Source: Candidatus Hermodarchaeota archaeon
GTDB taxonomy: Archaea; Asgardarchaeota; Lokiarchaeia; Sigyniarchaeales; SOKP01
NCBI GenBank assembly: GCA_048885525.1
Contig: JBHLLP010000004.1
Coordinates: 32,001 to 96,000, forward strand
Reading direction: 5' to 3'
Length of the DNA: 64,000 nt
Every line of letters starts with the position of its first letter. Position 1 is the stretch's first letter. Of the stretch, positions 1 through 64,000 are shown piece by piece. The position numbers and the translations under genes are program-made. Under the pieces are notes generated by a model. The model saw only the letters and a list, made by a program, of their open reading frames with translations. It was not told the DNA's origin and did not search any database.

Positions 1-330
1 AAGAAACAATATACTTCTTTTTAATGATTAATATTAATGAATTTAATAGTTTAATTGAACGATATATTAGTGAAAAAAGTTAATTAATGATGATTAGATA
101 ATTTTCCTTTTAAAGAAATTCCTTCTCAGATAATTGGAAATACAGGATTAATTCTATGATTATAAGGCTATAGAAAATTAACTCTTTTACTTGAAAGAGA
201 AACAAAACTGTTTGATAAGCCTGAAAATATAGGGAAAAAGGAATGATAAAACTTAATAGTTTCCAAAAAATAATTATAGTTCAATAAATAAGAATTAATT
301 AATAACAAAAAATGTAGGGAATAGGATAAA

Positions 331-597
331 ATGGGTCATAGGGTATATTGTCCTACATGTGAGCGAGTGGTAGAGCTTCGACGTAAGAATTTTGCCCATC
401 AGTACCATGAGATCCTGTGTTTTACTGTAATCTTAACCTTAGGATTAGGTTTGATCATATATTTTATATTAAAATATAGCAAGAAACCAAATACATGTCC
501 AAATTGTGAGTCTATTTTTGATTTAAAAAACCTTCCCTCACAAAATATAGATATTACTCGAAATTTGAAGGCAACAGATAGATTTACTTTACCATAA
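331..597 (+). CDS. LITAF-like zinc-ribbon membrane-associated protein
   Basis: CPTC, a hydrophobic stretch (ILCFTVILTLGLGLIIYFIL), then TCPNC: the LITAF-type split Zn knuckle. Confidence 0.6.
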   Translation: MGHRVYCPTCERVVELRRKNFAHQYHEILCFTVILTLGLGLIIYFILKYSKKPNTCPNCESIFDLKNLPSQNIDITRNLKATDRFTLP

Positions 598-850
598 CTT
601 TCATTTCTTTATTGCATCTTGGACATGTTTTATCATCACCAGTGAGTTGTCTTTTCATTATTGTTTTTTGATATTTGCATTTTGCATTTGGACAGATCAG
701 AGTATATTTACTTAACTTTATTGGGTGTTTTCCATTAGCCTTATCTCCCTTATTTTCACTTTTAATTTGTTCTGCTTGATCGGATACGGATTTCTTTTTT
801 CTTGACTTTTTTTTGATTTCATCTGACTTTAACCATTTGTCTAAACCCAT
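584..850 (-). CDS. small basic zinc-finger protein
   Basis: CPNAKC ... CPRC pair; ATG start. Confidence 0.6.
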   Translation of the reverse strand: MGLDKWLKSDEIKKKSRKKKSVSDQAEQIKSENKGDKANGKHPIKLSKYTLICPNAKCKYQKTIMKRQLTGDDKTCPRCNKEMKVMVK

Positions 851-989
851 TCAATCTCACTTTAGAAAATTCTTGTTTTTGTTGATAAAACAGACAAAAT
901 ATCAATAATAAAGTAATTGTTCCTTAAACTTAAAACCTAATAAATAAAAAATGAGAAAAAAATAAAAATTTGATTATCAGCACTTATGA

Positions 990-2234
990 CTAAAATACTT
1001 GAACCTCTCCCGCGATAAGTCTCTTTCTTAAATCGAAAAAACTTTCCTTACTTAGTTTTTCATTTGATACTTCCTCTGCGATTTTGCATACTGAATCAAA
1101 GTTCACATTATCAGCAGGAATTAATTCAATTGAATTTACCCATGGATCAGTTATTGGCCTTCCAATCTGAGACAATAATTTAACATGTGCTTCTATAATA
1201 TCTCCTTGTCCTCGTTTTACAATTTCTCTCGCGATCTCTGTCCCAAGAACGTTATAAAGCTTCCCTACATGATTGATTGGATTCTTCCCACATACAGCTT
1301 CTAAGCTCATTGTTCTACATGGAGTTATAAGACCGTTTGAACGGTTGCCACGTCCTACTTCTCCATCATCTCCGGCTTCAGCTGATGTGCCAGTAATGGT
1401 CAGATACATGATTCCCTTTTCGATATTATCAGCTACATTTACTTGGCATGTAACATCGCGTTCTGGGATAATATCTGCGGCTAGATCTAGAACAGCTTCT
1501 TTAATTTGATTTGTATAACTAACATATTCACTAGCATCGTTGATATATTTACTTATCATTGCCGCTGCAACAGTAATTCCAATTTCATTACCTATTCTTT
1601 CGGTCATAACTTTCACATCTTCTCCAGAAGCAGGGCATTTATCTTTAAATGCATCCGAGTTAATTAACTTTTCAGCTTCAAGAGTAATTCTTTCCACATC
1701 CGAATAAGGGGCATATCCAACACCAAAACTCGTATCATTCGCTAGTGGAACTTCTTCAGTATGGTGCGATTCATCAAATACTCCCGTCAAATCTATTGAA
1801 CCTGGTCGAACGGCATAATCAAATTGGATATCTTTATTTAAATCAAGGTTTCTAAAAATATCTGAAAGGATTTTACGCTGAGTTTCTATACATATAGTTG
1901 GGATTGGAATATATTCGAGTTTATTTGTACCATCTCCGCATTCTGTAAGTATCTGATTTATAGCTCTCCCAACAATTAGAAAATATTGTGGCTGAATAAT
2001 TTGGCCACCGCCATACTTTGGTTTTGCAGTACCTCCAACAAGAGCAGCCTTATCGACATTATGATGGTACACACGACCAAAATTATCAAGATAATAAAGA
2101 CATAAGGCTCTAGAGCAAGCATCAGCAACAGCATCACAAACAGTATCAGGATGTCCAATTCCTTTCCTTTCGCAGAGTTCTGGGAAATTACTTTTTTCAA
2201 TAGGCTTAAAATCCGCTAGACTCAATTTTAACAT
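990..2234 (-). CDS. mat: S-adenosylmethionine synthetase, archaeal type
   Basis: [38 protein letters not shown] motifs. Confidence 0.96.
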
Positions 2235-2418
2235 TTCATTTAACCAACTTCTTAAATAAATAGTTCATTTAAATATGTTTTTAAATTAATTATCAGTTAA
2301 ATTCCTTATTAAATGGAAGATGCAGTTGTTGCACTTCATATTTGATTATAAATAATAATATTTATAATATTTGTTATTATTAATATGCACATAAAGCATA
2401 AAAAAAATATTGTTGTTC

Positions 2419-2991
2419 ATGGAAATTTTACCATCTTTGACCGATATCAAGCGTTTACGTAAAAAATTAGACATTAACCAAAAAGATTTAGGAAATATAT
2501 TAAACATTCCGCAGTCTACTATTTCTAGAATTGAAAGCGGAACGATAGATCCACCATATTCTAAATATAAAAAAATATATGAATATCTCGAAAATGAACG
2601 GAAAATACGAGAAAAGTCGAAACGACATGCAGTAGATATAATGGTGCCGAATATAATATCTATTGAACGTAGCTCAACAATAAGAAATGCAATAGATTTA
2701 ATGAATAAACATGAAATCTCGCAATTACCCATAATCGAAAATAATCAGAACTTGGGTAGTATAACTTCAAAAAAAATACAGAAATACATAACAGATAATC
2801 CACAAATTATCAATATGGATATCTCTCTTATAAAAGAATTACCATTTCCCGAAATCGATAAAAATTGGAATGTAAAGGATATATCTGATCTGCTCTTAAA
2901 ATATCCTGCTGTTTTGGTAAGAGAAAATAACGAATATATTGGAATAATTACAGATTCTGATCTTCTTAGATTACCTAATAAAAATAAGTAA
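2419..2991 (+). CDS. XRE-family HTH + CBS-pair transcriptional regulator
   Basis: QSTISRIESG HTH followed by CBS motifs (ISQLPII, GIITDSD); ATG 2419 preferred to TTG 2410. Confidence 0.9.
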   Translation: MEILPSLTDIKRLRKKLDINQKDLGNILNIPQSTISRIESGTIDPPYSKYKKIYEYLENERKIREKSKRHAVDIMVPNIISIERSSTIRNAIDLMNKHEISQLPIIENNQNLGSITSKKIQKYITDNPQIINMDISLIKELPFPEIDKNWNVKDISDLLLKYPAVLVRENNEYIGIITDSDLLRLPNKNK

Positions 2992-3098
2992 ATTTCTTAT
3001 ATTTTTCAACTTTTCATGGTAAAAGTAATAAATTTGGAAATTAATATTGCTAAATAGAAAAAAGAATAATTTTTTAATACAATATAGTTTTTTAAAGA

Positions 3099-4106
3099 TT
3101 GGATTTAATGATTGAAAAGATACTTCAAGAGATTGACATTTTATTAAACAATGCTAATTACGAGACGTTAGCATTGGGTAATTTTGCAGTTAAGAAAAGT
3201 AAATTCTGTTTTGATCTTTTAGCTAAAAAAGATGATTTTGTATTTAGTGTAAAGGTTTTTCCAAATATTGATAATTTAAATCTTGAAGTTATTCGTGATA
3301 TTAAATCCTTATCAACAATTCTCAAATCAAAACCTTTACTAATTGGAATTAGGAATAGATATCAGAAGTTAGAAGATAATACAATTTATATAAGAGAAGA
3401 CTTACCATTTATTACACTTAATACACTTGAGAATATACTTAATAATAAATATCCGCACATCTTAGCAAGAAGAGGAGGTGGGGTAATATTTCTGGATGGA
3501 AATTTAATGAAAACGCTAAGAGAAGAACAAACTATAACTAGAAAAGAACTTTCTGAAAAAATAGGCGTAACCAAAAGAACTTTGTGTGCATATGAAAATG
3601 AATCTATGCGCCCTTCTGAGAAAATTGCTGAAAAAATATTAGAGACATTAGAAAATAAGGATCTTTTCAAGAAAATCAATATATTTGCATGGCCAATTAA
3701 AACTGATATCGAAAATAACGAGGAATTTGAAGAAAAGGAATTAAGCCAATTTGAGACTCATGTACAGGATATCATTAATAGTATCGGGCTTTCTTCTTAT
3801 TGGTATAAAAAAGGTTCTATCCCTTTCAAATTGTCTTTATATTCTACTTCAGATAAGAAAGAGTCAGAAGGATTTTATCCTCTCTTTTCTGGTATATCAG
3901 AAGAACAAGGAAAACTGAATGAAATGGATTTTAAGTGTTTAAAAAGATTCACAAATTTATTCCACAAAACCTCATTATTTATAATAAATAACGATATAAG
4001 AATTCCTGAAATATTTAAAAAAGATAAAATTCCTATTGTTAAAATTAAAAATTTAGAAAAAGTAGATGATGAAGAAGAGTTCATTGAACTCATCCATGAA
4101 TCCTAA
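3099..4106 (+). CDS. archaeal HTH transcriptional regulator (COG1395-like)
   Basis: FDLLAKK N-terminus, ARRGG motif, ELSEKIGVTKRTLCAYEN HTH; usual neighbour of rnhB/fibrillarin. Confidence 0.8.
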   Translation: MDLMIEKILQEIDILLNNANYETLALGNFAVKKSKFCFDLLAKKDDFVFSVKVFPNIDNLNLEVIRDIKSLSTILKSKPLLIGIRNRYQKLEDNTIYIREDLPFITLNTLENILNNKYPHILARRGGGVIFLDGNLMKTLREEQTITRKELSEKIGVTKRTLCAYENESMRPSEKIAEKILETLENKDLFKKINIFAWPIKTDIENNEEFEEKELSQFETHVQDIINSIGLSSYWYKKGSIPFKLSLYSTSDKKESEGFYPLFSGISEEQGKLNEMDFKCLKRFTNLFHKTSLFIINNDIRIPEIFKKDKIPIVKIKNLEKVDDEEEFIELIHES

Positions 4107-4812
4107 GGATAAAATAGATTTAATTTGTGGGATAGACGAGGCTGGTAGAATTTAATTCATTTCGAATTTCATGTTAAAAGGCTCTGTCTTAGGCCCTATG
4201 GTTTTATGCGGCATTTGCTTTATTGAATCAAATCTAAGTATTCTTTCTAGAATTGGGGTTAAAGATTCAAAAAAGTTATCACCGCAGAAGAGACGACAAT
4301 TCTCTGAGATTTTGAAAAAAAGTTGTCATTCCCATAAGATAGTTGAAATTAGTGCTCAAGAAATTGATGAGAGAGTAAACAATAAAATTACTATGAATCG
4401 GCTTGAGGAGTTAAAGATGGCTGAACTTATTAACGATTTAAGACCTGATATTATATATATAGATGCTGCTGATGTTAATGAAGAAAGATTTGGAATCTCT
4501 ATTAAGCGTTTATTGAATTATAAGCCAAAAGAAGTTATTTCTAAACATAAAGCGGATGATCTTTTTCCTATAGTTTCAGCAAGTTCTATTGTGGCTAAAG
4601 ATAAAAGAGATACACTAATTAACGAAATTCATAGCAAATATGGAAATTTTGGATCAGGATATCCTTCTGACATGAGAACTATCAAATTTCTAAGAGATTA
4701 TATAAATAAATATAAAAAACCACCAAAATTCGCAAGAAAATCATGGGATACAACCAAAAAAATTATAGAACAAGAACTATCTACAAAAAAAATAACTAAT
4801 TTTCTTAACTAA
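4096..4812 (+). CDS. rnhB: ribonuclease HII, split by a 30-nt putative intron (join 4096..4148,4179..4812; 228 aa)
   Basis: ATG 4096 reads MNPKDKIDLICGIDEAGR then ATT TAA; the same frame resumes GSVLGPMV...GVKDSKKL...YIDAAD...HKADD...GSGYPSD. The ORF-track call at 4171 lacks the catalytic DE. Confidence 0.9.
4149..4178 (+). other. putative BHB-type mRNA intron (30 nt) in rnhB
   Basis: Bulges AGA 4147-49 and AAA 4177-79 flank a 4-bp helix UGGU/GUUA; inner stem AU/AU plus AAUUC/GAAUU; outer exon-exon stem; in-frame TAA at 4153. Confidence 0.75.
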
Positions 4813-5503
4813 ATACTTTTTTTACTACTAATATTATATGATTGGCAGCATACTTATGAATATTTACTCTCTCTATAATATTGTATCCCGCTTTTTCAAG
4901 AATTGTTTTCTCTTTTTCATAAATATACTCAGATTTTTGAAGACTGTCAATTGATTGAGATTTAATTGCAATAATAAGTATACCATTATTCTTTAAGTAA
5001 TATGCACAATTCGATAAGGCGATTTCAGCTTGATTTGGCTGCGCTACATCTTGATAAATCAAATCTATTTCTGTAAAAATATATTTAGCATATTCCTCTG
5101 GAAATCGGGCATCTCCTAATATGGGAATAATATTTGTTCTTTCTGACGTATTTTGAATTAGTTGTCTCATACTTCTTTCTGCAAATTCTACCCCATAAAT
5201 GATTCCAGAATCTATAATATCTGATAAGTGAGAGATAGAAGTACCAGAAGATGCTCCTAAATATAGACATTTTAAATCTTCTGCTAAAAAATTAGTTATA
5301 GGGTTTTTTAAAATTAAAGCTGCTAATTTACTTCTAAATGGATCCCATTCTCTATACTCCAACCCCTTATAATTAATTAGTCTTTCACCATATATATTTT
5401 TTCCAATAACTGCATTCTTAGTATATAATTTTAATTTTTCTTGATAACCAGAAATAAACACATTGGAAAACTTCGGATGGTCTCTAATTTCTATTTTAGA
5501 CAT
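4805..5503 (-). CDS. flpA: fibrillarin rRNA/tRNA 2'-O-methyltransferase
   Basis: YREWDPFRSKLAA, LYLGASSGT, YQDVAQPNQA. Confidence 0.96.
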   Translation of the reverse strand: MSKIEIRDHPKFSNVFISGYQEKLKLYTKNAVIGKNIYGERLINYKGLEYREWDPFRSKLAALILKNPITNFLAEDLKCLYLGASSGTSISHLSDIIDSGIIYGVEFAERSMRQLIQNTSERTNIIPILGDARFPEEYAKYIFTEIDLIYQDVAQPNQAEIALSNCAYYLKNNGILIIAIKSQSIDSLQKSEYIYEKEKTILEKAGYNIIERVNIHKYAANHIILVVKKVFS

Positions 5504-5533
5504 CTTATAATTTTCTCTTTATCTTCTTTTTTT

Positions 5534-6727
5534 TTATGACATTCTTTTTTTACTCTTTCCTGATGTTGCCTTTTTAGGTGGACTAGGATACTTCTCTTCA
5601 ATTTCTTTTATTTTATCTTCGATATCTTTTTTTAATTTATCACCTATAAATTCTCCCTTAAAATTGTCCACCTTAGCAGCAACTCCAATTTTTCCTGCCA
5701 CAACTCTAGCTATCTTCCCTCTTGTCCATGGTGTTGCCGATCTAATCTGATTCCATTGAAAGATTAATCCATGTTTAGGTCTTTTTTCACCCGTCTTTAG
5801 AAAACGATATAATGCTTTTTCAGCACCTAATAATTGAATTCTAGAAGCAGGCATATAAGCTAATTTCTGTAAAGAACCCGCCTTTGCTATTAATTTAGCA
5901 CCTATCAATGGACCGATAAGATTATTAATATTTGGAGCAGCTCTTTCCATTAAATCTTCTAAATGATTTTCTAATTGTTGTCGATATTCATCTAAGGAAA
6001 TTATTTGGTGGGCATAATTTTGGATTATTGAAAGATCAAAATTAGCACCCATCGACTCTGAAGCGTACTTTTCCAACATCTTAATTTTACTTTCATTTAT
6101 AACTAAATTTGTTTTTAGATTTTCGAGAGTAAAATTCTCTCTCGAACCTAATATTGAGATTAATCTTGCTAAAGTTATGTTATCTTCAACAATTTTATCA
6201 GTCAACTCTGGGAAATGCAAACCATACCATTCTCTAAGGTGACTTGAAAATAAACTAATAGATTTCTTTATTACATCTAATACAGTAATAACCTGAGTAA
6301 TTATGTTATCTGTATGACCACTTGCTTTACTTATTTCTCTTCTTGTTAATTCGTCACTTACTCTCTTATATTGATTTAGAATTTCTTCTCTGGTTTTTTT
6401 TATTCCAATTCTTTTTAAATTATCTTCTAAATTTAAACGAAAATTTTTAATTTCTATGGAATTTCTCTGAAAAAATGTTTTATATCCCAACTTTTCTGAA
6501 GTTAGCGCTTCTAATTTTTTATTATCAAATAAGAATTCATTAAAACCAGAATTTTCTAATTGTAATAAAAAATTCTCAAATACTTTTTGAATAACATTAT
6601 TTGATAACGCATCATAAAATTCAAGAATTTTTTTGTAATCATCATCAAAATCAATGAAATTTAAGATGTTTCCAGTCTCATCAAATGCAAATATTCCAAT
6701 TAAAGTATCTGCTATGTAAGATTTCAT
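5534..6727 (-). CDS. nop5: Nop5 (Nop56/58) box C/D RNP protein
   Basis: LREWYGLHFPEL, IQLLGAEKALYR, PKHGLIFQ; adjacent to fibrillarin. Confidence 0.95.
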   Translation of the reverse strand: MKSYIADTLIGIFAFDETGNILNFIDFDDDYKKILEFYDALSNNVIQKVFENFLLQLENSGFNEFLFDNKKLEALTSEKLGYKTFFQRNSIEIKNFRLNLEDNLKRIGIKKTREEILNQYKRVSDELTRREISKASGHTDNIITQVITVLDVIKKSISLFSSHLREWYGLHFPELTDKIVEDNITLARLISILGSRENFTLENLKTNLVINESKIKMLEKYASESMGANFDLSIIQNYAHQIISLDEYRQQLENHLEDLMERAAPNINNLIGPLIGAKLIAKAGSLQKLAYMPASRIQLLGAEKALYRFLKTGEKRPKHGLIFQWNQIRSATPWTRGKIARVVAGKIGVAAKVDNFKGEFIGDKLKKDIEDKIKEIEEKYPSPPKKATSGKSKKRMS

Positions 6728-6805
6728 TATGATTGGCTAATTTATACTTATTTTTCCTTCATTAATAATTATTATAAAACTATAATCATTATTGTCTTTT
6801 AAAAA

Positions 6806-7732
6806 ATGCTAGAAGTAAATCTTTCTGGTTTAAAATTAAAATCTCCTATTATTTTAGCCTCAGGAATATTAGGCGTATCTTTTTCTTCAATGAAAAGAGT
6901 AATTGATGCTGGAGCTGGTGCTGTCACTACAAAATCTATTGGATCAAAACCAAGAAAAGGATATAAAAATCCATCAATAATAGAGATATATCCTGGAACA
7001 TTTATGAATAGTGTTGGCCTTGGAAATCCTGGGATCAATGCATTTATCTCAGAAATAAATGAAATTAAAAAAAATAACATTCCGTTGATAGTAAGTGTTT
7101 TTGGTAATACAAATGAAGTTTATCTTGATGTAGCAAAAAGAGCTGAAAAGGCAGGTGCCGATGCAATAGAAATTAATATTTCGTGCCCTCATGCTGAAGT
7201 AGCCTCTATAGGAATTGATAAAGATTTAACTTACGAAATAGCAAAATTATTGAAAAATAACCTTACTATACCTCTTTTTGTTAAATTAAATCCTAATGTG
7301 ACAAATATAAAAGAGATTGCCTTAGCCGCCGAGAAAGGTGGTGTTGACGGAGTAGTTGCTATAAATACAGTATCCGGAATGAAAATTGATGTGAACACTA
7401 AAAAGCCAATTTTGTCCCATGGAAGTGGTGGATTATCTGGAAAGGCAATACATCCTATAGCGGTGAAAAAAGTATATGATTTATTCAAAGTTCTAAAAAT
7501 TCCTATAATTGGATGTGGGGGAATAGATTCTTGGCAAGATGCTATAGAGTTTTTTTTAGCAGGAGCTTCAGCAGTACAAATTGGTACAGCTTTATATAAA
7601 GGAACTGAAGTAATCACTGATATTATTGATGGAGTAACTCGATATCTTAGAGATAATGGATATCTTTCTATTAATGATATAATTGGGTTAGCACATCAAG
7701 CTAAAACTCAGGAGGTGCCGAATTTTGACTGA
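6806..7732 (+). CDS. pyrD: dihydroorotate dehydrogenase 1B catalytic subunit
   Basis: NSVGLGNPG, EINISCPH, GGLSG, AVQIGTA. Confidence 0.95.
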   Translation: MLEVNLSGLKLKSPIILASGILGVSFSSMKRVIDAGAGAVTTKSIGSKPRKGYKNPSIIEIYPGTFMNSVGLGNPGINAFISEINEIKKNNIPLIVSVFGNTNEVYLDVAKRAEKAGADAIEINISCPHAEVASIGIDKDLTYEIAKLLKNNLTIPLFVKLNPNVTNIKEIALAAEKGGVDGVVAINTVSGMKIDVNTKKPILSHGSGGLSGKAIHPIAVKKVYDLFKVLKIPIIGCGGIDSWQDAIEFFLAGASAVQIGTALYKGTEVITDIIDGVTRYLRDNGYLSINDIIGLAHQAKTQEVPNFD

Positions 7733-8579
7733 AAATATCATAAAAACAATAAAAATTCATAAAATTAGAGATGAATGTGAGGGAGTTAAAACTATTGTTT
7801 TTAATATGAAAACAAACGATATTCACAAATATATTGTTCCAAAACCGGGACAATTTGTTATGGTTTGGGTACCTGAAATTGATGAAATCCCAATGTCTAT
7901 ATCTGATTGTGATGATAATGGCAATTGGGCTATTACAGTGAAAAATGTTGGCGAATGTACAAATGCTATGTATAATTTAAAAATTGGTGATTATATCGGG
8001 ATAAGAGGACCATTAGGTAATTATTATAAAATTCCAGATGATTATTCAAAAGAACTCTTCTTAATTGGTGGTGGAATTGGTATGGTTCCATTAAAATTCC
8101 TTTCAACTGAACTAATAAAGAGAAATATAAAACATACGATTATTGAAGGTGCTAAATCTAATAATGATTTAATGTTTATAGAATATTTTAAAGAGTTAAC
8201 TGTTGGGTGTACTGAAATTCAATATTGTACAGATGATGGAAGTTATGGAACAAAAGGAGTTGTTTCTGATGTTTTTAAAAGATTGATTAAAGAAATTTTG
8301 AAAAATCAGTTATCAAAAGTCATTGTCTATTCTTGTGGTCCAGAAAGAATGTTGTTTAATTTATTTCAAATATGCCAAGAATATCATATTGAATTTTATG
8401 CAAGTCTTGAAAGGATTATGCGGTGTGGCTGTGGTTTATGTGGCTTATGTGCTTTAGATCCATTAGGATTACTTGTATGTAAAGATGGACCAATTTTTGA
8501 TTCAGATACTCTAAAAAAGATTCAAGATTTTGGAAAATACCAAAGAGACTTCACTGGAAAAAAAATCTTAATTGAATAA
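7725..8579 (+). CDS. pyrK: dihydroorotate dehydrogenase electron transfer subunit
   Basis: PGQFVMVW, RGPLGN, CGCGLCGLC...C 2Fe-2S motif; TTG start after GGAGGTG. Confidence 0.93.
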   Translation: MTENIIKTIKIHKIRDECEGVKTIVFNMKTNDIHKYIVPKPGQFVMVWVPEIDEIPMSISDCDDNGNWAITVKNVGECTNAMYNLKIGDYIGIRGPLGNYYKIPDDYSKELFLIGGGIGMVPLKFLSTELIKRNIKHTIIEGAKSNNDLMFIEYFKELTVGCTEIQYCTDDGSYGTKGVVSDVFKRLIKEILKNQLSKVIVYSCGPERMLFNLFQICQEYHIEFYASLERIMRCGCGLCGLCALDPLGLLVCKDGPIFDSDTLKKIQDFGKYQRDFTGKKILIE

Positions 8580-8695
8580 ATAGAAATTGTAATTTAAATT
8601 GCTTAAATCACAAAATATTTACTTAATCTCTTAATATATTAATTGAGAAATATAAAATCTTTAGAGTAAATCAAATAACTTTTGCTTTAAAAATA

Positions 8696-10330
8696 ATGGG
8701 TACTTTAGAAATTGAAAATTATGAAATCGTTAAAAAAATTTCACGAGAAATTATAGATTATTTAATTAAGAACCCAGAAACTTCTCGCGAAAAAATAACA
8801 AATATCAAGGGAAGGATAGGTAAGAAATACAAATACAATAAAGTTATAAAAAATGCTATTATCTTAGATTACGCAACATCTGAAGAAAAGAATATTATAA
8901 CTCAGATTCTGAAAAGAAGAAAAACCAGAACTTTATCAGGAGTATCTGTAATAGCAATTATGACAGAACCTCTTCCTTGTCCTGGAACTTGTATATATTG
9001 TCCAGGACAAGATTCTCAACCTGGAAAAAAAGCAGCCCAATCGTATACAGGTCAAGAACCTGCTGCTATGAGATCTATTCATAACAATTATGATCCTTAT
9101 TTACAAGTACAAAGTAGAATTAATGATTTAGAAGCAATAGGGCATAAAGTTGATAAGATTGAATTAATCATTATGGGAGGTACTTTTTTATCTACTGATC
9201 TAAAATATCAAGAAAAATTTATAAAAGGAGCCTTAGAAGGAATCATTGAACAAAGAGTGAGTAGCTTAGAAATTGCTAAAAAACTCGCTGAGACCTCTAA
9301 AAGACGTGTTATTGGTATAACCATAGAAACAAGACCTGACTATTGCAAAGAAAAAGATATAGATCGAATGTTGAACTATGGAACAACGCGTGTTGAAATC
9401 GGAATTCAGACACTATATGATGAAATCTATGAGTTAGTGAAAAGGGGTCATTCTACTTTTGATAGTAAAGAAGCGATAAGAATTGCTAAGGATGCTGGAT
9501 TAAAAGTTAATGCTCATATGATGCCTAATTTACCCGGAGCAAGTCTCGAGACAGATATAGATATGTTTGAATCATTATTTTCAAATGTTGATTACCGTCC
9601 TGATATGTTAAAAATTTACCCTACTGTTGTTGTTAAAGGAACCAAATTATATAATTGGTGGAAAGAAGGGAAATATTCGCCTTATTCAGATAAAGAACTA
9701 ATCAATTTATTAGCTGAAGTGAAAATGAAACTCCCTCCCTATGTTAGAATTCAAAGGATTATGAGAGATATTCCTGCAAATTTGATTGAAGCAGGTTGTA
9801 AAAAAAGCAACCTAAGACAATTGGTACAAAATAGGTTAATCCAGATGGGCATCAAATGTAATTGCATTCGATGTAGAGAATACGGACTTACTAAAAGAAA
9901 ACAACTAATTGATAAAAATTATATCGATAATGTTAAATTATTTCGTTTCAATTATGACGCTTCTTCAGGAAATGAGATCTTTTTATCCTATGAAAATCAA
10001 ATCGAAAACTATTTAATAGGATACCTGCGCTTAAGAAAACCATCTGAATTCGCTTATAGACCTGAATTAAACGACGGAAAAACAATGATCGTAAGAGAAA
10101 TTAAAATTGTTGGTGAACTAGTTCCAAAAGATACGAAACCAAATTATTACACTCAAATTCAACACAGAGGATATGGAAAATTATTAATGGAAAATGCTGA
10201 AAAAATATCATCCGAAGAGTTTGATGCTAAAAAGTTAGCAGTAATAAGTGGTTTTGGAGCAAGAGATTGGTTCTATGATATTGGATATAAATTAGATGGT
10301 GTATATGTCTCTAAAAGCCTTAATCATTGA
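8696..10330 (+). CDS. elp3: Elp3 radical SAM/KAT tRNA U34 carboxymethyltransferase
   Basis: CPGTCIYCPG, QSYTGQEPAA, TIETRPD, QHRGYGK. Confidence 0.95.
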   Translation: MGTLEIENYEIVKKISREIIDYLIKNPETSREKITNIKGRIGKKYKYNKVIKNAIILDYATSEEKNIITQILKRRKTRTLSGVSVIAIMTEPLPCPGTCIYCPGQDSQPGKKAAQSYTGQEPAAMRSIHNNYDPYLQVQSRINDLEAIGHKVDKIELIIMGGTFLSTDLKYQEKFIKGALEGIIEQRVSSLEIAKKLAETSKRRVIGITIETRPDYCKEKDIDRMLNYGTTRVEIGIQTLYDEIYELVKRGHSTFDSKEAIRIAKDAGLKVNAHMMPNLPGASLETDIDMFESLFSNVDYRPDMLKIYPTVVVKGTKLYNWWKEGKYSPYSDKELINLLAEVKMKLPPYVRIQRIMRDIPANLIEAGCKKSNLRQLVQNRLIQMGIKCNCIRCREYGLTKRKQLIDKNYIDNVKLFRFNYDASSGNEIFLSYENQIENYLIGYLRLRKPSEFAYRPELNDGKTMIVREIKIVGELVPKDTKPNYYTQIQHRGYGKLLMENAEKISSEEFDAKKLAVISGFGARDWFYDIGYKLDGVYVSKSLNH

Positions 10331-10422
10331 GATTTCATCATGCTTCAAAAAATTTATCTTATTAAAGCTTTTTATATAATATATTTTGTGTATATATATA
10401 TGTCAATAATCTAGAATTATGA

Positions 10423-11511
10423 TTGAAAATGGCTACTGAAAGGTCTTTATCAAAAAAGAAAATAACCCAACAGACAATTTCCATTTCACCCGCTCTAAAA
10501 GATCGAATTGAAAGATATATTCATGAAAATAATAAGAAAAATCCAAAAGATAAGAGATTTAAAAGTATTTCTGCTTTTTATAATGATGTTATGGAGAGAG
10601 CTTTGGACAGTTTTGAAAAAGGTAAAACACTTGATGACTTTGAAGCTTTTGCAGACACTGAAATTAAGGGATTTTTCGATAAAATTTCCTTTAAGGGCGT
10701 AATCCCCTATTATGAAACTGCTTTAAGAACCAATCGTTATACACCTCCTTTTTTTGAAAAAAATATCTTTTTTTACTTAACTCTAAGAAACCTTTATTTG
10801 GATCGAATGGATCCTTATGATATTAGCAGTATTAAGGGTATGTTCAATAGAATCAAAAACTATATGCTTTCAAATAATCTTACAAAAGAAGTTAATTTGG
10901 ATCTATTTACTGGAAAGACTGGAAAAGAGTTATCTGGAGTATTTGAATATGCAGGATTATACAAAAATTTAACTATTGAAAACTGTAAATACAATGCTGC
11001 AATTTTTGGATTGTTAGGTGTGAAATTAACTGACTTTTTGTACTCAGATAAAGATAATTACTTTAGATTTGATTTAAAAACTACAGATTTGTTTTATAGA
11101 ACAGATTTAGCAAAAAAAGAGAGAATAAAACTCATTAACTGTAATCTGTCTTATTTCTTCAATTTTCTCAAAATTATTGATGACAAGGATTATTATTTTT
11201 GGATGAAATTAGCTGAGGATAAAAATGTAATTATTAATTTTAATACTGAAGACATTCAAAATGAATGGGTAAATTTAATCAAGAAGGAAACTGATGAGTT
11301 CGGAGAAGAAGAGGATTTTCACCTTTATATGTTAAAATTTTTTAAGAAATTACATTGGATTGAAATTGAAAGTGAAAAGGATCTTATCTTTCAAATTAAA
11401 TTATCTAGAAAAAAATTTCAAAATGAAAGAGAAATTTTATTGGAGAGCCTTTCTAAAAAATCAGAAATCTTACAAAAAAATGGGAAATATCAAATAAAGA
11501 AATTAAGTTGA
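10423..11511 (+). CDS. hypothetical protein, paralog 1, N-terminal RHH-like segment
   Basis: 362-aa ORF; end-to-end similarity to 11880..12959. Confidence 0.75.
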   Translation: MKMATERSLSKKKITQQTISISPALKDRIERYIHENNKKNPKDKRFKSISAFYNDVMERALDSFEKGKTLDDFEAFADTEIKGFFDKISFKGVIPYYETALRTNRYTPPFFEKNIFFYLTLRNLYLDRMDPYDISSIKGMFNRIKNYMLSNNLTKEVNLDLFTGKTGKELSGVFEYAGLYKNLTIENCKYNAAIFGLLGVKLTDFLYSDKDNYFRFDLKTTDLFYRTDLAKKERIKLINCNLSYFFNFLKIIDDKDYYFWMKLAEDKNVIINFNTEDIQNEWVNLIKKETDEFGEEEDFHLYMLKFFKKLHWIEIESEKDLIFQIKLSRKKFQNEREILLESLSKKSEILQKNGKYQIKKLS

Positions 11512-11879
11512 TAATCATTCTTAAGTTTAAAGTCTAAAAAAAAAGAATAGATTTCGTCCTTATTATTCCCTTTTATTCCCCGTTTTTTGTCTTTGTGGAT
11601 GGACACCTGCGATCCCCTTGATTTTTATTGCAATAAATTGCCCATGTATAATTTTGTTAATGACTATTTAAAGATATATGTTAATAATCTTCTTTTATAA
11701 TCTCATATTAAATGTTTCTAAAAAACAAATACTAAAAAATTAACAATACAAATATATTATTAGAAAAAAATGTATCTTGTAAATATTAAATTAGCCTCTA
11801 CCTTCATTCTAATCCTCAGAAACGCTTACATAATTGAACTTTCTAACTAATATAAATTTAAAAATGCTTTAAAATTAAT

Positions 11880-12959
11880 ATGATTATGACATCAAAAAAA
11901 TATCTATCAAACAAAAGAACAACTCAACAAACCATTTCAACATCACCAGCTATTAAAGATTGGGTGAAAAGATATGTAAATGTAAAACATACAAAAAATC
12001 CTAATGATGAGAGATATAAAAGCATTTCAAGTTTTTATAATTATATTATGGAGAATGTACTAAAATTTTTTGAAGAAGGGAAAACTATTGATGACCTTAA
12101 AAGAGTTGAGGATAAAAAAATTAAAGAATTTTTCGATAGATTTACTTTTAAGGCTACAATACCACTTTATGAAATGGCAATTGAACCTAATAAATATACA
12201 CATTTTACATTCGAATTTAATACCCGTTTTTTGTTAATGTACCTAGATTTTTTCAGAAGTGAGGTCAAACCCCATAATTTTAACGATATTAAGTTATTTT
12301 TTGAAAAGATAAGAACTAGATATGCCACCACCAATATATCTAAAGATATGAAACTGCAATTATTTCCTGTTAAAAATAAAAGGTCTACTAAAGGAACCTT
12401 AGAATTTATTGGAAAATATAAAAATCTGCATTTTGAAAATTGCAAGTTTTTCGCTGCGGTTTTTGGTATTCTAGGGGCAAGAGTAACTGATTTCATTTAT
12501 TCTCCAGCAGATTATTATTGCAGGTTAGATCTTTTAGAAACAGATTTACTTTTTAAAAAGGAATTGGCTAAAAAAGAAAGATTAAAACTCATAAAAGAAA
12601 ACGTTGATTTTATGGTAAATTATAATAGAATACTTGACGATAATGATAAATATTTATGGATGAATTTAGGGGAAGACAATGAATTATTTATAAGTTTTAA
12701 AACCAAAATTGCTTTTAATAAATGGATTAAAACAATTGAGAGGGATTTAGGAAAATTTGGTACACAAGAAGACTTTCTTAGTAAAATATTACAATTCTTC
12801 AATAAACTCCATTGGATAAGAATTGAAAATATTAAAAATCTATCATTTCGAATCGACCAAGCTATCGAAAAAAGTACTGAACAGAAGCAAATGTTAATAG
12901 ATTATCTCTCAGAGCATAGTGTAATTACTCAAAACAACGGTATTTATTATTTAAAATAA
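11880..12959 (+). CDS. hypothetical protein, paralog 2, N-terminal RHH-like segment
   Basis: Shares TQQTIS.SPA.KD, KSIS.FYN, YKNL..ENCK, LAKKER, KLHWI with 10423..11511. Confidence 0.75.
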   Translation: MIMTSKKYLSNKRTTQQTISTSPAIKDWVKRYVNVKHTKNPNDERYKSISSFYNYIMENVLKFFEEGKTIDDLKRVEDKKIKEFFDRFTFKATIPLYEMAIEPNKYTHFTFEFNTRFLLMYLDFFRSEVKPHNFNDIKLFFEKIRTRYATTNISKDMKLQLFPVKNKRSTKGTLEFIGKYKNLHFENCKFFAAVFGILGARVTDFIYSPADYYCRLDLLETDLLFKKELAKKERLKLIKENVDFMVNYNRILDDNDKYLWMNLGEDNELFISFKTKIAFNKWIKTIERDLGKFGTQEDFLSKILQFFNKLHWIRIENIKNLSFRIDQAIEKSTEQKQMLIDYLSEHSVITQNNGIYYLK

Positions 12960-13062
12960 CCTAAATAAAAATATCCAAAATCTTTTTTGAAAATAATAAT
13001 AAGATTTATTATTTCATAAATTATAGTATTTCACTATTATTAAATTGAAAAATCGATTGAAT

Positions 13063-14982
13063 ATGGAAGAATTTGATTATGAAAAATTAGGTCTCAAGTG
13101 CGGATTAGAGATTCATCAACAACTTGATACAGAAAAAAAGTTATTTTGTAGATGTCCAGCTAAACTTCAAGGAACTAGAGAGCCGGATTTTACTATGCAT
13201 CGAGAAATGAGACCTGTTTTAGGTGAAATGGGAACATATGATAAAGCAATGTTAACAGAATACGAAAAAGGAATGGGAATTACTTATGAAGGGTATAATG
13301 ATGTAGTTTGTACCTATGAACTCGATGATACCCCTCCATTTTCCTGTAATACAGAAGCAAGAATGGTTGCCTTACAAATTGCTATGCTTCTTAATGCCAA
13401 TATAATTGAAGAAATGCATGTCTGTAGAAAAAACTATTTAGATGGGAGTGTCCCTTGCGGATTTCAACGTACAATGATACTTGGCACTGATGGCTATATA
13501 ACTTTAGAAAATGGTAAAAGAGTTAGAATAGATATCTTAAGTCTGGAGGAAGAAGCTGCAAGAAAAATTAAAACCGAAAATAAAATGAATTTTTTTCGTT
13601 TAGATCGATTAGGAATTCCATTGGTAGAAGTAACAACTAAACCCGATATAAATTCTCCCTATGAATGTCGGGAATGTGCTGAAAGAATTGGATTGTTATT
13701 ATGGTCAACAAATGTAAAAAAAGTTCTTGGATCAATTAGACAAGATGTTAACGTAAGTATTGAAGCTGGAACAAGAATTGAAATAAAAGGTGTACAGAAA
13801 TTAGGATGGATTCCTATCTTGATCAATCATGAAATTTCACGTCAATTAAAGCTCCTTGAAATTAAAAAAGAACTTGAAAAAAGAAGAATAGATCCTAATA
13901 ACCTTCCAGAAAATTCTATAGATTTAACTGATACCTTAGCTAAAGGGAAATCCAATTTCATAATGAAAGGTATTAAATCAGGAAAAAAATTTTATGGGAT
14001 CAATTTTAAGGGATTTAAGGGCATTTTTGGAAAAAATTTAATGGAAGATTATAGATTTGGAACTGAAGTTAGTAGTAAAGTAAAGCTGATTTCTGGTTTG
14101 AGAGGAATTATTCACTCTGATGAAGATTTAAATAAATACAATTTTTCACAGCAGGATATTAAGAAAATTAAAGAGAAATTAGCATCTAAAGAAAATGATT
14201 GTTTTGTATTAATATTAGGATCCCAGAAAGAATTAAAAAAAGCCGTAGGTGTTATTATCGATCGAGTAAAATTTGCTTTTAATGGAGTTCCTCCAGAAAC
14301 TAGAAGGGCTCTCGAGAATGGAAATACAGAATTTTTAAGAGAACTCCATGGGGGTGCTAGGTTATATCCTGACACTGATTCAGAAGCCATTTTTAATTCC
14401 GAAGAAGAAATTAATGAGATTAAGAAAAATCTCCCAAAATATCCATGGGATACGATAAAAAATTATTCTAAAAAATATGAAACTGAAGAGAGATTGATAA
14501 AAGACCTTATTTTTACAGGTAAACTCAAATTATTTGATAAATTAATAAAATTATATCCTGATAATCCCTCTTTAATCTTCACGACTCTATTAGAAACTAC
14601 AACTGCCCTTAGAAGAGAAGGGAAGAATATTGAAAATATAACTGATAATGATTTTATTGAAATTTTTAACCTTTTAAAAAAAAATGAAATAAGTAAAGAA
14701 GCAATTGAGGAGTTAATGAAAATTAAAGCAGATACTCCTAAATCTTCTATTGATCTGATTAAAAAGAAATTAAAATTAGAAACTATTTCTCAAGATGAAC
14801 TTAAACAATTGATAGTTGAGATAGTTAACACAAACTCTAATTTGATAAAAGAAAAAGAAATGAGAGCAAAGGGACCTTTAATGGGAGAAGTTATGAAAAA
14901 AGTTCGAGGAAAAATTGATGGTGCTATTGTCTCTAAGGAATTAGAAAATATTATAAAAGAAAAAATAAGGGAGTTGAAATAA
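13063..14982 (+). CDS. gatE: Glu-tRNA(Gln) amidotransferase subunit E
   Basis: GLKCGLEIHQQL, RLDRLGIPLVE, GSIRQDVNVSI, PETRRAL; ATG 13063 preferred. Confidence 0.96.
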   Translation: MEEFDYEKLGLKCGLEIHQQLDTEKKLFCRCPAKLQGTREPDFTMHREMRPVLGEMGTYDKAMLTEYEKGMGITYEGYNDVVCTYELDDTPPFSCNTEARMVALQIAMLLNANIIEEMHVCRKNYLDGSVPCGFQRTMILGTDGYITLENGKRVRIDILSLEEEAARKIKTENKMNFFRLDRLGIPLVEVTTKPDINSPYECRECAERIGLLLWSTNVKKVLGSIRQDVNVSIEAGTRIEIKGVQKLGWIPILINHEISRQLKLLEIKKELEKRRIDPNNLPENSIDLTDTLAKGKSNFIMKGIKSGKKFYGINFKGFKGIFGKNLMEDYRFGTEVSSKVKLISGLRGIIHSDEDLNKYNFSQQDIKKIKEKLASKENDCFVLILGSQKELKKAVGVIIDRVKFAFNGVPPETRRALENGNTEFLRELHGGARLYPDTDSEAIFNSEEEINEIKKNLPKYPWDTIKNYSKKYETEERLIKDLIFTGKLKLFDKLIKLYPDNPSLIFTTLLETTTALRREGKNIENITDNDFIEIFNLLKKNEISKEAIEELMKIKADTPKSSIDLIKKKLKLETISQDELKQLIVEIVNTNSNLIKEKEMRAKGPLMGEVMKKVRGKIDGAIVSKELENIIKEKIRELK

Positions 14983-16341
14983 ATGAGTGAAAAGTTAAAA
15001 GGTTATAGAGGAGAAGGTAAAAAGATCTTGGAAAAACATAAGATTGAAATTTGGGATATTGTTCAAATTAAAACAGAAAAAACAAATTATGAAGGGATTA
15101 TATTACCCAGAACTGAGTATTCTGCTCCAAATTTCATAAATATAAAATTAGAAAATAACTACAATGTTGGAATAAAGGTTTCTGAAATACATGAAATAAA
15201 AAAAATTGGTAAAAGAGAAGCATCGTATAAAATTCCAGAGAAAGAATTTCCTATAAATAAAAACCTACCAAATTTGATATTGTTTGGAACTGGTGGAACG
15301 ATTGCCTCAAGATTAGATTATACAACAGGTGCAGTAATACCTTCATTTACTCCGGGAGAATTATTTAGCGCGGTTCCAGAATTAGCAGAAATATGTAATC
15401 TTAAATGTGAAAATGTTTTTGAAATCCTCTCGGAGAACATGAAACCAGAAAACTGGAAAAAATTAGCTGAAAAAGTTAAAGATGCCGCTAATTCAGGAAT
15501 TGATGGCATTATTATTGGCCATGGAACTGATACAATGTCATTTACTAGTGCAGCCCTTTCTTTCATGGTAAAAGATTTAACAGTCCCTGTAGTCCTTGTT
15601 GGTAGCCAAAGAAGTTCTGATAGACCTTCTTCAGATGCAGCTTTAAATTTAATTAATGCTGCTATTGTTGCTCAGTCAGATATAGCCGAAGTTGTCATTT
15701 CTATGCTAGGCTCTCCATCTCATGATTATGGGTTAATTCATAGAGGAACTTTAGTTAGAAAAATGCATTCTTCGGTTAGAAATACTTTTCGAACTATAAA
15801 CAGTATACCACTCGGTATCGTCCAAAATAGAAAAATCAAAATGTTCACAAATGATTATAAGAAAAGATCCAAATTAGAAACAAACACAAATACTAAGTTT
15901 GAAGAAAAAATTGCTCTTATATATTCATACCCAGGGACTGACTACGAATTAATTAATTTTTACATTGATAATGGATACAAAGGAATTGTAATTGCTGGAA
16001 CTGGATTAGGACATGTATCTACTACCATTTATGATTCATTAAAAAGAGCTATTCAAGAAGGGTTGACCGTTCTCATGACTACTCAAACACTCCATGGATT
16101 CGTTGGTATGAATGTTTATTCCACTGGAAGAGAATTACTAAATATGGGTGTGATTCCTGGAAGAAATTTATTACCAGAAACAGCCTATATTAAACTTGGT
16201 TGGGTTCTTGGACAAACTAATAACCCTAAAGAAATAAGAGCTTTATTATTAGAGAATATAGCAGGTGAGTATTTAGAAAGGGAGATTCCCATTGCGTTCA
16301 ATTATAATATCGATGAATTATTAAAATCCAAGAAACTCTAA
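14983..16341 (+). CDS. gatD: Glu-tRNA(Gln) amidotransferase subunit D
   Basis: TGGTIASRLDY, HGTDTM, GSQRSSDRPSSD. Confidence 0.96.
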   Translation: MSEKLKGYRGEGKKILEKHKIEIWDIVQIKTEKTNYEGIILPRTEYSAPNFINIKLENNYNVGIKVSEIHEIKKIGKREASYKIPEKEFPINKNLPNLILFGTGGTIASRLDYTTGAVIPSFTPGELFSAVPELAEICNLKCENVFEILSENMKPENWKKLAEKVKDAANSGIDGIIIGHGTDTMSFTSAALSFMVKDLTVPVVLVGSQRSSDRPSSDAALNLINAAIVAQSDIAEVVISMLGSPSHDYGLIHRGTLVRKMHSSVRNTFRTINSIPLGIVQNRKIKMFTNDYKKRSKLETNTNTKFEEKIALIYSYPGTDYELINFYIDNGYKGIVIAGTGLGHVSTTIYDSLKRAIQEGLTVLMTTQTLHGFVGMNVYSTGRELLNMGVIPGRNLLPETAYIKLGWVLGQTNNPKEIRALLLENIAGEYLEREIPIAFNYNIDELLKSKKL

Positions 16342-16473
16342 ATTTACAAAATTATACCTCCTTGTTAAGAGAAAAATCTAAAGTTAAATTTTCCAATAAA
16401 TTTCACGTAAAAAGATAAAAAATTTATAGTTTGAATAATTTAAGTTCATATTCAGAGAATGTGGTGAAGTAGT

Positions 16474-17202
16474 TTGGGAAAACGAATTTTAGCGCAGCGG
16501 AAAGGCAGAGGCGTTCTAGGTTTTAGATCTCCTAGTCATCGTCATATAGGAGAAGTAAAATATCGCCCATTCAAAAAAAATGAAAAATTATTTAAATTTA
16601 AGGTAATTGACCTCATTCATTCTCCAGGAAGAGGTGCTCCAGTAGCCCGCATACAATATGAAGATAAAGGAAAAGGGCTTTGGCTTCCCCCAGAAGGAGT
16701 TTTTATAGGACAAGAATTTATTCAATCTAAAACTGGATATGGTCAAAATGTAGAAGTAGGAAACATTCTACCCTTAAAAAAAATGCCTTTAGGAACTCTA
16801 GTCTTTAATATCGAATCAACACCCCAAGATGGAGGAAAATTCGCACGAGCATCTGGAGTTGCCGCAATCGTTAGAAATAGATCTGGGAATAAAGTCGAAC
16901 TTTTATTTCGGTCTAAAAAAACTAAATGGATAAATGAAAATTGCCTAGCTACAATCGGGGTTGTTGCCGGAGGAGGACGTACAGACAAACCTTTCTTAAA
17001 AGCGGGTAATAAATTTCATTATGTAAAATCTAAAGCTAAAAAGTGGCCAGTGGTGAGAGGAGTCGCTATGGTGGCAGCAAGTCATCCTTATGGTGGTGGA
17101 GCTAAGCAATCTCCGCATAAATCCACGACCACTTCGAGGAATGCTCCTCCTGGAAGAAAAGTAGGACAAATTGCAGCTAGGAGAACTGGACATCAGAACT
17201 AG
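16474..17202 (+). CDS. rpl2: ribosomal protein uL2
   Basis: MGKRILAQRKGRG, WPVVRGVAM, SRNAPPGRKVG; TTG start 6 nt after GGTGA. Confidence 0.97.
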   Translation: MGKRILAQRKGRGVLGFRSPSHRHIGEVKYRPFKKNEKLFKFKVIDLIHSPGRGAPVARIQYEDKGKGLWLPPEGVFIGQEFIQSKTGYGQNVEVGNILPLKKMPLGTLVFNIESTPQDGGKFARASGVAAIVRNRSGNKVELLFRSKKTKWINENCLATIGVVAGGGRTDKPFLKAGNKFHYVKSKAKKWPVVRGVAMVAASHPYGGGAKQSPHKSTTTSRNAPPGRKVGQIAARRTGHQN

Positions 17203-17347
17203 TTTTTTCTCCTCTTATCAATCTACCAATCTTTCCTACCCAATGAAATCTCGATAGATTTTTATATTCTATTTATTCTTATATATTTGGATATATAATT
17301 CAACATAAATATATTTTTAAATATATTAATAAAAAGAATAAGTAAGT

Positions 17348-17947
17348 TTGGACCTAGAAATTTCAAGTGGATCTTTATGGTATTCAACCCATTATTTTGA
17401 ACTTAAAATAAAAATAACTGGGGCTGGAACAATTGATGATCCATATCTGTTTACTACTAAAAACAGATATCCTGATGAATCTTTTGAAATCAGAATAAAT
17501 AATTCGAATAAATATATTGAATTTATCAGAATTAATTTAAAAGCTCTTTACTTGAAGAACAATAAAAACGTTAAAATATCAAATGCAAGGATAAAGGTTT
17601 TAGGTTTGGGAAATTCTTCAAAAATTTCAATTGAAAAAGTTAATATTCTAAAACAACTGAGGCTCGATAAAGTTCAACATATAAAAATCGCCGATTGTAA
17701 TATAAAGAAACTATATGCATTTTCGGGTGATCAAATCTATATATATAATAGCACGATCAAAACAATTTCAAGAAAATCTAAAGCGAATCTAATTTTTCAA
17801 AACGAACAACGTGCTCAACTTCTTAAAAGTAAGTCATATCAACCTGATAAACATTTAGAATTGAATATATGGATCTGTGATCAATGTGGATCTGCAGTGG
17901 ATTTGTTTTCAAGATTTTGCCATGAGTGTGGTTATAGATTAAAATAG
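17348..17947 (+). CDS. hypothetical protein, beta-solenoid-like repeats with C-terminal zinc ribbon
   Basis: GAGTIDDPY motif, Ile/Leu-periodic beta repeats, CDQCG...FCHECG. Confidence 0.6.
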   Translation: MDLEISSGSLWYSTHYFELKIKITGAGTIDDPYLFTTKNRYPDESFEIRINNSNKYIEFIRINLKALYLKNNKNVKISNARIKVLGLGNSSKISIEKVNILKQLRLDKVQHIKIADCNIKKLYAFSGDQIYIYNSTIKTISRKSKANLIFQNEQRAQLLKSKSYQPDKHLELNIWICDQCGSAVDLFSRFCHECGYRLK

Positions 17948-17968
17948 TATTAAATTGAATGAAAACTA

Positions 17969-18667
17969 ATGCCGCAAGAAAAGAGTAAGAAAAAAGCAGT
18001 TTTGATCCCAGTATTAACAATAATTGTAATTCTATGTATTGCTACATTTCATGATCTAAACACTGAAATGAATTTTGCTTTTCATGAAGATTCTGGAGAA
18101 GAACAAGGAAACCTTATTTTAGAAAGAAAAGCTTCTTATGAAATCATTTGGGAGTTCAAATCTACAAATACTATGAAAGTATTAATAATCAAAAAAAGTA
18201 GTCTTGAATGGTATAAAAGAGTCGTCTCTGAAATAGCTGAAGAATATCATATAGATACTAGTTATTATTGGAATGAATTTCTTGAAAGCCACTACGTCTC
18301 GCAGGGAAAGTACGAAGATTCGGGTAAATTCAAAAGCACTGATAATACATTATATTATATTGAGTTTGTAACTTCAGGGACATTCACTTATCATGTCAAT
18401 TGGGATCCCTTCGCTATCGACTTAAAATGGATCTTTTTTACTCTTCTTGGTATTTTCACAACAATTGGTATATTCTCTTATATATTCCGTTTTAATTATT
18501 TAATTAAAATTAAAAGGAATATTAAGAAATATAATTCATTGAAAGCACCAACACTGGATAATTGTGCATATATAATTACATATAAATGTGAAATTTGTGG
18601 AATAAATCTGGATTTGGATGCTATTTTCTGTCATAAATGTGGTTCTCGACTAAACAAATATAAATAA
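17969..18667 (+). CDS. two-TM membrane protein with C-terminal zinc ribbon
   Basis: Two hydrophobic helices; CEICG...FCHKCG. Confidence 0.65.
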   Translation: MPQEKSKKKAVLIPVLTIIVILCIATFHDLNTEMNFAFHEDSGEEQGNLILERKASYEIIWEFKSTNTMKVLIIKKSSLEWYKRVVSEIAEEYHIDTSYYWNEFLESHYVSQGKYEDSGKFKSTDNTLYYIEFVTSGTFTYHVNWDPFAIDLKWIFFTLLGIFTTIGIFSYIFRFNYLIKIKRNIKKYNSLKAPTLDNCAYIITYKCEICGINLDLDAIFCHKCGSRLNKYK

Positions 18668-18726
18668 TATATTAAAAGATTGCGCCCTCTCAACCCTTAA
18701 CAAATAAAAAAATGGAAAAGTAAAAA

Positions 18727-19623
18727 TTAGCTTAATGAAGCATTAAAATTGAAGGAAATGTTATGTAAAAATTCCTTATATCTTGAGCGAAGAGTTACCT
18801 CTGTGACTCCTATCACTCGTGAAATATCTTTTTGACTTACCTTGTGATTCCTCAGTTTTGATACGAAATATATTGAACCAGCACACAAACCTTTCGGATC
18901 TTTACCGCATATAGACGTGTTTTCGATGAAATTCTTTAATACATTTATTGATTCCTTCTCAATATTAATATCCAAACCTAAATCCGCGCAATAGCGAGGT
19001 ATAAGGGATACAGGATCAATATGAGGTGATTTTAAGTTCAATTCTCGTACTAAGATCTTATAGCATTTTTTCACAATATTATTGTTTATTGATGCCTCCT
19101 CTAAGATTTCCTGAAGAGTAATTGGAACCCTTTCTTGTTTGCATACATAATATGCACATGCTGCTATCATACCATTTATAGACCTGCCCCTTAAGAGATT
19201 CTTCTTAAATACTTCCTTATAAAGTCGAACAGCTGATTTCTTTACCCTCTCTGGAAAATTTAAATTGCCACCAATTCTCTTTAGTTCGGTTATAGCAATA
19301 AGCATATTCCGTTTCTCCCAAGATAAATGAGTATTCCATTTTGCTGCTCTTCTTAAATCAGGATTTTTAATTTTTGTCCTATCAATAATTGTACTAAGAC
19401 CGATATCAGGCATCAAAATTGAAATTGGACAACCAGTTCTTTCTTTTTTATCCTTTTCTTGTTTTGAATAAGCCCTTATACCGCTATGACTTACATCAAC
19501 TGCCTTTTCAGATAGAACTAAACCACAATGTTGACAAACAATTTCCCCTCTTTGATGAATATCAATCGTGGAACCACTACATTCAGGACAAAAGCCTGTT
19601 TGCTGTGATACTTCAATAAACAT
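18727..19623 (-). CDS. tfb: transcription initiation factor B
   Basis: CPEC...CQHCGLV Zn ribbon, LLRGRSI, GKDPKGL, GVTEVTLRSRYKE. Confidence 0.95.
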   Translation of the reverse strand: MFIEVSQQTGFCPECSGSTIDIHQRGEIVCQHCGLVLSEKAVDVSHSGIRAYSKQEKDKKERTGCPISILMPDIGLSTIIDRTKIKNPDLRRAAKWNTHLSWEKRNMLIAITELKRIGGNLNFPERVKKSAVRLYKEVFKKNLLRGRSINGMIAACAYYVCKQERVPITLQEILEEASINNNIVKKCYKILVRELNLKSPHIDPVSLIPRYCADLGLDINIEKESINVLKNFIENTSICGKDPKGLCAGSIYFVSKLRNHKVSQKDISRVIGVTEVTLRSRYKEFLHNISFNFNASLS

Positions 19624-19703
19624 TACCCATAACCCTTTACTTTATTTTCAAAAAACTATGATATTAGTTTTTTTTCACATAACTTAGGAAAAAAAAATTT
19701 TTT

Positions 19704-20033
19704 TTGGTAGCAAAAAAAATATTTTTTGTTACAATTATTGCTGTTAAAGGTTATAAATGTAAGGGAGTAGTAAGTGGGACAAAAGGTTTAAAAGAGTTAA
19801 AAGGTTGGATCACCAAGCTTATTCTAGTAGATATAATCTTACCGGATATTTTTGAATATGAAATTTGTAAAATGATTAAGGATCATAAAGTATATCATGA
19901 GTTTCACGCCTATCTACTTACAGCAATATAAAGGAGCGAAGTATAGAAATAGATGGATGAAATCAAAACTGATGTTTATATCTTGAACCCTTTCGATTTT
20001 TCTGATTTTGAGGTGGTATTCCAATATTTATAA
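19704..20033 (+). pseudogene. degraded single-domain response regulator (receiver)
   Basis: LILVDIILPD...EICKMIK...LLTAI*RSEV*K*MDEIKTDVYILNPFDFSDF: one frame with three internal stops; conserved KPF changed to NPF. Confidence 0.75.
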
Positions 20034-20088
20034 TATTGATTTTTTTAATTAAATTAAAACTTAATCTTATTAATTTTTTATAAAGTAG

Positions 20089-20192
20089 CGGGCTATGAGG
20101 GAATCACGTTAGCTGGATTGCTTCCAACTGATTTCGAACCCCCGACCGTCAGGTTAAGAGCCTGCTGCGCTACCTGCCTGCGCCAATAGCCC
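20089..20192 (-). tRNA. tRNA-Lys(CTT) with 30-nt T-loop intron (20103..20132, position 59/60)
   Basis: Acceptor GGGCTAT/ATAGCCC, loop CTCTTAA, GGGGGTTCGAA|intron|TCCCTC, relaxed BHB. Confidence 0.88.
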
Positions 20193-20230
20193 ATCTATAA
20201 AAAATTTCTTAATAGCTGTAATACATAAAA

Positions 20231-20332
20231 CGCAGATGGAGGGACTCGAACCCCCGAGCGCTTACGCGCACCGGCTCACTTGATTATTAAAAAATCTCAA
20301 GGCCGGCGTCTTACCAGCTAGGCTACATCTGC
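20231..20332 (-). tRNA. tRNA-Ser(TGA) with 19-nt intron at 37/38 (20277..20295)
   Basis: Acceptor GCAGATG/CATCTGC, CCGGC stem, CTTGAG|intron|A, long variable arm, G73; central helix CTTG/CAAG. Confidence 0.88.
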
Positions 20333-20511
20333 ATTTTTAAGACAACTAAGAAATTTTTAATACTTGATGATAATATGCTATTAAAGTAGAGTATATGCTA
20401 GAAAATAAATTTTTTTTTATTTTTCATTGACTTTATCACTATTTTCATCTTCTATTTAAAGAAAACTATAAATTTTATGCTACATTGACCTCTAATTGAG
20501 ATGGTGAAGAA

Positions 20512-21000
20512 ATGAGCGGGGCAAAGGATTTTCGTTATTTAATACCTGAAAGTTTATTCAAAGAAATTACCCAAAAGGCAGCAGAGGAGTACCCTCTGAT
20601 AGTACATGGGTGGTTATTTGCTGATAGAAAAGAGAATTTTGGAATTTGTACCAAATTTATCATGAACCCTGATTTACGTAAAAGTAAAGTCCATGTTAAA
20701 CCAAGAAGTTGGATGCGATACAAAAAATCAAAAATTTATAACATGCGTAAATTTAAAGCTGAAATGGGTGTAGATATTGTCTGGATGTGGCATAGTCATC
20801 CTTCTGGAAATGAAAAACTTCATGCGATTGATAAGCGAATATTGAAGTATCTCTCTAATGGTGTTATGATTATTGTTATCCCACCAGCATCGGATAAAAC
20901 TCCAGAGCAAAAACCACATCTAGTTGGATGGTATTACGATAAACGTTATACCAAAAAACCGATTATCGAAAAGATGGTCTTTGAGATAATTTCCGAATGA
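20512..21000 (+). CDS. JAB/MPN (JAMM)-domain protein, divergent
   Basis: WMWHSHPSGNEKLHAID (HxH-x10-D); N-terminal YPLIVHGWL lacks the usual Glu. Confidence 0.75.
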   Translation: MSGAKDFRYLIPESLFKEITQKAAEEYPLIVHGWLFADRKENFGICTKFIMNPDLRKSKVHVKPRSWMRYKKSKIYNMRKFKAEMGVDIVWMWHSHPSGNEKLHAIDKRILKYLSNGVMIIVIPPASDKTPEQKPHLVGWYYDKRYTKKPIIEKMVFEIISE

Positions 21001-21129
21001 TCGAAAATGAAAAATTGAAATATCTCCTTTTCTTTTATTTTTTTACTTCCTATAATAAAATATTAAAATTTTAAATTGTTATATTGAATTGGTAATTTTT
21101 ATAAACAACATTAAAATTTACTTTTATAT

Positions 21130-21212
21130 GCTCAGGTCGCTTAGCCTGGTAGAGCGCCGGTCTGCTAAACCGGTGTCCAATGGATTCGTGGGTTCAAATC
21201 CCACCCTGAGCG
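21130..21212 (+). tRNA. tRNA-Ser(GCT)
   Basis: GCTCAGG/CCTGAGC acceptor, CTGCTAA loop, long variable arm, GGTTCAAATCC. Confidence 0.93.
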
Positions 21213-21219
21213 TAGATGT

Positions 21220-21325
21220 GGGCCAGTGGTCTAGTGGTTATGACGTCGCGCTTACACCGCGAAGGTCGAGAGTTCAATTAGAAAAATGATTTCTATTTTT
21301 CTTGAAAACCTCTCCTGGCCCACCA
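21220..21325 (+). tRNA. tRNA-Val(TAC) with 30-nt T-loop intron (21279..21308, position 59/60), encoded CCA
   Basis: GGGCCAG/CTGGCCC-A-CCA, CTTACAC loop; strict BHB GAGAG-TTCA-ATT-AGAAAAAT...ATTTTTCT-TGAA-AAC-CTCTC. Confidence 0.92.
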
Positions 21326-21326
21326 T

Positions 21327-22121
21327 TTATCTATTATTGATAAGCAGTTTTTTCATTTTTTCGGGTCGTAAAGCACTTAATTTACAATTTTTCAGATCAT
21401 TTCCAATATGTGCGATAATCCCAGGAGCATCAGAACCTTCTTTTAATAAAACAATGTTTTCTAAAAAGCCAAATCTTTTTACAGTAATAATATCTCGGAA
21501 ATGTCCTTTTTTTGTAATTATTTTCTTAAACTGACCTTTAGTTTCCCCACTTAAAAATACACCTTCGATATTTTCTTCAATAATTTTACTAAAGAAATTT
21601 AAGGTTTTTGGTGTTAATTCACCTTGAAGTTTATTCTTAGTTAAATTTATCTCTGTAATTTTTATATTTATAGGAAAATGATCTATAAAATCGTATGCTT
21701 CTATAATCTGTTTTAATGATCTTTTTTTTCCTTTACATAATTGTTCCCTTAAAGTATGCAAATTTATAAGAACATCTGTTTTTGGATTCATAATAGCGCA
21801 ATCAACAAATAATCCAAAACCAACTTTTCCGACATCCACAAGTGATCCCCTTAATTCTTTCCCAACCTTAATATCGCCAAATTCATTAATACTCCCGATT
21901 TCTTTTCTTAAAATATTAAAAACAAAATCCTCTTCGGGACCACTTATGACTATTTCAAATCTTTTATCAAACTTTCTTAACTTTTTAATCTTTATATTGG
22001 TGTGTGGAAATCCTTTTACATGTTCATTCAAATATTTAATATATCTCAAGTATATATCTTCTTTCTTACCTCTATCTGATATATTATAGATCTTATCAAA
22101 CAAAACTAAATTTTGCACCAT
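21327..22121 (-). CDS. DUF2110-like protein with S1-like domain
   Basis: GSLVDVGKVGFGLFVD, GHFRDII, RFGFLE, EGSDAPGIIAHIG; ATG 22121 preferred. Confidence 0.7.
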   Translation of the reverse strand: MVQNLVLFDKIYNISDRGKKEDIYLRYIKYLNEHVKGFPHTNIKIKKLRKFDKRFEIVISGPEEDFVFNILRKEIGSINEFGDIKVGKELRGSLVDVGKVGFGLFVDCAIMNPKTDVLINLHTLREQLCKGKKRSLKQIIEAYDFIDHFPINIKITEINLTKNKLQGELTPKTLNFFSKIIEENIEGVFLSGETKGQFKKIITKKGHFRDIITVKRFGFLENIVLLKEGSDAPGIIAHIGNDLKNCKLSALRPEKMKKLLINNR

Positions 22122-22295
22122 AAGAAAACACTTAAATGCTAGTATCAATTAAAATTTAAGTATTTTAACATATAAAAAGTATAATTTTTTCTCAAATTTA
22201 AAAATGGAGACTCTATCGTTCTAAAAAGATTTATATTTCAATATTTTTATCTTTCTATAAAAATAAAAACAGAATTTTACAGAAGATGGAGAATT

Positions 22296-22667
22296 ATGGA
22301 TGAACTAAGATTTAATCATCTAGTTAATGCTTTAAACGAGTATGAAGGCGTAGAGGAGGTTTTTCTCTTAAATAATGAAGGAGATATCGTTTTTAAATCC
22401 AGAGATTTTCCTCTAACAAGCCAAGAAGCTAAAGGAATATTAAATGCTTGGAAAACAAAAGAACCCGCTCTTGAATTTCAGAATTATCGATTTGCAATTT
22501 TGAAGAACGATGAGATACAATTAGCCGCCAAAAATATAGGTGCTGGGAAAGGGAATATCATTGGTTCCATAACAAAAGAGGGAGATTATCTCGTTGCTCA
22601 TACCAGAGATGAAAGTATGATTTTATTAGAGTGGTCTATTTTTATAAATAAAGTTGCTTGGTCATAA
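22296..22667 (+). CDS. profilin-like protein (eukaryotic signature protein)
   Basis: 123 aa; pattern VFLLNNEGDIVF...LEFQNYRFAILK.....LAAKNIGAGKGNII resembles Asgard profilins, recognised from memory and not searched. Confidence 0.6.
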   Translation: MDELRFNHLVNALNEYEGVEEVFLLNNEGDIVFKSRDFPLTSQEAKGILNAWKTKEPALEFQNYRFAILKNDEIQLAAKNIGAGKGNIIGSITKEGDYLVAHTRDESMILLEWSIFINKVAWS

Positions 22668-22919
22668 AAATGCAAGATATAGAGCAGATTGATATAACAC
22701 GGCTCTAATCTTCTTTTTATACTCTTTTTTTAAAATATATAAAAAAAATATTTATTATATCTTTTATTACTACTTTTTAACTAAAGTAAAATAAAATCAA
22801 AAAATAATATAAATAGAAAGAATTAATTAAAAAAAATCTTTAAAAAAGATTATCCAATTTAGTGATATCTATTAGGATTTTAATTGATTCTGTAAAAACA
22901 CTAAGGAGGTTGATGAAAT

Positions 22920-23636
22920 ATTTTCCAAGGTCAAGGACGTGGCTATGATATGGCTATTACCCAATTTTCACCAGAAGGGCGGCTGTTTCAAGTCGAATAT
23001 GCCATTGAAGCTGTCCGAAGAGGTACTACCGCAATAGTATGTAGAAATAAAAATTCAGTAGTATTCACAGTAGAAAAGAAAAGTTCTGAACTTCAAGAGG
23101 ATAGTGCAGGTTCAGAAAAAATATTTAAAATTGATGATCATATCGGAGTGGCTATTGCTGGATTAACAGCTGATGCCCGCGTTTTAATAGATAGAGCCCG
23201 AGTTCAAGCTCAAGTTAATATATTAAATTATGATGAAAGAATTACTGTTAAAGATAGCACTTTAAATATTTGTGAATATAAACAGGTTTTTACGCAGAAT
23301 GCAGGTGTAAGACCTTTTGGTGTATCTTTTCTGATAGCTGGAATAGATTCAAATGGACCCTCCTTATATCTTACGGACCCAAGTGGTGCGATGTGGTCAT
23401 ATTTTGCATTCGCAATTGGCTCACAAGCCACTGAAGCAAGGGCTTACCTTGAAGAACATTATAAAGAGGATATGAGTGATGATGAATTGAAGTTATTACC
23501 CTTAAGAACACTCAAAGAATTGATGGGTGATAATTTAAATAAACATACATGTGATGTAGCTTTTATTTTAAAGGAAGATAAAACTTTTAAGCTATTAAAT
23601 TTGGAAGAGAAGGAAGAATTATTAAATAAATTGTGA
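22920..23636 (+). CDS. psmA: proteasome alpha subunit, probable ATT start
   Basis: (I)FQGQGRGYDMAITQFSPEGRLFQVEYA; the conserved GYD lies upstream of ATG 22950; AGGAGGT lies 9 nt before ATT 22920. Confidence 0.93.
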   Translation: MFQGQGRGYDMAITQFSPEGRLFQVEYAIEAVRRGTTAIVCRNKNSVVFTVEKKSSELQEDSAGSEKIFKIDDHIGVAIAGLTADARVLIDRARVQAQVNILNYDERITVKDSTLNICEYKQVFTQNAGVRPFGVSFLIAGIDSNGPSLYLTDPSGAMWSYFAFAIGSQATEARAYLEEHYKEDMSDDELKLLPLRTLKELMGDNLNKHTCDVAFILKEDKTFKLLNLEEKEELLNKL

Positions 23637-23760
23637 CTTCCAAAAAATTATAAGAAAATCAAGGTAGAACCCTTTTATATTTATCTTTTAACAGAAAGAC
23701 AAAAAAATAGGAAGAAAAGGAATCGAGATAATTCAATAATTTACATTGTGAATCCATAAC

Positions 23761-24552
23761 ATGATTGATAGGGCAAGGATTGATTTAGGCGGATTTATTA
23801 TAGGGCGAATTGAAAATTCAGGCAGAATATTCGAAATGCTAATGGATCCTGAGAAAGCATGGGAAGCAAAAAAAATTATTCGGGAAGAAATCAATGCTAG
23901 ATTAAAAGCAGGTAAAGAGAAATCTCGGCTTAAAGTAGAAGAGATATTAAACGATCAAAAAATTAATTTAGAACTTATTTTTGAGAGTTTTATGGTATTT
24001 GAAGATTTGAGAAGAGGAAAAAAGGCTACTGATGGAGATATGGAAGTAGTATTTAATACTACAGATGGAAAGACCATTGCGGCACATATTCTATTAGAAG
24101 GAGAAATACATTGGACAAAAACTCAAAGAGAAGAAGAAAAGCAAAAGAAATTAAAACAAATCATAACAATTATCACTAAAAATGCTATTAATCCACAGAA
24201 TAAAAAACCCCATCCATATCAGCGAATTGAAAAGGCAATTGAAGAAGCAAATGTTAAAATTGATCTAATGAGAAGTGCTGAAGAACAAGTTGAGGATGTA
24301 GTTAAGAGTATTCGAGCGATCATTCCTATTAGAATAGAACAAGTCGAAATGGCTATTAAGATACCAACAGCTTTTACAGCAAAGGGTTATAATATTGTTG
24401 CTCAATACGTACAAATCAAGAAAGAAGAGTGGCAATCTGATGGTTCTTGGGTTTCTGTTGTAAGTTTACCTGCAGGTTTACAAATGGAATTAATTGATAA
24501 ATTAAACAAGTTAACTCATGGAAGAGTCCAAACTAAAGTATTAAAATCCTAG
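23761..24552 (+). CDS. ribosome maturation factor SBDS
   Basis: NAINPQNKKPHPYQRIEKAIEEA, KEEWQSDGSW; position in exosome superoperon. Confidence 0.92.
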   Translation: MIDRARIDLGGFIIGRIENSGRIFEMLMDPEKAWEAKKIIREEINARLKAGKEKSRLKVEEILNDQKINLELIFESFMVFEDLRRGKKATDGDMEVVFNTTDGKTIAAHILLEGEIHWTKTQREEEKQKKLKQIITIITKNAINPQNKKPHPYQRIEKAIEEANVKIDLMRSAEEQVEDVVKSIRAIIPIRIEQVEMAIKIPTAFTAKGYNIVAQYVQIKKEEWQSDGSWVSVVSLPAGLQMELIDKLNKLTHGRVQTKVLKS

Positions 24553-24643
24553 TCAAAATGGGTTTAATTCATTCTTTTATATATTAATTTTTTTGATAAA
24601 GATTAGGAGAATAAGCAAATTTAAAAAAAATGTGAGTAATAAT

Positions 24644-25423
24644 ATGGAACAAGATGAAGAACTAGATAATGATGAATTCGAAGATTTTGGAGAAGATGAT
24701 GATTCCAGAGATATTGTTGTGCCTGGAGAAGTTTTAACTGAAGATGTTAAAAACTTTTTACCTGGAAGGGGAACAATCTTAAATAAAGAGAAGAATAAAA
24801 TAATTTCTTTGAATATAGGATTGAAGCAAATAAAAAAAAATTATGTAAATGTAATTCCTCTTAGGGGATTTTATACTCCGCGTCCTGGTGATAAAGTTAT
24901 TGCTTTAGTAGTTGATAAAAATCCAGTCAAATATAAATGTGATATAAATGCTAAGGAATTTGGTCAACTTAAACCTAAAAATACAATTAAAAGGGGCAGG
25001 ACAAAAGGTTTCAGAGGTAGTGATGCTTCTAAAGAAGAAGGAGGTACTGAAAAATTTGAAATAGGAGATATTTTAATTGTAAAAATTCTCTCTGCAGATC
25101 GTTTAAATAAACCTGAGTTGACAACAGTTGGAAAATATTTAGGTAAAAAAACGGGTGGTATTGTTATTACTATAGATCCACCAAAAATTCCAAGAGTTAT
25201 TGGAAGAAATGGTTCAATGATTAAAATGCTAAAATCTTTAACTAATTGTAATATTTTTGTCACACAAAATGGGCGTATATGGCTGAAAGGTGAAGATATT
25301 GCCCATGAAAGACTACTTATTGAATCAATTCACAAAATTGCTTCTGAAGCCCATACTGTTGGCTTAACAGATAGAATGCAAGAATTTATAATAAATGAAA
25401 AAAAGAAGCGAGGTATTGAATGA
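24644..25423 (+). CDS. rrp4: exosome RNA-binding subunit Rrp4
   Basis: IVVPGEVL, YTPRPGDKVI, IPRVIGRNGSMI, QNGRIW, AHTVGLTDR; ATG 24644 with acidic N-terminus. Confidence 0.93.
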   Translation: MEQDEELDNDEFEDFGEDDDSRDIVVPGEVLTEDVKNFLPGRGTILNKEKNKIISLNIGLKQIKKNYVNVIPLRGFYTPRPGDKVIALVVDKNPVKYKCDINAKEFGQLKPKNTIKRGRTKGFRGSDASKEEGGTEKFEIGDILIVKILSADRLNKPELTTVGKYLGKKTGGIVITIDPPKIPRVIGRNGSMIKMLKSLTNCNIFVTQNGRIWLKGEDIAHERLLIESIHKIASEAHTVGLTDRMQEFIINEKKKRGIE

Positions 25424-26209
25424 ATGCCATTAATAATTAAAGACGAGTATCCTGAGAAATTATTTCGTAAAGATGGAAAAAGACTTGATGGTCGTAATTT
25501 AAAAGAATTAAGACCAATAAAAATGAAGGTTGGAGTTATTCAAAACGCAGATGGATCTGCATATCTCGAATGGGGTAATAACAAAATCTTTGCTGCTGTA
25601 TATGGTCCTAGAGAAGTACACCCTCATCATCTAGCAAAACCAGATAAAGGAATTCTAAGAGTATTTTACAGAATGGCTACTTTTTCTGTATTCGATAGAA
25701 AAAGACCTGCTCCTGGACGTCGTGAAAAGGAAATCTCAATGATTGTTGCAGATTGTCTAGAACCAGTCCTTTTTCTGGAACTCTATCCTGGTACCAGTTT
25801 CGAAGTCTTCATTGAAGTTATGGACGCCGATGGTGGAACAAGATGTGCAAGTACAACAGTAGCAGCATTAGCATTAGCCGATGCTGGGATCCCTATGAAA
25901 AGTTTAGTATCTGCTATTGCAGTAGGAAAAATTGATGGAAAAAAAGTTATTGATCTTTCAGGAATTGAAGATAAAGCAGGAGAAGCAGATTTACCAATCG
26001 CCATTACTTGGTATAACGAGGAAGTTTCATTACTCCAATTTGATGGAGATATGGATTTGATTGAGATGAATGATTTTTTAGATGATGCGAAAGAAGCATT
26101 AAAAAACATACACAAAATTCAATTAGATGCCTTGAAAAGTAAATATATAAAATTACAAGAAGAAACAAAAGAGGAAAATGAAAAAGAAGGCAAAAAAGGT
26201 GATGAATGA
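25424..26209 (+). CDS. rrp41: exosome exonuclease Rrp41
   Basis: RLDGR, ADGSAYLEWG, YGPREVHP, ADGGTRCA. Confidence 0.95.
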   Translation: MPLIIKDEYPEKLFRKDGKRLDGRNLKELRPIKMKVGVIQNADGSAYLEWGNNKIFAAVYGPREVHPHHLAKPDKGILRVFYRMATFSVFDRKRPAPGRREKEISMIVADCLEPVLFLELYPGTSFEVFIEVMDADGGTRCASTTVAALALADAGIPMKSLVSAIAVGKIDGKKVIDLSGIEDKAGEADLPIAITWYNEEVSLLQFDGDMDLIEMNDFLDDAKEALKNIHKIQLDALKSKYIKLQEETKEENEKEGKKGDE

Positions 26210-27039
26210 AAATGATGGACGTAAGACGAATTATTTCAAAAATTGAAAGAGAATATATAGTATCAAATTTAAGAAAAGAAGAAAGAATTGATGGTAGAGG
26301 ACTCTGGGAATATCGTGATTTTCAAATAAACCCTGATATTATTGCTTCTGCAGAAGGTTCTGCAGATGTTTCTTTAGGAGACACCAGGATTATAACGGGT
26401 TTAAAATATGAAGTGGGCGAACCTTTTCCAGATCTCCCTAATGAAGGTGTATGTACTGTCATGGCAGAATTACTTCCTATAGCATCTCCTTTATTTGAAA
26501 GAGGCCCTCCTGATGAACAATCAATTGAATTAGCTCGTGTTGTAGATCGTGGAATTAGACATGCAGATTGTGTTCAGACTAAGAAACTCTGTATTAAAGA
26601 AAACGAAGCAGTATATATACTTTTTGTTGATATGTACGTAATTAATTATGGTGGTAATCTAATTGATGCTGGTGGGGTTAGTGCATTAACAACATTAATT
26701 TCTGCTCATATTCCCGAAGGAATTATTGGTGAAAATGGCCTTGAATGGACTGGTAAATATATATACGGAGACACGATTGTAAACGAATTACCACTAGTAT
26801 TAACATATGGAAAAATTGATGATATTATTTTCTTGGATCCAAGTTTACCCGAAGAGTTAGTTAGCGATGGTAAAATTTCGATTTCAGTCACAGAAAATAA
26901 AATTACATCTATCCAAAAGAGTGGAGCTGCTACATTTTCAATTGATGAGATCAAAAAACTAGGCGAAAAATCTTTAGAAATTGGCAGAAAATTGAGAAAA
27001 GATTTAAATTTTTTACAATATTTAACCAAAATTGATTAA
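26206..27039 (+). CDS. rrp42: exosome subunit Rrp42
   Basis: RIDGRG, AEGSA, IELARVVDRGIR, IQKSG. Confidence 0.95.
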   Translation: MKMMDVRRIISKIEREYIVSNLRKEERIDGRGLWEYRDFQINPDIIASAEGSADVSLGDTRIITGLKYEVGEPFPDLPNEGVCTVMAELLPIASPLFERGPPDEQSIELARVVDRGIRHADCVQTKKLCIKENEAVYILFVDMYVINYGGNLIDAGGVSALTTLISAHIPEGIIGENGLEWTGKYIYGDTIVNELPLVLTYGKIDDIIFLDPSLPEELVSDGKISISVTENKITSIQKSGAATFSIDEIKKLGEKSLEIGRKLRKDLNFLQYLTKID

Positions 27040-27244
27040 TTTTTTAAATAATTTTTTTCTTATTTAATTTTTAGTATTAATATAGATTTTAAGATAAATT
27101 CATATTGATTTTAGGTATAAATTCTTATAATATGTAATAATTCCTAAGTTTGAATAAGTGTGAGATACTTAAATTTAGAAAAATTTATAGTTTATCCTAT
27201 TTTTTAATATATCATCAACTATTCAATTCTAATTTTCATATAAT

Positions 27245-27526
27245 ATGACAAAGAAGGTTGGCATAACAGGAAAATACGGTGCAAGATATGGAAGCACACT
27301 AAGGAAAAGAACTCGTATTATTCTAGAAAAGATGAAAGGAGATATAACATGTCCAAGGTGTATAACCAAAGGTTCTATTTCTAGAATTTCAACAGGTATT
27401 TGGCATTGTAAAAAATGCAACGCACGATTTACGGGAGGAGCTTATGATATAGAAACTCCCCGAGGTGTGGAATCTTTCAGAATAGCAAAACGCAAGCAAC
27501 GTGAGCTAGAAATAACTGAAGAATAA
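27245..27526 (+). CDS. rpl37ae: ribosomal protein eL43 (L37ae)
   Basis: GKYGARYGSTLRK, CPRC, GIWHCKKC, FTGGAY. Confidence 0.96.
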   Translation: MTKKVGITGKYGARYGSTLRKRTRIILEKMKGDITCPRCITKGSISRISTGIWHCKKCNARFTGGAYDIETPRGVESFRIAKRKQRELEITEE

Positions 27527-27798
27527 TGAGCAATAATAAATATTTTTCAATAAATTCATCAATAGAATTTAAATTTGAATCTTCTAAAATAAGAGATATT
27601 TCATACAACTCATTTTTACCAGAGTTTAAAAAATTACAAACTAAACGATCCCAAATTTCTATGGAAAAAATGAATGATAAGCGCATAGTATTTGTGATAA
27701 TAAGCAATGATATCACTGCTTTTCGTGCTTCTGTCAATGAAATCATTAGCTTTGGGAAAGTGATAACGAATTCGTTGAAAATAGTTGATAATTCATAG
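27526..27798 (+). CDS. pcc1: KEOPS subunit Pcc1
   Basis: SNDITAFRASVN motif, size and superoperon position. Confidence 0.8.
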   Translation: MSNNKYFSINSSIEFKFESSKIRDISYNSFLPEFKKLQTKRSQISMEKMNDKRIVFVIISNDITAFRASVNEIISFGKVITNSLKIVDNS

Positions 27799-27865
27799 AA
27801 AAGAATATATTATTTGTAATATGAAATACAATATTAAAGAACATACCTAAATTGATAGAATTATT

Positions 27866-28219
27866 ATGACAATCAATCTCGATAATTTGAACGAAGAACA
27901 AAAAAATAAATTAATAAATCTTAACAATTTACAGCAATCTTTTGAATTTATTACATCTCAAAGATTACAAGTTGAGAGTACGTTAAGAGAAACTGAGTTA
28001 GCAATTGAGGAATTAGAGAAAATAAATTCTGAAGAAGCTGTTTATAAAGCTATCGGAGGAATCTTGGTAAAAAGTGAAAAAAATAAGCTTTTAGATGAGA
28101 AGAAATCTCTTAAAGTTACACTTGAGATGCGTTTAAAGACTTTAAAACAAAAGGAAGAACGAGTTAAATCCCAAATTGAAACTATGAGGAAATCCCTTCA
28201 AGCAGATTTTCAAAAATAA
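27866..28219 (+). CDS. pfdB: prefoldin beta subunit
   Basis: Coiled coils around VYKAIGGILVK. Confidence 0.92.
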   Translation: MTINLDNLNEEQKNKLINLNNLQQSFEFITSQRLQVESTLRETELAIEELEKINSEEAVYKAIGGILVKSEKNKLLDEKKSLKVTLEMRLKTLKQKEERVKSQIETMRKSLQADFQK

Positions 28220-28236
28220 AATTCAAAGAAAGTTTT

Positions 28237-29244
28237 ATGTTGAAATACAGATTTGATAATTTTTTAGCTTTCTTAAATAATAAAAATATCATAATTATAA
28301 CTCATGATTTAGTAGATATTGATGGTTTAGTCTCTTGTTTTACCTTAAGATATTTTTTAAAACAATACTTTAAAAAACAGAAGATAACTATATATTTTTC
28401 AGAATTCACTAAATCAGCAAAAAATTATTTTTATAAGATAACTGAAAAGTTTCCTGAATTCGATTTTTCTTATGATAAAACCTTCCCTATTTCTAGTAAT
28501 GACGTTGTATTAATATTGGATACAAATAATCCAAACCAAATTGAATTAAATACTAATTTGAATATCTTCAACTTAAATATTCCTCTTATATATATTGATC
28601 ATCATTATCTAGGGGAAAAATCAGAAAACGATAGTTTCGAAACATCAAGTCTAATATTTGAAAATTATTCCTCAACATCAGAGATAATATTAGACCTTTA
28701 TGACCTTTACAACGTACCACTCACCATTCCTTTAAAAATCCTTATGATTACAGCAATAATAACTGATTCAGGCTTTTTTAAACACGGAAGCAATAAAACG
28801 ATTCAAAATGTAAGTAAACTAATTGGTGAGGACATAAACATTCAAGATGTTTTTTTATTATTAAAAAATGAAACGGATATATCAGAAAAAATCGCTAAAA
28901 TTAAAGGTATGCAGAGAGTAAAGTTAATAAGAGAGCAAGATTTTTTAATTGGAATTACAAATGTCAGCAGTTATGGGGCAAGCGTAGCCACTATGTTAAT
29001 TAAATTGGGATTTGACATTGCGATTGTTCTCTCAAAAGAAGTAGATCAATATAGAATTAACACACGCGCCAAAAAAGTAATTTGTTTAAATACAGGATTA
29101 CACTTAGGAAAAGTTTTAGAAGAAATCTCAAAAAATTGCAATGGAAATGGTGGTGGACATAATGGTGCAGCATCTATAACCATAAATAAGGAACCAGATA
29201 CAATAATCAATTACATTATTGAAAAAATTAAGAATTATATTTAA
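28237..29244 (+). CDS. DHH/DHHA1 phosphoesterase
   Basis: THDLVDIDG, LDT, IDHH, GGGHNGAA. Confidence 0.9.
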   Translation: MLKYRFDNFLAFLNNKNIIIITHDLVDIDGLVSCFTLRYFLKQYFKKQKITIYFSEFTKSAKNYFYKITEKFPEFDFSYDKTFPISSNDVVLILDTNNPNQIELNTNLNIFNLNIPLIYIDHHYLGEKSENDSFETSSLIFENYSSTSEIILDLYDLYNVPLTIPLKILMITAIITDSGFFKHGSNKTIQNVSKLIGEDINIQDVFLLLKNETDISEKIAKIKGMQRVKLIREQDFLIGITNVSSYGASVATMLIKLGFDIAIVLSKEVDQYRINTRAKKVICLNTGLHLGKVLEEISKNCNGNGGGHNGAASITINKEPDTIINYIIEKIKNYI

Positions 29245-29306
29245 TCTAAGTTTTAAATAATCAATCATTATAAGAGAACAAAATCTGTAATGAATTAAAT
29301 CTCACC

Positions 29307-30146
29307 ATGGATTTGGCAAGATTTGAGAGTTTTTATTTTCGTTATAAAGGAAATGAAGAATATGCTCTAAATAATATTAATTTAAAAATTGAAAATAATG
29401 ACTCTAAATTTATTTTATTAGCCGGTGAAACTGGTTCCGGGAAAACTTCATTAATTAGATGTATGAATGGTTTAATTCCGCAATTTTATAGTGGTTTTTA
29501 TAGAGGGAAAGTAGAGATACAAGGAAAAAATACGACTGAAACACCTATAGCAGATTTATCTACTGACGTAGGAATAGTATTTCAAAATCCAGAAAATCAA
29601 TTAATATCTATGAATGTTGAACATGAAATTGCTTTTGGATTAGAGAATTTAGGCTTTCCATCAAAAGAGATTTCAAATCGAATAAATGAAACTGCTTCAT
29701 TAACCGAAATTGAACATATTCTAGATAAAGCTCCTTTTGAGTTGAGTGGTGGTGAACAACAACGAGTTGCAATAGCATCGATTTTAGTATTAGAACCTAA
29801 AATTTTAATTCTAGATGAACCCACTGCTTTACTCGACCCTTATATGGCCAAAAAAATAATAAATTTGCTTCAAGAGATTCGAAGAGAGAAAAAAATAACA
29901 ATTATAATAAGCGAACATCGTCTTGATTTAATTTTACCTTTCACAGAACAAATAATTTTAATGAAGAAAGGCAGTATTATTAGACACGATTCTTGCGAAA
30001 AAGTCATAAATGGAGATGATTTTCAAAGATTAAGATTAAATAAACCTGTTATTTTCTCAATCTTTCATCAGCTCAAAAAAGAAAATTTATTTAATAAAAA
30101 TATCCCCATTTCCATTTCAGAAGCAATAAAATCTTTAAAATCTTAA
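29307..30146 (+). CDS. ECF transporter ATPase (EcfA)
   Basis: GETGSGKT, VFQNPENQ, LSGGEQQR, LDEPT. Confidence 0.9.
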   Translation: MDLARFESFYFRYKGNEEYALNNINLKIENNDSKFILLAGETGSGKTSLIRCMNGLIPQFYSGFYRGKVEIQGKNTTETPIADLSTDVGIVFQNPENQLISMNVEHEIAFGLENLGFPSKEISNRINETASLTEIEHILDKAPFELSGGEQQRVAIASILVLEPKILILDEPTALLDPYMAKKIINLLQEIRREKKITIIISEHRLDLILPFTEQIILMKKGSIIRHDSCEKVINGDDFQRLRLNKPVIFSIFHQLKKENLFNKNIPISISEAIKSLKS

Positions 30147-30157
30147 TTATTAATTGG

Positions 30158-31024
30158 TTGATTACAAAAATGGTCATAGATAATCCTTTGATTATGATGA
30201 GAGAAATTGGATATAGATATCCAAATGGAACTAAGGCTTTAAAAAATATAAATTTAAATATCTTTAGAGGAGAGCTAATTGGAATAATGGGAAAAAATGG
30301 AGCTGGTAAAACAAGTCTCATTCGAACCTTAAATGGCTTAATTAGGCCAATACAAGGTAATATTTATATTAAAAACGAAAATATTAATTCTAAAAGTATA
30401 GCAACTTTATCTAAAATAGTAGGAATTATTTTTCAAAATCCGTTCCATCAACTTTTTGCAAATTCAGTTGAAGAAGAAATCAACTTTTCTTTAAGAAGCT
30501 TAAATCTAAATAAAGAAGAAATTCAAAAAAAAATTGATCAAATCCTCCATGAATTTGATCTTGAGAAGTATAGAAAGCGATCTCCTCTCAACTTATCTGG
30601 AGGAGAGTCTAAAAAGCTTGCAATTGCTTCAATAATTTGTAGAGATCCTGAAATTCTGATTTTCGATGAACCCACATTAGGTCAAGATGCGAAAGAAATT
30701 GAATTTTTTATTAACTTAATTAATAATGAAAGAAAAAAAGATAAAACTATAATCATAATTACTCATAATATTGAATTTGCTTATGAATACATACCTCGGA
30801 CAATTCTAATGACGGAAGGTCACATTATTGCAGATGGACCGACAAAAGAAGTATTGAATAACAGTCTTTTAATAGAAAAAACATCACTAATTTTACCTCA
30901 AATTTGTCAATTCAATTTAGCATTACAACAGTTAAACTTGCAGTTAGATAATAAAATTTCTTCAAAGAATGATATGATCGATTATCTAAGGAATCTAATA
31001 AAAAATAAATCTTTAAAAATTTAA
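30158..31024 (+). CDS. ECF transporter ATPase (EcfA')
   Basis: GKNGAGKT, IFQNP, LSGGE, FDEPTLGQD. Confidence 0.9.
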   Translation: MITKMVIDNPLIMMREIGYRYPNGTKALKNINLNIFRGELIGIMGKNGAGKTSLIRTLNGLIRPIQGNIYIKNENINSKSIATLSKIVGIIFQNPFHQLFANSVEEEINFSLRSLNLNKEEIQKKIDQILHEFDLEKYRKRSPLNLSGGESKKLAIASIICRDPEILIFDEPTLGQDAKEIEFFINLINNERKKDKTIIIITHNIEFAYEYIPRTILMTEGHIIADGPTKEVLNNSLLIEKTSLILPQICQFNLALQQLNLQLDNKISSKNDMIDYLRNLIKNKSLKI

Positions 31025-31039
31025 GAGGAATATAAATAA

Positions 31040-31807
31040 ATGTCATTGGAATTTTTAAATGCTTTTAAATTCATGAAAAAGGCAAGCTTCCTACATAATT
31101 TAGACCCACGAGCAAAATTAATATTCTCGATTATATATACGATAAGTGCGTTATTATTCACACAAATTATACCGTTAATTTTTATTTTTTTGAGTTTAAT
31201 TCCATTGGTTCTTGTAGGAAAATTATTTAGGCAATGGGTTAAAAGCATCCGAGGTTTATCATTCTTGGTTCTTTTCATAATTATTTTAAATACCTTATTC
31301 ATTTCCTTGTCATTTGCTATAGCAATGATATTAAGAATATATATCATGGTGTCGGCTTTTTCAATCTTTTTTTTAACTGTCGATCCAAATGATTTAGCAC
31401 TATCCTTGATTTCAATGAAATTACCATATGAATTTGCTTTTTCATTCTCATTAGCTTTTAGATTTGTCCCCACTATCGCAATTGAGGCTCAAAATATATT
31501 GGAAGCTCAACAAAGTAGGGGATATGAAATGCAAAAGAAAGGTCTTATTAATCAAATAAAAAATCTTTTTCCACTTTTAATTCCATTGATAATCAATTCA
31601 ATTAAAAGAGCATTTAACGTTGCTGAAGCTCTTGAATCAAGAGCCTTTGGCAGTAGAAAAGAACGCACCTATTATTATAGTATAAGATATTCTTTCAAAG
31701 ACTATATTTTTACTCTTTATTTATTAGCATTTCTAATAATTGTAATTATTGTTAGAGTTCAATTTAATTCGATGCCTGATTTTCTAATGTGGAGTTTACC
31801 GGTTTGA
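31040..31807 (+). CDS. ecfT: ECF transporter transmembrane T component
   Basis: LDPRAK, AFRFVP, AQQSRG, ALESRAF. Confidence 0.92.
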   Translation: MSLEFLNAFKFMKKASFLHNLDPRAKLIFSIIYTISALLFTQIIPLIFIFLSLIPLVLVGKLFRQWVKSIRGLSFLVLFIIILNTLFISLSFAIAMILRIYIMVSAFSIFFLTVDPNDLALSLISMKLPYEFAFSFSLAFRFVPTIAIEAQNILEAQQSRGYEMQKKGLINQIKNLFPLLIPLIINSIKRAFNVAEALESRAFGSRKERTYYYSIRYSFKDYIFTLYLLAFLIIVIIVRVQFNSMPDFLMWSLPV

Positions 31808-32490
31808 TAGTTAAAGAATTTAATATTGAAGCTTTAAATTTGCACTTTTTTGTTGGGATTAATCAAATTAAAATAAATTTTGATGAGTTTTTAGATTTTT
31901 ATAATATTGATAATGAAAAAGAGATTTTAAATCGATTTTTTAAGCTTATTGATGAAATCCAAAACAAAAATAAAAATTCTGTAATACAATTTATTAAAGA
32001 TAAATACATCTTGAATTATAATCATATTTTTATGGCATGCTACAATTTACAGAAAGCATTTCAACAAAATATTAACATTTCAAGCAAAAAAAAGATCGAG
32101 TTATTATTATATTTAGCAACCAATAGACAAATCAATAAGAGTATTGAAGCTTTTGGAATTGATTATTCTGATTTAAATAAACAGAGTTGCACTTTCTGTA
32201 TTATCTCTCCAATTGATAATCTAAATAGTATTAATGATGAGTTATTACAAATCCTCAGAGCAAATAATGCAGAGTTAACTCTGAATAATCAATCACCAAA
32301 AAAGTTTGATAAAGTTAAACAGTTTTTTAAAATTTCCGAAGAAAAAATTGAAATAATATTAAAATCTTATGGGATAGAAATCAACAAAAAAGAAATTAAT
32401 TTAAATTTTAAATATTCTGCTTTAAATGATTTAATTTTCGAAAAAATGGCTCTAATGAGTTTGGAACAAGTTAAAATCAAGATTGATTAA
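31789..32490 (+). CDS. cgi121: KEOPS subunit Cgi121-like
   Basis: HIFMA, IELLLYLATNRQINKSIEAFG, terminal IFEKMAL. Confidence 0.8.
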   Translation: MEFTGLIVKEFNIEALNLHFFVGINQIKINFDEFLDFYNIDNEKEILNRFFKLIDEIQNKNKNSVIQFIKDKYILNYNHIFMACYNLQKAFQQNINISSKKKIELLLYLATNRQINKSIEAFGIDYSDLNKQSCTFCIISPIDNLNSINDELLQILRANNAELTLNNQSPKKFDKVKQFFKISEEKIEIILKSYGIEINKKEINLNFKYSALNDLIFEKMALMSLEQVKIKID

Positions 32491-33011
32491 TATTTTATCT
32501 TATTTATCTTAACGATCTCATTTTTTCTCAAAAAAGATATTCCACTAATATTTCCTAAGATTTCTATTCTAATTACCTTATCTGGATTTTCAAGATCAAC
32601 CTTGTAATCAATCTTACTGGCTATATCATCAATAAAACTCTTTCTTTCAATTTTTTCATGATGTCTTCGTTTTAAAATTATTTTAAAAGACTCCCCATTA
32701 GTAAAAAAATTTTTATGATGTTCTTGGATAACATTTTTTATGGTTTTTGTATCTGTTTCGCAAGTAAAATCAATTGGTACAATTTTTAAAATAAATTGTA
32801 AAAAATTATAATTTTTTTTTTGAAATTTTTTTATTTTTGAAATAACATATTTTGAATTCAAATTAGTTAAAGCTGTAATTAATCCTGGAAATTGAATTCC
32901 AGAGATGATTGGATAAGTATCACCACACATTAATAAAATGAACCATAATTCCGACTTTGCATTTATTTCATTAAATCGAGAAGTTGAGACTAAAAGATTA
33001 AAATTTTTCAT
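32487..33011 (-). CDS. stand-alone THUMP-domain protein
   Basis: SFKIILKRR, KVDLENPDKVIRIEILG. Confidence 0.85.
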   Translation of the reverse strand: MKNFNLLVSTSRFNEINAKSELWFILLMCGDTYPIISGIQFPGLITALTNLNSKYVISKIKKFQKKNYNFLQFILKIVPIDFTCETDTKTIKNVIQEHHKNFFTNGESFKIILKRRHHEKIERKSFIDDIASKIDYKVDLENPDKVIRIEILGNISGISFLRKNEIVKINKIKY

Positions 33012-33025
33012 TTATATCACTCATA

Positions 33026-33685
33026 TCATTCTAATAAATATTGTATAATATCTTCTTCAGAAATCTCCCCAATTCGTAAAAACTTTATCTTTTGAGAAGT
33101 ACAATCAGCAATGGTGGTAGGAAGTCTCGATTTTGACTTCCCTCCATCAATAATAAAATCTATAGGACTTAATATTTTTTTAGTTACTTCTTCTCCACTA
33201 ATTGAGGGAGGTTCTCCAGAATAATTAGCTGAGGTTCCTATAATCCCCCCAAAATGTCCTCTTGACTTTAAAAGCCTCAAAATATTTAGTATTATTTCAT
33301 TTTCAGGAACACGTAAGCCTATAGTATCTTGAAAGGCAGTTACTTCTGGAGGGATAATACAAGGGTCTGTTTTTTTTAGTATTAAGGTCAATTGACCTGG
33401 CCAATATTTTATTGCAAGTTTTTTGGCGATATCATTGAATTTAGCTATTTTAGTAGCTTCTTCATAATCTGAAACTAATAATAATAATCCTTTTGATCTA
33501 TCTCTAAATTTAATATCATAAATTCTATTAATTACATCTAAATTTTGAGGATCGCCTCCAATCCCATAAACAGAATCGGTAGGAAAGGCAATTATTTCAC
33601 CTTCAACTATTTTATCTACTGCAATATCAAGATAAAATTCAATATCTTTTAATTTCTTACCAACTAATTTAATTAAAAATCCCAT
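33026..33685 (-). CDS. threonylcarbamoyl-AMP synthase (single-domain TsaC/Sua5)
   Basis: AFPTDSVYGIG, WPGQLT, GLRVP, TSANYSG. Confidence 0.92.
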   Translation of the reverse strand: MGFLIKLVGKKLKDIEFYLDIAVDKIVEGEIIAFPTDSVYGIGGDPQNLDVINRIYDIKFRDRSKGLLLLVSDYEEATKIAKFNDIAKKLAIKYWPGQLTLILKKTDPCIIPPEVTAFQDTIGLRVPENEIILNILRLLKSRGHFGGIIGTSANYSGEPPSISGEEVTKKILSPIDFIIDGGKSKSRLPTTIADCTSQKIKFLRIGEISEEDIIQYLLE

Positions 33686-33746
33686 ATGATCTCTTCTTTG
33701 ATTTAAAAACTATAATTAACAAATGAGAGAAATATTAATATAAAGA

Positions 33747-34688
33747 TTATTTTGGATATTGATCTTGACAATTTAAATCAGCTTCTAACCGTTTCCAAGT
33801 ATGATCTAAATATTCTTGGAGTTCAATTAAGTCCTTTTCTGAAATACTAGCAAATCTTTTTTGTTTGGAAAGATAATCTATTAGTGGAGTCCTCTTAGAT
33901 GGATCTAGTAGCGGTCTACTTGCTTTTGATAATGTCATGATTCCATTTTCTACTTCATATAGAATCCATGAACCTGTTTTCACAGCTAATCGAGCAATTT
34001 CAATTGTATCTTCAGAATTAAATCCCCATCCTGTACAACAAGGTGCCATAATATGGATATATCTACAGCCTTTAATCGATTTGGCCTTTTTAAATTTATC
34101 ATACAAGTCAAGTGGTTCGCTTATAGAACAAGTTGCTACATAAGGCATGTCATGAGCTGCCATAATTGCGGGAAGATTCTTTTTAAAGCGATCTTTTCCC
34201 TTCGTGGTTGTACTTGTCCATGCACCATGGGGTGTACTTGAAGACCTTTGAATTCCTGTATTCATATATGCTTCATTATCGTAGCATACATAAATTTGGT
34301 CTGAATTTCTTTCTGCTGCTCCACTTAGACCTTGAATTCCTATATCTGCAGTACCACCATCTCCTGCAAATGTAATTGTAGTCATCTCATCCCAACCCTT
34401 ACCGGGAAATCTATATGCTTTCGCTTTGAAAGCAGCAGACATACCAGTTGCAGCAGCTGCACCCGCAGCAAAAGCCATGTTCGTAAATGGGAAATTTGGG
34501 GCTGTTTTAGGCCATAAACCTACTACTACATTTAAGCAGGACGCGGGAGTTACAAGAGCCGTATTTGGTCCTAATGCCTTAATTGCCCATCGAAGAGCGA
34601 TTTCTAAACCACATCCAGCACAACAAGAATTCCCTGGAAGGAAATATTCTTCTTGGCAAGATTCTAAAACTTCCTTTAATTTTACCAT
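33747..34688 (-). CDS. porB: pyruvate/2-oxoisovalerate:ferredoxin oxidoreductase beta subunit
   Basis: CAGCG, GDGGTADIG, DNEAYMNTGIQRS; ATG 34688 (MVKLKE) preferred. Confidence 0.9.
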   Translation of the reverse strand: MVKLKEVLESCQEEYFLPGNSCCAGCGLEIALRWAIKALGPNTALVTPASCLNVVVGLWPKTAPNFPFTNMAFAAGAAAATGMSAAFKAKAYRFPGKGWDEMTTITFAGDGGTADIGIQGLSGAAERNSDQIYVCYDNEAYMNTGIQRSSSTPHGAWTSTTTKGKDRFKKNLPAIMAAHDMPYVATCSISEPLDLYDKFKKAKSIKGCRYIHIMAPCCTGWGFNSEDTIEIARLAVKTGSWILYEVENGIMTLSKASRPLLDPSKRTPLIDYLSKQKRFASISEKDLIELQEYLDHTWKRLEADLNCQDQYPK

Positions 34689-34692
34689 TTCT

Positions 34693-35949
34693 TTATTCGA
34701 CCTCCAATAAACCATCCCAGAGAGTCCCATGTATCACATCTTTTGGAAGTTCTCCAGTCTCATTATATTTTACTAGCTTACGTATTTGATTTTTTTGTTG
34801 TTCGAGAGTGACTTCTCTCCCTCCTAATCCATTAATAATCGGTAATACTGTTGCAGTTCCTTTCGTTTCATTTAGAGCACCTTTAACTTCACAACTTACA
34901 GCTCCTCCAGTCTGAGAACCAAATGCAGTAGCTCGATCAATTACTCCAAGAATTTTCACTTTTTTAGCAACTTCAACAATATTTTCTGTTGGAAAAGGTC
35001 TAAAATGGCGAAGCTTTACCATGCCAACTTTATAACCTTCTTCTCTTAAATCTTCTATAGCTTGTTCCATTTGTAGTGCTAAATCTCCATATATAATTAC
35101 TCCTACATTCGCATCATCCATTTTGTATTCTTGAATTAATCCATTACCATAATTTCTCCCAAATGTTTTCTCAAATTCCTTAGCGACGTTTACAATTTTC
35201 TCCTTAGCTCTAATGAGAGCATCATGAATTTTCAATCTAAATTCATAGTAAAAACTTGAAGGCATGATAAGATTGCCAAACATCATTGGTCTTTTTGGAT
35301 CCATCCAGATATGAGGCCAACCCTCCTCACCTGGTAATTCTGGTAAAAATTTATCTACAAGATCTTGATCTTCGAGAATAACTGGTTTTGACGTATGGGA
35401 AAGAATAAACCCTCCATAAGAAACAAATTTTGGTAAAAGAATATCATGATCCTCACAAACCTTATATGACATTAAAATTTCATCATATATTTCTTGATGT
35501 TCGGCACAAAAACAACTCATCCATCCTGTGTCACGTTGACTTATCACATCTGTAAAATCCGCCCAAATATTCCAAGGAGGTGCTGGTCCTCGAGATGCAA
35601 TAGCAACAACTATAGGTAATCTTGCTCCTGCTGCCCAATGAATCATTTCATGGGCATAGAAAATGCCTTGACCAGATGTAGCGGTAAATGTACGAGCTCC
35701 TGCTTTACTTGCACCAATTACAGCAGCAAAAACGCTATGTTCAGATTCCATTTTTAAATATTCTGTTCCTGGCATTTCTCCATTATCCACAAATTCAGAA
35801 AGTTTTTCAACTACTGTAGTTTGTGGAGTTATTGGATATGCACTAATTACTTGAACTCGTGCTGATTTCGCAGCATAAGCTGCTGCTTCATTTCCTTTAA
35901 TTATGATAGATTCTCTCTTTTGGATAAAATCTTTCTGGGATTCAACCAT
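34693..35949 (-). CDS. porA: pyruvate/2-oxoisovalerate:ferredoxin oxidoreductase alpha subunit
   Basis: AYPITPQT, ESEHS, TATSGQG, FRPFP, GLGGR. Confidence 0.9.
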   Translation of the reverse strand: MVESQKDFIQKRESIIIKGNEAAAYAAKSARVQVISAYPITPQTTVVEKLSEFVDNGEMPGTEYLKMESEHSVFAAVIGASKAGARTFTATSGQGIFYAHEMIHWAAGARLPIVVAIASRGPAPPWNIWADFTDVISQRDTGWMSCFCAEHQEIYDEILMSYKVCEDHDILLPKFVSYGGFILSHTSKPVILEDQDLVDKFLPELPGEEGWPHIWMDPKRPMMFGNLIMPSSFYYEFRLKIHDALIRAKEKIVNVAKEFEKTFGRNYGNGLIQEYKMDDANVGVIIYGDLALQMEQAIEDLREEGYKVGMVKLRHFRPFPTENIVEVAKKVKILGVIDRATAFGSQTGGAVSCEVKGALNETKGTATVLPIINGLGGREVTLEQQKNQIRKLVKYNETGELPKDVIHGTLWDGLLEVE

Positions 35950-36289
35950 CTTTTATATCACTCTCTCTAACCATTTCTATGTTATTTGTTGGACATTCTT
36001 TAGCACATATTCCACAACCTTTACAGTATCGTAAATCAATTCGAAATGTACCATCTTCCATCTTTTTAATAACACCTTCTGGACAATACATCCAGCATAT
36101 TCCACATTTGTTACATTCTTCTTTAATAATTGGTCTAAAAGTTCTCCAATCACCCGTTGGTCCAATATTTCCATCAATTGGTAATGAAATTGGAATTGGG
36201 GATAATTCCTTCCAGTTTTTATATTCTTGAACTTTAGGACGTTCTTTTACTGATTTATTAATTTTTTTCCACTTTTTTGATTCTGACAT
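35942..36289 (-). CDS. porD: oxidoreductase delta (ferredoxin) subunit
   Basis: TGDWRTFRP, CNKCGICWMYCP, YCKGCGICAKECP. Confidence 0.92.
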   Translation of the reverse strand: MSESKKWKKINKSVKERPKVQEYKNWKELSPIPISLPIDGNIGPTGDWRTFRPIIKEECNKCGICWMYCPEGVIKKMEDGTFRIDLRYCKGCGICAKECPTNNIEMVRESDIKDG

Positions 36290-36291
36290 AA

Positions 36292-36882
36292 TTAAATCTC
36301 TCTTACTGATTCATATGCGTCTCTTGCAACGCTCATATTTTTTTCTAATCTAGCCTCTCCAAATTCTTTTCTAATTACTTTTTCCATTGTTTCGAGGTTA
36401 TAATAGCCAGTAATCTTTCCAAACGCTCCTAACATAGGTATGTTCAGAATTGGCCCACTCGCATGCATGAAATCCCTTTTTATACATATACCTGTTGCAT
36501 CTACGAGGTATATTTTTATTTTATTAGGAAGATCTCTTTTATCTATCGGATCAGCACTATTAATTATAAGATTTGTACCATCCTTTATTGTTGCTTTTAT
36601 AGTAGGGATCTCTAATAAAGAAGTATCAAACATAAGTATGTAATCTGGATTTACTACACTATCATATGTTTTAATCGATTTATTCTTAGAAACTTTTGTA
36701 AATGATTGTATTGGAGCACCTCTACGCTCAGCGCCTATTATTGGGATAGCTATTGTGTCTTGGAATCCTTCTTCAAATGCCATTTCAGCTAATAACTGAC
36801 TTGCTGTGATACAAGTTTGGCCACCTCGGCAATGCATTGATATTTCTATAATTTTTTCATGACTCGACAATTTATTTAACAA
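36292..36882 (-). CDS. porC: oxidoreductase gamma subunit
   Basis: HCRGGQ, GAERRGAP, NIPMLGA. Confidence 0.9.
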   Translation of the reverse strand: MLNKLSSHEKIIEISMHCRGGQTCITASQLLAEMAFEEGFQDTIAIPIIGAERRGAPIQSFTKVSKNKSIKTYDSVVNPDYILMFDTSLLEIPTIKATIKDGTNLIINSADPIDKRDLPNKIKIYLVDATGICIKRDFMHASGPILNIPMLGAFGKITGYYNLETMEKVIRKEFGEARLEKNMSVARDAYESVREI

Positions 36883-37107
36883 CCTTTTTTTCTATTGATC
36901 GCAATATGTCCAATAAAGGCACAACCAATAAAAGTACTATTAATTTTACTTATATAATTACAATATGAAACAATTATAAAGAATTTATAATAATAATTGT
37001 TATAATTATTAATTTATTTTGAAAAATGTCCTGTTCTAAATCCATCTTACGATTTAACGTAAACTTTTCATTCAATTATATAAAGGTTTAAGCTAGGAAA
37101 TAATAAT

Positions 37108-37677
37108 ATGGCTTATGAAAAAAGTAGTAACGATATAGTATATTCCTTTAAATGTCCTTCATGCCGAGAAGGAACAATTAATATAGTTAAAAATATTTAT
37201 GATCTTCCCGATGGGGACAAGATGCTTATATTAAAATTTGTATGTAATGCGTGCAATTTTCATAAAAATGATATTATCCCTCTAACTACTGATATGGCTC
37301 CTGGAATTATGACTTTACAAATTTTAGACGAAAATGACCTTAAATCTAAGATTTATCGTTCACCTACTGGTAAATTAGAGATTCCCGAACTTGAATTAAT
37401 AGTAGAACCAGGTCCAAGAGCCGATTTCTATTATACTAACATACAAGGGATCTTATTTAGATTCGAATATGCTGTTTCAATTTATAGAAATAATCTCAAA
37501 GAAAATGATCCAGAAGTAAACGAAATTGATGAGCTTATGTGTAATTTAAAACAGGCTATAGATGGAAAATTTAAGTTTACTTTAAAAATCACCGACCCAC
37601 AGGGAGGAAGTTATATTGTTCCACAAGATAAATCAAGATATACTTTTGAAAAAATTAAGAAAGACGATTTAGAATAA
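37108..37677 (+). CDS. ZPR1-type zinc-finger protein
   Basis: CPSC...CNAC, IPELEL.VEPGP, DPQGGSYI. Confidence 0.88.
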   Translation: MAYEKSSNDIVYSFKCPSCREGTINIVKNIYDLPDGDKMLILKFVCNACNFHKNDIIPLTTDMAPGIMTLQILDENDLKSKIYRSPTGKLEIPELELIVEPGPRADFYYTNIQGILFRFEYAVSIYRNNLKENDPEVNEIDELMCNLKQAIDGKFKFTLKITDPQGGSYIVPQDKSRYTFEKIKKDDLE

Positions 37678-37754
37678 ATATAAAATATGAAATATTCATA
37701 ATTGTTTATTATAATAAATTTTTTAACTTCACGAACACCGAAGTGTGAAATAAA

Positions 37755-38909
37755 ATGGGAGATCAGATTAAAAAAGTTGGGATTTTAACTGGAGGAGGAG
37801 ATTGTCCTGGTTTAAATTCTGTACTCTATGGAATTATGTTAAAAGCATATGATGCTGGTATTGAGTGTGTAGGAATTCTTAAGGGATGGAAAGGTTTTAT
37901 AGAAAACCAAACAATTCCACTTAATATAGCAGAACATGATGACTTACATACCGTCGGTGGAACAATCCTATATACCAGTAGAACTAATCCATTTAAAGGG
38001 TTTGATTCAAAGGAAGAAAGAGCCAAAGAATTAAGTAACAAATTTGAGGAATTAGGAATTGATGCTTTAATTGCCATAGGTGGAGATGATACATTAGGAG
38101 TAGCTGATGCAATGTATAAATTTGCCAATGCAAAAGTAATTGGTTGCCCTAAAACAATAGATAATGACTTAGCTGGAACTCATTATACATTTGGGTTTTG
38201 GAGTGCTGTACAATTAGCCTCAAATACTCTTGATAATCTTACTACCACTGCTCGTTCTCATCAGAGAGTTTTTGTAGTAGAAGTTATGGGAAGAGATGCT
38301 GGTTTCTTAACCATGTATAGTGGAATATCCGCAGGCGCAGACATAATTTTAATTCCAGAGACTCCATTTGATTTAGAAAAAGATATAATTGAAGTTTTAA
38401 AGAAAAGAGTTAATGCAGGTTATAAATATCATATAATAGCTACTTCAGAAGGGGCATATCCTAATTTAGAATCATTAAAAAAAGACTTTAAAACTATATC
38501 AAAAGAAACAATAGATAAATTACCTAAAGATACATTTGGTAACCCGTTATTAGTAAAATTGAATATGTCTCAAATAATTGTTGATGAATTAAATCAAAGA
38601 GATGATTTAAAGCAAGAATTTCAAAAGAATGGAGTAGATTTTGAATGTAGAAGTGTGGTTCTCGGTCATACTATGCGAGCTGGTCCACCAAATTCATTTG
38701 ATAGAATATTAGGATTAAGATTTGGCTTAGCTGCAATTAAACTTGTTATAGAAGGCAAGTTTGGTAATATGGTATCACTCCAAGGAAATAAAATAAAAAT
38801 AGTTCCTTTATCAGAAGGTATTAAAAAGAAATACCTTACCCCTGAAAATGATAAAATGGAATTGTGTGACTTGCTTGTTAAAATTCGGTATTTATCAAAA
38901 AAAAAATGA
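37755..38909 (+). CDS. phosphofructokinase (PfkA family), probably PPi-dependent
   Basis: TGGGDCPGLN, GGDDT (Asp at the donor-specificity site), PKTIDND, EVMGR. Confidence 0.9.
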   Translation: MGDQIKKVGILTGGGDCPGLNSVLYGIMLKAYDAGIECVGILKGWKGFIENQTIPLNIAEHDDLHTVGGTILYTSRTNPFKGFDSKEERAKELSNKFEELGIDALIAIGGDDTLGVADAMYKFANAKVIGCPKTIDNDLAGTHYTFGFWSAVQLASNTLDNLTTTARSHQRVFVVEVMGRDAGFLTMYSGISAGADIILIPETPFDLEKDIIEVLKKRVNAGYKYHIIATSEGAYPNLESLKKDFKTISKETIDKLPKDTFGNPLLVKLNMSQIIVDELNQRDDLKQEFQKNGVDFECRSVVLGHTMRAGPPNSFDRILGLRFGLAAIKLVIEGKFGNMVSLQGNKIKIVPLSEGIKKKYLTPENDKMELCDLLVKIRYLSKKK

Positions 38910-39196
38910 CTTTATCAACACATTTCAAAAATAGATGAAATTAGAGAAATTCTTCTTAGTTTAATATAAGCAAAAGGAATAGAATCGGAAGATCCACGTA
39001 TATTCTTAAACCCATAGATAAAAATTAAAATAGATGTTAAAAGATTAACTCCTTAGAAAGTTCTAACAGTTTTCCTAAATGAATTTTTTTTAATAACATA
39101 ATGCAGCAATTTTTAAATAAGATTTAAGTAATAATAGATTCAAAAAAAAGCCTAATTTTAAATATTTTTTGTCAGTTTATTTTTTTACTAAAATTC

Positions 39197-39243
39197 AAAG
39201 TTCCATTGTAGTTCAACAATAAAAACTATAAATATTCAAAATT
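39197..39243 (+). promoter_or_regulatory. upstream element of MFS paralog 1 (AGTTC direct repeat + TATA-like box)
   Basis: AAAGTTCcattgtAGTTCaa...aaactataaatatt, repeated at 40753. Confidence 0.5.
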
Positions 39244-39336
39244 ATATATCTTACTCGCTATATAACAATTTTATGTAATTTTCGAAACCACAAATTTCTA
39301 AAATATTATCTTGAACTATTAAATTGATGATTTTTT

Positions 39337-40605
39337 ATGTTCGATAAAGTTAAAAATATATACAGAGGATATCCAAATGCTTTTTGGGTGCTAACTTTCG
39401 CTACTTTCATTGATATGTTGGGAAGCTTTATTTTATATCCTTTTTATGCTCTGTATATCACTGGACGCTTTGGAGTAGGGATGATCGAAGTAGGGTTCTT
39501 ATTTTCGATCTTCTCTATTGGAAACATATTGGGCGGTGTGATTGGAGGAGCTTTAGCTGATAAATATGGTCGTCGTGCGATCATACTTATTGGTTTAGTT
39601 GTAAGCGGAATAGGGAGTGTTTTTATGGGATTAGTTGATAATTTAAATACTTTTTATATCCTTGCTGCATTTTTGGGCTTGATTGGCAATTTTGGAGGTC
39701 CTGCAAGACAAGCAATGGTAGCAGATTTACTTCCAAATGAGAAGCAAACAAAAGGATTTGGGATCATACGAGTGGCATTTAATATTTCAGCAGTGATAGG
39801 TCCTCTTCTTGGCGGATTGATTGCAACTCGATCCTTTATGTTGCTATTTATTGCTGATGCTGTGAGTAGTTTAATTACTGCTTTTATAGTCTATGTTGTG
39901 ATTCCGGAGACCAAACCTCAAATGATAGATAATAAATCTCAAGAAACAGTAATCAAGACTCTTATTGGATATAAAACAGTGATAAAGGATTGGAAATTTA
40001 TGTTATTTCTAGGTGTATCTGCTATAACAGTATTGGTATATATGCAAATGAACAGTACGTTATCAGTTTTTTTAAGGGATGTTCATGGATTCCCTGAGTC
40101 AAGTTTTGGTTATTTGTTAAGTATGAATGCAGCTATGGTAGTTCTCTTTCAATTTTGGATAACTAAAAAGATTTCAAAGTATGCTCCTATGAAAATGATG
40201 GCTTTTGGGACTCTTTTTCTTATGATCGGTTTTGGGATGTATGGTTTTATTTCTGAGCCATATCTGTTTTTTGTTGCTATGGGTATTATTACAATAGGGG
40301 AATGTATTGTATATCCTCTTGGACAAAGTACAGCCGCATCTTTCGCTCCCGAAGATAAACGAGGAAGATATATGGCGGTTTATGCATTTCAATGGGGGAT
40401 CCCCAACTTATTCGGAGTTTTAGCTGCTGGTTTAATTTGGGTGAGTATTGGACCAAATTGGGTATGGTATTTAGCTGGGATTCTTTCTCTGATTTCAACT
40501 ATTGGATTTTGGTTAATGCACGGAATTAATAAGGAACTTTTATTAAAAGAAGAACAGCCTATGGAAGATGAATTACTTGAATATACAGTTCCTTCAATAG
40601 AATAA
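39337..40605 (+). CDS. MFS transporter, paralog 1
   Basis: GALADKYGRR motif A; about 12 TM segments. Confidence 0.93.
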   Translation: MFDKVKNIYRGYPNAFWVLTFATFIDMLGSFILYPFYALYITGRFGVGMIEVGFLFSIFSIGNILGGVIGGALADKYGRRAIILIGLVVSGIGSVFMGLVDNLNTFYILAAFLGLIGNFGGPARQAMVADLLPNEKQTKGFGIIRVAFNISAVIGPLLGGLIATRSFMLLFIADAVSSLITAFIVYVVIPETKPQMIDNKSQETVIKTLIGYKTVIKDWKFMLFLGVSAITVLVYMQMNSTLSVFLRDVHGFPESSFGYLLSMNAAMVVLFQFWITKKISKYAPMKMMAFGTLFLMIGFGMYGFISEPYLFFVAMGIITIGECIVYPLGQSTAASFAPEDKRGRYMAVYAFQWGIPNLFGVLAAGLIWVSIGPNWVWYLAGILSLISTIGFWLMHGINKELLLKEEQPMEDELLEYTVPSIE

Positions 40606-40680
40606 GAGATATCTCTATTATTTTCCTAATTATAATTAATTATTTAATTTTAAGTAAAGATCCTAAATTTAATATTAATG

Positions 40681-40714
40681 ATCGTGAAACACGTCTTCAC
40701 GATGATTTTTTTTT
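40681..40714 (+). terminator. hairpin + T-tract between the MFS paralogs
   Basis: ATCGTGAA-N7-TTCACGAT followed by GA and T9. Confidence 0.45.
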
Positions 40715-40752
40715 GTTAAATTTTAAATTTTAAAGCTAGCTTTTTCAAAATT

Positions 40753-40798
40753 AAAGTTCTATTATAGTTCAATAATTTAAACTATAAATATTAAAAAT
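40753..40798 (+). promoter_or_regulatory. upstream element of MFS paralog 2
   Basis: AAAGTTCtattatAGTTCaa...aaactataaatatt. Confidence 0.5.
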
Positions 40799-40906
40799 CA
40801 TTTCTTTAAGCACTCCATAGCATATTTATTTATGAAAGCTTATCTATTTTTAAAAACTTCAAATTTATACTATGTACTGATAAATACTTAAGTTAATGAT
40901 AAAGCC

Positions 40907-42193
40907 ATGTTCAAAAAAATTAAACTAGCATATAAAGAATATCCTAATTCATTTAAAGTGCTTACTCTTGCTACTTTCATTGATAGGTTAGGATCTTTTC
41001 TATTATTCCCTTTTTTTGCTCTATATATAACAGAGCATTTTGGAGTGGGGATGATCCAAGTGGGTTTCCTATTTTCGATCTTTTCAGCCGGGGATATATT
41101 CGGTGGTATGATAGGAGGAGCATTAGCTGATAAATATGGTCGTCGTATGTTGATTCTTTTTGGTCTAATTGTAAGTGGGATAGGAAGTATCTTAATGGGA
41201 TTAGTTAATGATTTGCATATATTTTTTATTCTTGCGTTATTTTTAGGTTTGATAGGCAATTTTGGAGGTCCAGCACGACAGGCAATGGTAGCGGATATTC
41301 TTCCAAAAGATAAACAAGCAGAAGGATTTGGAATTTTACGAGTGGCACTTAATCTTTCAGCTGTGATTGGTCCAATCCTAGGTGGAATTTTGGCCGCTCG
41401 ATCTTATATGTTGTTATTTGTTGCGGATGCTGTGAGTAGTATAATTACGGCGATTATTGTATTTGGTGTAATTCCAGAAACAAAACCTCAAAAGCAGGAT
41501 GAAAAACCAGAAGAATCTGTAATACAAACCATTATAGGATATAAAGAAGTGTTAAAAGATTGGGTATATATGGTATTTCTTGGGGTTTCAGCCTTAACGG
41601 TATTAGTGTATATACAAATGAATAGCACACTTTCAGTATTCTTACGAGACGTTCATGGGTTCCCGGTGCAGAGTTTTGGTTTATTGTTAGCTATGAATGC
41701 GACTATGGTGGTGCTATTTCAATTATGGATAACAAAAAAGATTTCAAAATATGCTCCCATGAAGATGATGACCCTTGGAACTCTGTTTTATTTAATTGGT
41801 TTTGGTATGTATGGGTTTATTTCTGAGGTATATCTATTTTTCATCGCTATGGTAATTATCACAGTAGGGGAGATGATTGTGATACCAGTTTCCCAAGCTG
41901 CTGCAGCATTTTTTGCTCCTGAAGATAAACGAGGTAGGTATATGGCAATGTTTGGTTTCCATTGGGCAATCCCAAATTTGTTTGCAGTTTTAATTGCTGG
42001 AGTAATTATGGAAAATATTGGACCATATTGGGTGTGGTATTTTGCTGGGATTCTGTCTTTTACGGCAATGATAGGGTTTTGGTCACTTCATGGTGTTACC
42101 AAACATCGCTTTCTAAAAGAAATAAAACCTATGGAAGATAAAGAAGAATTTATTACTCGATCTCAAACACAATCTTCAGATATTCATATTTAG
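40907..42193 (+). CDS. MFS transporter, paralog 2
   Basis: Motif A; high similarity to 39337..40605. Confidence 0.93.
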   Translation: MFKKIKLAYKEYPNSFKVLTLATFIDRLGSFLLFPFFALYITEHFGVGMIQVGFLFSIFSAGDIFGGMIGGALADKYGRRMLILFGLIVSGIGSILMGLVNDLHIFFILALFLGLIGNFGGPARQAMVADILPKDKQAEGFGILRVALNLSAVIGPILGGILAARSYMLLFVADAVSSIITAIIVFGVIPETKPQKQDEKPEESVIQTIIGYKEVLKDWVYMVFLGVSALTVLVYIQMNSTLSVFLRDVHGFPVQSFGLLLAMNATMVVLFQLWITKKISKYAPMKMMTLGTLFYLIGFGMYGFISEVYLFFIAMVIITVGEMIVIPVSQAAAAFFAPEDKRGRYMAMFGFHWAIPNLFAVLIAGVIMENIGPYWVWYFAGILSFTAMIGFWSLHGVTKHRFLKEIKPMEDKEEFITRSQTQSSDIHI

Positions 42194-43301
42194 AATTAAG
42201 CAATTTCAAAACTTTCCCCGAAAAATTCCTTAGATTATTAGCATGAGTCTTCTTTTCTTCTATCTGTTCAATTAAAAAGTCATCTATCATATTTCTAGTA
42301 TTATCAGGTCCGTTTTGTTCTAAATATTTCATCCAATGAATAGACATTCTACAGATTTTTCTTATATTTTCATTTGTATACTCATTTTTATCGAAGACTT
42401 TATCATGATATTTATTAATTGCATTACTTACCCTTTCCAAATAATCTGCCGTTCCCAATGAGTATCTGCATAAACTAATTAAATTTGAAGTAACTCTAGA
42501 ATTTCTAGTGTTAGTTGCTGCTTCAAAGGAAACCCAAACTTCATTCCATTCTTCCCTACTTATACCAACTAAACCATCATTGTGTAAAACAACATTCATA
42601 ATATCACTAAGATCGACATCATGACCTCTTTTTAACTTTTTATTAAAGATTTCTTTAAGCTTAGTTCCTTCAAGATAACTCCCAGCACCAAAATCAAGTA
42701 ATTGATTCAAATTATTTGCAGCACAGAGTGCTTCATATCTTACTTCTCCGGTATCAGGATTAGTCCATTCAACTTGTTTCTCAAACTCCCCAGTTTCTTT
42801 ATTTTTAATCCAACCCATTTTTCTTAATACATGGTCTAATAAATGGACTTTAAAAACCCAAAAATCAATATCATCTGTAAATCTTTTCCTTCTCCAATCT
42901 CTTGATGTATATTTCCCTAAATATAGTTTCAGAGTTCCACGAATCAAGTTGAATTTTCCCTCTTTTAACGTTTCACATGCATCCCTATAATAAACGTTAT
43001 CTGGGTCATTAGAAATTTCAACTATTTTATTGATTATTTTTCTTGCTTCCCCAGCAACAATATCACATGGAATCCTGCCATCAGATGGATATTCTCTTGA
43101 TCCTCCATCTAAAAATTTTTTAAACAATTCCAAATCATTATCAGGTATATTATACCATGGATTTTTAAACATTTTTTTACTGAAAATATAATGGGTAAAA
43201 CCATTTTCATCCACTTTTGTTTTATCATGTAAAGGAGAGACATCTCTTAATTTATCTCCTTTTTTAACAGCATCAGTTTTAATATCCCAAATCATACTCA
43301 T
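42153..43301 (-). CDS. hypothetical protein, putative nucleotidyltransferase fold
   Basis: RGTLKLYLG...RFTDDIDFWV and KLKRGHDVDLSDI resemble AbiEii/DUF1814-type motifs. Confidence 0.55.
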   Translation of the reverse strand: MSMIWDIKTDAVKKGDKLRDVSPLHDKTKVDENGFTHYIFSKKMFKNPWYNIPDNDLELFKKFLDGGSREYPSDGRIPCDIVAGEARKIINKIVEISNDPDNVYYRDACETLKEGKFNLIRGTLKLYLGKYTSRDWRRKRFTDDIDFWVFKVHLLDHVLRKMGWIKNKETGEFEKQVEWTNPDTGEVRYEALCAANNLNQLLDFGAGSYLEGTKLKEIFNKKLKRGHDVDLSDIMNVVLHNDGLVGISREEWNEVWVSFEAATNTRNSRVTSNLISLCRYSLGTADYLERVSNAINKYHDKVFDKNEYTNENIRKICRMSIHWMKYLEQNGPDNTRNMIDDFLIEQIEEKKTHANNLRNFSGKVLKLLNSKYEYLKIVFEIE

Positions 43302-43389
43302 ACAGAAAATGATATTGAATGCAAATTTTAAATATTTTCAATTATATAAAATAAGAGATTTTTTTATTAATTAACTCTATAGATATTAT

Positions 43390-44070
43390 ATGCGTTTAGA
43401 GTATTATAATATATTTACATTAACGCCCTGGGACAATCTTGAAACCAATAAATTAACCCAAATACGAGTTTTATCCTTAAAAAGTGTTTTTAAAAGATTT
43501 CCCGTGATAGAACCCGTCTTTTTTGAAGATCTTAGTTCAAAAGTGAATACTAATTATCAATACTCGTGGATTGAAAGTATAAAAAGAGTAACCGGACCAA
43601 AAAATGAAGATTATGATACGACACATTTTAACTTTTTATGGGCATTTGATGTTCAAAATCGAATGTTTCAATTTTTATTTCAAAAAGAAGATACTCAAGG
43701 AATTTTAGCTGGTCTTGCTCCACCAGAATTAGCTAAATTATTTACTAAGTATGGGAAAGAAGCGATATTACGCACACTCTCTTTATTAAATGATCCTTCG
43801 AAAATAAAATTTTTAATGATTCTTGCCGCTAAAGGAAAGTCTATTGCTCAAGAGAGACAATTATTCCAATTGAATAAAAAGCAATATAACAAAATAAAAT
43901 TTATCGATACACTAAAAAGCCAACCAAATATTTCAGGAATTTGGTATCCCTCATATGAACCAAGATGTCCAATTTGTAATGAATTATTAATGGATTTATC
44001 TGGGTTAGACTTTAGGGTTGCATTACGGCAATTAATTTGTCCTCGTTGTGGATATAAAAAGAATGCATAA
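43390..44070 (+). CDS. hypothetical protein with C-terminal zinc finger
   Basis: CPIC...CPRCGY. Confidence 0.65.
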   Translation: MRLEYYNIFTLTPWDNLETNKLTQIRVLSLKSVFKRFPVIEPVFFEDLSSKVNTNYQYSWIESIKRVTGPKNEDYDTTHFNFLWAFDVQNRMFQFLFQKEDTQGILAGLAPPELAKLFTKYGKEAILRTLSLLNDPSKIKFLMILAAKGKSIAQERQLFQLNKKQYNKIKFIDTLKSQPNISGIWYPSYEPRCPICNELLMDLSGLDFRVALRQLICPRCGYKKNA

Positions 44071-44155
44071 TCTTAAAATCTCAACAATGAACTTTATAAA
44101 GATTTATAACATTAAATTTAATAATAAAAATCAATAATTAAGATTTTAAAAAGAT

Positions 44156-45679
44156 ATGTTTGTTGCAGCTTTAGATTTAGGAACAACAGGTTGTAGAACT
44201 TTCATTTTTGATTTATCTGGGTCCATAATTGCAAGTGATTATCAAGAATGGCAGAGTTATTATCCTTCACCCTCATTTGTTGAACAAGATGCTAATATTT
44301 GGTGGGATTCAATTAAAACAACGATAGAACGAGCAATTAAAAAAAGTGGAATTGATAAAACTGAGATTGTAAGCCTTTCAGTTACTAATCAAAGAGAAAC
44401 GATAGTACCAGTAGATAAAGATGGAAATCCTCTGCATAATGCCTTAGTCTGGCAAGATAGAAGGACAATAAATCAAGTAGAATTCATTAAATCAAAAATT
44501 GGTTTAAGTAAAATTTATGAAACTACGGGACTAACTATAGATCCATATTTTTCTGCGACAAAAATTCTTTGGTTTAAAGATGAAAAACCAGAGATTTATC
44601 AAAAAACTCATAAATTTTTACTTGTATCTGATTTCATTATTCAAAAGTTAACAGGTAAGTTCTGTACAGATTATTCAAATGCCTCACGAACAATGCTATT
44701 TGATATCAATGAATTAAAATATTCTGAAGAAATTGCATCTGAAATGGAGATAGATTTAGATAAAATGCCAGAAACCCTTGAAAGCGGAGTTGATATTGGA
44801 GAAATTGTTACCCACGAAACTTTATTTGACAAGAAAACCTTAGTAGTAACTGGCGCAGGGGATCAACAATCAGCCGCTTTAGGCGTTGGAGTAGTATCCC
44901 CTGGTGAAATTAAATGCACAACAGGAACAGGAAGTTTTATTTTAGCCTATTTATCACAACCAAAATTCGATCCTGAAAAGCGTGTTTTATGTAGTTGTCA
45001 TGCTGTTCCAGGTAGTTGGGTTCAAGAAGCTAGTATATTTACAACTGGAGCAGTGCTCAGATGGTTTCGTGATCAAATAGGACATGCTGAATGCGCAGCA
45101 GCTCAAGAAGGCCAAGATCCTTATGATTTAATTACTGCAGAAGCGGAAAAATCTTCCATTGGAGCAAATGGGTTAATTATAATTCCTCATTTTGTTGGTT
45201 CCGGAGCCCCACATTGGAACCCCTTTGCCAGAGGTCTTATTTTTGGCTTAGCTTTGGGTCATGAACGTAAAGATCTCTATAGAGCAGTACTTGAGAGTGT
45301 AGCTTATGAATTAAGAAAAAATGTTGAAGTTTTTAAGGAATTAGGAATAGAACCAAAAGAATTAATGTTAACTGGTGGAGGTTCTCGTTCTGATTTTTGG
45401 AATCAGATTTATGCTGATGTACTAGGAATCACATGTGTTAGGAATGTTATAGAAGAATCAACTTCGTTAGGAGCTGCCATTTTAGCTGCATCAGGAGCGG
45501 GAATTTTTCCTGACATTGCAAAAGCAGCTGAAAATTTATGTAAAATAGATAAAAAATGGATTCCTAATAATGATCGGCATAAACTCTATGAGAAATATTA
45601 TATTTTCTCATATGAAATGTATGAAAATATACTGAGCAAAAATCTCTATAAAAAATTCAATAATATTCTTTTAAAATAA
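44156..45679 (+). CDS. FGGY carbohydrate kinase (xylulokinase/glycerol kinase-like)
   Basis: DLGTTGCR, TNQRET, WQDRR, GAGDQQ, TGTGSF. Confidence 0.92.
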   Translation: MFVAALDLGTTGCRTFIFDLSGSIIASDYQEWQSYYPSPSFVEQDANIWWDSIKTTIERAIKKSGIDKTEIVSLSVTNQRETIVPVDKDGNPLHNALVWQDRRTINQVEFIKSKIGLSKIYETTGLTIDPYFSATKILWFKDEKPEIYQKTHKFLLVSDFIIQKLTGKFCTDYSNASRTMLFDINELKYSEEIASEMEIDLDKMPETLESGVDIGEIVTHETLFDKKTLVVTGAGDQQSAALGVGVVSPGEIKCTTGTGSFILAYLSQPKFDPEKRVLCSCHAVPGSWVQEASIFTTGAVLRWFRDQIGHAECAAAQEGQDPYDLITAEAEKSSIGANGLIIIPHFVGSGAPHWNPFARGLIFGLALGHERKDLYRAVLESVAYELRKNVEVFKELGIEPKELMLTGGGSRSDFWNQIYADVLGITCVRNVIEESTSLGAAILAASGAGIFPDIAKAAENLCKIDKKWIPNNDRHKLYEKYYIFSYEMYENILSKNLYKKFNNILLK

Positions 45680-45687
45680 AGATTCTG

Positions 45688-45707
45688 AAGGATGACAAGA
45701 CATCCTT
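45688..45707 (+). terminator. short hairpin just after the FGGY kinase stop
   Basis: AAGGATG-N6-CATCCTT. Confidence 0.3.
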
Positions 45708-45828
45708 ATAATAATCAATTTTATATATTTTAAATGTTATTTTTTCTATAATCAAAACTTCTTGGTATTATATGGATTAAAAGTTCTTTTATAATACAGA
45801 AATAATTAGAGAAGAAAAAGTATATTGT

Positions 45829-46446
45829 GTGAAAAAAATGGAATATAATTCTTCAAGTATAGTCAAAGAATTTACTAAGAATCAAAAAACAGTAGCTTTA
45901 ATATTTTACATATTAATAGTAGGCGCTAGTGTAGTAACTATAGGAGGAGTCGTATGGACATTTGCAGATATATTTATCGGAACAACTGGAAAATGGGAAT
46001 TATTCTTAGATCTTAATTTGGGATATCAAGTAGCAATTATTGGAGGACTTTTAGCAGGTTTGTTTTTCCTTTTGATTTTCTTTTTTGGGTTATTTAAGAA
46101 GACTTCAAAATCATTGATAAACTTTATTTATAGAAAGAGGGAACTGGAGCAAAAATATAAAGATCGTATAGACGTAAAAATTGCCGCCGGAGGATTAATA
46201 ATCAGTTTAATAGCAATTATTATTGGAGTTATTTTTGCGGTTATTTTAGATATATTTAGCGTTTCAGCAGGAGAATCTTCCTATCTTTTGGATTTATTAG
46301 GAAGTACAGGACCTTGGGTTTTATTCATCGGAATTGGGCTCTTTGCAATTGTAGGAGTTTCACTCTTTATGATTTATTTTTGGAAGAATGGACATTACTT
46401 AATTCTAAGACTCATTGGAGCGATAGAGAAAGAGCAGAAAAAATGA
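45829..46446 (+). CDS. four-TM membrane protein with internal duplication
   Basis: Two similar TM hairpins each ending F/W-K-K/N. Confidence 0.65.
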   Translation: MKKMEYNSSSIVKEFTKNQKTVALIFYILIVGASVVTIGGVVWTFADIFIGTTGKWELFLDLNLGYQVAIIGGLLAGLFFLLIFFFGLFKKTSKSLINFIYRKRELEQKYKDRIDVKIAAGGLIISLIAIIIGVIFAVILDIFSVSAGESSYLLDLLGSTGPWVLFIGIGLFAIVGVSLFMIYFWKNGHYLILRLIGAIEKEQKK

Positions 46447-46567
46447 AACCCTTGAGACCCTTGATTAAATCAGAAATTTAATGCTCTTATATTTTTTTTA
46501 TTTAAATATATTCTCTAATAAATTCAAACCATTATTTTAATCTCTTTTATTTAGTATTCTTAATAAT

Positions 46568-48094
46568 ATGGCAATTAAAGTTGGAACTGTATTTAATTAC
46601 TTACAATTACCGAATGTTTCTAAATTCCCTTTTGTAATACATAAAAGACAAGATGGCACTTATATCCAAAAAGGGTTGTTTGTTTATACAAAATCTAATG
46701 AAGGATTTCTGATTGGTGTCATTGAAGAAATTATCTTACTAAATGAATATTTCAATGACGCTTTAACAATTAAGGCATACAATAACAATAATAATCCTAA
46801 CATTATTAAAGGGCTTTTTCCAAGTAAAGATTTTGAATTTGCTATTGCGATTGTAAACTGTTTAGGATTAATTAAATTCAAGGATAAAGATGTAAAACAA
46901 ATCGAGAGAGTACAACGAATGAATTACCCTGCTAGTCCTGGAGAGGGAGTTTATATTATTGAAGAAGAAATTCTTCATAAATTTCTTGGATTTGATGCTG
47001 AATTCGGTTTAAATTTAGGTTATGTGAAAGTAACAGGTTCAAATGCCGAGATCAACATGAATAGATTGTTAAATAAGCATTTTGCTATTCTTTCTATTTC
47101 AGGAGGTGGAAAAAGTTATCTTACGTCTATTCTTATTGAAGAACTATTATCAAGAAAAGAGGATTTTGGTACTCCGGCGATTATATTATTTGATGTTCAT
47201 GGTGAATATATTTATTTAAAAGATATCCCTGAATTAAAAGACAAAGTGAAGATCCAAGATATTTCTTATTTTCAAATTGGGATACCTAATTTATCAGCTT
47301 ATTCCTTTAAGAAATACCAAGAACAAATTTCATATGTTCAAATAAGAGAACTCTCAAAATATATAAAAAAGTTAAATAGGGATAAAAACAAAAAAAATAA
47401 ATACACAATAAACGACATAATTACACTGATTGAAAATGAATCTGATGGAATTAGGAGTACAAGAAAAGCGTTAATTGGCTGGTTATCAGAATTAGAACGA
47501 TTAACTCTATTCGGACCTCAAGAAAATCCATTATTAAATAAAGTTGTTAATAAACAGCAAATTACTATTTTTAATTTTCAAAAAGAAATAAGTATTAGAA
47601 AAAAGCAAATTATCGTCGATTATATTTGTTATAGACTCTTTAATCTCCGAAGAATGAATAAAATTCCTCCCTATCTATTAATTGTTGAAGAAGCTCATCA
47701 ATTTTGTCCTGAAGCTGCCCATGCAGAGGCTATTTCAAAACATATTATTGAGACGATTGCTAGAGAGGGAAGAAAATTTATGGCTTGCTTATGTTTAATT
47801 AGTCAAAGACCAAAAAAATTAAGCAGCACTGCTTTATCACAATGTAATTCTAAAATGGTTTTAAATATAAAAAATCCATATGATTTGAAACATCTAATGG
47901 ATAGCTCAGAAGCTATAACAAAAGAATATGCAAATATGATTTCAACTTTAGGAGTGGGAGAAATGTTGTTAATGGGAAATGCAGTAAATTATCCAGTATT
48001 TATTGATATAAGACAGAGAAAGTTTAAATCAAAAAATGAAGAGATATCTTTAGCTCAATTTTGTTTAAATTGGCAAGATAAAGAATTAAATTAG
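46568..48094 (+). CDS. HerA-family ATPase/helicase
   Basis: HAS-barrel-like N-terminus, SISGGGKS, DVHGEY, VEEAH, IAREGRKF, SQRP. Confidence 0.88.
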   Translation: MAIKVGTVFNYLQLPNVSKFPFVIHKRQDGTYIQKGLFVYTKSNEGFLIGVIEEIILLNEYFNDALTIKAYNNNNNPNIIKGLFPSKDFEFAIAIVNCLGLIKFKDKDVKQIERVQRMNYPASPGEGVYIIEEEILHKFLGFDAEFGLNLGYVKVTGSNAEINMNRLLNKHFAILSISGGGKSYLTSILIEELLSRKEDFGTPAIILFDVHGEYIYLKDIPELKDKVKIQDISYFQIGIPNLSAYSFKKYQEQISYVQIRELSKYIKKLNRDKNKKNKYTINDIITLIENESDGIRSTRKALIGWLSELERLTLFGPQENPLLNKVVNKQQITIFNFQKEISIRKKQIIVDYICYRLFNLRRMNKIPPYLLIVEEAHQFCPEAAHAEAISKHIIETIAREGRKFMACLCLISQRPKKLSSTALSQCNSKMVLNIKNPYDLKHLMDSSEAITKEYANMISTLGVGEMLLMGNAVNYPVFIDIRQRKFKSKNEEISLAQFCLNWQDKELN

Positions 48095-48168
48095 ATTAAC
48101 GATTACCATTCTTCTCATATAAGAATATTGTATATTAATGAACTCGTCAAGAACTCTAAATCCTCTTT

Positions 48169-48438
48169 TCAAAGTTGATTGAGTATATCTTCTCTTATAG
48201 TATTACCCTTTTTATTTAAAACAACCATTTTCTTATTTTTTGAGACGCGGAATACATTTATTATGGCCATACTCTCCAACTTTAAAAACAATTCTTCTAA
48301 TATTAATGAATTTATAAAAGGAAATTCCTTTTTTAGCAGTTCCTCAAGTCTCTTATCTAAAATTTCTCCCTTATTTTTAATTAAAATATCAATAATAGAA
48401 TTTATTATTGGTTTCTGATTCCAACGTGCAGCCTCGAT
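48169..48438 (-). CDS. small winged-helix-like protein missed by the ORF track (ATC/ATT start)
   Basis: Open frame (I)EAARWNQKPIINSIIDILIKNKGEILDKRLEELLKKEFP...LFLKLESMAIINVFRVSKNKKMVVL..., 89 aa, co-oriented behind cdc48, GGGTGA SD upstream. Confidence 0.7.
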   Translation of the reverse strand: MEAARWNQKPIINSIIDILIKNKGEILDKRLEELLKKEFPFINSLILEELFLKLESMAIINVFRVSKNKKMVVLNKKGNTIREDILNQL

Positions 48439-48518
48439 AATAATTCACCCATTTTATAAATTAAGAAACAGAGATTTAATATTTAAAATACAAGTTTTTT
48501 TAATTAATTTTATGAATT

Positions 48519-50762
48519 CTATACAAACAATCGATCTTCTTTAGATTCTTCAATTCTTCTACTTTTCAATTTTTCACCAAATTCTTCGTACCATTTTAAT
48601 ACTTCTTTAGTTAATGTTGGATTAACAATGTTCCTGGCTTCTTTAAAATGCTCTAATGATACTTTACGAGCTCTAATATTTTCTCTTAACGCTATCATGG
48701 CAGCTTCCCGACACCAAGTTTCAATATCTGCTCCAGAAAATCCTTCTATCATACTATTCAAATTCTCTAAAGATATGTTATTTGCTAACGGCATTTCTTT
48801 AGTAAATATTTTTAGAATTTCAAACCTCCCTTTTTCATTTGGAGCAGGTACTAATAATATCCGGTCAATCCTCCCTGGTCTTATCAATGCTGGATCTAAA
48901 ATATCAGGACGATTGGTAGCTGCAATAACAACAATATCTTTCATTACTTCTAAACCATCTAATTCTGTTAAAAATTGAGATAAAACTTTTTCTGTTACAC
49001 CAGAATCCGATGTATATCTACCTCTACTAGGTGCAATTGAATCAAATTCATCAAAAAAGATAATACAAGGAGAAGCCATTTTGGCTTTACGGAAGATTTC
49101 TCTTATTGCCTTCTCAGATTCTCCAACCCATTTTGACAATAGCTCTGGACCTTTTATTGATATGAAATTTGCTTTACTTTCAGTTGCTACGGCTCTTGCT
49201 AGCAATGTCTTACCGCAACCAGGTGGACCATAAAGTAGAATTCCTTTCGGAGGTGTAATTCCCATGCGAGCAAATATATTAGGATGTGATAACGGCCATT
49301 CTACAGCTTCAATTAGTTTTTGTTTTAAATCATCTAAACCGCCTACTTGATTCCAAGGGACATTTGGTACTTCGACAAACACTTCCCTAATTCCAGAAGG
49401 TAGTATTTCTTTTAATGCTTCCTCAAAGTCTTCTTTAGTAACTTCTATTTGCTCTAATAATTCGGGATCAATTATTTCTGATTCTAAATCGATTTTTGGT
49501 AGATAACGACGTAATGCAGACATAGCAGCTTCTCTACAAACGGCTGAAATATCTGCTCCTACAAAACCATGAGTTATTTGCGAAAATTCTTTTAAAGAAA
49601 TTGTTTTATCAAGTGGCATGTTTCTAGTGTGGATTTGAAATACTTCTCTCCTCCCTTTTTCATTGGGCACTTTTATTTCAATTTCACGATCAAATCGTCC
49701 TGGACGCCTTAATGCAGGATCTAAACTATTTGGCCTGTTAGTAGCACCAATAACAATGACTTTACCCCTTCCATGCAAACCATCCATTAAAGCTAATAGC
49801 TGGGCAACAACTCTGCGTTCAACCTCTCCAGTTACAGTTTCTCTTTTTGGAGCAATTGCATCAATTTCATCTATAAAAATTATCGATGGGCTTTTTTCTT
49901 CTGCTTCAATGAAGATTTTTCGTAACTTTTTTTCAGATTCTCCATAGAATTTACTCATCACTTCTGGTCCATTTATTGAAATAAAATGTGCTTCACTTTC
50001 ATTAGCTACTGCTCTAGCTAATAGAGTCTTTCCACAACCTGGGGGCCCTCTTAAAAGAACTCCTTTTGGTGGATCAATTCCTAAACGTTTAAATAAGGAC
50101 GGATGTCTTAGAGGTAATTCTACCATTTCTCTAACTCGTTGAATCTCTTTATCTAAGCCACCTACATCTTCATAAGTTATATAATGAAGCCCTCTTTCTG
50201 CTTCTTCAGTAACTTTATCACTAATATTTAGGATAGTCTCTTGTTTGATAATGCAAACCCCCTCAGGACGCATATTAATAACTTTAAATGTGATTTCTCT
50301 ACTAATACCAATGGAGATAAAAATGTAATCTTCAATTGTAATTGGGTAGTTATTCAATTTTCTTTTTACAAAACTCTCAAATCTAGGATTGTTCTTAATT
50401 GGAAAATTAGATGGAGCTAACACAACATTTTGAGCAACTTCAGCTTTAACTTTTCGAATTTCAACCGTATCATCAATTCTTGTTCCAGTATTTTTTTGCA
50501 ATCTGGAATCTACACGTACAATTCCTAATCCATTATCTTGTGGATAGCTTGGCCATGCAATTCCAGCACTCTCTTTCTTACCATTAACAGAAATGACATC
50601 ACCAGTTTGAATTTGTAACTTTTCCATTGTTTTTGGATCAATCCTAATAATATTACGCCCTATGTCTCTTTTTTTAGCTTTTTGAACCCTTAAGGTTACG
50701 TTAGGCATATCTTCTTCTTCTTCTTTCTCCTTTTCATTATTACCTTTCGTTGACATGCTCAA
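48519..50762 (-). CDS. cdc48: Cdc48/p97/VAT AAA+ ATPase
   Basis: N domain plus two AAA modules (GPPGCGKT twice, RPGRFDRE, RPGRIDR). Confidence 0.96.
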   Translation of the reverse strand: MSMSTKGNNEKEKEEEEDMPNVTLRVQKAKKRDIGRNIIRIDPKTMEKLQIQTGDVISVNGKKESAGIAWPSYPQDNGLGIVRVDSRLQKNTGTRIDDTVEIRKVKAEVAQNVVLAPSNFPIKNNPRFESFVKRKLNNYPITIEDYIFISIGISREITFKVINMRPEGVCIIKQETILNISDKVTEEAERGLHYITYEDVGGLDKEIQRVREMVELPLRHPSLFKRLGIDPPKGVLLRGPPGCGKTLLARAVANESEAHFISINGPEVMSKFYGESEKKLRKIFIEAEEKSPSIIFIDEIDAIAPKRETVTGEVERRVVAQLLALMDGLHGRGKVIVIGATNRPNSLDPALRRPGRFDREIEIKVPNEKGRREVFQIHTRNMPLDKTISLKEFSQITHGFVGADISAVCREAAMSALRRYLPKIDLESEIIDPELLEQIEVTKEDFEEALKEILPSGIREVFVEVPNVPWNQVGGLDDLKQKLIEAVEWPLSHPNIFARMGITPPKGILLYGPPGCGKTLLARAVATESKANFISIKGPELLSKWVGESEKAIREIFRKAKMASPCIIFFDEFDSIAPSRGRYTSDSGVTEKVLSQFLTELDGLEVMKDIVVIAATNRPDILDPALIRPGRIDRILLVPAPNEKGRFEILKIFTKEMPLANNISLENLNSMIEGFSGADIETWCREAAMIALRENIRARKVSLEHFKEARNIVNPTLTKEVLKWYEEFGEKLKSRRIEESKEDRLFV

Positions 50763-50854
50763 TCGATTTAAAACTAAATTTATATAGATAATATTAAGAA
50801 ATATTAATCTCGTAAAAATTTTTGCTTTTATTTTTTAAAAGAGGTTTTTTATTT

Positions 50855-51904
50855 TTATTTAAAAAAATCGTCTAAGGAAACTTGAACTTTGGAATCATTT
50901 AATTTTCTCAATCTTTCTAACGCATTCTGGACTCTTTGTTTTGAAAAGTTATGTTCTTCAATAAGTAATTCTTCTAATTTTTCAAAATCAATCTTTTTTG
51001 GCTTTGGAATTTTATAATTTTCATTTACATCAGGATAAAGAAATATTTCTCTAATTTGATCTATTAATTCTAAATCCAAAAAAATCTCCTTTCCTCCTAT
51101 CATGACTTTATTTTTCAATATATTCTCTAAATTTTTGTATTTTTTAATCAAGTCCAATGCTGTTTTCTGACCAATACCTTTTATTCCTGGAAAAAAATCT
51201 GTTCCAATCAATATTCCCATATCAATCAGTTGCTCTCGGTTTATTCCAAGATTATTTAAAAATTTAGTTAATGAAACATATTCGATATCTAAAGTAACTG
51301 TTGTATCTTTTACTTTCTTGCTTCGACTTATAGCAAAATTCCGAAGCAATCGTTCCCCTCCAAACAATAAAGTATCATAATCTTGAGAAGCACAGGCCCA
51401 CGCATCATTATTTTCAACTAAATACGCAGATTGGGCTTCTCCTTCAGAATTAGCTTGAATTATTGGAATTCCCATATGCTCAATTAATTTTTTACTCTCT
51501 TCTATCATATCAGAATCAAGTTTTGAGGTAAATTGTGCAAATTTTTTAGCTTCTTGAAAATCCTCAGCATCCTGAGCTTTAAGCATTTTTTCCTTCGCCT
51601 CTTCTTTAACTTTTTTTCTTTCTTTAATTGTATCTAATTTTAGCTCAGACGGAGTACCATCAAAAACATAAATAGGTTTAATATTATGCTCTAAGAAATT
51701 TATAGTTCGATAAAAAAGTCCAGAAAGGTGTGATGTTACATTACCTTGAAAATCCTTCAAAGGGGTCCCATCTCTTTGGCGTATAATTGCTAAAAATTGA
51801 TATATAGTATTAAATGCATCTATTGCTATACTTTTTTTAAAGAGATTTTCAAACGTAATTGTTCTTTTAACTTCATTTACTAATTCATTTATTTTAACGC
51901 CCAT
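50855..51904 (-). CDS. fen: flap endonuclease 1
   Basis: DAFNTIYQFL, SEGEAQ, SQDYD, GTDF, C-terminal PIP box QVSLDDFF. Confidence 0.96.
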   Translation of the reverse strand: MGVKINELVNEVKRTITFENLFKKSIAIDAFNTIYQFLAIIRQRDGTPLKDFQGNVTSHLSGLFYRTINFLEHNIKPIYVFDGTPSELKLDTIKERKKVKEEAKEKMLKAQDAEDFQEAKKFAQFTSKLDSDMIEESKKLIEHMGIPIIQANSEGEAQSAYLVENNDAWACASQDYDTLLFGGERLLRNFAISRSKKVKDTTVTLDIEYVSLTKFLNNLGINREQLIDMGILIGTDFFPGIKGIGQKTALDLIKKYKNLENILKNKVMIGGKEIFLDLELIDQIREIFLYPDVNENYKIPKPKKIDFEKLEELLIEEHNFSKQRVQNALERLRKLNDSKVQVSLDDFFK

Positions 51905-51983
51905 ATTTAATTTATTCCATAATTTCTATTCTATCTTTATATAGTTATGATACAACATATATAATTTCCACTAATATATTATA

Positions 51984-52520
51984 CTATTTTTTTGGTCGTC
52001 TTCTCAATTTCGAACCACACGTTTCACAAATTCTATTTAAATCTTCAGGATGATGAATAATTTTACATTGTGGGCAATAAACTTCCCAAATTATCGTCGA
52101 TTCAATCCCTTCTTTATATAACGGGGAATAAGGAATAGATAACTCAGAGCATACATTCTCAATAGAGTAATCATTAGAGTAAATCGTTACATTCTTATTT
52201 GATTTTTCCATCAATTCTAGAGTTAATGCTATTAATTCTGTATCTACATCTGATAAAGCTTTGAAATTTCCTGTTTTTTTTGATGTTTCTTTTACCTTTT
52301 TGATGTATTCATTTTCAGGTACTTTTATTTTTAATTTTTTAGTTTCAATTGCAACGTTTATTTTATTTAAAATATTTCTATTTTTTTCAATATATCTAGG
52401 ATCTTTTACCTCATCAATTATAGAAGGCGTTGTGTAAATTTCTCCTTGAATTACATTAACATCAATTCCGGTAAGGAAAATATTAGTATCAAAAATATAT
52501 AGCGGAGCTTGTTCTTTCAT
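51984..52520 (-). CDS. nob1: Nob1 PIN endonuclease with Zn ribbon
   Basis: FDTN, LSDVDTELIAL, NDYSIENV, CPQC...CETCGS. Confidence 0.88.
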   Translation of the reverse strand: MKEQAPLYIFDTNIFLTGIDVNVIQGEIYTTPSIIDEVKDPRYIEKNRNILNKINVAIETKKLKIKVPENEYIKKVKETSKKTGNFKALSDVDTELIALTLELMEKSNKNVTIYSNDYSIENVCSELSIPYSPLYKEGIESTIIWEVYCPQCKIIHHPEDLNRICETCGSKLRRRPKK

Positions 52521-52580
52521 ATATCTAATCTTCAATGATAAATAATAGGAAGATATTAATTTTTACATTATTATAATTTT

Positions 52581-53480
52581 TCATTCTTCAGGAGAATCAT
52601 CAATAGGCACTCTTCTCACAGTACCAATAATTTTCTTTCTTAAGCGTGTATAATAACTTCCTTTAAACCGAATAAATTGATTTTGAGAATTTGCTTTACG
52701 AATTCTAATTTTGGTATTAGGTCCAATTCCTTTTATAATTTGTTGTCCATCTATTACGATCTTAGCGTCCAATCTTGGTCTTATAAGTTGAATCTCAACT
52801 TCAGAGTCAATGGGTATTATTATCGGTTTTAAACCAGATCCCGCGAAGCTATTTAAAGGAGTTATTTGTATAGTTTCCATATTAGGATTAACAATTGCTC
52901 CCCCCGCACTTAAATTATATGCAGTGGATCCCGTAGGTGTTGATACAATTACTCCATCTAAATAGCTACGATTCAGAAAAATACCATCAATTCTAATAGA
53001 TATCTGGAGAACTTTCGAACTTTTAGAAGATATTATTAAGACTTCGTTTAATGCATTACCTAACTTGATTTCTCCAGAATTTTTAACAATATAAGCTGTT
53101 ATTTTAGAACATGATTCTAATGTGTATTCTCCATTTAAAATCTTGGATAAATCTTTAAAAATACTAGTTCCATTTGATTCATCTAAGAATCCGATGGAAC
53201 CAACATTTACTCCCAAAATGGGAGGAGGTTTACGTTGAGATAATCTATTCGCAACTCTTAATATCGATCCATCTCCGCCAACAATAACTATGAATTTTAT
53301 ATTCTCAGCGTTCATATCACCGAGATCCATACCATTATGCGGAAAAATCTTTGGAGCGATTCTAGTCTCTAAATAAACCACTTCCCCTTTTTGAACTAAG
53401 AATTCAAAAATTCTCCTAGTTAATTTTATAGCTCTTTCAGAATCCAACCTACAAGCTAAAGCAATTGGTTTTTTTTCCAT
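52581..53480 (-). CDS. nadK: NAD kinase
   Basis: GGDGS, NEV, DGVIVSTPTGSTAYNLSAGG. Confidence 0.93.
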   Translation of the reverse strand: MEKKPIALACRLDSERAIKLTRRIFEFLVQKGEVVYLETRIAPKIFPHNGMDLGDMNAENIKFIVIVGGDGSILRVANRLSQRKPPPILGVNVGSIGFLDESNGTSIFKDLSKILNGEYTLESCSKITAYIVKNSGEIKLGNALNEVLIISSKSSKVLQISIRIDGIFLNRSYLDGVIVSTPTGSTAYNLSAGGAIVNPNMETIQITPLNSFAGSGLKPIIIPIDSEVEIQLIRPRLDAKIVIDGQQIIKGIGPNTKIRIRKANSQNQFIRFKGSYYTRLRKKIIGTVRRVPIDDSPEE

Positions 53481-53556
53481 GACCCTCTGATTTTCCCTTG
53501 AAATATTCCAAAAAAATAATGGATAATTAAATTAATAGTTGGCTTGATTTCTATAT

Positions 53557-53985
53557 TTAATTGCTGAAAACTCTATTTATAAGTGTTCTACCTGCCAATT
53601 GCCAATACTCTACTTGTGCAGTTGATATTTTTTTAGGATCCGCTTGAAGTTCTTTTAATTTATTCTTTAATTCCTCATCTTGAGGCCAGGCAACATCAAA
53701 TGATTCATATGACTCTAAATTCATGATATTGATGGAGGATTCCTCAATAAAATTAATCTGAGCATTCCCTTTGACAATCTCGGGAATTTCAACCATATGA
53801 CCACTTGGTATTGTGAGTGAGCGCTTATTATTATCAAACATCCCGACACAAACAACTCTGACTTTAGCATGACCATGTTTCCCACTTTTTGATCGCTCAG
53901 TGCTTTTAATGATACATGGTTCTTCATCCACCATTATATATTGCCCAGTTTTTAATTTTTGTATCTCTGTTCTTCTAATAGACAA
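53557..53985 (-). CDS. eif5a: translation factor a/eIF5A
   Basis: SKSGKHGHAK hypusine loop. Confidence 0.95.
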   Translation of the reverse strand: MSIRRTEIQKLKTGQYIMVDEEPCIIKSTERSKSGKHGHAKVRVVCVGMFDNNKRSLTIPSGHMVEIPEIVKGNAQINFIEESSINIMNLESYESFDVAWPQDEELKNKLKELQADPKKISTAQVEYWQLAGRTLINRVFSN

Positions 53986-54136
53986 TTTCTAATACACCTT
54001 AATTTATTTATTCTCATCCAAAATTTTTTAATTTTGATATTTCTTTTAATTTATAATATAATTATTTATTCAAAAAAAATTATTAGTTTTTAAGAACTTA
54101 TTTAAGTAGGTTTAAAAAATCTAAAATTGCGTAGTA

Positions 54137-55510
54137 ATGGTATTAGAGAAATTAGGAAGGTCACTAGATACAGCTATTAGAAAGATTAGACGTCTTCCAT
54201 CCGTGGATAAAGATGCAATTAATGCTCTTATTCAAGAATTACAGAGAGCTTTACTAGGTTCAGATGTAAAAGTTGAACTCGTATTTGAAATGACGGAGAA
54301 TATCCGAAAACAAGCTATGAATACTAAACTTCAGAAGGTGAGACGTAGAGATTTTGTAATTAAATTAGTACACGATGAACTTATTAACCTCCTAGGTGGA
54401 AAACCCACTCCAATAAGAATAAAACATGGCAAAAAGAATGTAATTTTACTTGTTGGTATCCAAGGTTCGGGGAAAACTACTACAATAGCAAAATTGGCAA
54501 AATATTACAAAAGTAAAGGTTATAAAGTTGCTACATTGACAACTGATACTTGGCGCCCTGGAGCTTATGAACAATTAGTGCAGTTATCTGAACAAGTAGG
54601 TGTGAAATGTTATGGAAATCCTAATGAAAAAAATGCTCTAAAAATTGCAATTCAAGAAACCAAAAAAGCGATAAATGATGGAAATGACATTATTATTACA
54701 GATACAGCTGGACGGCATAAGGAAGAAAAAGAATTGATGAAAGAAATGGCAATTCTAGAACAGAAATTAAAACCAAACGAAATAATTCTTGTAATCGATG
54801 GAACTCTTGGTCAACAAGCATTCAATCAAGCAGAAGCTTTTGCTCAGACAACTAATTTGGGTTCTATTATTGTCACTAAATTAGATGGGACAGCTAAAGG
54901 TGGTGGTGCCTTGTCCGCTTGTGCAGCAGCTAATATTGGAATTAGATTCATAGGTGTAGGTGAAAAAATAGATGATTTTGAAGAATTTGAACCATCCACA
55001 TTCGTAGGCACTTTACTGGGTATTCCTGATATTGAGTCATTGGTTCAAAAAGTTCAAGAAGCAGAAGTAGATCTTGAACCAGAAGTTGTCAGGCGGATGG
55101 TTCATGGGAAATTTACTCTTGAAGATTTATATCTACAATTGAAAAGTATCAAAAAAGTAGGAAAATTTAAGCAGATATTAGCAATGATGGGTGGTGGGAA
55201 TATTCCAGATGCTTTAAAGGAAGATGCTGAAGCAAACCTGGCAAAATGGGAAGTAGTTCTTAACTCTATGACAAAAGATGAAAAAGAGAATCCTAAAATT
55301 ATTAAAAAAACTCGAAAAAGGCGAATTGCTATTGGAAGTGGAACAGAATACTCTATAATAAACAAAATGTTAGATCAATATAGTAGCATGAAAAAGTTCA
55401 TGAAAAGATTTCTTCAAATGCAGAAAAAAGGTAAAGGTATGCCTGGAATACCCGGATTTCCCGGTGGAAAAGCTGCTGCTGATTTTATGAAGAAGTTAGG
55501 TAAATTTTAA
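54137..55510 (+). CDS. srp54: signal recognition particle protein SRP54
   Basis: GIQGSGKTT, DTAGRH, TKLDG, M domain SMTKDE. Confidence 0.96.
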   Translation: MVLEKLGRSLDTAIRKIRRLPSVDKDAINALIQELQRALLGSDVKVELVFEMTENIRKQAMNTKLQKVRRRDFVIKLVHDELINLLGGKPTPIRIKHGKKNVILLVGIQGSGKTTTIAKLAKYYKSKGYKVATLTTDTWRPGAYEQLVQLSEQVGVKCYGNPNEKNALKIAIQETKKAINDGNDIIITDTAGRHKEEKELMKEMAILEQKLKPNEIILVIDGTLGQQAFNQAEAFAQTTNLGSIIVTKLDGTAKGGGALSACAAANIGIRFIGVGEKIDDFEEFEPSTFVGTLLGIPDIESLVQKVQEAEVDLEPEVVRRMVHGKFTLEDLYLQLKSIKKVGKFKQILAMMGGGNIPDALKEDAEANLAKWEVVLNSMTKDEKENPKIIKKTRKRRIAIGSGTEYSIINKMLDQYSSMKKFMKRFLQMQKKGKGMPGIPGFPGGKAAADFMKKLGKF

Positions 55511-55541
55511 ATTTTATTAATACCCACCATATCTGATTCCA

Positions 55542-56204
55542 TTGGTTAATTTCTTATTATTTATACAAAAAATTTCGCACTATTCTAAATATGATATTGA
55601 TAGTGGAAAAACTCCTTTAGAAATATATAAATTATGTTCATGCATAAGAGAAACCTTCTGTTTATCTTATGCAATAAGAAAAAATAATATTTTATATCTA
55701 TATTTTCAAGAAGAGTTTATTTTAATCAAATTTGAAGGAAGTAATCTACGTTATCTAGGTCCTAATGAAAGATCTCTAGCCTTACTTTTACTGAAAGCTT
55801 TAAATAAAGCAAAAAATAGCCAGTCTAACTATAGGGATCAATGGGAGAAATCGACTCCAGGAATTTATGTTAGAACTTTCTTTGATATATTCTCTTTTAT
55901 GGAGTTCCTTACTTCAATTTTAAAGGGAACTAACTTTCTGATTGTAGATTATCAGCAAGTTGTTAAAGAAAAAGGCGAAAATTTCACTTTAAATAAAAAT
56001 CTTAAAATTATTAAGGAGGATGATTTTTTTATTATTCCAACCTATATTATATCAAAACAAGATTCTAAAATTATAAAAAAATTCAAAGAACTGAAAAGTA
56101 TAAAATTAATATCTCTCTCAAAAATTAATGGTGTTGAGAATAAAATTCTCTATATTAATTTTTTAAAAGACCAACAAGCAATTCTCCGAATAACATTAAG
56201 ATGA
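55542..56204 (+). CDS. TrmY-like (tRNA m1-psi54 methyltransferase-like) protein, degenerate
   Basis: FCLSYAIRK, FEGSNLRYLGPNERS, STPGIYV resemble TrmY; position after SRP54; C-terminal knot poorly conserved. Confidence 0.6.
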   Translation: MVNFLLFIQKISHYSKYDIDSGKTPLEIYKLCSCIRETFCLSYAIRKNNILYLYFQEEFILIKFEGSNLRYLGPNERSLALLLLKALNKAKNSQSNYRDQWEKSTPGIYVRTFFDIFSFMEFLTSILKGTNFLIVDYQQVVKEKGENFTLNKNLKIIKEDDFFIIPTYIISKQDSKIIKKFKELKSIKLISLSKINGVENKILYINFLKDQQAILRITLR

Positions 56205-57595
56205 TACTAAAAAACGCTAAAATTTATTCTAAAGGATTGATACGTAAAGGAATTATTCTTATCGAGAATGGTAAAATAAGGAAAATCATATTTAATCCTA
56301 AGGATAAAAGTTTAACAAAACTAATTAGGAGGAACCAAGATAAAAAGATAATAGACTGTAAAAACAAATTAATTTTACCTGGTATAATAGATATTCATTC
56401 TCACTTGCGAGATATGGATCAAAGCGAAAAAGAAACATTTTTTACTGGAACTAAGGCGGCTGCTTTTTCAGGTATTACAACTGTTTTTAATATGCCAAAT
56501 ACTATCCCGCCAGCAATTACTTCTAATCAAATTAAATTATGGATGGGAAAAGCAGAAAATAATATCAATGTAGATGTTGGATTCATTGCAGGAGTCCCTG
56601 AAGATATAAATAAAATTGAGGTTGAAAATATCATTGATTTAGGTATTATAGGTTTCAAAATATATACTCTTAATTCTATTAATGAAATTGATTGGAAAGA
56701 TCCTAAGAATATCCTAGCAATTCTAGATATCTCTTCTAAATATCAAATTCCAATTTTTATACATGCTTCATATCCATTATCTGATAAAGAAAAAGAACAA
56801 ATTAGAAAAGAATTTAATTCAAGTTTAGGGAATGTTTTAGAATATCACAATAAGTTTGATCCTGTTAAAGCAGAGGAAAAATATGTAAAACTTGTTATTA
56901 AACATTATAAAGAATATATTAACGTTAATCATTTAAATCCTAGACGTTATCCGAGAATTCATTTTTGTCATATAAGTTGTATTGAAAGTTATCTAGCAAT
57001 CAAAAGAGAACAGACTTCAAATGAAGATTTTAAAATTACATTTGAAGTTACTCCACACCATCTACTTTTATCTAATAAAAAAATTTTAAGTAATGAGAAT
57101 TATGGTAAAGTTTTGCCTCCTTTAAGAGGAGAAGAGCATTCGAACTTTCTATTTAATGAATTAAAGGAGGGGTATATAAAATTAATAGGAACGGATCACG
57201 CACCCCATACCCGAGAAGAAAAATCTCAAGATTATTTCAATGCACCTTCAGGATTCCCCGGTTTTGAAACATATCCCTTATTAATGCTAAATAAAGTATT
57301 TAACTACGAACTTTCTCTAGAAAGATTTGTTGAGATAACTTCAGAAAATCCTGCTAAAATCTTTAATCTAAAGAAAAAAGGTTTTATTAGAGAAGGATAT
57401 GATGCTGACTTATTAATCGTTGATAAAGTTCCAGAATTTACGATTAATTCTCAAAATTTTAAAACAAAAGCAAAGTTTACTCCATTTGAGAATTTTAAAA
57501 CAAATGTTCAAATATGGAAAGTTTTTTTAAGAGGAATTGAAGTCAATACTGAAGATTCTATTCCATTTGGTAGAATTATCAAAGAAATGATATAA
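56201..57595 (+). CDS. pyrC: dihydroorotase
   Basis: PGIIDIHSHLRD, MPNT, EVTPHHL, GTDHAPH, GFPGFET. Confidence 0.88.
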   Translation: MILKNAKIYSKGLIRKGIILIENGKIRKIIFNPKDKSLTKLIRRNQDKKIIDCKNKLILPGIIDIHSHLRDMDQSEKETFFTGTKAAAFSGITTVFNMPNTIPPAITSNQIKLWMGKAENNINVDVGFIAGVPEDINKIEVENIIDLGIIGFKIYTLNSINEIDWKDPKNILAILDISSKYQIPIFIHASYPLSDKEKEQIRKEFNSSLGNVLEYHNKFDPVKAEEKYVKLVIKHYKEYINVNHLNPRRYPRIHFCHISCIESYLAIKREQTSNEDFKITFEVTPHHLLLSNKKILSNENYGKVLPPLRGEEHSNFLFNELKEGYIKLIGTDHAPHTREEKSQDYFNAPSGFPGFETYPLLMLNKVFNYELSLERFVEITSENPAKIFNLKKKGFIREGYDADLLIVDKVPEFTINSQNFKTKAKFTPFENFKTNVQIWKVFLRGIEVNTEDSIPFGRIIKEMI

Positions 57596-57654
57596 AATAT
57601 AAATGTTTGAACAGTATAATAATACATAAAATAGTAAGTTATAGGATCTTTATA

Positions 57655-58287
57655 ATGCCTGAAAAAGAAGAATTTAGCTTAGAACAAGGTAGAATGTTAA
57701 TAAAATTTGCACGCGATAATATAGAATTCTTTTTAAAAAATAATCGACGTATTCCTATTCCAGATGTTTTAAAAGAAAAATTCTCGGATAAGTATGGTGC
57801 TTTTGTTACCCTAAATAAATATAATGTATTTGGCAACCCTCTAAGGGGTTGTATTGGTTATATTGAACCCACTTACTCACTATACGAGGTAATCCACAGA
57901 GTATCAATAAGTTCAGCAGTTGAAGATCCACGATTCCCTTCAGTATCTTTGGATGAGATGGATAATATTGTAATTGAGTTATCTATATTAACTCCTCCCG
58001 AATTGCTTAAAGTAAATGATCCAAAAGAATATCTTGATAAAATTGTTATTGGAAGAGATGGACTCATAGCTGAAAAAGGTATGAGAAGAGGGCTACTCCT
58101 TCCTCAAGTACCTGTGGAACATGAGAGAAATTGGGATGTTGAAACATTTCTCTCTCAAACATGCTCTAAAGCTTGGCTTGATAGTAACGCATGGAAAGAA
58201 AAAAGTACTAAAATATATTCTTTTCAAGCGATTCTCTTTGAGGAAAAAGAACCTCGTGGTGAAGTAAAACGTAAATATCTGAATTAA
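57655..58287 (+). CDS. AMMECR1/AmmeMemoRadiSam A-family protein
   Basis: GAFVTL, LRGCIG, DPRF, GLLLPQV; ATG 57655 preferred. Confidence 0.92.
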   Translation: MPEKEEFSLEQGRMLIKFARDNIEFFLKNNRRIPIPDVLKEKFSDKYGAFVTLNKYNVFGNPLRGCIGYIEPTYSLYEVIHRVSISSAVEDPRFPSVSLDEMDNIVIELSILTPPELLKVNDPKEYLDKIVIGRDGLIAEKGMRRGLLLPQVPVEHERNWDVETFLSQTCSKAWLDSNAWKEKSTKIYSFQAILFEEKEPRGEVKRKYLN

Positions 58288-58367
58288 AAGATATATTTTA
58301 CTTAAATATCTTATTGTATTGTTTTATGAATTTAAAAATTAAAAAAATAATAGAGAAACAATTATAT

Positions 58368-59873
58368 ATGGGAAGCTCTGATAAAATACTCTCGATTGAT
58401 ATATCTTCAAACAATGTTAAAGTAGGGATTGTTTCTGATAAATTGGAGTTAGAATCTGTTTTAATTCAAAAATATGATGTTATTGATGAAGATATTGATG
58501 GCTTTGCAAAACGATTTGATATGGATGATATGTGGAAAAAAGTTAGATTAGGGATACAGAAAGTAATAAAAAAAAATAAACCTAAAAATATCCTTGGCAT
58601 ATCTTCATGCGGCCAAAGAATGGCTACAGTTTTTTTAAATAAAAAGGGAAAAGAGATTTATGGTGGACCTAATACTGATATGAGAGGTATTGATTCCGCT
58701 TATCTTATTGAAGATGAATTTTCTGATGAAGATTTATTCAAGATAACTGCACATAGCCCATTCTTAATGTTTACATTAGCTCGCTTGTTATGGTTCAAAG
58801 AGGAGAAAGAAGATCAATATAACGATATTGGAAAATTGTTAATGCTTGATGATTGGCTTGTTTATAAATTTACCGGAGAATTTTATGCAGATTATACTTC
58901 TTTAGGAGAATCTTTACTTTTTGATATTAATAAAAAAAAATGGAGTATGGAAATTATCGAAGCTTTTGACATAAATCCTGATATCCTCCCTGAAATCGTT
59001 GAATCAGGCACACTTGTGGGAGAATTAAAAATGAATCTAATGAAAGAATTCGGCATAAACCAACATTCACTTCCTGTTTTAAAAGGATGTGGTGATACAC
59101 AAGCTAATTTATTAGGTATGGGTGCAATTGAAGATGGAAATATTGGAATTACTTTAGGAACAACAGCACCAGTTCATTTAGTTATTGATAAACCAATAAT
59201 AGATCCTGAACTAAATTTTTGGACTGACTGTCATGTGATTAAGAATAAATGGTTGCTTGAAGCTAATACTGGAGGTACAGGTAGGGTTTATGATTGGTTC
59301 AAAAGTGCATTTATTTCAGATCCAGAGAGAAATGCAAATGAAATAATGGATGATATTTTGAACAGAGTAATACCCGGTGCTGGGTCTACTTTTGCCTTTC
59401 TAGGTCCGGAACTCATGGCGATAAAAGATCAAACATCAATCAAAAGAGGTGTTTTTATATTTCCCCCTCCTAGTATGATTGGAGAGGATTTACCTAAATT
59501 ACAAAACTTTGCTCGAAGTATGATTGAAGGAATTTGTTTTGGGATTCTTGAGAACTTCCAAGCTTTAAAAAAATTCACACAATCAGAAATAAAAACGTTT
59601 TGTGCCGGAGGAATGGCTAAATCTTATGAATTTTGTAAAATTCTTGCGAATATATTAAACCAAAAAATAAATGTTTGTCAATACAAGGATTCTGCTTTTA
59701 TTGGATGTGCAATGAATACCTTGATAGGCTTAAATTTATATCAAGACTATAGGAGTATTGTTGATAATTTGATAGAATTCGAAAAATTTTCAGTTGAACT
59801 GCCCATCTCAAATGAATATAGGAAAATATTTCGGGAGTGGAAATATTTAAAGAATAAGTTAAGTAAATTATAG
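58368..59873 (+). CDS. FGGY carbohydrate kinase, divergent (YoaC/LsrK-like)
   Basis: SCGQR, PNTDMRG, GDTQ, GTTAP, AGGMA; ATG 58368 preferred. Confidence 0.8.
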   Translation: MGSSDKILSIDISSNNVKVGIVSDKLELESVLIQKYDVIDEDIDGFAKRFDMDDMWKKVRLGIQKVIKKNKPKNILGISSCGQRMATVFLNKKGKEIYGGPNTDMRGIDSAYLIEDEFSDEDLFKITAHSPFLMFTLARLLWFKEEKEDQYNDIGKLLMLDDWLVYKFTGEFYADYTSLGESLLFDINKKKWSMEIIEAFDINPDILPEIVESGTLVGELKMNLMKEFGINQHSLPVLKGCGDTQANLLGMGAIEDGNIGITLGTTAPVHLVIDKPIIDPELNFWTDCHVIKNKWLLEANTGGTGRVYDWFKSAFISDPERNANEIMDDILNRVIPGAGSTFAFLGPELMAIKDQTSIKRGVFIFPPPSMIGEDLPKLQNFARSMIEGICFGILENFQALKKFTQSEIKTFCAGGMAKSYEFCKILANILNQKINVCQYKDSAFIGCAMNTLIGLNLYQDYRSIVDNLIEFEKFSVELPISNEYRKIFREWKYLKNKLSKL

Positions 59874-59890
59874 CAATTTAATCTAAATGT

Positions 59891-60679
59891 TTATAAAGTT
59901 CTCTTCTTGATAATAGATTCAATATTGGCTCCTTCTTTCCAATACCAGTCAAATAATTCTTTTGACCAGTTTATAAAAATCTCACTATCATCAAATAGAC
60001 ATTCACTATAATCAATTTTTCCCTCTCTACTCAAAAATAGTATAGCTCCCTTATCAGTAACTAAAAGAGAGAACAAAATTTGTTTTAATATACGAATATT
60101 CTGTGAAATGTTTACCTTTTGATAAAATGCATGGCGGTCATCAAGCTTTTCGTATCCCTTTGAGGCTAACACATTTTCATCCACTAAAGCTTTTATCTTA
60201 ATAGACATATTATTAATTTTTCGCTCTACTGCTGGTAAAATTGAATCTTGAAATTGATCTGAGATTGCTAAAATAAATTTTTCTGATTTTTTAATAATCT
60301 CTGACCATAACTCTATATTTTGCATTGTGCCACTCTTAAGTCTCATAGTTTTTAAATTCCCTAATTGTAAAATTAAATTTAGAGGGAAATAGTTAATATT
60401 ATGTTTATTAAAAAAAGTCTCAAACTTTAATGATACTTCAAACAGCTCTAAAATATCCATGAACATCTTGCCGATGTTAGTACTTTCATATTTATTATCC
60501 ATTGTTTTTTTAACTAAATTTTTATCGATAAGTCTTTTTAGATGACGTGAAATTTCAGAACCTCTTATATCCAATTCTTTTTCTAATTGACTATGTCTTT
60601 TTTTTCCCATATATAAACTTTTAAAGACTTCAAATCGACCTTCATTGGAAAATTCAAAAAATAAATCATTAATTCTCAA
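59891..60679 (-). CDS. winged-helix transcriptional regulator
   Basis: FSNEGRFEV...SEISRHLKRL wHTH; C-terminal W..ELFDWYW. Confidence 0.8.
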   Translation of the reverse strand: MRINDLFFEFSNEGRFEVFKSLYMGKKRHSQLEKELDIRGSEISRHLKRLIDKNLVKKTMDNKYESTNIGKMFMDILELFEVSLKFETFFNKHNINYFPLNLILQLGNLKTMRLKSGTMQNIELWSEIIKKSEKFILAISDQFQDSILPAVERKINNMSIKIKALVDENVLASKGYEKLDDRHAFYQKVNISQNIRILKQILFSLLVTDKGAILFLSREGKIDYSECLFDDSEIFINWSKELFDWYWKEGANIESIIKKRTL

Positions 60680-60761
60680 GTTAACTCAGCATATTTTACA
60701 ATTTTAAAAATTTTATTTGAATCCTTTGATAATATATGAATTTAGATCAATTAAAAATTGT

Positions 60762-60795
60762 TTTTATCAATCAAAATTTTTTTCTATTGATAAAA
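60762..60795. promoter_or_regulatory. inverted repeat in divergent promoter region, candidate operator
   Basis: TTTTATCAAT-N14-ATTGATAAAA. Confidence 0.4.
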
Positions 60796-60905
60796 TTATT
60801 TTTAAAGAGATTATAGGGATTCTTTATTACATTTTTATATCTTTTTATACATAACATTATAATTATTAAATCTATTTTAATCCGAAAAAATAAAAACATA
60901 AAAAA

Positions 60906-61256
60906 ATGACAGAATTCAAAGAAATTACAGATTGTTTAGAAGAAATAAAGAATCGATATATTAATGACGAAAAAATAAGAAAAAAATTAGCTAAATATGA
61001 TGAGCCTATCCAAATAAAATTTTTAGATACAGATAGAAAAGTTTTACTATTAATTAATAGAGATGAAGGAATTGAAGTAAAAGATCACAGTGGAGACGAC
61101 ACAGCCACGGTAAAAATTGAATTTACAGGAGAAAACGTGATAATTGATCTATTTAACAAAGAATTAGGTGCTATTAAAGCCTATTCTGATGGAAAAATAA
61201 AAATAGTAGAAGGAAATATAAGAAATTTAATGAAACTTCGAAGTTTAATGTTTTAA
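60906..61256 (+). CDS. SCP2 sterol-carrier-like protein
   Basis: AIKAYSDGKIKIVEGNIRNLMKL is typical of the SCP2 C-terminus. Confidence 0.75.
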   Translation: MTEFKEITDCLEEIKNRYINDEKIRKKLAKYDEPIQIKFLDTDRKVLLLINRDEGIEVKDHSGDDTATVKIEFTGENVIIDLFNKELGAIKAYSDGKIKIVEGNIRNLMKLRSLMF

Positions 61257-61327
61257 CTAAGTTCTTTTTATTTAATTTAATAAATAATTTATGATATAAT
61301 ACCTAATTATAAAAGAGAGTATAAATA

Positions 61328-63010
61328 ATGAAAACTCTAATAACAGCAAAGATTACTGACGATTGTTTAAACGAATTAGAAAAATTGATGGAAATTTCAT
61401 ATGAACCATGGAGAGAAACAGGAATAATTTATTTTGATGTGAATGAGCTTGTCGAAAAACTAAAGGATTATGACATTTTTATAACAGAAGCAGATGATTT
61501 AAAGAAGGAAGATCTATTTGAAAAAACTAATATAAAACTTATTGTTTCATGTAGAGGCGATCCGTTTAATGTTAATCTAAAAGCCGCAACTAAAAAGAAT
61601 ATTCCAGTACTTTATACTCCACTAAGAAACGTTGACGCGGTCGCAGAATTGACTATAGGCTTGATGTTAATGTTAGCCCGAAAATTGCATATTGTTGATC
61701 GAATAATTCATTCTGATGAATTTGAAGTAATTGAATTTGAAGATTTTATTGAATATTTAAATAAATTTCAAGGAATTGAATTAAAACATAAGACAATTGG
61801 GATAATAGGTTTAGGGCAAATTGGTAGAAGAGTCGCAAATATGCTTAAATCCTTTGAAGTTGAATTTCTTATATATGATCCTTATATAGACGAAGAAATC
61901 ATTAACCAGTATGGTAAAAAAGTTGAGATTGATTATCTAATGAAAAATTCTGATTTTATAACAATACATAGTATAGCAACTGATGAAAATGAGAAACTTA
62001 TTAATGAAGAGCGAATTAATATGATGAAAAAATCAGCATTTCTAATTAACACTGCAAAAGGGAGCATAGTTGATTATGATGCTTTACAAAGAGCTCTAAA
62101 AGAGGAAAAGATAAGTGGTTCAGCTTTAGATGTTTTTCCTCTTGAACCTATTGATGAAGATAATGAATTTATTGAATTAAAAAATGCAATCATCACCCCT
62201 CATATTGGGGGAGATACAGAGGAAGTAATAAAAAGGCAATCAGTAATTTTATTACATGATATAAAAGCGTGGTTAAAGGGTGAAAGACCTAAGCATGTTA
62301 TGAATCCAGAAGTATTTAAAGAAGGAGAAATAAAGACTTCCTTAAATGATGATAAGTTTTACAGATTAAAAGAGGAAATAGTAAATTTATGTAAAGAATT
62401 ACTAAAAGAAAAACACGTGATTGGTTCAGCTGGCAATGTCAGCCTAAGAGTAAAAGAACAAGGGAAACAATTTGTACTAATAACTCCTAGTAATGTTCTG
62501 TATACTGAGATGGTGCCAGAAGATATTCTTATTCTTGATATAGAAGGAAAAGTAATAGAAGGAGAGAGAAATCCTTCAGTTGAGAAAAAAATGCACTTAA
62601 GTATATATCATGAAAGAAAAGATGTGAATGCAATAATTCATGCACATAGTATTTATTCTACTATTCTTAGTACTTTAAAACTAACAATACCTCCTATTTT
62701 TGAAGAATTTGTACCATATATAGGTGGTGAAGTTTTATGTGCAGATTATGGAGAAGCCGGTACTGAAGAATTAGCAGATGGAGTACTAGCATTCTTAGAA
62801 GAAAGAAATGCCGTTTTACTAGCAAATCATGGAAATTTATGTTGTGGTAGTCATTTAGATGGAGCTTATACTGTATTAAAATATCTTGAGAGGGGAGCAA
62901 AGATCTACTTTTTAGCTAAACTTATAAAAGAGCCAAATTTATTACCTGAAGATACAATAGACTATGAAATGGATATCTTTGATATTTTTAAAGATTCTAA
63001 AAAAATATAA
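61328..63010 (+). CDS. fusion: D-2-hydroxyacid dehydrogenase + class II aldolase
   Basis: GLGQIG, INTAKG, LDVF, TPHIGG; then GNVSLR, ITPS, PSVE..MH, IHAHS, LANHG. Confidence 0.88.
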   Translation: MKTLITAKITDDCLNELEKLMEISYEPWRETGIIYFDVNELVEKLKDYDIFITEADDLKKEDLFEKTNIKLIVSCRGDPFNVNLKAATKKNIPVLYTPLRNVDAVAELTIGLMLMLARKLHIVDRIIHSDEFEVIEFEDFIEYLNKFQGIELKHKTIGIIGLGQIGRRVANMLKSFEVEFLIYDPYIDEEIINQYGKKVEIDYLMKNSDFITIHSIATDENEKLINEERINMMKKSAFLINTAKGSIVDYDALQRALKEEKISGSALDVFPLEPIDEDNEFIELKNAIITPHIGGDTEEVIKRQSVILLHDIKAWLKGERPKHVMNPEVFKEGEIKTSLNDDKFYRLKEEIVNLCKELLKEKHVIGSAGNVSLRVKEQGKQFVLITPSNVLYTEMVPEDILILDIEGKVIEGERNPSVEKKMHLSIYHERKDVNAIIHAHSIYSTILSTLKLTIPPIFEEFVPYIGGEVLCADYGEAGTEELADGVLAFLEERNAVLLANHGNLCCGSHLDGAYTVLKYLERGAKIYFLAKLIKEPNLLPEDTIDYEMDIFDIFKDSKKI

Positions 63011-63040
63011 AAGATTCTGAAGTAAAAATAATCACTGTCT

Positions 63041-63760
63041 TTACTTTCTATATAGTGATTTTAATGCAATTTCGGTTGATTCTTTTGCTTGTTGTTTTGT
63101 AACCATTCCAATTGTCACAGCACTTATATTATGATTTTTGATATATTGGAATGCTAAATCTGGTTCAATCGATCCTGCTGCTAGAGTTTTCATACCTATA
63201 AAATAATAATTCTTCGTACTATCAACAAGTTCTTCTAATTCTTTTGGATTTCCCATTAAAAACCCATTCACATTAAAGGGTATCAAAAATACTTTCACAT
63301 TTAAAGAATTTTCTATACAATATTGAATCGTTGGAATTGGGTCATGCGTTGCGACACCTGGAATAATTCCATATCCAGAAATATCATCTAAAAGCTTTAT
63401 CAAATTTGTTCCTTTATTATCAGAAACCATTCCATGTACGAATATTAACTTTGCTCCCTTTTCGATTAATAGGTTAACTTTGGAATCTACTCCCGGATAG
63501 GTGGAACCTGTGATTACATAATCGGTATACTTTTCACTCATCATCTGAGCTGCTTCTAATATTTTTCCACTAGGTATCACTTGGATACCGCGTGCTCCTC
63601 TTATATAACTAGCGTCTAATATCTCAAATATTGCTTTAGGGTGGTTTAAAAATTTCCTACGCCATTCAAATGCCTTAAATCCAAATTGTCCAGCACCGAT
63701 GAATGGTGAAGTTCCTACAGAAACGAGTGGAATATTTATATTATCAATCTTACAAAAAAT
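63041..63760 (-). CDS. conserved archaeal TIM-barrel/AKR-like hypothetical protein, probable ATT start
   Basis: Frame is open 60 codons upstream of GTG 63580 and includes IPLVSVGTSPFIGAGQFG; C-terminal GMKTLAAG; no ATG/GTG/TTG in the extension. Confidence 0.7.
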   Translation of the reverse strand: MFCKIDNINIPLVSVGTSPFIGAGQFGFKAFEWRRKFLNHPKAIFEILDASYIRGARGIQVIPSGKILEAAQMMSEKYTDYVITGSTYPGVDSKVNLLIEKGAKLIFVHGMVSDNKGTNLIKLLDDISGYGIIPGVATHDPIPTIQYCIENSLNVKVFLIPFNVNGFLMGNPKELEELVDSTKNYYFIGMKTLAAGSIEPDLAFQYIKNHNISAVTIGMVTKQQAKESTEIALKSLYRK

Positions 63761-64000
63761 TTTTACCCCTTCCTTAACTTTTAGTAAAATTAATTTAAAT
63801 TTTCTAGGTGATTATTATTAACCGAATTATAAAATTTTAAGTTACAAATCATATAAATACATAAACAATATTACTCATAAAATATAATACGAATTCAAGC
63901 TTCTTACATTGAAGAGGAGATAAGGATATCACAAATTAATGGGATTATCTGTAATACTTTAACTTTTTATAATCAAGAATCTCAAATTATTAAAAGTCTT

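What the first reader, a model, noticed from the sequence alone, without database searches (positions are those of the whole stretch)
4096..4200. Candidate tRNA-type (BHB) intron interrupting the catalytic motif of the RNase HII mRNA
Seen: ATG 4096 encodes ...CGIDEAGR, followed by a 30-nt insert with an in-frame TAA (4153), after which the same frame continues GSVLGPMV. The region folds as a BHB in exact register. Outer exon-exon stem: AGAC 4134-37/GUCU 4186-89, GAG 4138-40/CUC 4182-84, C4142-G4180. Central 4-bp helix: UGGU 4143-46/GUUA 4173-76 (three G-U pairs, so relaxed). Bulges: AGA 4147-49 and AAA 4177-79. Inner stem: AU/AU plus AAUUC/GAAUU. Established: archaeal EndA cuts after the 2nd nt of each bulge, and DEAGRG holds two catalytic acidic residues of RNase HII. 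Applying the cut rule removes 4149..4178 and restores GIDEAGRGSVLGP. Archaeal mRNA introns of this type are known mainly from crenarchaeal cbf5, and I know of none in rnhB. Inference: EndA/RtcB-dependent mRNA splicing in an Asgard archaeon that gates RNase HII expression, conceptually like HAC1/XBP1 non-spliceosomal splicing.
Basis: partly seen in the sequence, partly recalled or inferred. Interest (0 to 1): 0.93.

Follow-up and report, generated by a model that had tools for sequence, protein, structure and literature searches.

The report
tRNA-type intron splitting RNase HII gene
The only RNase HII gene of this Asgard (Lokiarchaeia-type) archaeon is broken inside its catalytic motif by a 30-base intron shaped like a tRNA intron. 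The same intron, with compensating base changes, sits at the same codon in about 80 related species, so the messenger RNA is almost certainly spliced, something shown experimentally for only one other archaeal protein gene (cbf5).

Summary
rnhB (window 4096-4812, +) is interrupted after ...GIDEAG(AG) by 30 nt (4149-4178) that carry an in-frame TAA. Removing them restores DEAGRG. It is the only rnhB in a 99%-complete genome.

In the same family, 82 of 127 genomes with an rnhB match carry an insert at this codon and 43 have none. In the 81 measurable inserts:
- length is 28, 29, 30 or 31 nt;
- all have an in-frame stop, and four also shift the frame;
- all 80 complete genes give a full-length ORF once spliced, and these are under purifying selection.

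The bulge-helix-bulge fold is backed by covariation. The 4-bp central helix is 93.5% paired with 4-5 pair types at its two end pairs. All 9 inner-stem pairs show compensatory changes. Shifted registers pair only 25-45%. Only a cut after the second bulge nucleotide yields Arg where the 5' bulge reads AGU.

The genome encodes EndA alpha and beta, RtcB and archease. No RNA data could be obtained, so splicing is inferred.

This scan had already flagged the same rnhB intron in other genomes, and other mRNA introns in this genome. I confirmed purA and mvk. It is a new member of a known kind.

The parts
4096..4148 (+). rnhB exon 1: MNPKDKIDLICGIDEAG plus the first two bases (AG) of the Arg codon. The start could also be ATG 4066 or 4069.
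   Evidence: LICGIDEAGR is conserved in all 107 family and outgroup loci examined.
4149..4178 (+). 30-nt BHB intron, 17% G+C, excised between the 2nd and 3rd nucleotide of each bulge.
   Evidence: The homologous insert is 28-31 nt long at the same site in 81 measured loci.
4153..4155 (+). In-frame TAA that ends translation of unspliced mRNA two codons into the intron.
   Evidence: All 81 inserts carry an in-frame stop.
4179..4812 (+). rnhB exon 2: the third base of the Arg codon, then GSVLGPMV... to the stop at 4810-4812.
   Evidence: Pfam RNase_HII positions 9-199, E 1.1e-38; ORF list.
4135..4142 (+). 5' strand of the outer (exon-exon) helix, in codons Asp-Glu-Ala.
   Evidence: Pairs with 4180-4188. 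98.3% of cells are paired in the family-conserved register.
4143..4146 (+). 5' strand of the central 4-bp helix (UGGU, exon).
   Evidence: Pairs with 4173-4176. 93.5% paired. Pair types are UA/UG/AU/CG/GU at one end and UG/CG/GC/UA at the other.
4147..4149 (+). 5' three-nucleotide bulge AGA, with the cut between 4148 and 4149.
   Evidence: The bulge reads AGA 76, AGU 3, AGG 1, AAA 1. The third base is free, as expected for an intron base.
4150..4172 (+). Intron stem-loop: stem 4150-4158 with 4164-4172, loop 4159-4163. In this genome two of the nine pairs are mismatched.
   Evidence: All 9 stem pairs show compensatory double changes across the family, and 87.5% of cells are paired.
4173..4176 (+). 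3' strand of the central 4-bp helix (GUUA, intron).
4177..4179 (+). 3' three-nucleotide bulge AAA, with the cut between 4178 and 4179.
   Evidence: The last bulge base is always a purine. The junction codon is therefore AGA 77, AGG 3 or AAA 1, giving Arg, or Lys in one species.
4180..4188 (+). 3' strand of the outer helix, in codons Gly-Ser-Val.

Best explanation
Window 4149-4178 is an archaeal bulge-helix-bulge (tRNA-type) intron in the pre-mRNA of the single-copy RNase HII gene.

Structure. The transcript folds so that exon codons Asp-Glu-Ala pair with exon codons Gly-Ser/Pro-Val to form the outer helix. The last exon bases UGGU pair with the last four paired intron bases to form the 4-bp central helix. 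The rest of the intron forms a hairpin. This leaves two 3-nt bulges on opposite strands.

Proposed mechanism. The heteromeric (alpha-beta)2 splicing endonuclease EndA cuts between the 2nd and 3rd base of each bulge (4148|4149 and 4178|4179). RtcB, helped by archease, joins the exons to give ...GGU AG|A GGC..., that is DEAGRG. It probably also circularises the 30-nt intron. Without splicing, translation stops at TAA 4153 and no catalytic RNase HII can be made, so splicing is obligatory and most likely constitutive.

History. The intron was most likely gained once near the base of this Lokiarchaeia-type family. It was inherited vertically and lost precisely several times.

What is shown: the insert, its conservation, the covarying fold, the splice-site logic, the selection on the spliced frame, and the presence of the enzymes. 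What is inferred: that cutting and ligation actually occur, that these enzymes do it, and that splicing is constitutive.
For: (1) The gene is single-copy. There is only one PF01351 match in a 99.3%-complete genome, and it holds the stop.
(2) In the family, 82 of 127 genomes with a match carry an insert at exactly the Arg|Gly site, 43 have none and 2 are cut by contig ends. They come from many independent assemblies. In a sample of 201 genomes from 29 families of the phylum, every listed interrupted match lies in this family.
(3) Insert lengths are 30 (77 loci), 29 (2), 28 (1) and 31 (1). All 81 hold an in-frame stop and four also shift the frame. The insert therefore cannot be read through.
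(4) Conceptual splicing gives full-length ORFs in all 80 complete genes. Divergence by codon position is 0.255 / 0.155 / 0.476, and single-base codon differences are synonymous to nonsynonymous 2:1. This indicates purifying selection on the spliced frame.
(5) Covariation supports the fold. The central helix is 93.5% paired with 4-5 pair types at its two end pairs. All 9 inner-stem pairs have compensatory changes. The outer helix is 98.3% paired. Shifted registers pair 25-45%, and 0 of 500 shuffles reach the observed values. RNAalifold recovers the central helix and the hairpin on its own.
(6) Splice-site logic fits. The third base of the 5' bulge varies (A, U, G), while the last base of the 3' bulge is always a purine. 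In the three loci with AGU (L069, L070, L094), only a cut after the 2nd bulge base gives Arg. This is the known EndA cut position (PMC2738675).
(7) The machinery is present. There are two EndA homologues: one keeps the catalytic-site His context (..GLEHS..) and the other has ..EKDSA.. there. RtcB and an adjacent archease are also present. Asgard archaea are reported to have the broad-specificity (alpha-beta)2 EndA (PMC5829648).
(8) Exon synonymous sites fit the helix in intron-bearing genes. Glu is GAG in 79 of 80 intron-bearing genes against 11 of 26 intron-less ones. GGA is used for the Gly before Arg in 0 of 80 against 11 of 26. The outer helix is fully paired in 71 of 80 against 6 of 26.
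(9) purA and mevalonate kinase in the same genome are split by 31-nt inserts in the same way.
Against: There is no RNA-level evidence. No RNA run holding this sequence was listed, so neither the spliced junction nor the circular intron has been seen.

In this genome the central helix is weak (one U-A and three G-U pairs). The single-sequence fold is not better than shuffles (z = -1.42), and the MFE picks a slightly different middle.

20 of 81 loci have one mismatch in the central helix, so the motif is partly 'relaxed'.

Outer-helix support comes from pair compatibility only. No outer pair shows a change on both sides, because these bases also code for a conserved motif.

The link between synonymous sites and the intron rests on only four well-supported independent contrasts and is not significant.

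The covariation shuffles do not correct for relatedness.
Confidence: 0.88

Rival explanations
1. Regulated rather than constitutive splicing. The intron would act as a switch, so that RNase HII is made only when EndA/RtcB activity or RNA folding allows, by analogy with HAC1/XBP1.
For: Splicing is obligatory for an active enzyme. Every insert keeps an early in-frame stop. The intron has been kept for a long time in most lineages. The other introns seen in this genome also sit near the 5' end, in catalytic motifs.
Against: There is no sensor, no condition-dependent alternative fold and no expression data. The intron has been lost cleanly at least four times without visible consequence for the gene, which argues against an indispensable regulatory role. 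HAC1/XBP1 sites are twin stem-loops cut by IRE1, not a BHB. No KEN-domain nuclease was found, although that search had no positive control. Retention is equally well explained by the lack of a mechanism for precise deletion.
Confidence: 0.1
2. Programmed translational bypassing. Ribosomes would hop over the 30 nt, as in phage T4 gene 60, with no RNA cutting.
For: There is a short structured gap with a stop codon close to the take-off site.
Against: Take-off and landing codons do not match. AGA is followed at the far end by AAA, ACA or AUA. In the three AGU loci a hop would give Ser, not the conserved Arg. The stop is not adjacent to the take-off codon. The covarying 4-bp helix flanked by two 3-nt bulges is the EndA substrate geometry, not a take-off hairpin.
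Confidence: 0.03
3. Split or truncated gene. Only the part downstream of the insert would be translated, for example from ATG 4171, and the upstream piece would be a remnant.
For: ATG 4171 lies in frame inside the insert in this genome.
Against: Such a product would lack the catalytic Asp-Glu of DEAGRG. Many relatives have no start codon there, for example inserts ending ...acaccaaaa. Exon 1 lies beyond the upstream gene's stop at 4106 and is conserved as protein, LICGIDEAGR, with synonymous variation.
Confidence: 0.03
4. Pseudogene or assembly artefact.
For: An in-frame stop sits in the catalytic motif.
Against: The same insert occurs in 82 independently assembled genomes. The gene is single-copy. 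All 80 complete genes have an intact ORF after splicing, with the signature of purifying selection. The insert also keeps a covarying structure.
Confidence: 0.01

Closest known systems
BHB intron in the cbf5 (pseudouridine synthase) pre-mRNA of Crenarchaeota (Watanabe 2002; Yoshinari 2006; Yokobori 2009, PMC2738675)
   Same: Both are short introns in a protein-coding gene with a BHB or relaxed-BHB fold at the exon-intron borders. In both, cuts between the 2nd and 3rd bulge bases restore the frame. Both sit at a catalytic residue: inside the catalytic Asp codon in cbf5, and inside the Arg codon of DEAGRG, which holds the catalytic Asp and Glu, here. Both hosts have a hetero-oligomeric EndA. Both show a patchy distribution with gain and repeated loss.
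   Different: The gene (rnhB) and the lineage (Asgard, Lokiarchaeia-type family) are different. cbf5 of this genome is uninterrupted. Splicing of cbf5 was shown by cDNA sequencing and in vitro cleavage, whereas here it is inferred. The comparative support here is larger: 81 introns with covariation.
Archaeal tRNA and rRNA BHB introns
   Same: The motif is the same (3-nt bulge, 4-bp helix, 3-nt bulge), and so are the predicted enzymes (EndA, RtcB, archease). Asgard tRNA genes are reported to be heavily interrupted (bioRxiv 10.64898/2026.10.13.758758). In this genome ARAGORN of its 34 tRNA genes with an intron.
   Different: The host RNA is an mRNA. Both flanking helices are built from codons of a conserved protein motif, so the exon sequence serves two codes at once.
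HAC1/XBP1 unconventional mRNA splicing
   Same: Both are non-spliceosomal mRNA splicing events in which the exons are joined by a tRNA ligase (RtcB in animals), and the protein product depends on splicing.
   Different: In HAC1/XBP1 the cleavage is by IRE1 at twin 7-nt-loop hairpins and is induced by stress. Here the substrate is a BHB for EndA, and nothing indicates regulation. This is a functional analogy only.

Membership tests
Archaeal BHB (splicing-endonuclease) intron | Two 3-nt bulges on opposite strands, separated by a 4-bp helix | tested here: met
   Bulges are 4147-49 and 4177-79. The helix is 4143-46 with 4173-76. Across 81 loci the helix is 93.5% paired, with covariation at both end pairs. 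61 loci have 4 of 4 pairs and 20 have 3 of 4.
Archaeal BHB (splicing-endonuclease) intron | Flanking helices on both sides (hBHBh') | tested here: met
   The outer exon-exon helix is 98.3% paired in the conserved register. The inner stem is 87.5% paired, and all 9 of its pairs show compensatory changes.
Archaeal BHB (splicing-endonuclease) intron | Cutting between the 2nd and 3rd bulge nucleotides gives the functional RNA | tested here: met
   The cut restores DEAGRG. The junction codon is AGA, AGG or AAA in 81 of 81 loci. In the AGU loci only this cut gives Arg. The rule is taken from PMC2738675.
Archaeal BHB (splicing-endonuclease) intron | The host encodes EndA and an RNA ligase | tested here: met
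   Two PF01974 genes (alpha-like and beta-like), RtcB and archease are present.
Archaeal BHB (splicing-endonuclease) intron | A spliced product and an excised (circular) intron are observed in RNA | not testable with these tools
   No RNA run was listed for this sequence.
Archaeal BHB (splicing-endonuclease) intron | Cleavage by the cognate EndA in vitro | not testable with these tools
   This needs a bench experiment.
cbf5 pre-mRNA intron (homologous intron) | Located in cbf5, at the catalytic Asp codon | tested here: not met
   cbf5 of this genome (TIGR00425, 427 bits) is uninterrupted. The intron studied here is in rnhB.
HAC1/XBP1-type regulated splicing | IRE1 (kinase plus KEN RNase) cuts twin stem-loops with 7-nt loops, and splicing is inducible | tested here: not met
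   The splice sites lie in 3-nt bulges of a BHB, not in 7-nt loops. No PF06479 match was found, but that search had no positive control. Inducibility could not be tested.
Programmed translational bypassing (T4 gene 60 type) | Matching take-off and landing codons, with a stop directly after take-off | tested here: not met
   The take-off codon is AGA, AGU or AGG. The last three insert bases are AAA, ACA, AUA and others. The stop lies one or more codons after take-off.

The most novel reading that the evidence does not exclude
The rnhB intron is one member of a genome-wide population of EndA/RtcB-spliced introns in protein-coding genes of this Lokiarchaeia-type family. These introns would be preferentially lodged in G+C-rich catalytic-motif codons of an otherwise 29% G+C genome, and their splicing efficiency would set the level of core enzymes. 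That would be a prokaryotic stage of obligatory, possibly regulated, mRNA splicing in the closest relatives of eukaryotes.
Probability: 0.15. Interest if true: 0.9.

Novelty: new member of a known kind. Interest (0 to 1): 0.7.

Why it matters
Archaeal mRNA splicing by the tRNA-splicing machinery has been shown experimentally only for cbf5 in Crenarchaeota. I found no paper in the searchable library that describes such introns in Asgard protein-coding genes.

This case matters for four reasons:
- It has a large comparative data set behind it: about 80 introns of 28-31 nt, covariation, and precise losses.
- It shows a housekeeping gene whose expression depends on EndA and RtcB in the archaeal group closest to eukaryotes.
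- Gene callers will truncate or miss such genes. Here the product would start after the catalytic Asp-Glu, which distorts metabolic and phylogenomic inferences from Asgard MAGs.
- Together with the purA and mvk introns in the same genome and the heavily interrupted Asgard tRNA genes, it suggests that BHB introns have spread from stable RNAs into mRNAs in this lineage. That makes the origin, spread and loss of such introns directly testable.

Tried and rejected
RNA evidence: the look-up of sequencing runs (kind rna) on window 3700-5500 listed no RNA holder. Read laying therefore could not be used.

Genome-wide scan: I wrote a BHB plus ORF-joining scanner (central helix 4 of 4, outer at least 5 of 8, inner at least 2 of 3, intron 14-70 nt). 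It gave 427,575 hits against 419,028 in a parallel-pairing control. After the ORF filter it gave 6,100 against 5,863. A codon-usage filter did not separate real from control, and rnhB itself scores only 0.18 / 0.08. The scan was abandoned. It is both too loose for a 29% G+C genome and too strict for relaxed real cases: the purA outer helix and the mvk central helix both fail it. Its only other plausible hit in the window (34743, minus strand) is the ordinary overlap of the porA and porB genes.

Copies of the intron elsewhere: a fuzzy search (up to 6 mismatches) found two partial look-alikes, at C17:19470 and C22:44850. Both are in non-coding-looking AT-rich context and neither is an intron.

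Rfam: no family matches window 3900-4400.

Independent-contrast test of the exon synonymous sites against intron presence: the direction is always as predicted, but only 4 supported contrasts exist, so it is not significant.

KEN-domain (IRE1) search: no hit, but no control genome rang either, so it is uninformative.

Other genes: elf1 was flagged as intron-bearing next to rnhB in other genomes of this scan, but it gives a single uninterrupted 225-nt match in this genome. cbf5 is uninterrupted. Weaker rnhB matches in other Asgard families (G205, G264, G158, G190, G244) are divergent or cut by contig ends, not interrupted.
Full report
**1. Observation**

The window is AT-rich (29.8% G+C; whole genome 29.4%). 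On the plus strand, ATG 4096 opens a frame that reads MNPKDKIDLICGIDEAGR, then ATT TAA (stop at 4153-4155). Thirty bases after the Arg codon the same frame resumes with GSVLGPMV... and runs to the stop at 4810-4812.

The downstream part matches Pfam RNase_HII over profile positions 9-199 (E 1.1e-38). What is cut off is exactly the part of DEAGRG that holds the two catalytic acidic residues.

Two earlier in-frame ATGs (4066, 4069) could also be the start. In some relatives an in-frame stop lies between these positions and GIDEAG. There, only a UUG or GUG three codons before GIDEAG can serve as the start. Exon 1 is therefore short, about 10-28 codons.

**2. Is it a real, maintained feature?**

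The genome (G000: 87 contigs, 99.3% complete) has a single RNase HII match, and it contains the stop. A profile search of 135 genomes of the same family found a match in 127. I fetched about 110 of these loci and measured the distance between the codons for GIDEAGR and G(P/S)V(L/I)GP.

- 81 loci carry an insert at exactly this site, and one more (L062) visibly has it but runs into Ns.
- 43 genomes have no insert, and 2 are cut by contig ends.
- Insert lengths are 30 nt (77 loci), 29 (2), 28 (1) and 31 (1).
- Every insert has an in-frame stop, and four also shift the frame.

Outside the family I found no interrupted rnhB. This covers 15 genomes with a match from three other families of the same order. 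It also covers a sample of 201 genomes from 29 families of the phylum, where every interrupted match among the 150 listed lies in this family. Five weaker matches that I checked separately are divergent or truncated by contig ends.

Titles of the closest public records are 'Promethearchaeota / Promethearchaeia archaeon' MAGs from many different studies. The organism is therefore an Asgard archaeon of the Lokiarchaeia type, and an assembly artefact is excluded.

**3. The gene is under selection in its spliced form**

I removed the insert by the rule described below. All 80 complete intron-bearing genes then give ORFs of at least 200 aa. Among them:

- mean pairwise divergence is 0.255, 0.155 and 0.476 at codon positions 1, 2 and 3;
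- single-base codon differences are synonymous to nonsynonymous about 2:1.

This is the signature of a functional protein, not of a pseudogene.

**4. The fold**

On the single sequence the fold is unremarkable (z = -1.42). The MFE also differs from a strict BHB in the middle, because the central helix here is one U-A pair and three G-U pairs. The comparative data decide the matter.

I aligned 81 inserts with their exon flanks (A2) and counted pairs for the BHB model.

- In a register with a better outer helix, 92.5% pair.
- When the 3' partners are slid by 1-3 columns, only 25-45% pair.
- 0 of 500 column shuffles reach the observed values.

The three helices behave as follows.

- **Central 4-bp helix:** 93.5% paired. 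Its two end pairs each show several pair types (UA/UG/AU/CG/GU and UG/CG/GC/UA).
- **Inner stem:** all nine pairs show compensatory double changes. In other genera the stem sequence is entirely different, yet it still pairs (g16, g23, g15).
- **Outer helix:** it is made of codons of a conserved motif and therefore shows only one-sided changes. It is 98.3% pair-compatible in the register C4142-G4180, G4141-U4183, G4140-C4184, G4138-U4185, C4137-G4186, A4136-U4187, G4135-C4188.

RNAalifold, run without my model, recovers the central helix, the hairpin and this outer register. The shuffle control does not correct for relatedness. The many different stem sequences in different genera are therefore the stronger argument.

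**5. Splice sites**

The known rule is that EndA cuts between the second and third nucleotide of each bulge (PMC2738675). The data fit this rule.

- The 5' bulge reads AGA in 76 loci, AGU in 3, AGG in 1 and AAA in 1.
- The 3' bulge always ends in a purine.
- The junction codon is therefore AGA (77), AGG (3) or AAA (1), giving Arg, or Lys in one species. Lys also occurs in two intron-less relatives.

In the three AGU loci (L069, L070, L094), removing the insert at codon boundaries would give Ser. Only the BHB cut gives the conserved Arg. Together with the lengths of 28, 29 and 31 nt, this makes RNA-level excision at these exact phosphates the only simple way to obtain the enzyme. In the window the cuts fall at 4148|4149 and 4178|4179.

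**6. Machinery**

The genome has two EndA-domain genes. One keeps the His context of the catalytic site (..GLEHS..). The other has ..EKDSA.. at the aligned place (my reading of the sequences, not a test). This fits the (alpha-beta)2 enzyme with broad, relaxed-BHB specificity reported for Asgard archaea (PMC5829648). RtcB and, next to it, archease are present.

**7. History**

On an RNase HII tree (106 rows, rooted on other families of the order), intron presence needs 11 changes. Four of these are forced by well-supported branches.

Clear cases of intron-less genes nested among intron-bearing ones are:

- L053 within genus g1, where 50 of the 51 genomes with a match have the intron;
- three g21 genes, sister to L064;
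- L110 next to L093 in g23;
- L108 next to L091 in g17.

All outgroup families lack the intron. The simplest reading is one gain near the base of the family followed by repeated precise losses. This is a gene tree with many weak branches, and I under-sampled intron-less g22 genomes. The number of events is therefore rough.

**8. Exon constraint**

Intron-bearing genes use codons that fit the helices.

| Feature | Intron-bearing | Intron-less |
|---|---|---|
| Glu codon is GAG | 79 of 80 | 11 of 26 |
| Gly before Arg is GGA | 0 of 80 | 11 of 26 |
| Outer helix fully paired | 71 of 80 | 6 of 26 |

The direction is the same in every independent contrast, but only four well-supported contrasts exist, so the result is not significant. 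It is suggestive only.

The exon flanks are 57% G+C and the intron 17%, in a gene of 30%. My inference is that Gly/Ala/Pro/Arg-rich catalytic motifs are among the few places in such a genome that can supply stable flanking helices. This may explain why these introns sit in such motifs. Detection bias towards conserved motifs is an equally good explanation.

**9. Context in the genome**

Earlier notes of this scan listed other candidate mRNA introns in this genome. They also listed the same rnhB intron in other genomes, one of them already followed up, and similar introns in other archaeal genes. I tested two of the leads.

- **purA:** it matches its Pfam profile only from position 10. A 31-nt insert splits the Asp codon of GDEGKGK. 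The fold is good: a central helix of three G-C pairs and one G-U pair, and a 6-bp inner stem.
- **Mevalonate kinase:** it matches from position 11. It is split by 31 nt in LFGE|H, with one G-A mismatch in the central helix.

cbf5 and elf1 are uninterrupted here. ARAGORN finds only 34 tRNA genes in this near-complete genome and of them with an intron. This agrees with the heavy interruption of Asgard tRNA genes reported in bioRxiv 10.64898/2026.10.13.758758.

**10. What is not supported**

Nothing indicates that splicing is regulated. The HAC1/XBP1 comparison is an analogy of outcome (non-spliceosomal splicing, ligation by a tRNA ligase), not of mechanism. Repeated clean loss of the intron argues against an essential switch. 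Bypassing, internal initiation, pseudogene and artefact readings each fail specific tests (see the rival explanations).

**11. Novelty**

Full-text searches returned only the cbf5 work for archaeal pre-mRNA BHB introns. They returned nothing on Asgard protein-coding genes or on rnhB. PMC2738675 states that no pre-mRNA splicing had been confirmed for genes other than cbf5, although other introns had been predicted. I therefore class this as a new member of a known kind. The comparative support is very strong, but RNA-level proof is missing.

Noticed in passing
L130:2739-2769 (minus strand; G000:C54:8745-8775): purA is split by a 31-nt insert between G and AC of the Asp codon in the GDEGKGK motif. 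It has a good BHB fold: the central helix GGGG/CCCU forms three G-C pairs and one G-U pair, and there is a 6-bp inner stem. The Pfam match starts only at profile position 10.
   Followed up: partly
L135:2308-2338 (minus strand; G000:C10:11482-11512): Mevalonate kinase is split by a 31-nt frameshifting insert in the motif LFGE|HFVVYG. The BHB is relaxed, with one G-A mismatch in the central helix.
   Followed up: partly
whole genome G000: ARAGORN finds only 34 tRNA genes in a 99%-complete genome and of them with an intron. This suggests many tRNA genes are interrupted at positions the program cannot handle.
   Followed up: no
window 3096-4106 (+): The upstream ORF (336 aa stop to stop) has an HTH_3 domain at residues 139-186. 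It overlaps the rnhB start (ATG 4096) by 11 nt. In relatives this overlap region is conserved in both frames.
   Followed up: no
window 4805-6736 (-): Two convergent genes downstream of rnhB read like fibrillarin (4805-5518) and Nop56/58 (5534-6736), judged by eye from the translations. This was not tested with a profile.
   Followed up: no
G003:C18:144667-145191, G018:C9:18861-19388, G138:C1:1537-2061 (relatives): Some relatives carry a second, weaker RNase HII-domain match (profile positions 1-165) inside much longer open frames of 558-587 aa. This could be a fused or divergent paralogue.
   Followed up: no
G000:C17:19470 and G000:C22:44850: Two stretches share the first 12-18 bases of the rnhB intron (AATTTAATTCATTTCGAA at C17). 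They lie in AT-rich, non-coding-looking context. This is probably chance or low complexity, but the 18-mer identity is unexplained.
   Followed up: partly
L015, L020, L048, L051, L059 (genus g1 relatives): An in-frame stop lies a few codons upstream of GIDEAG, so rnhB must start at a UUG or GUG about three codons before the motif. Exon 1 can therefore be as short as about 10 codons.
   Followed up: partly
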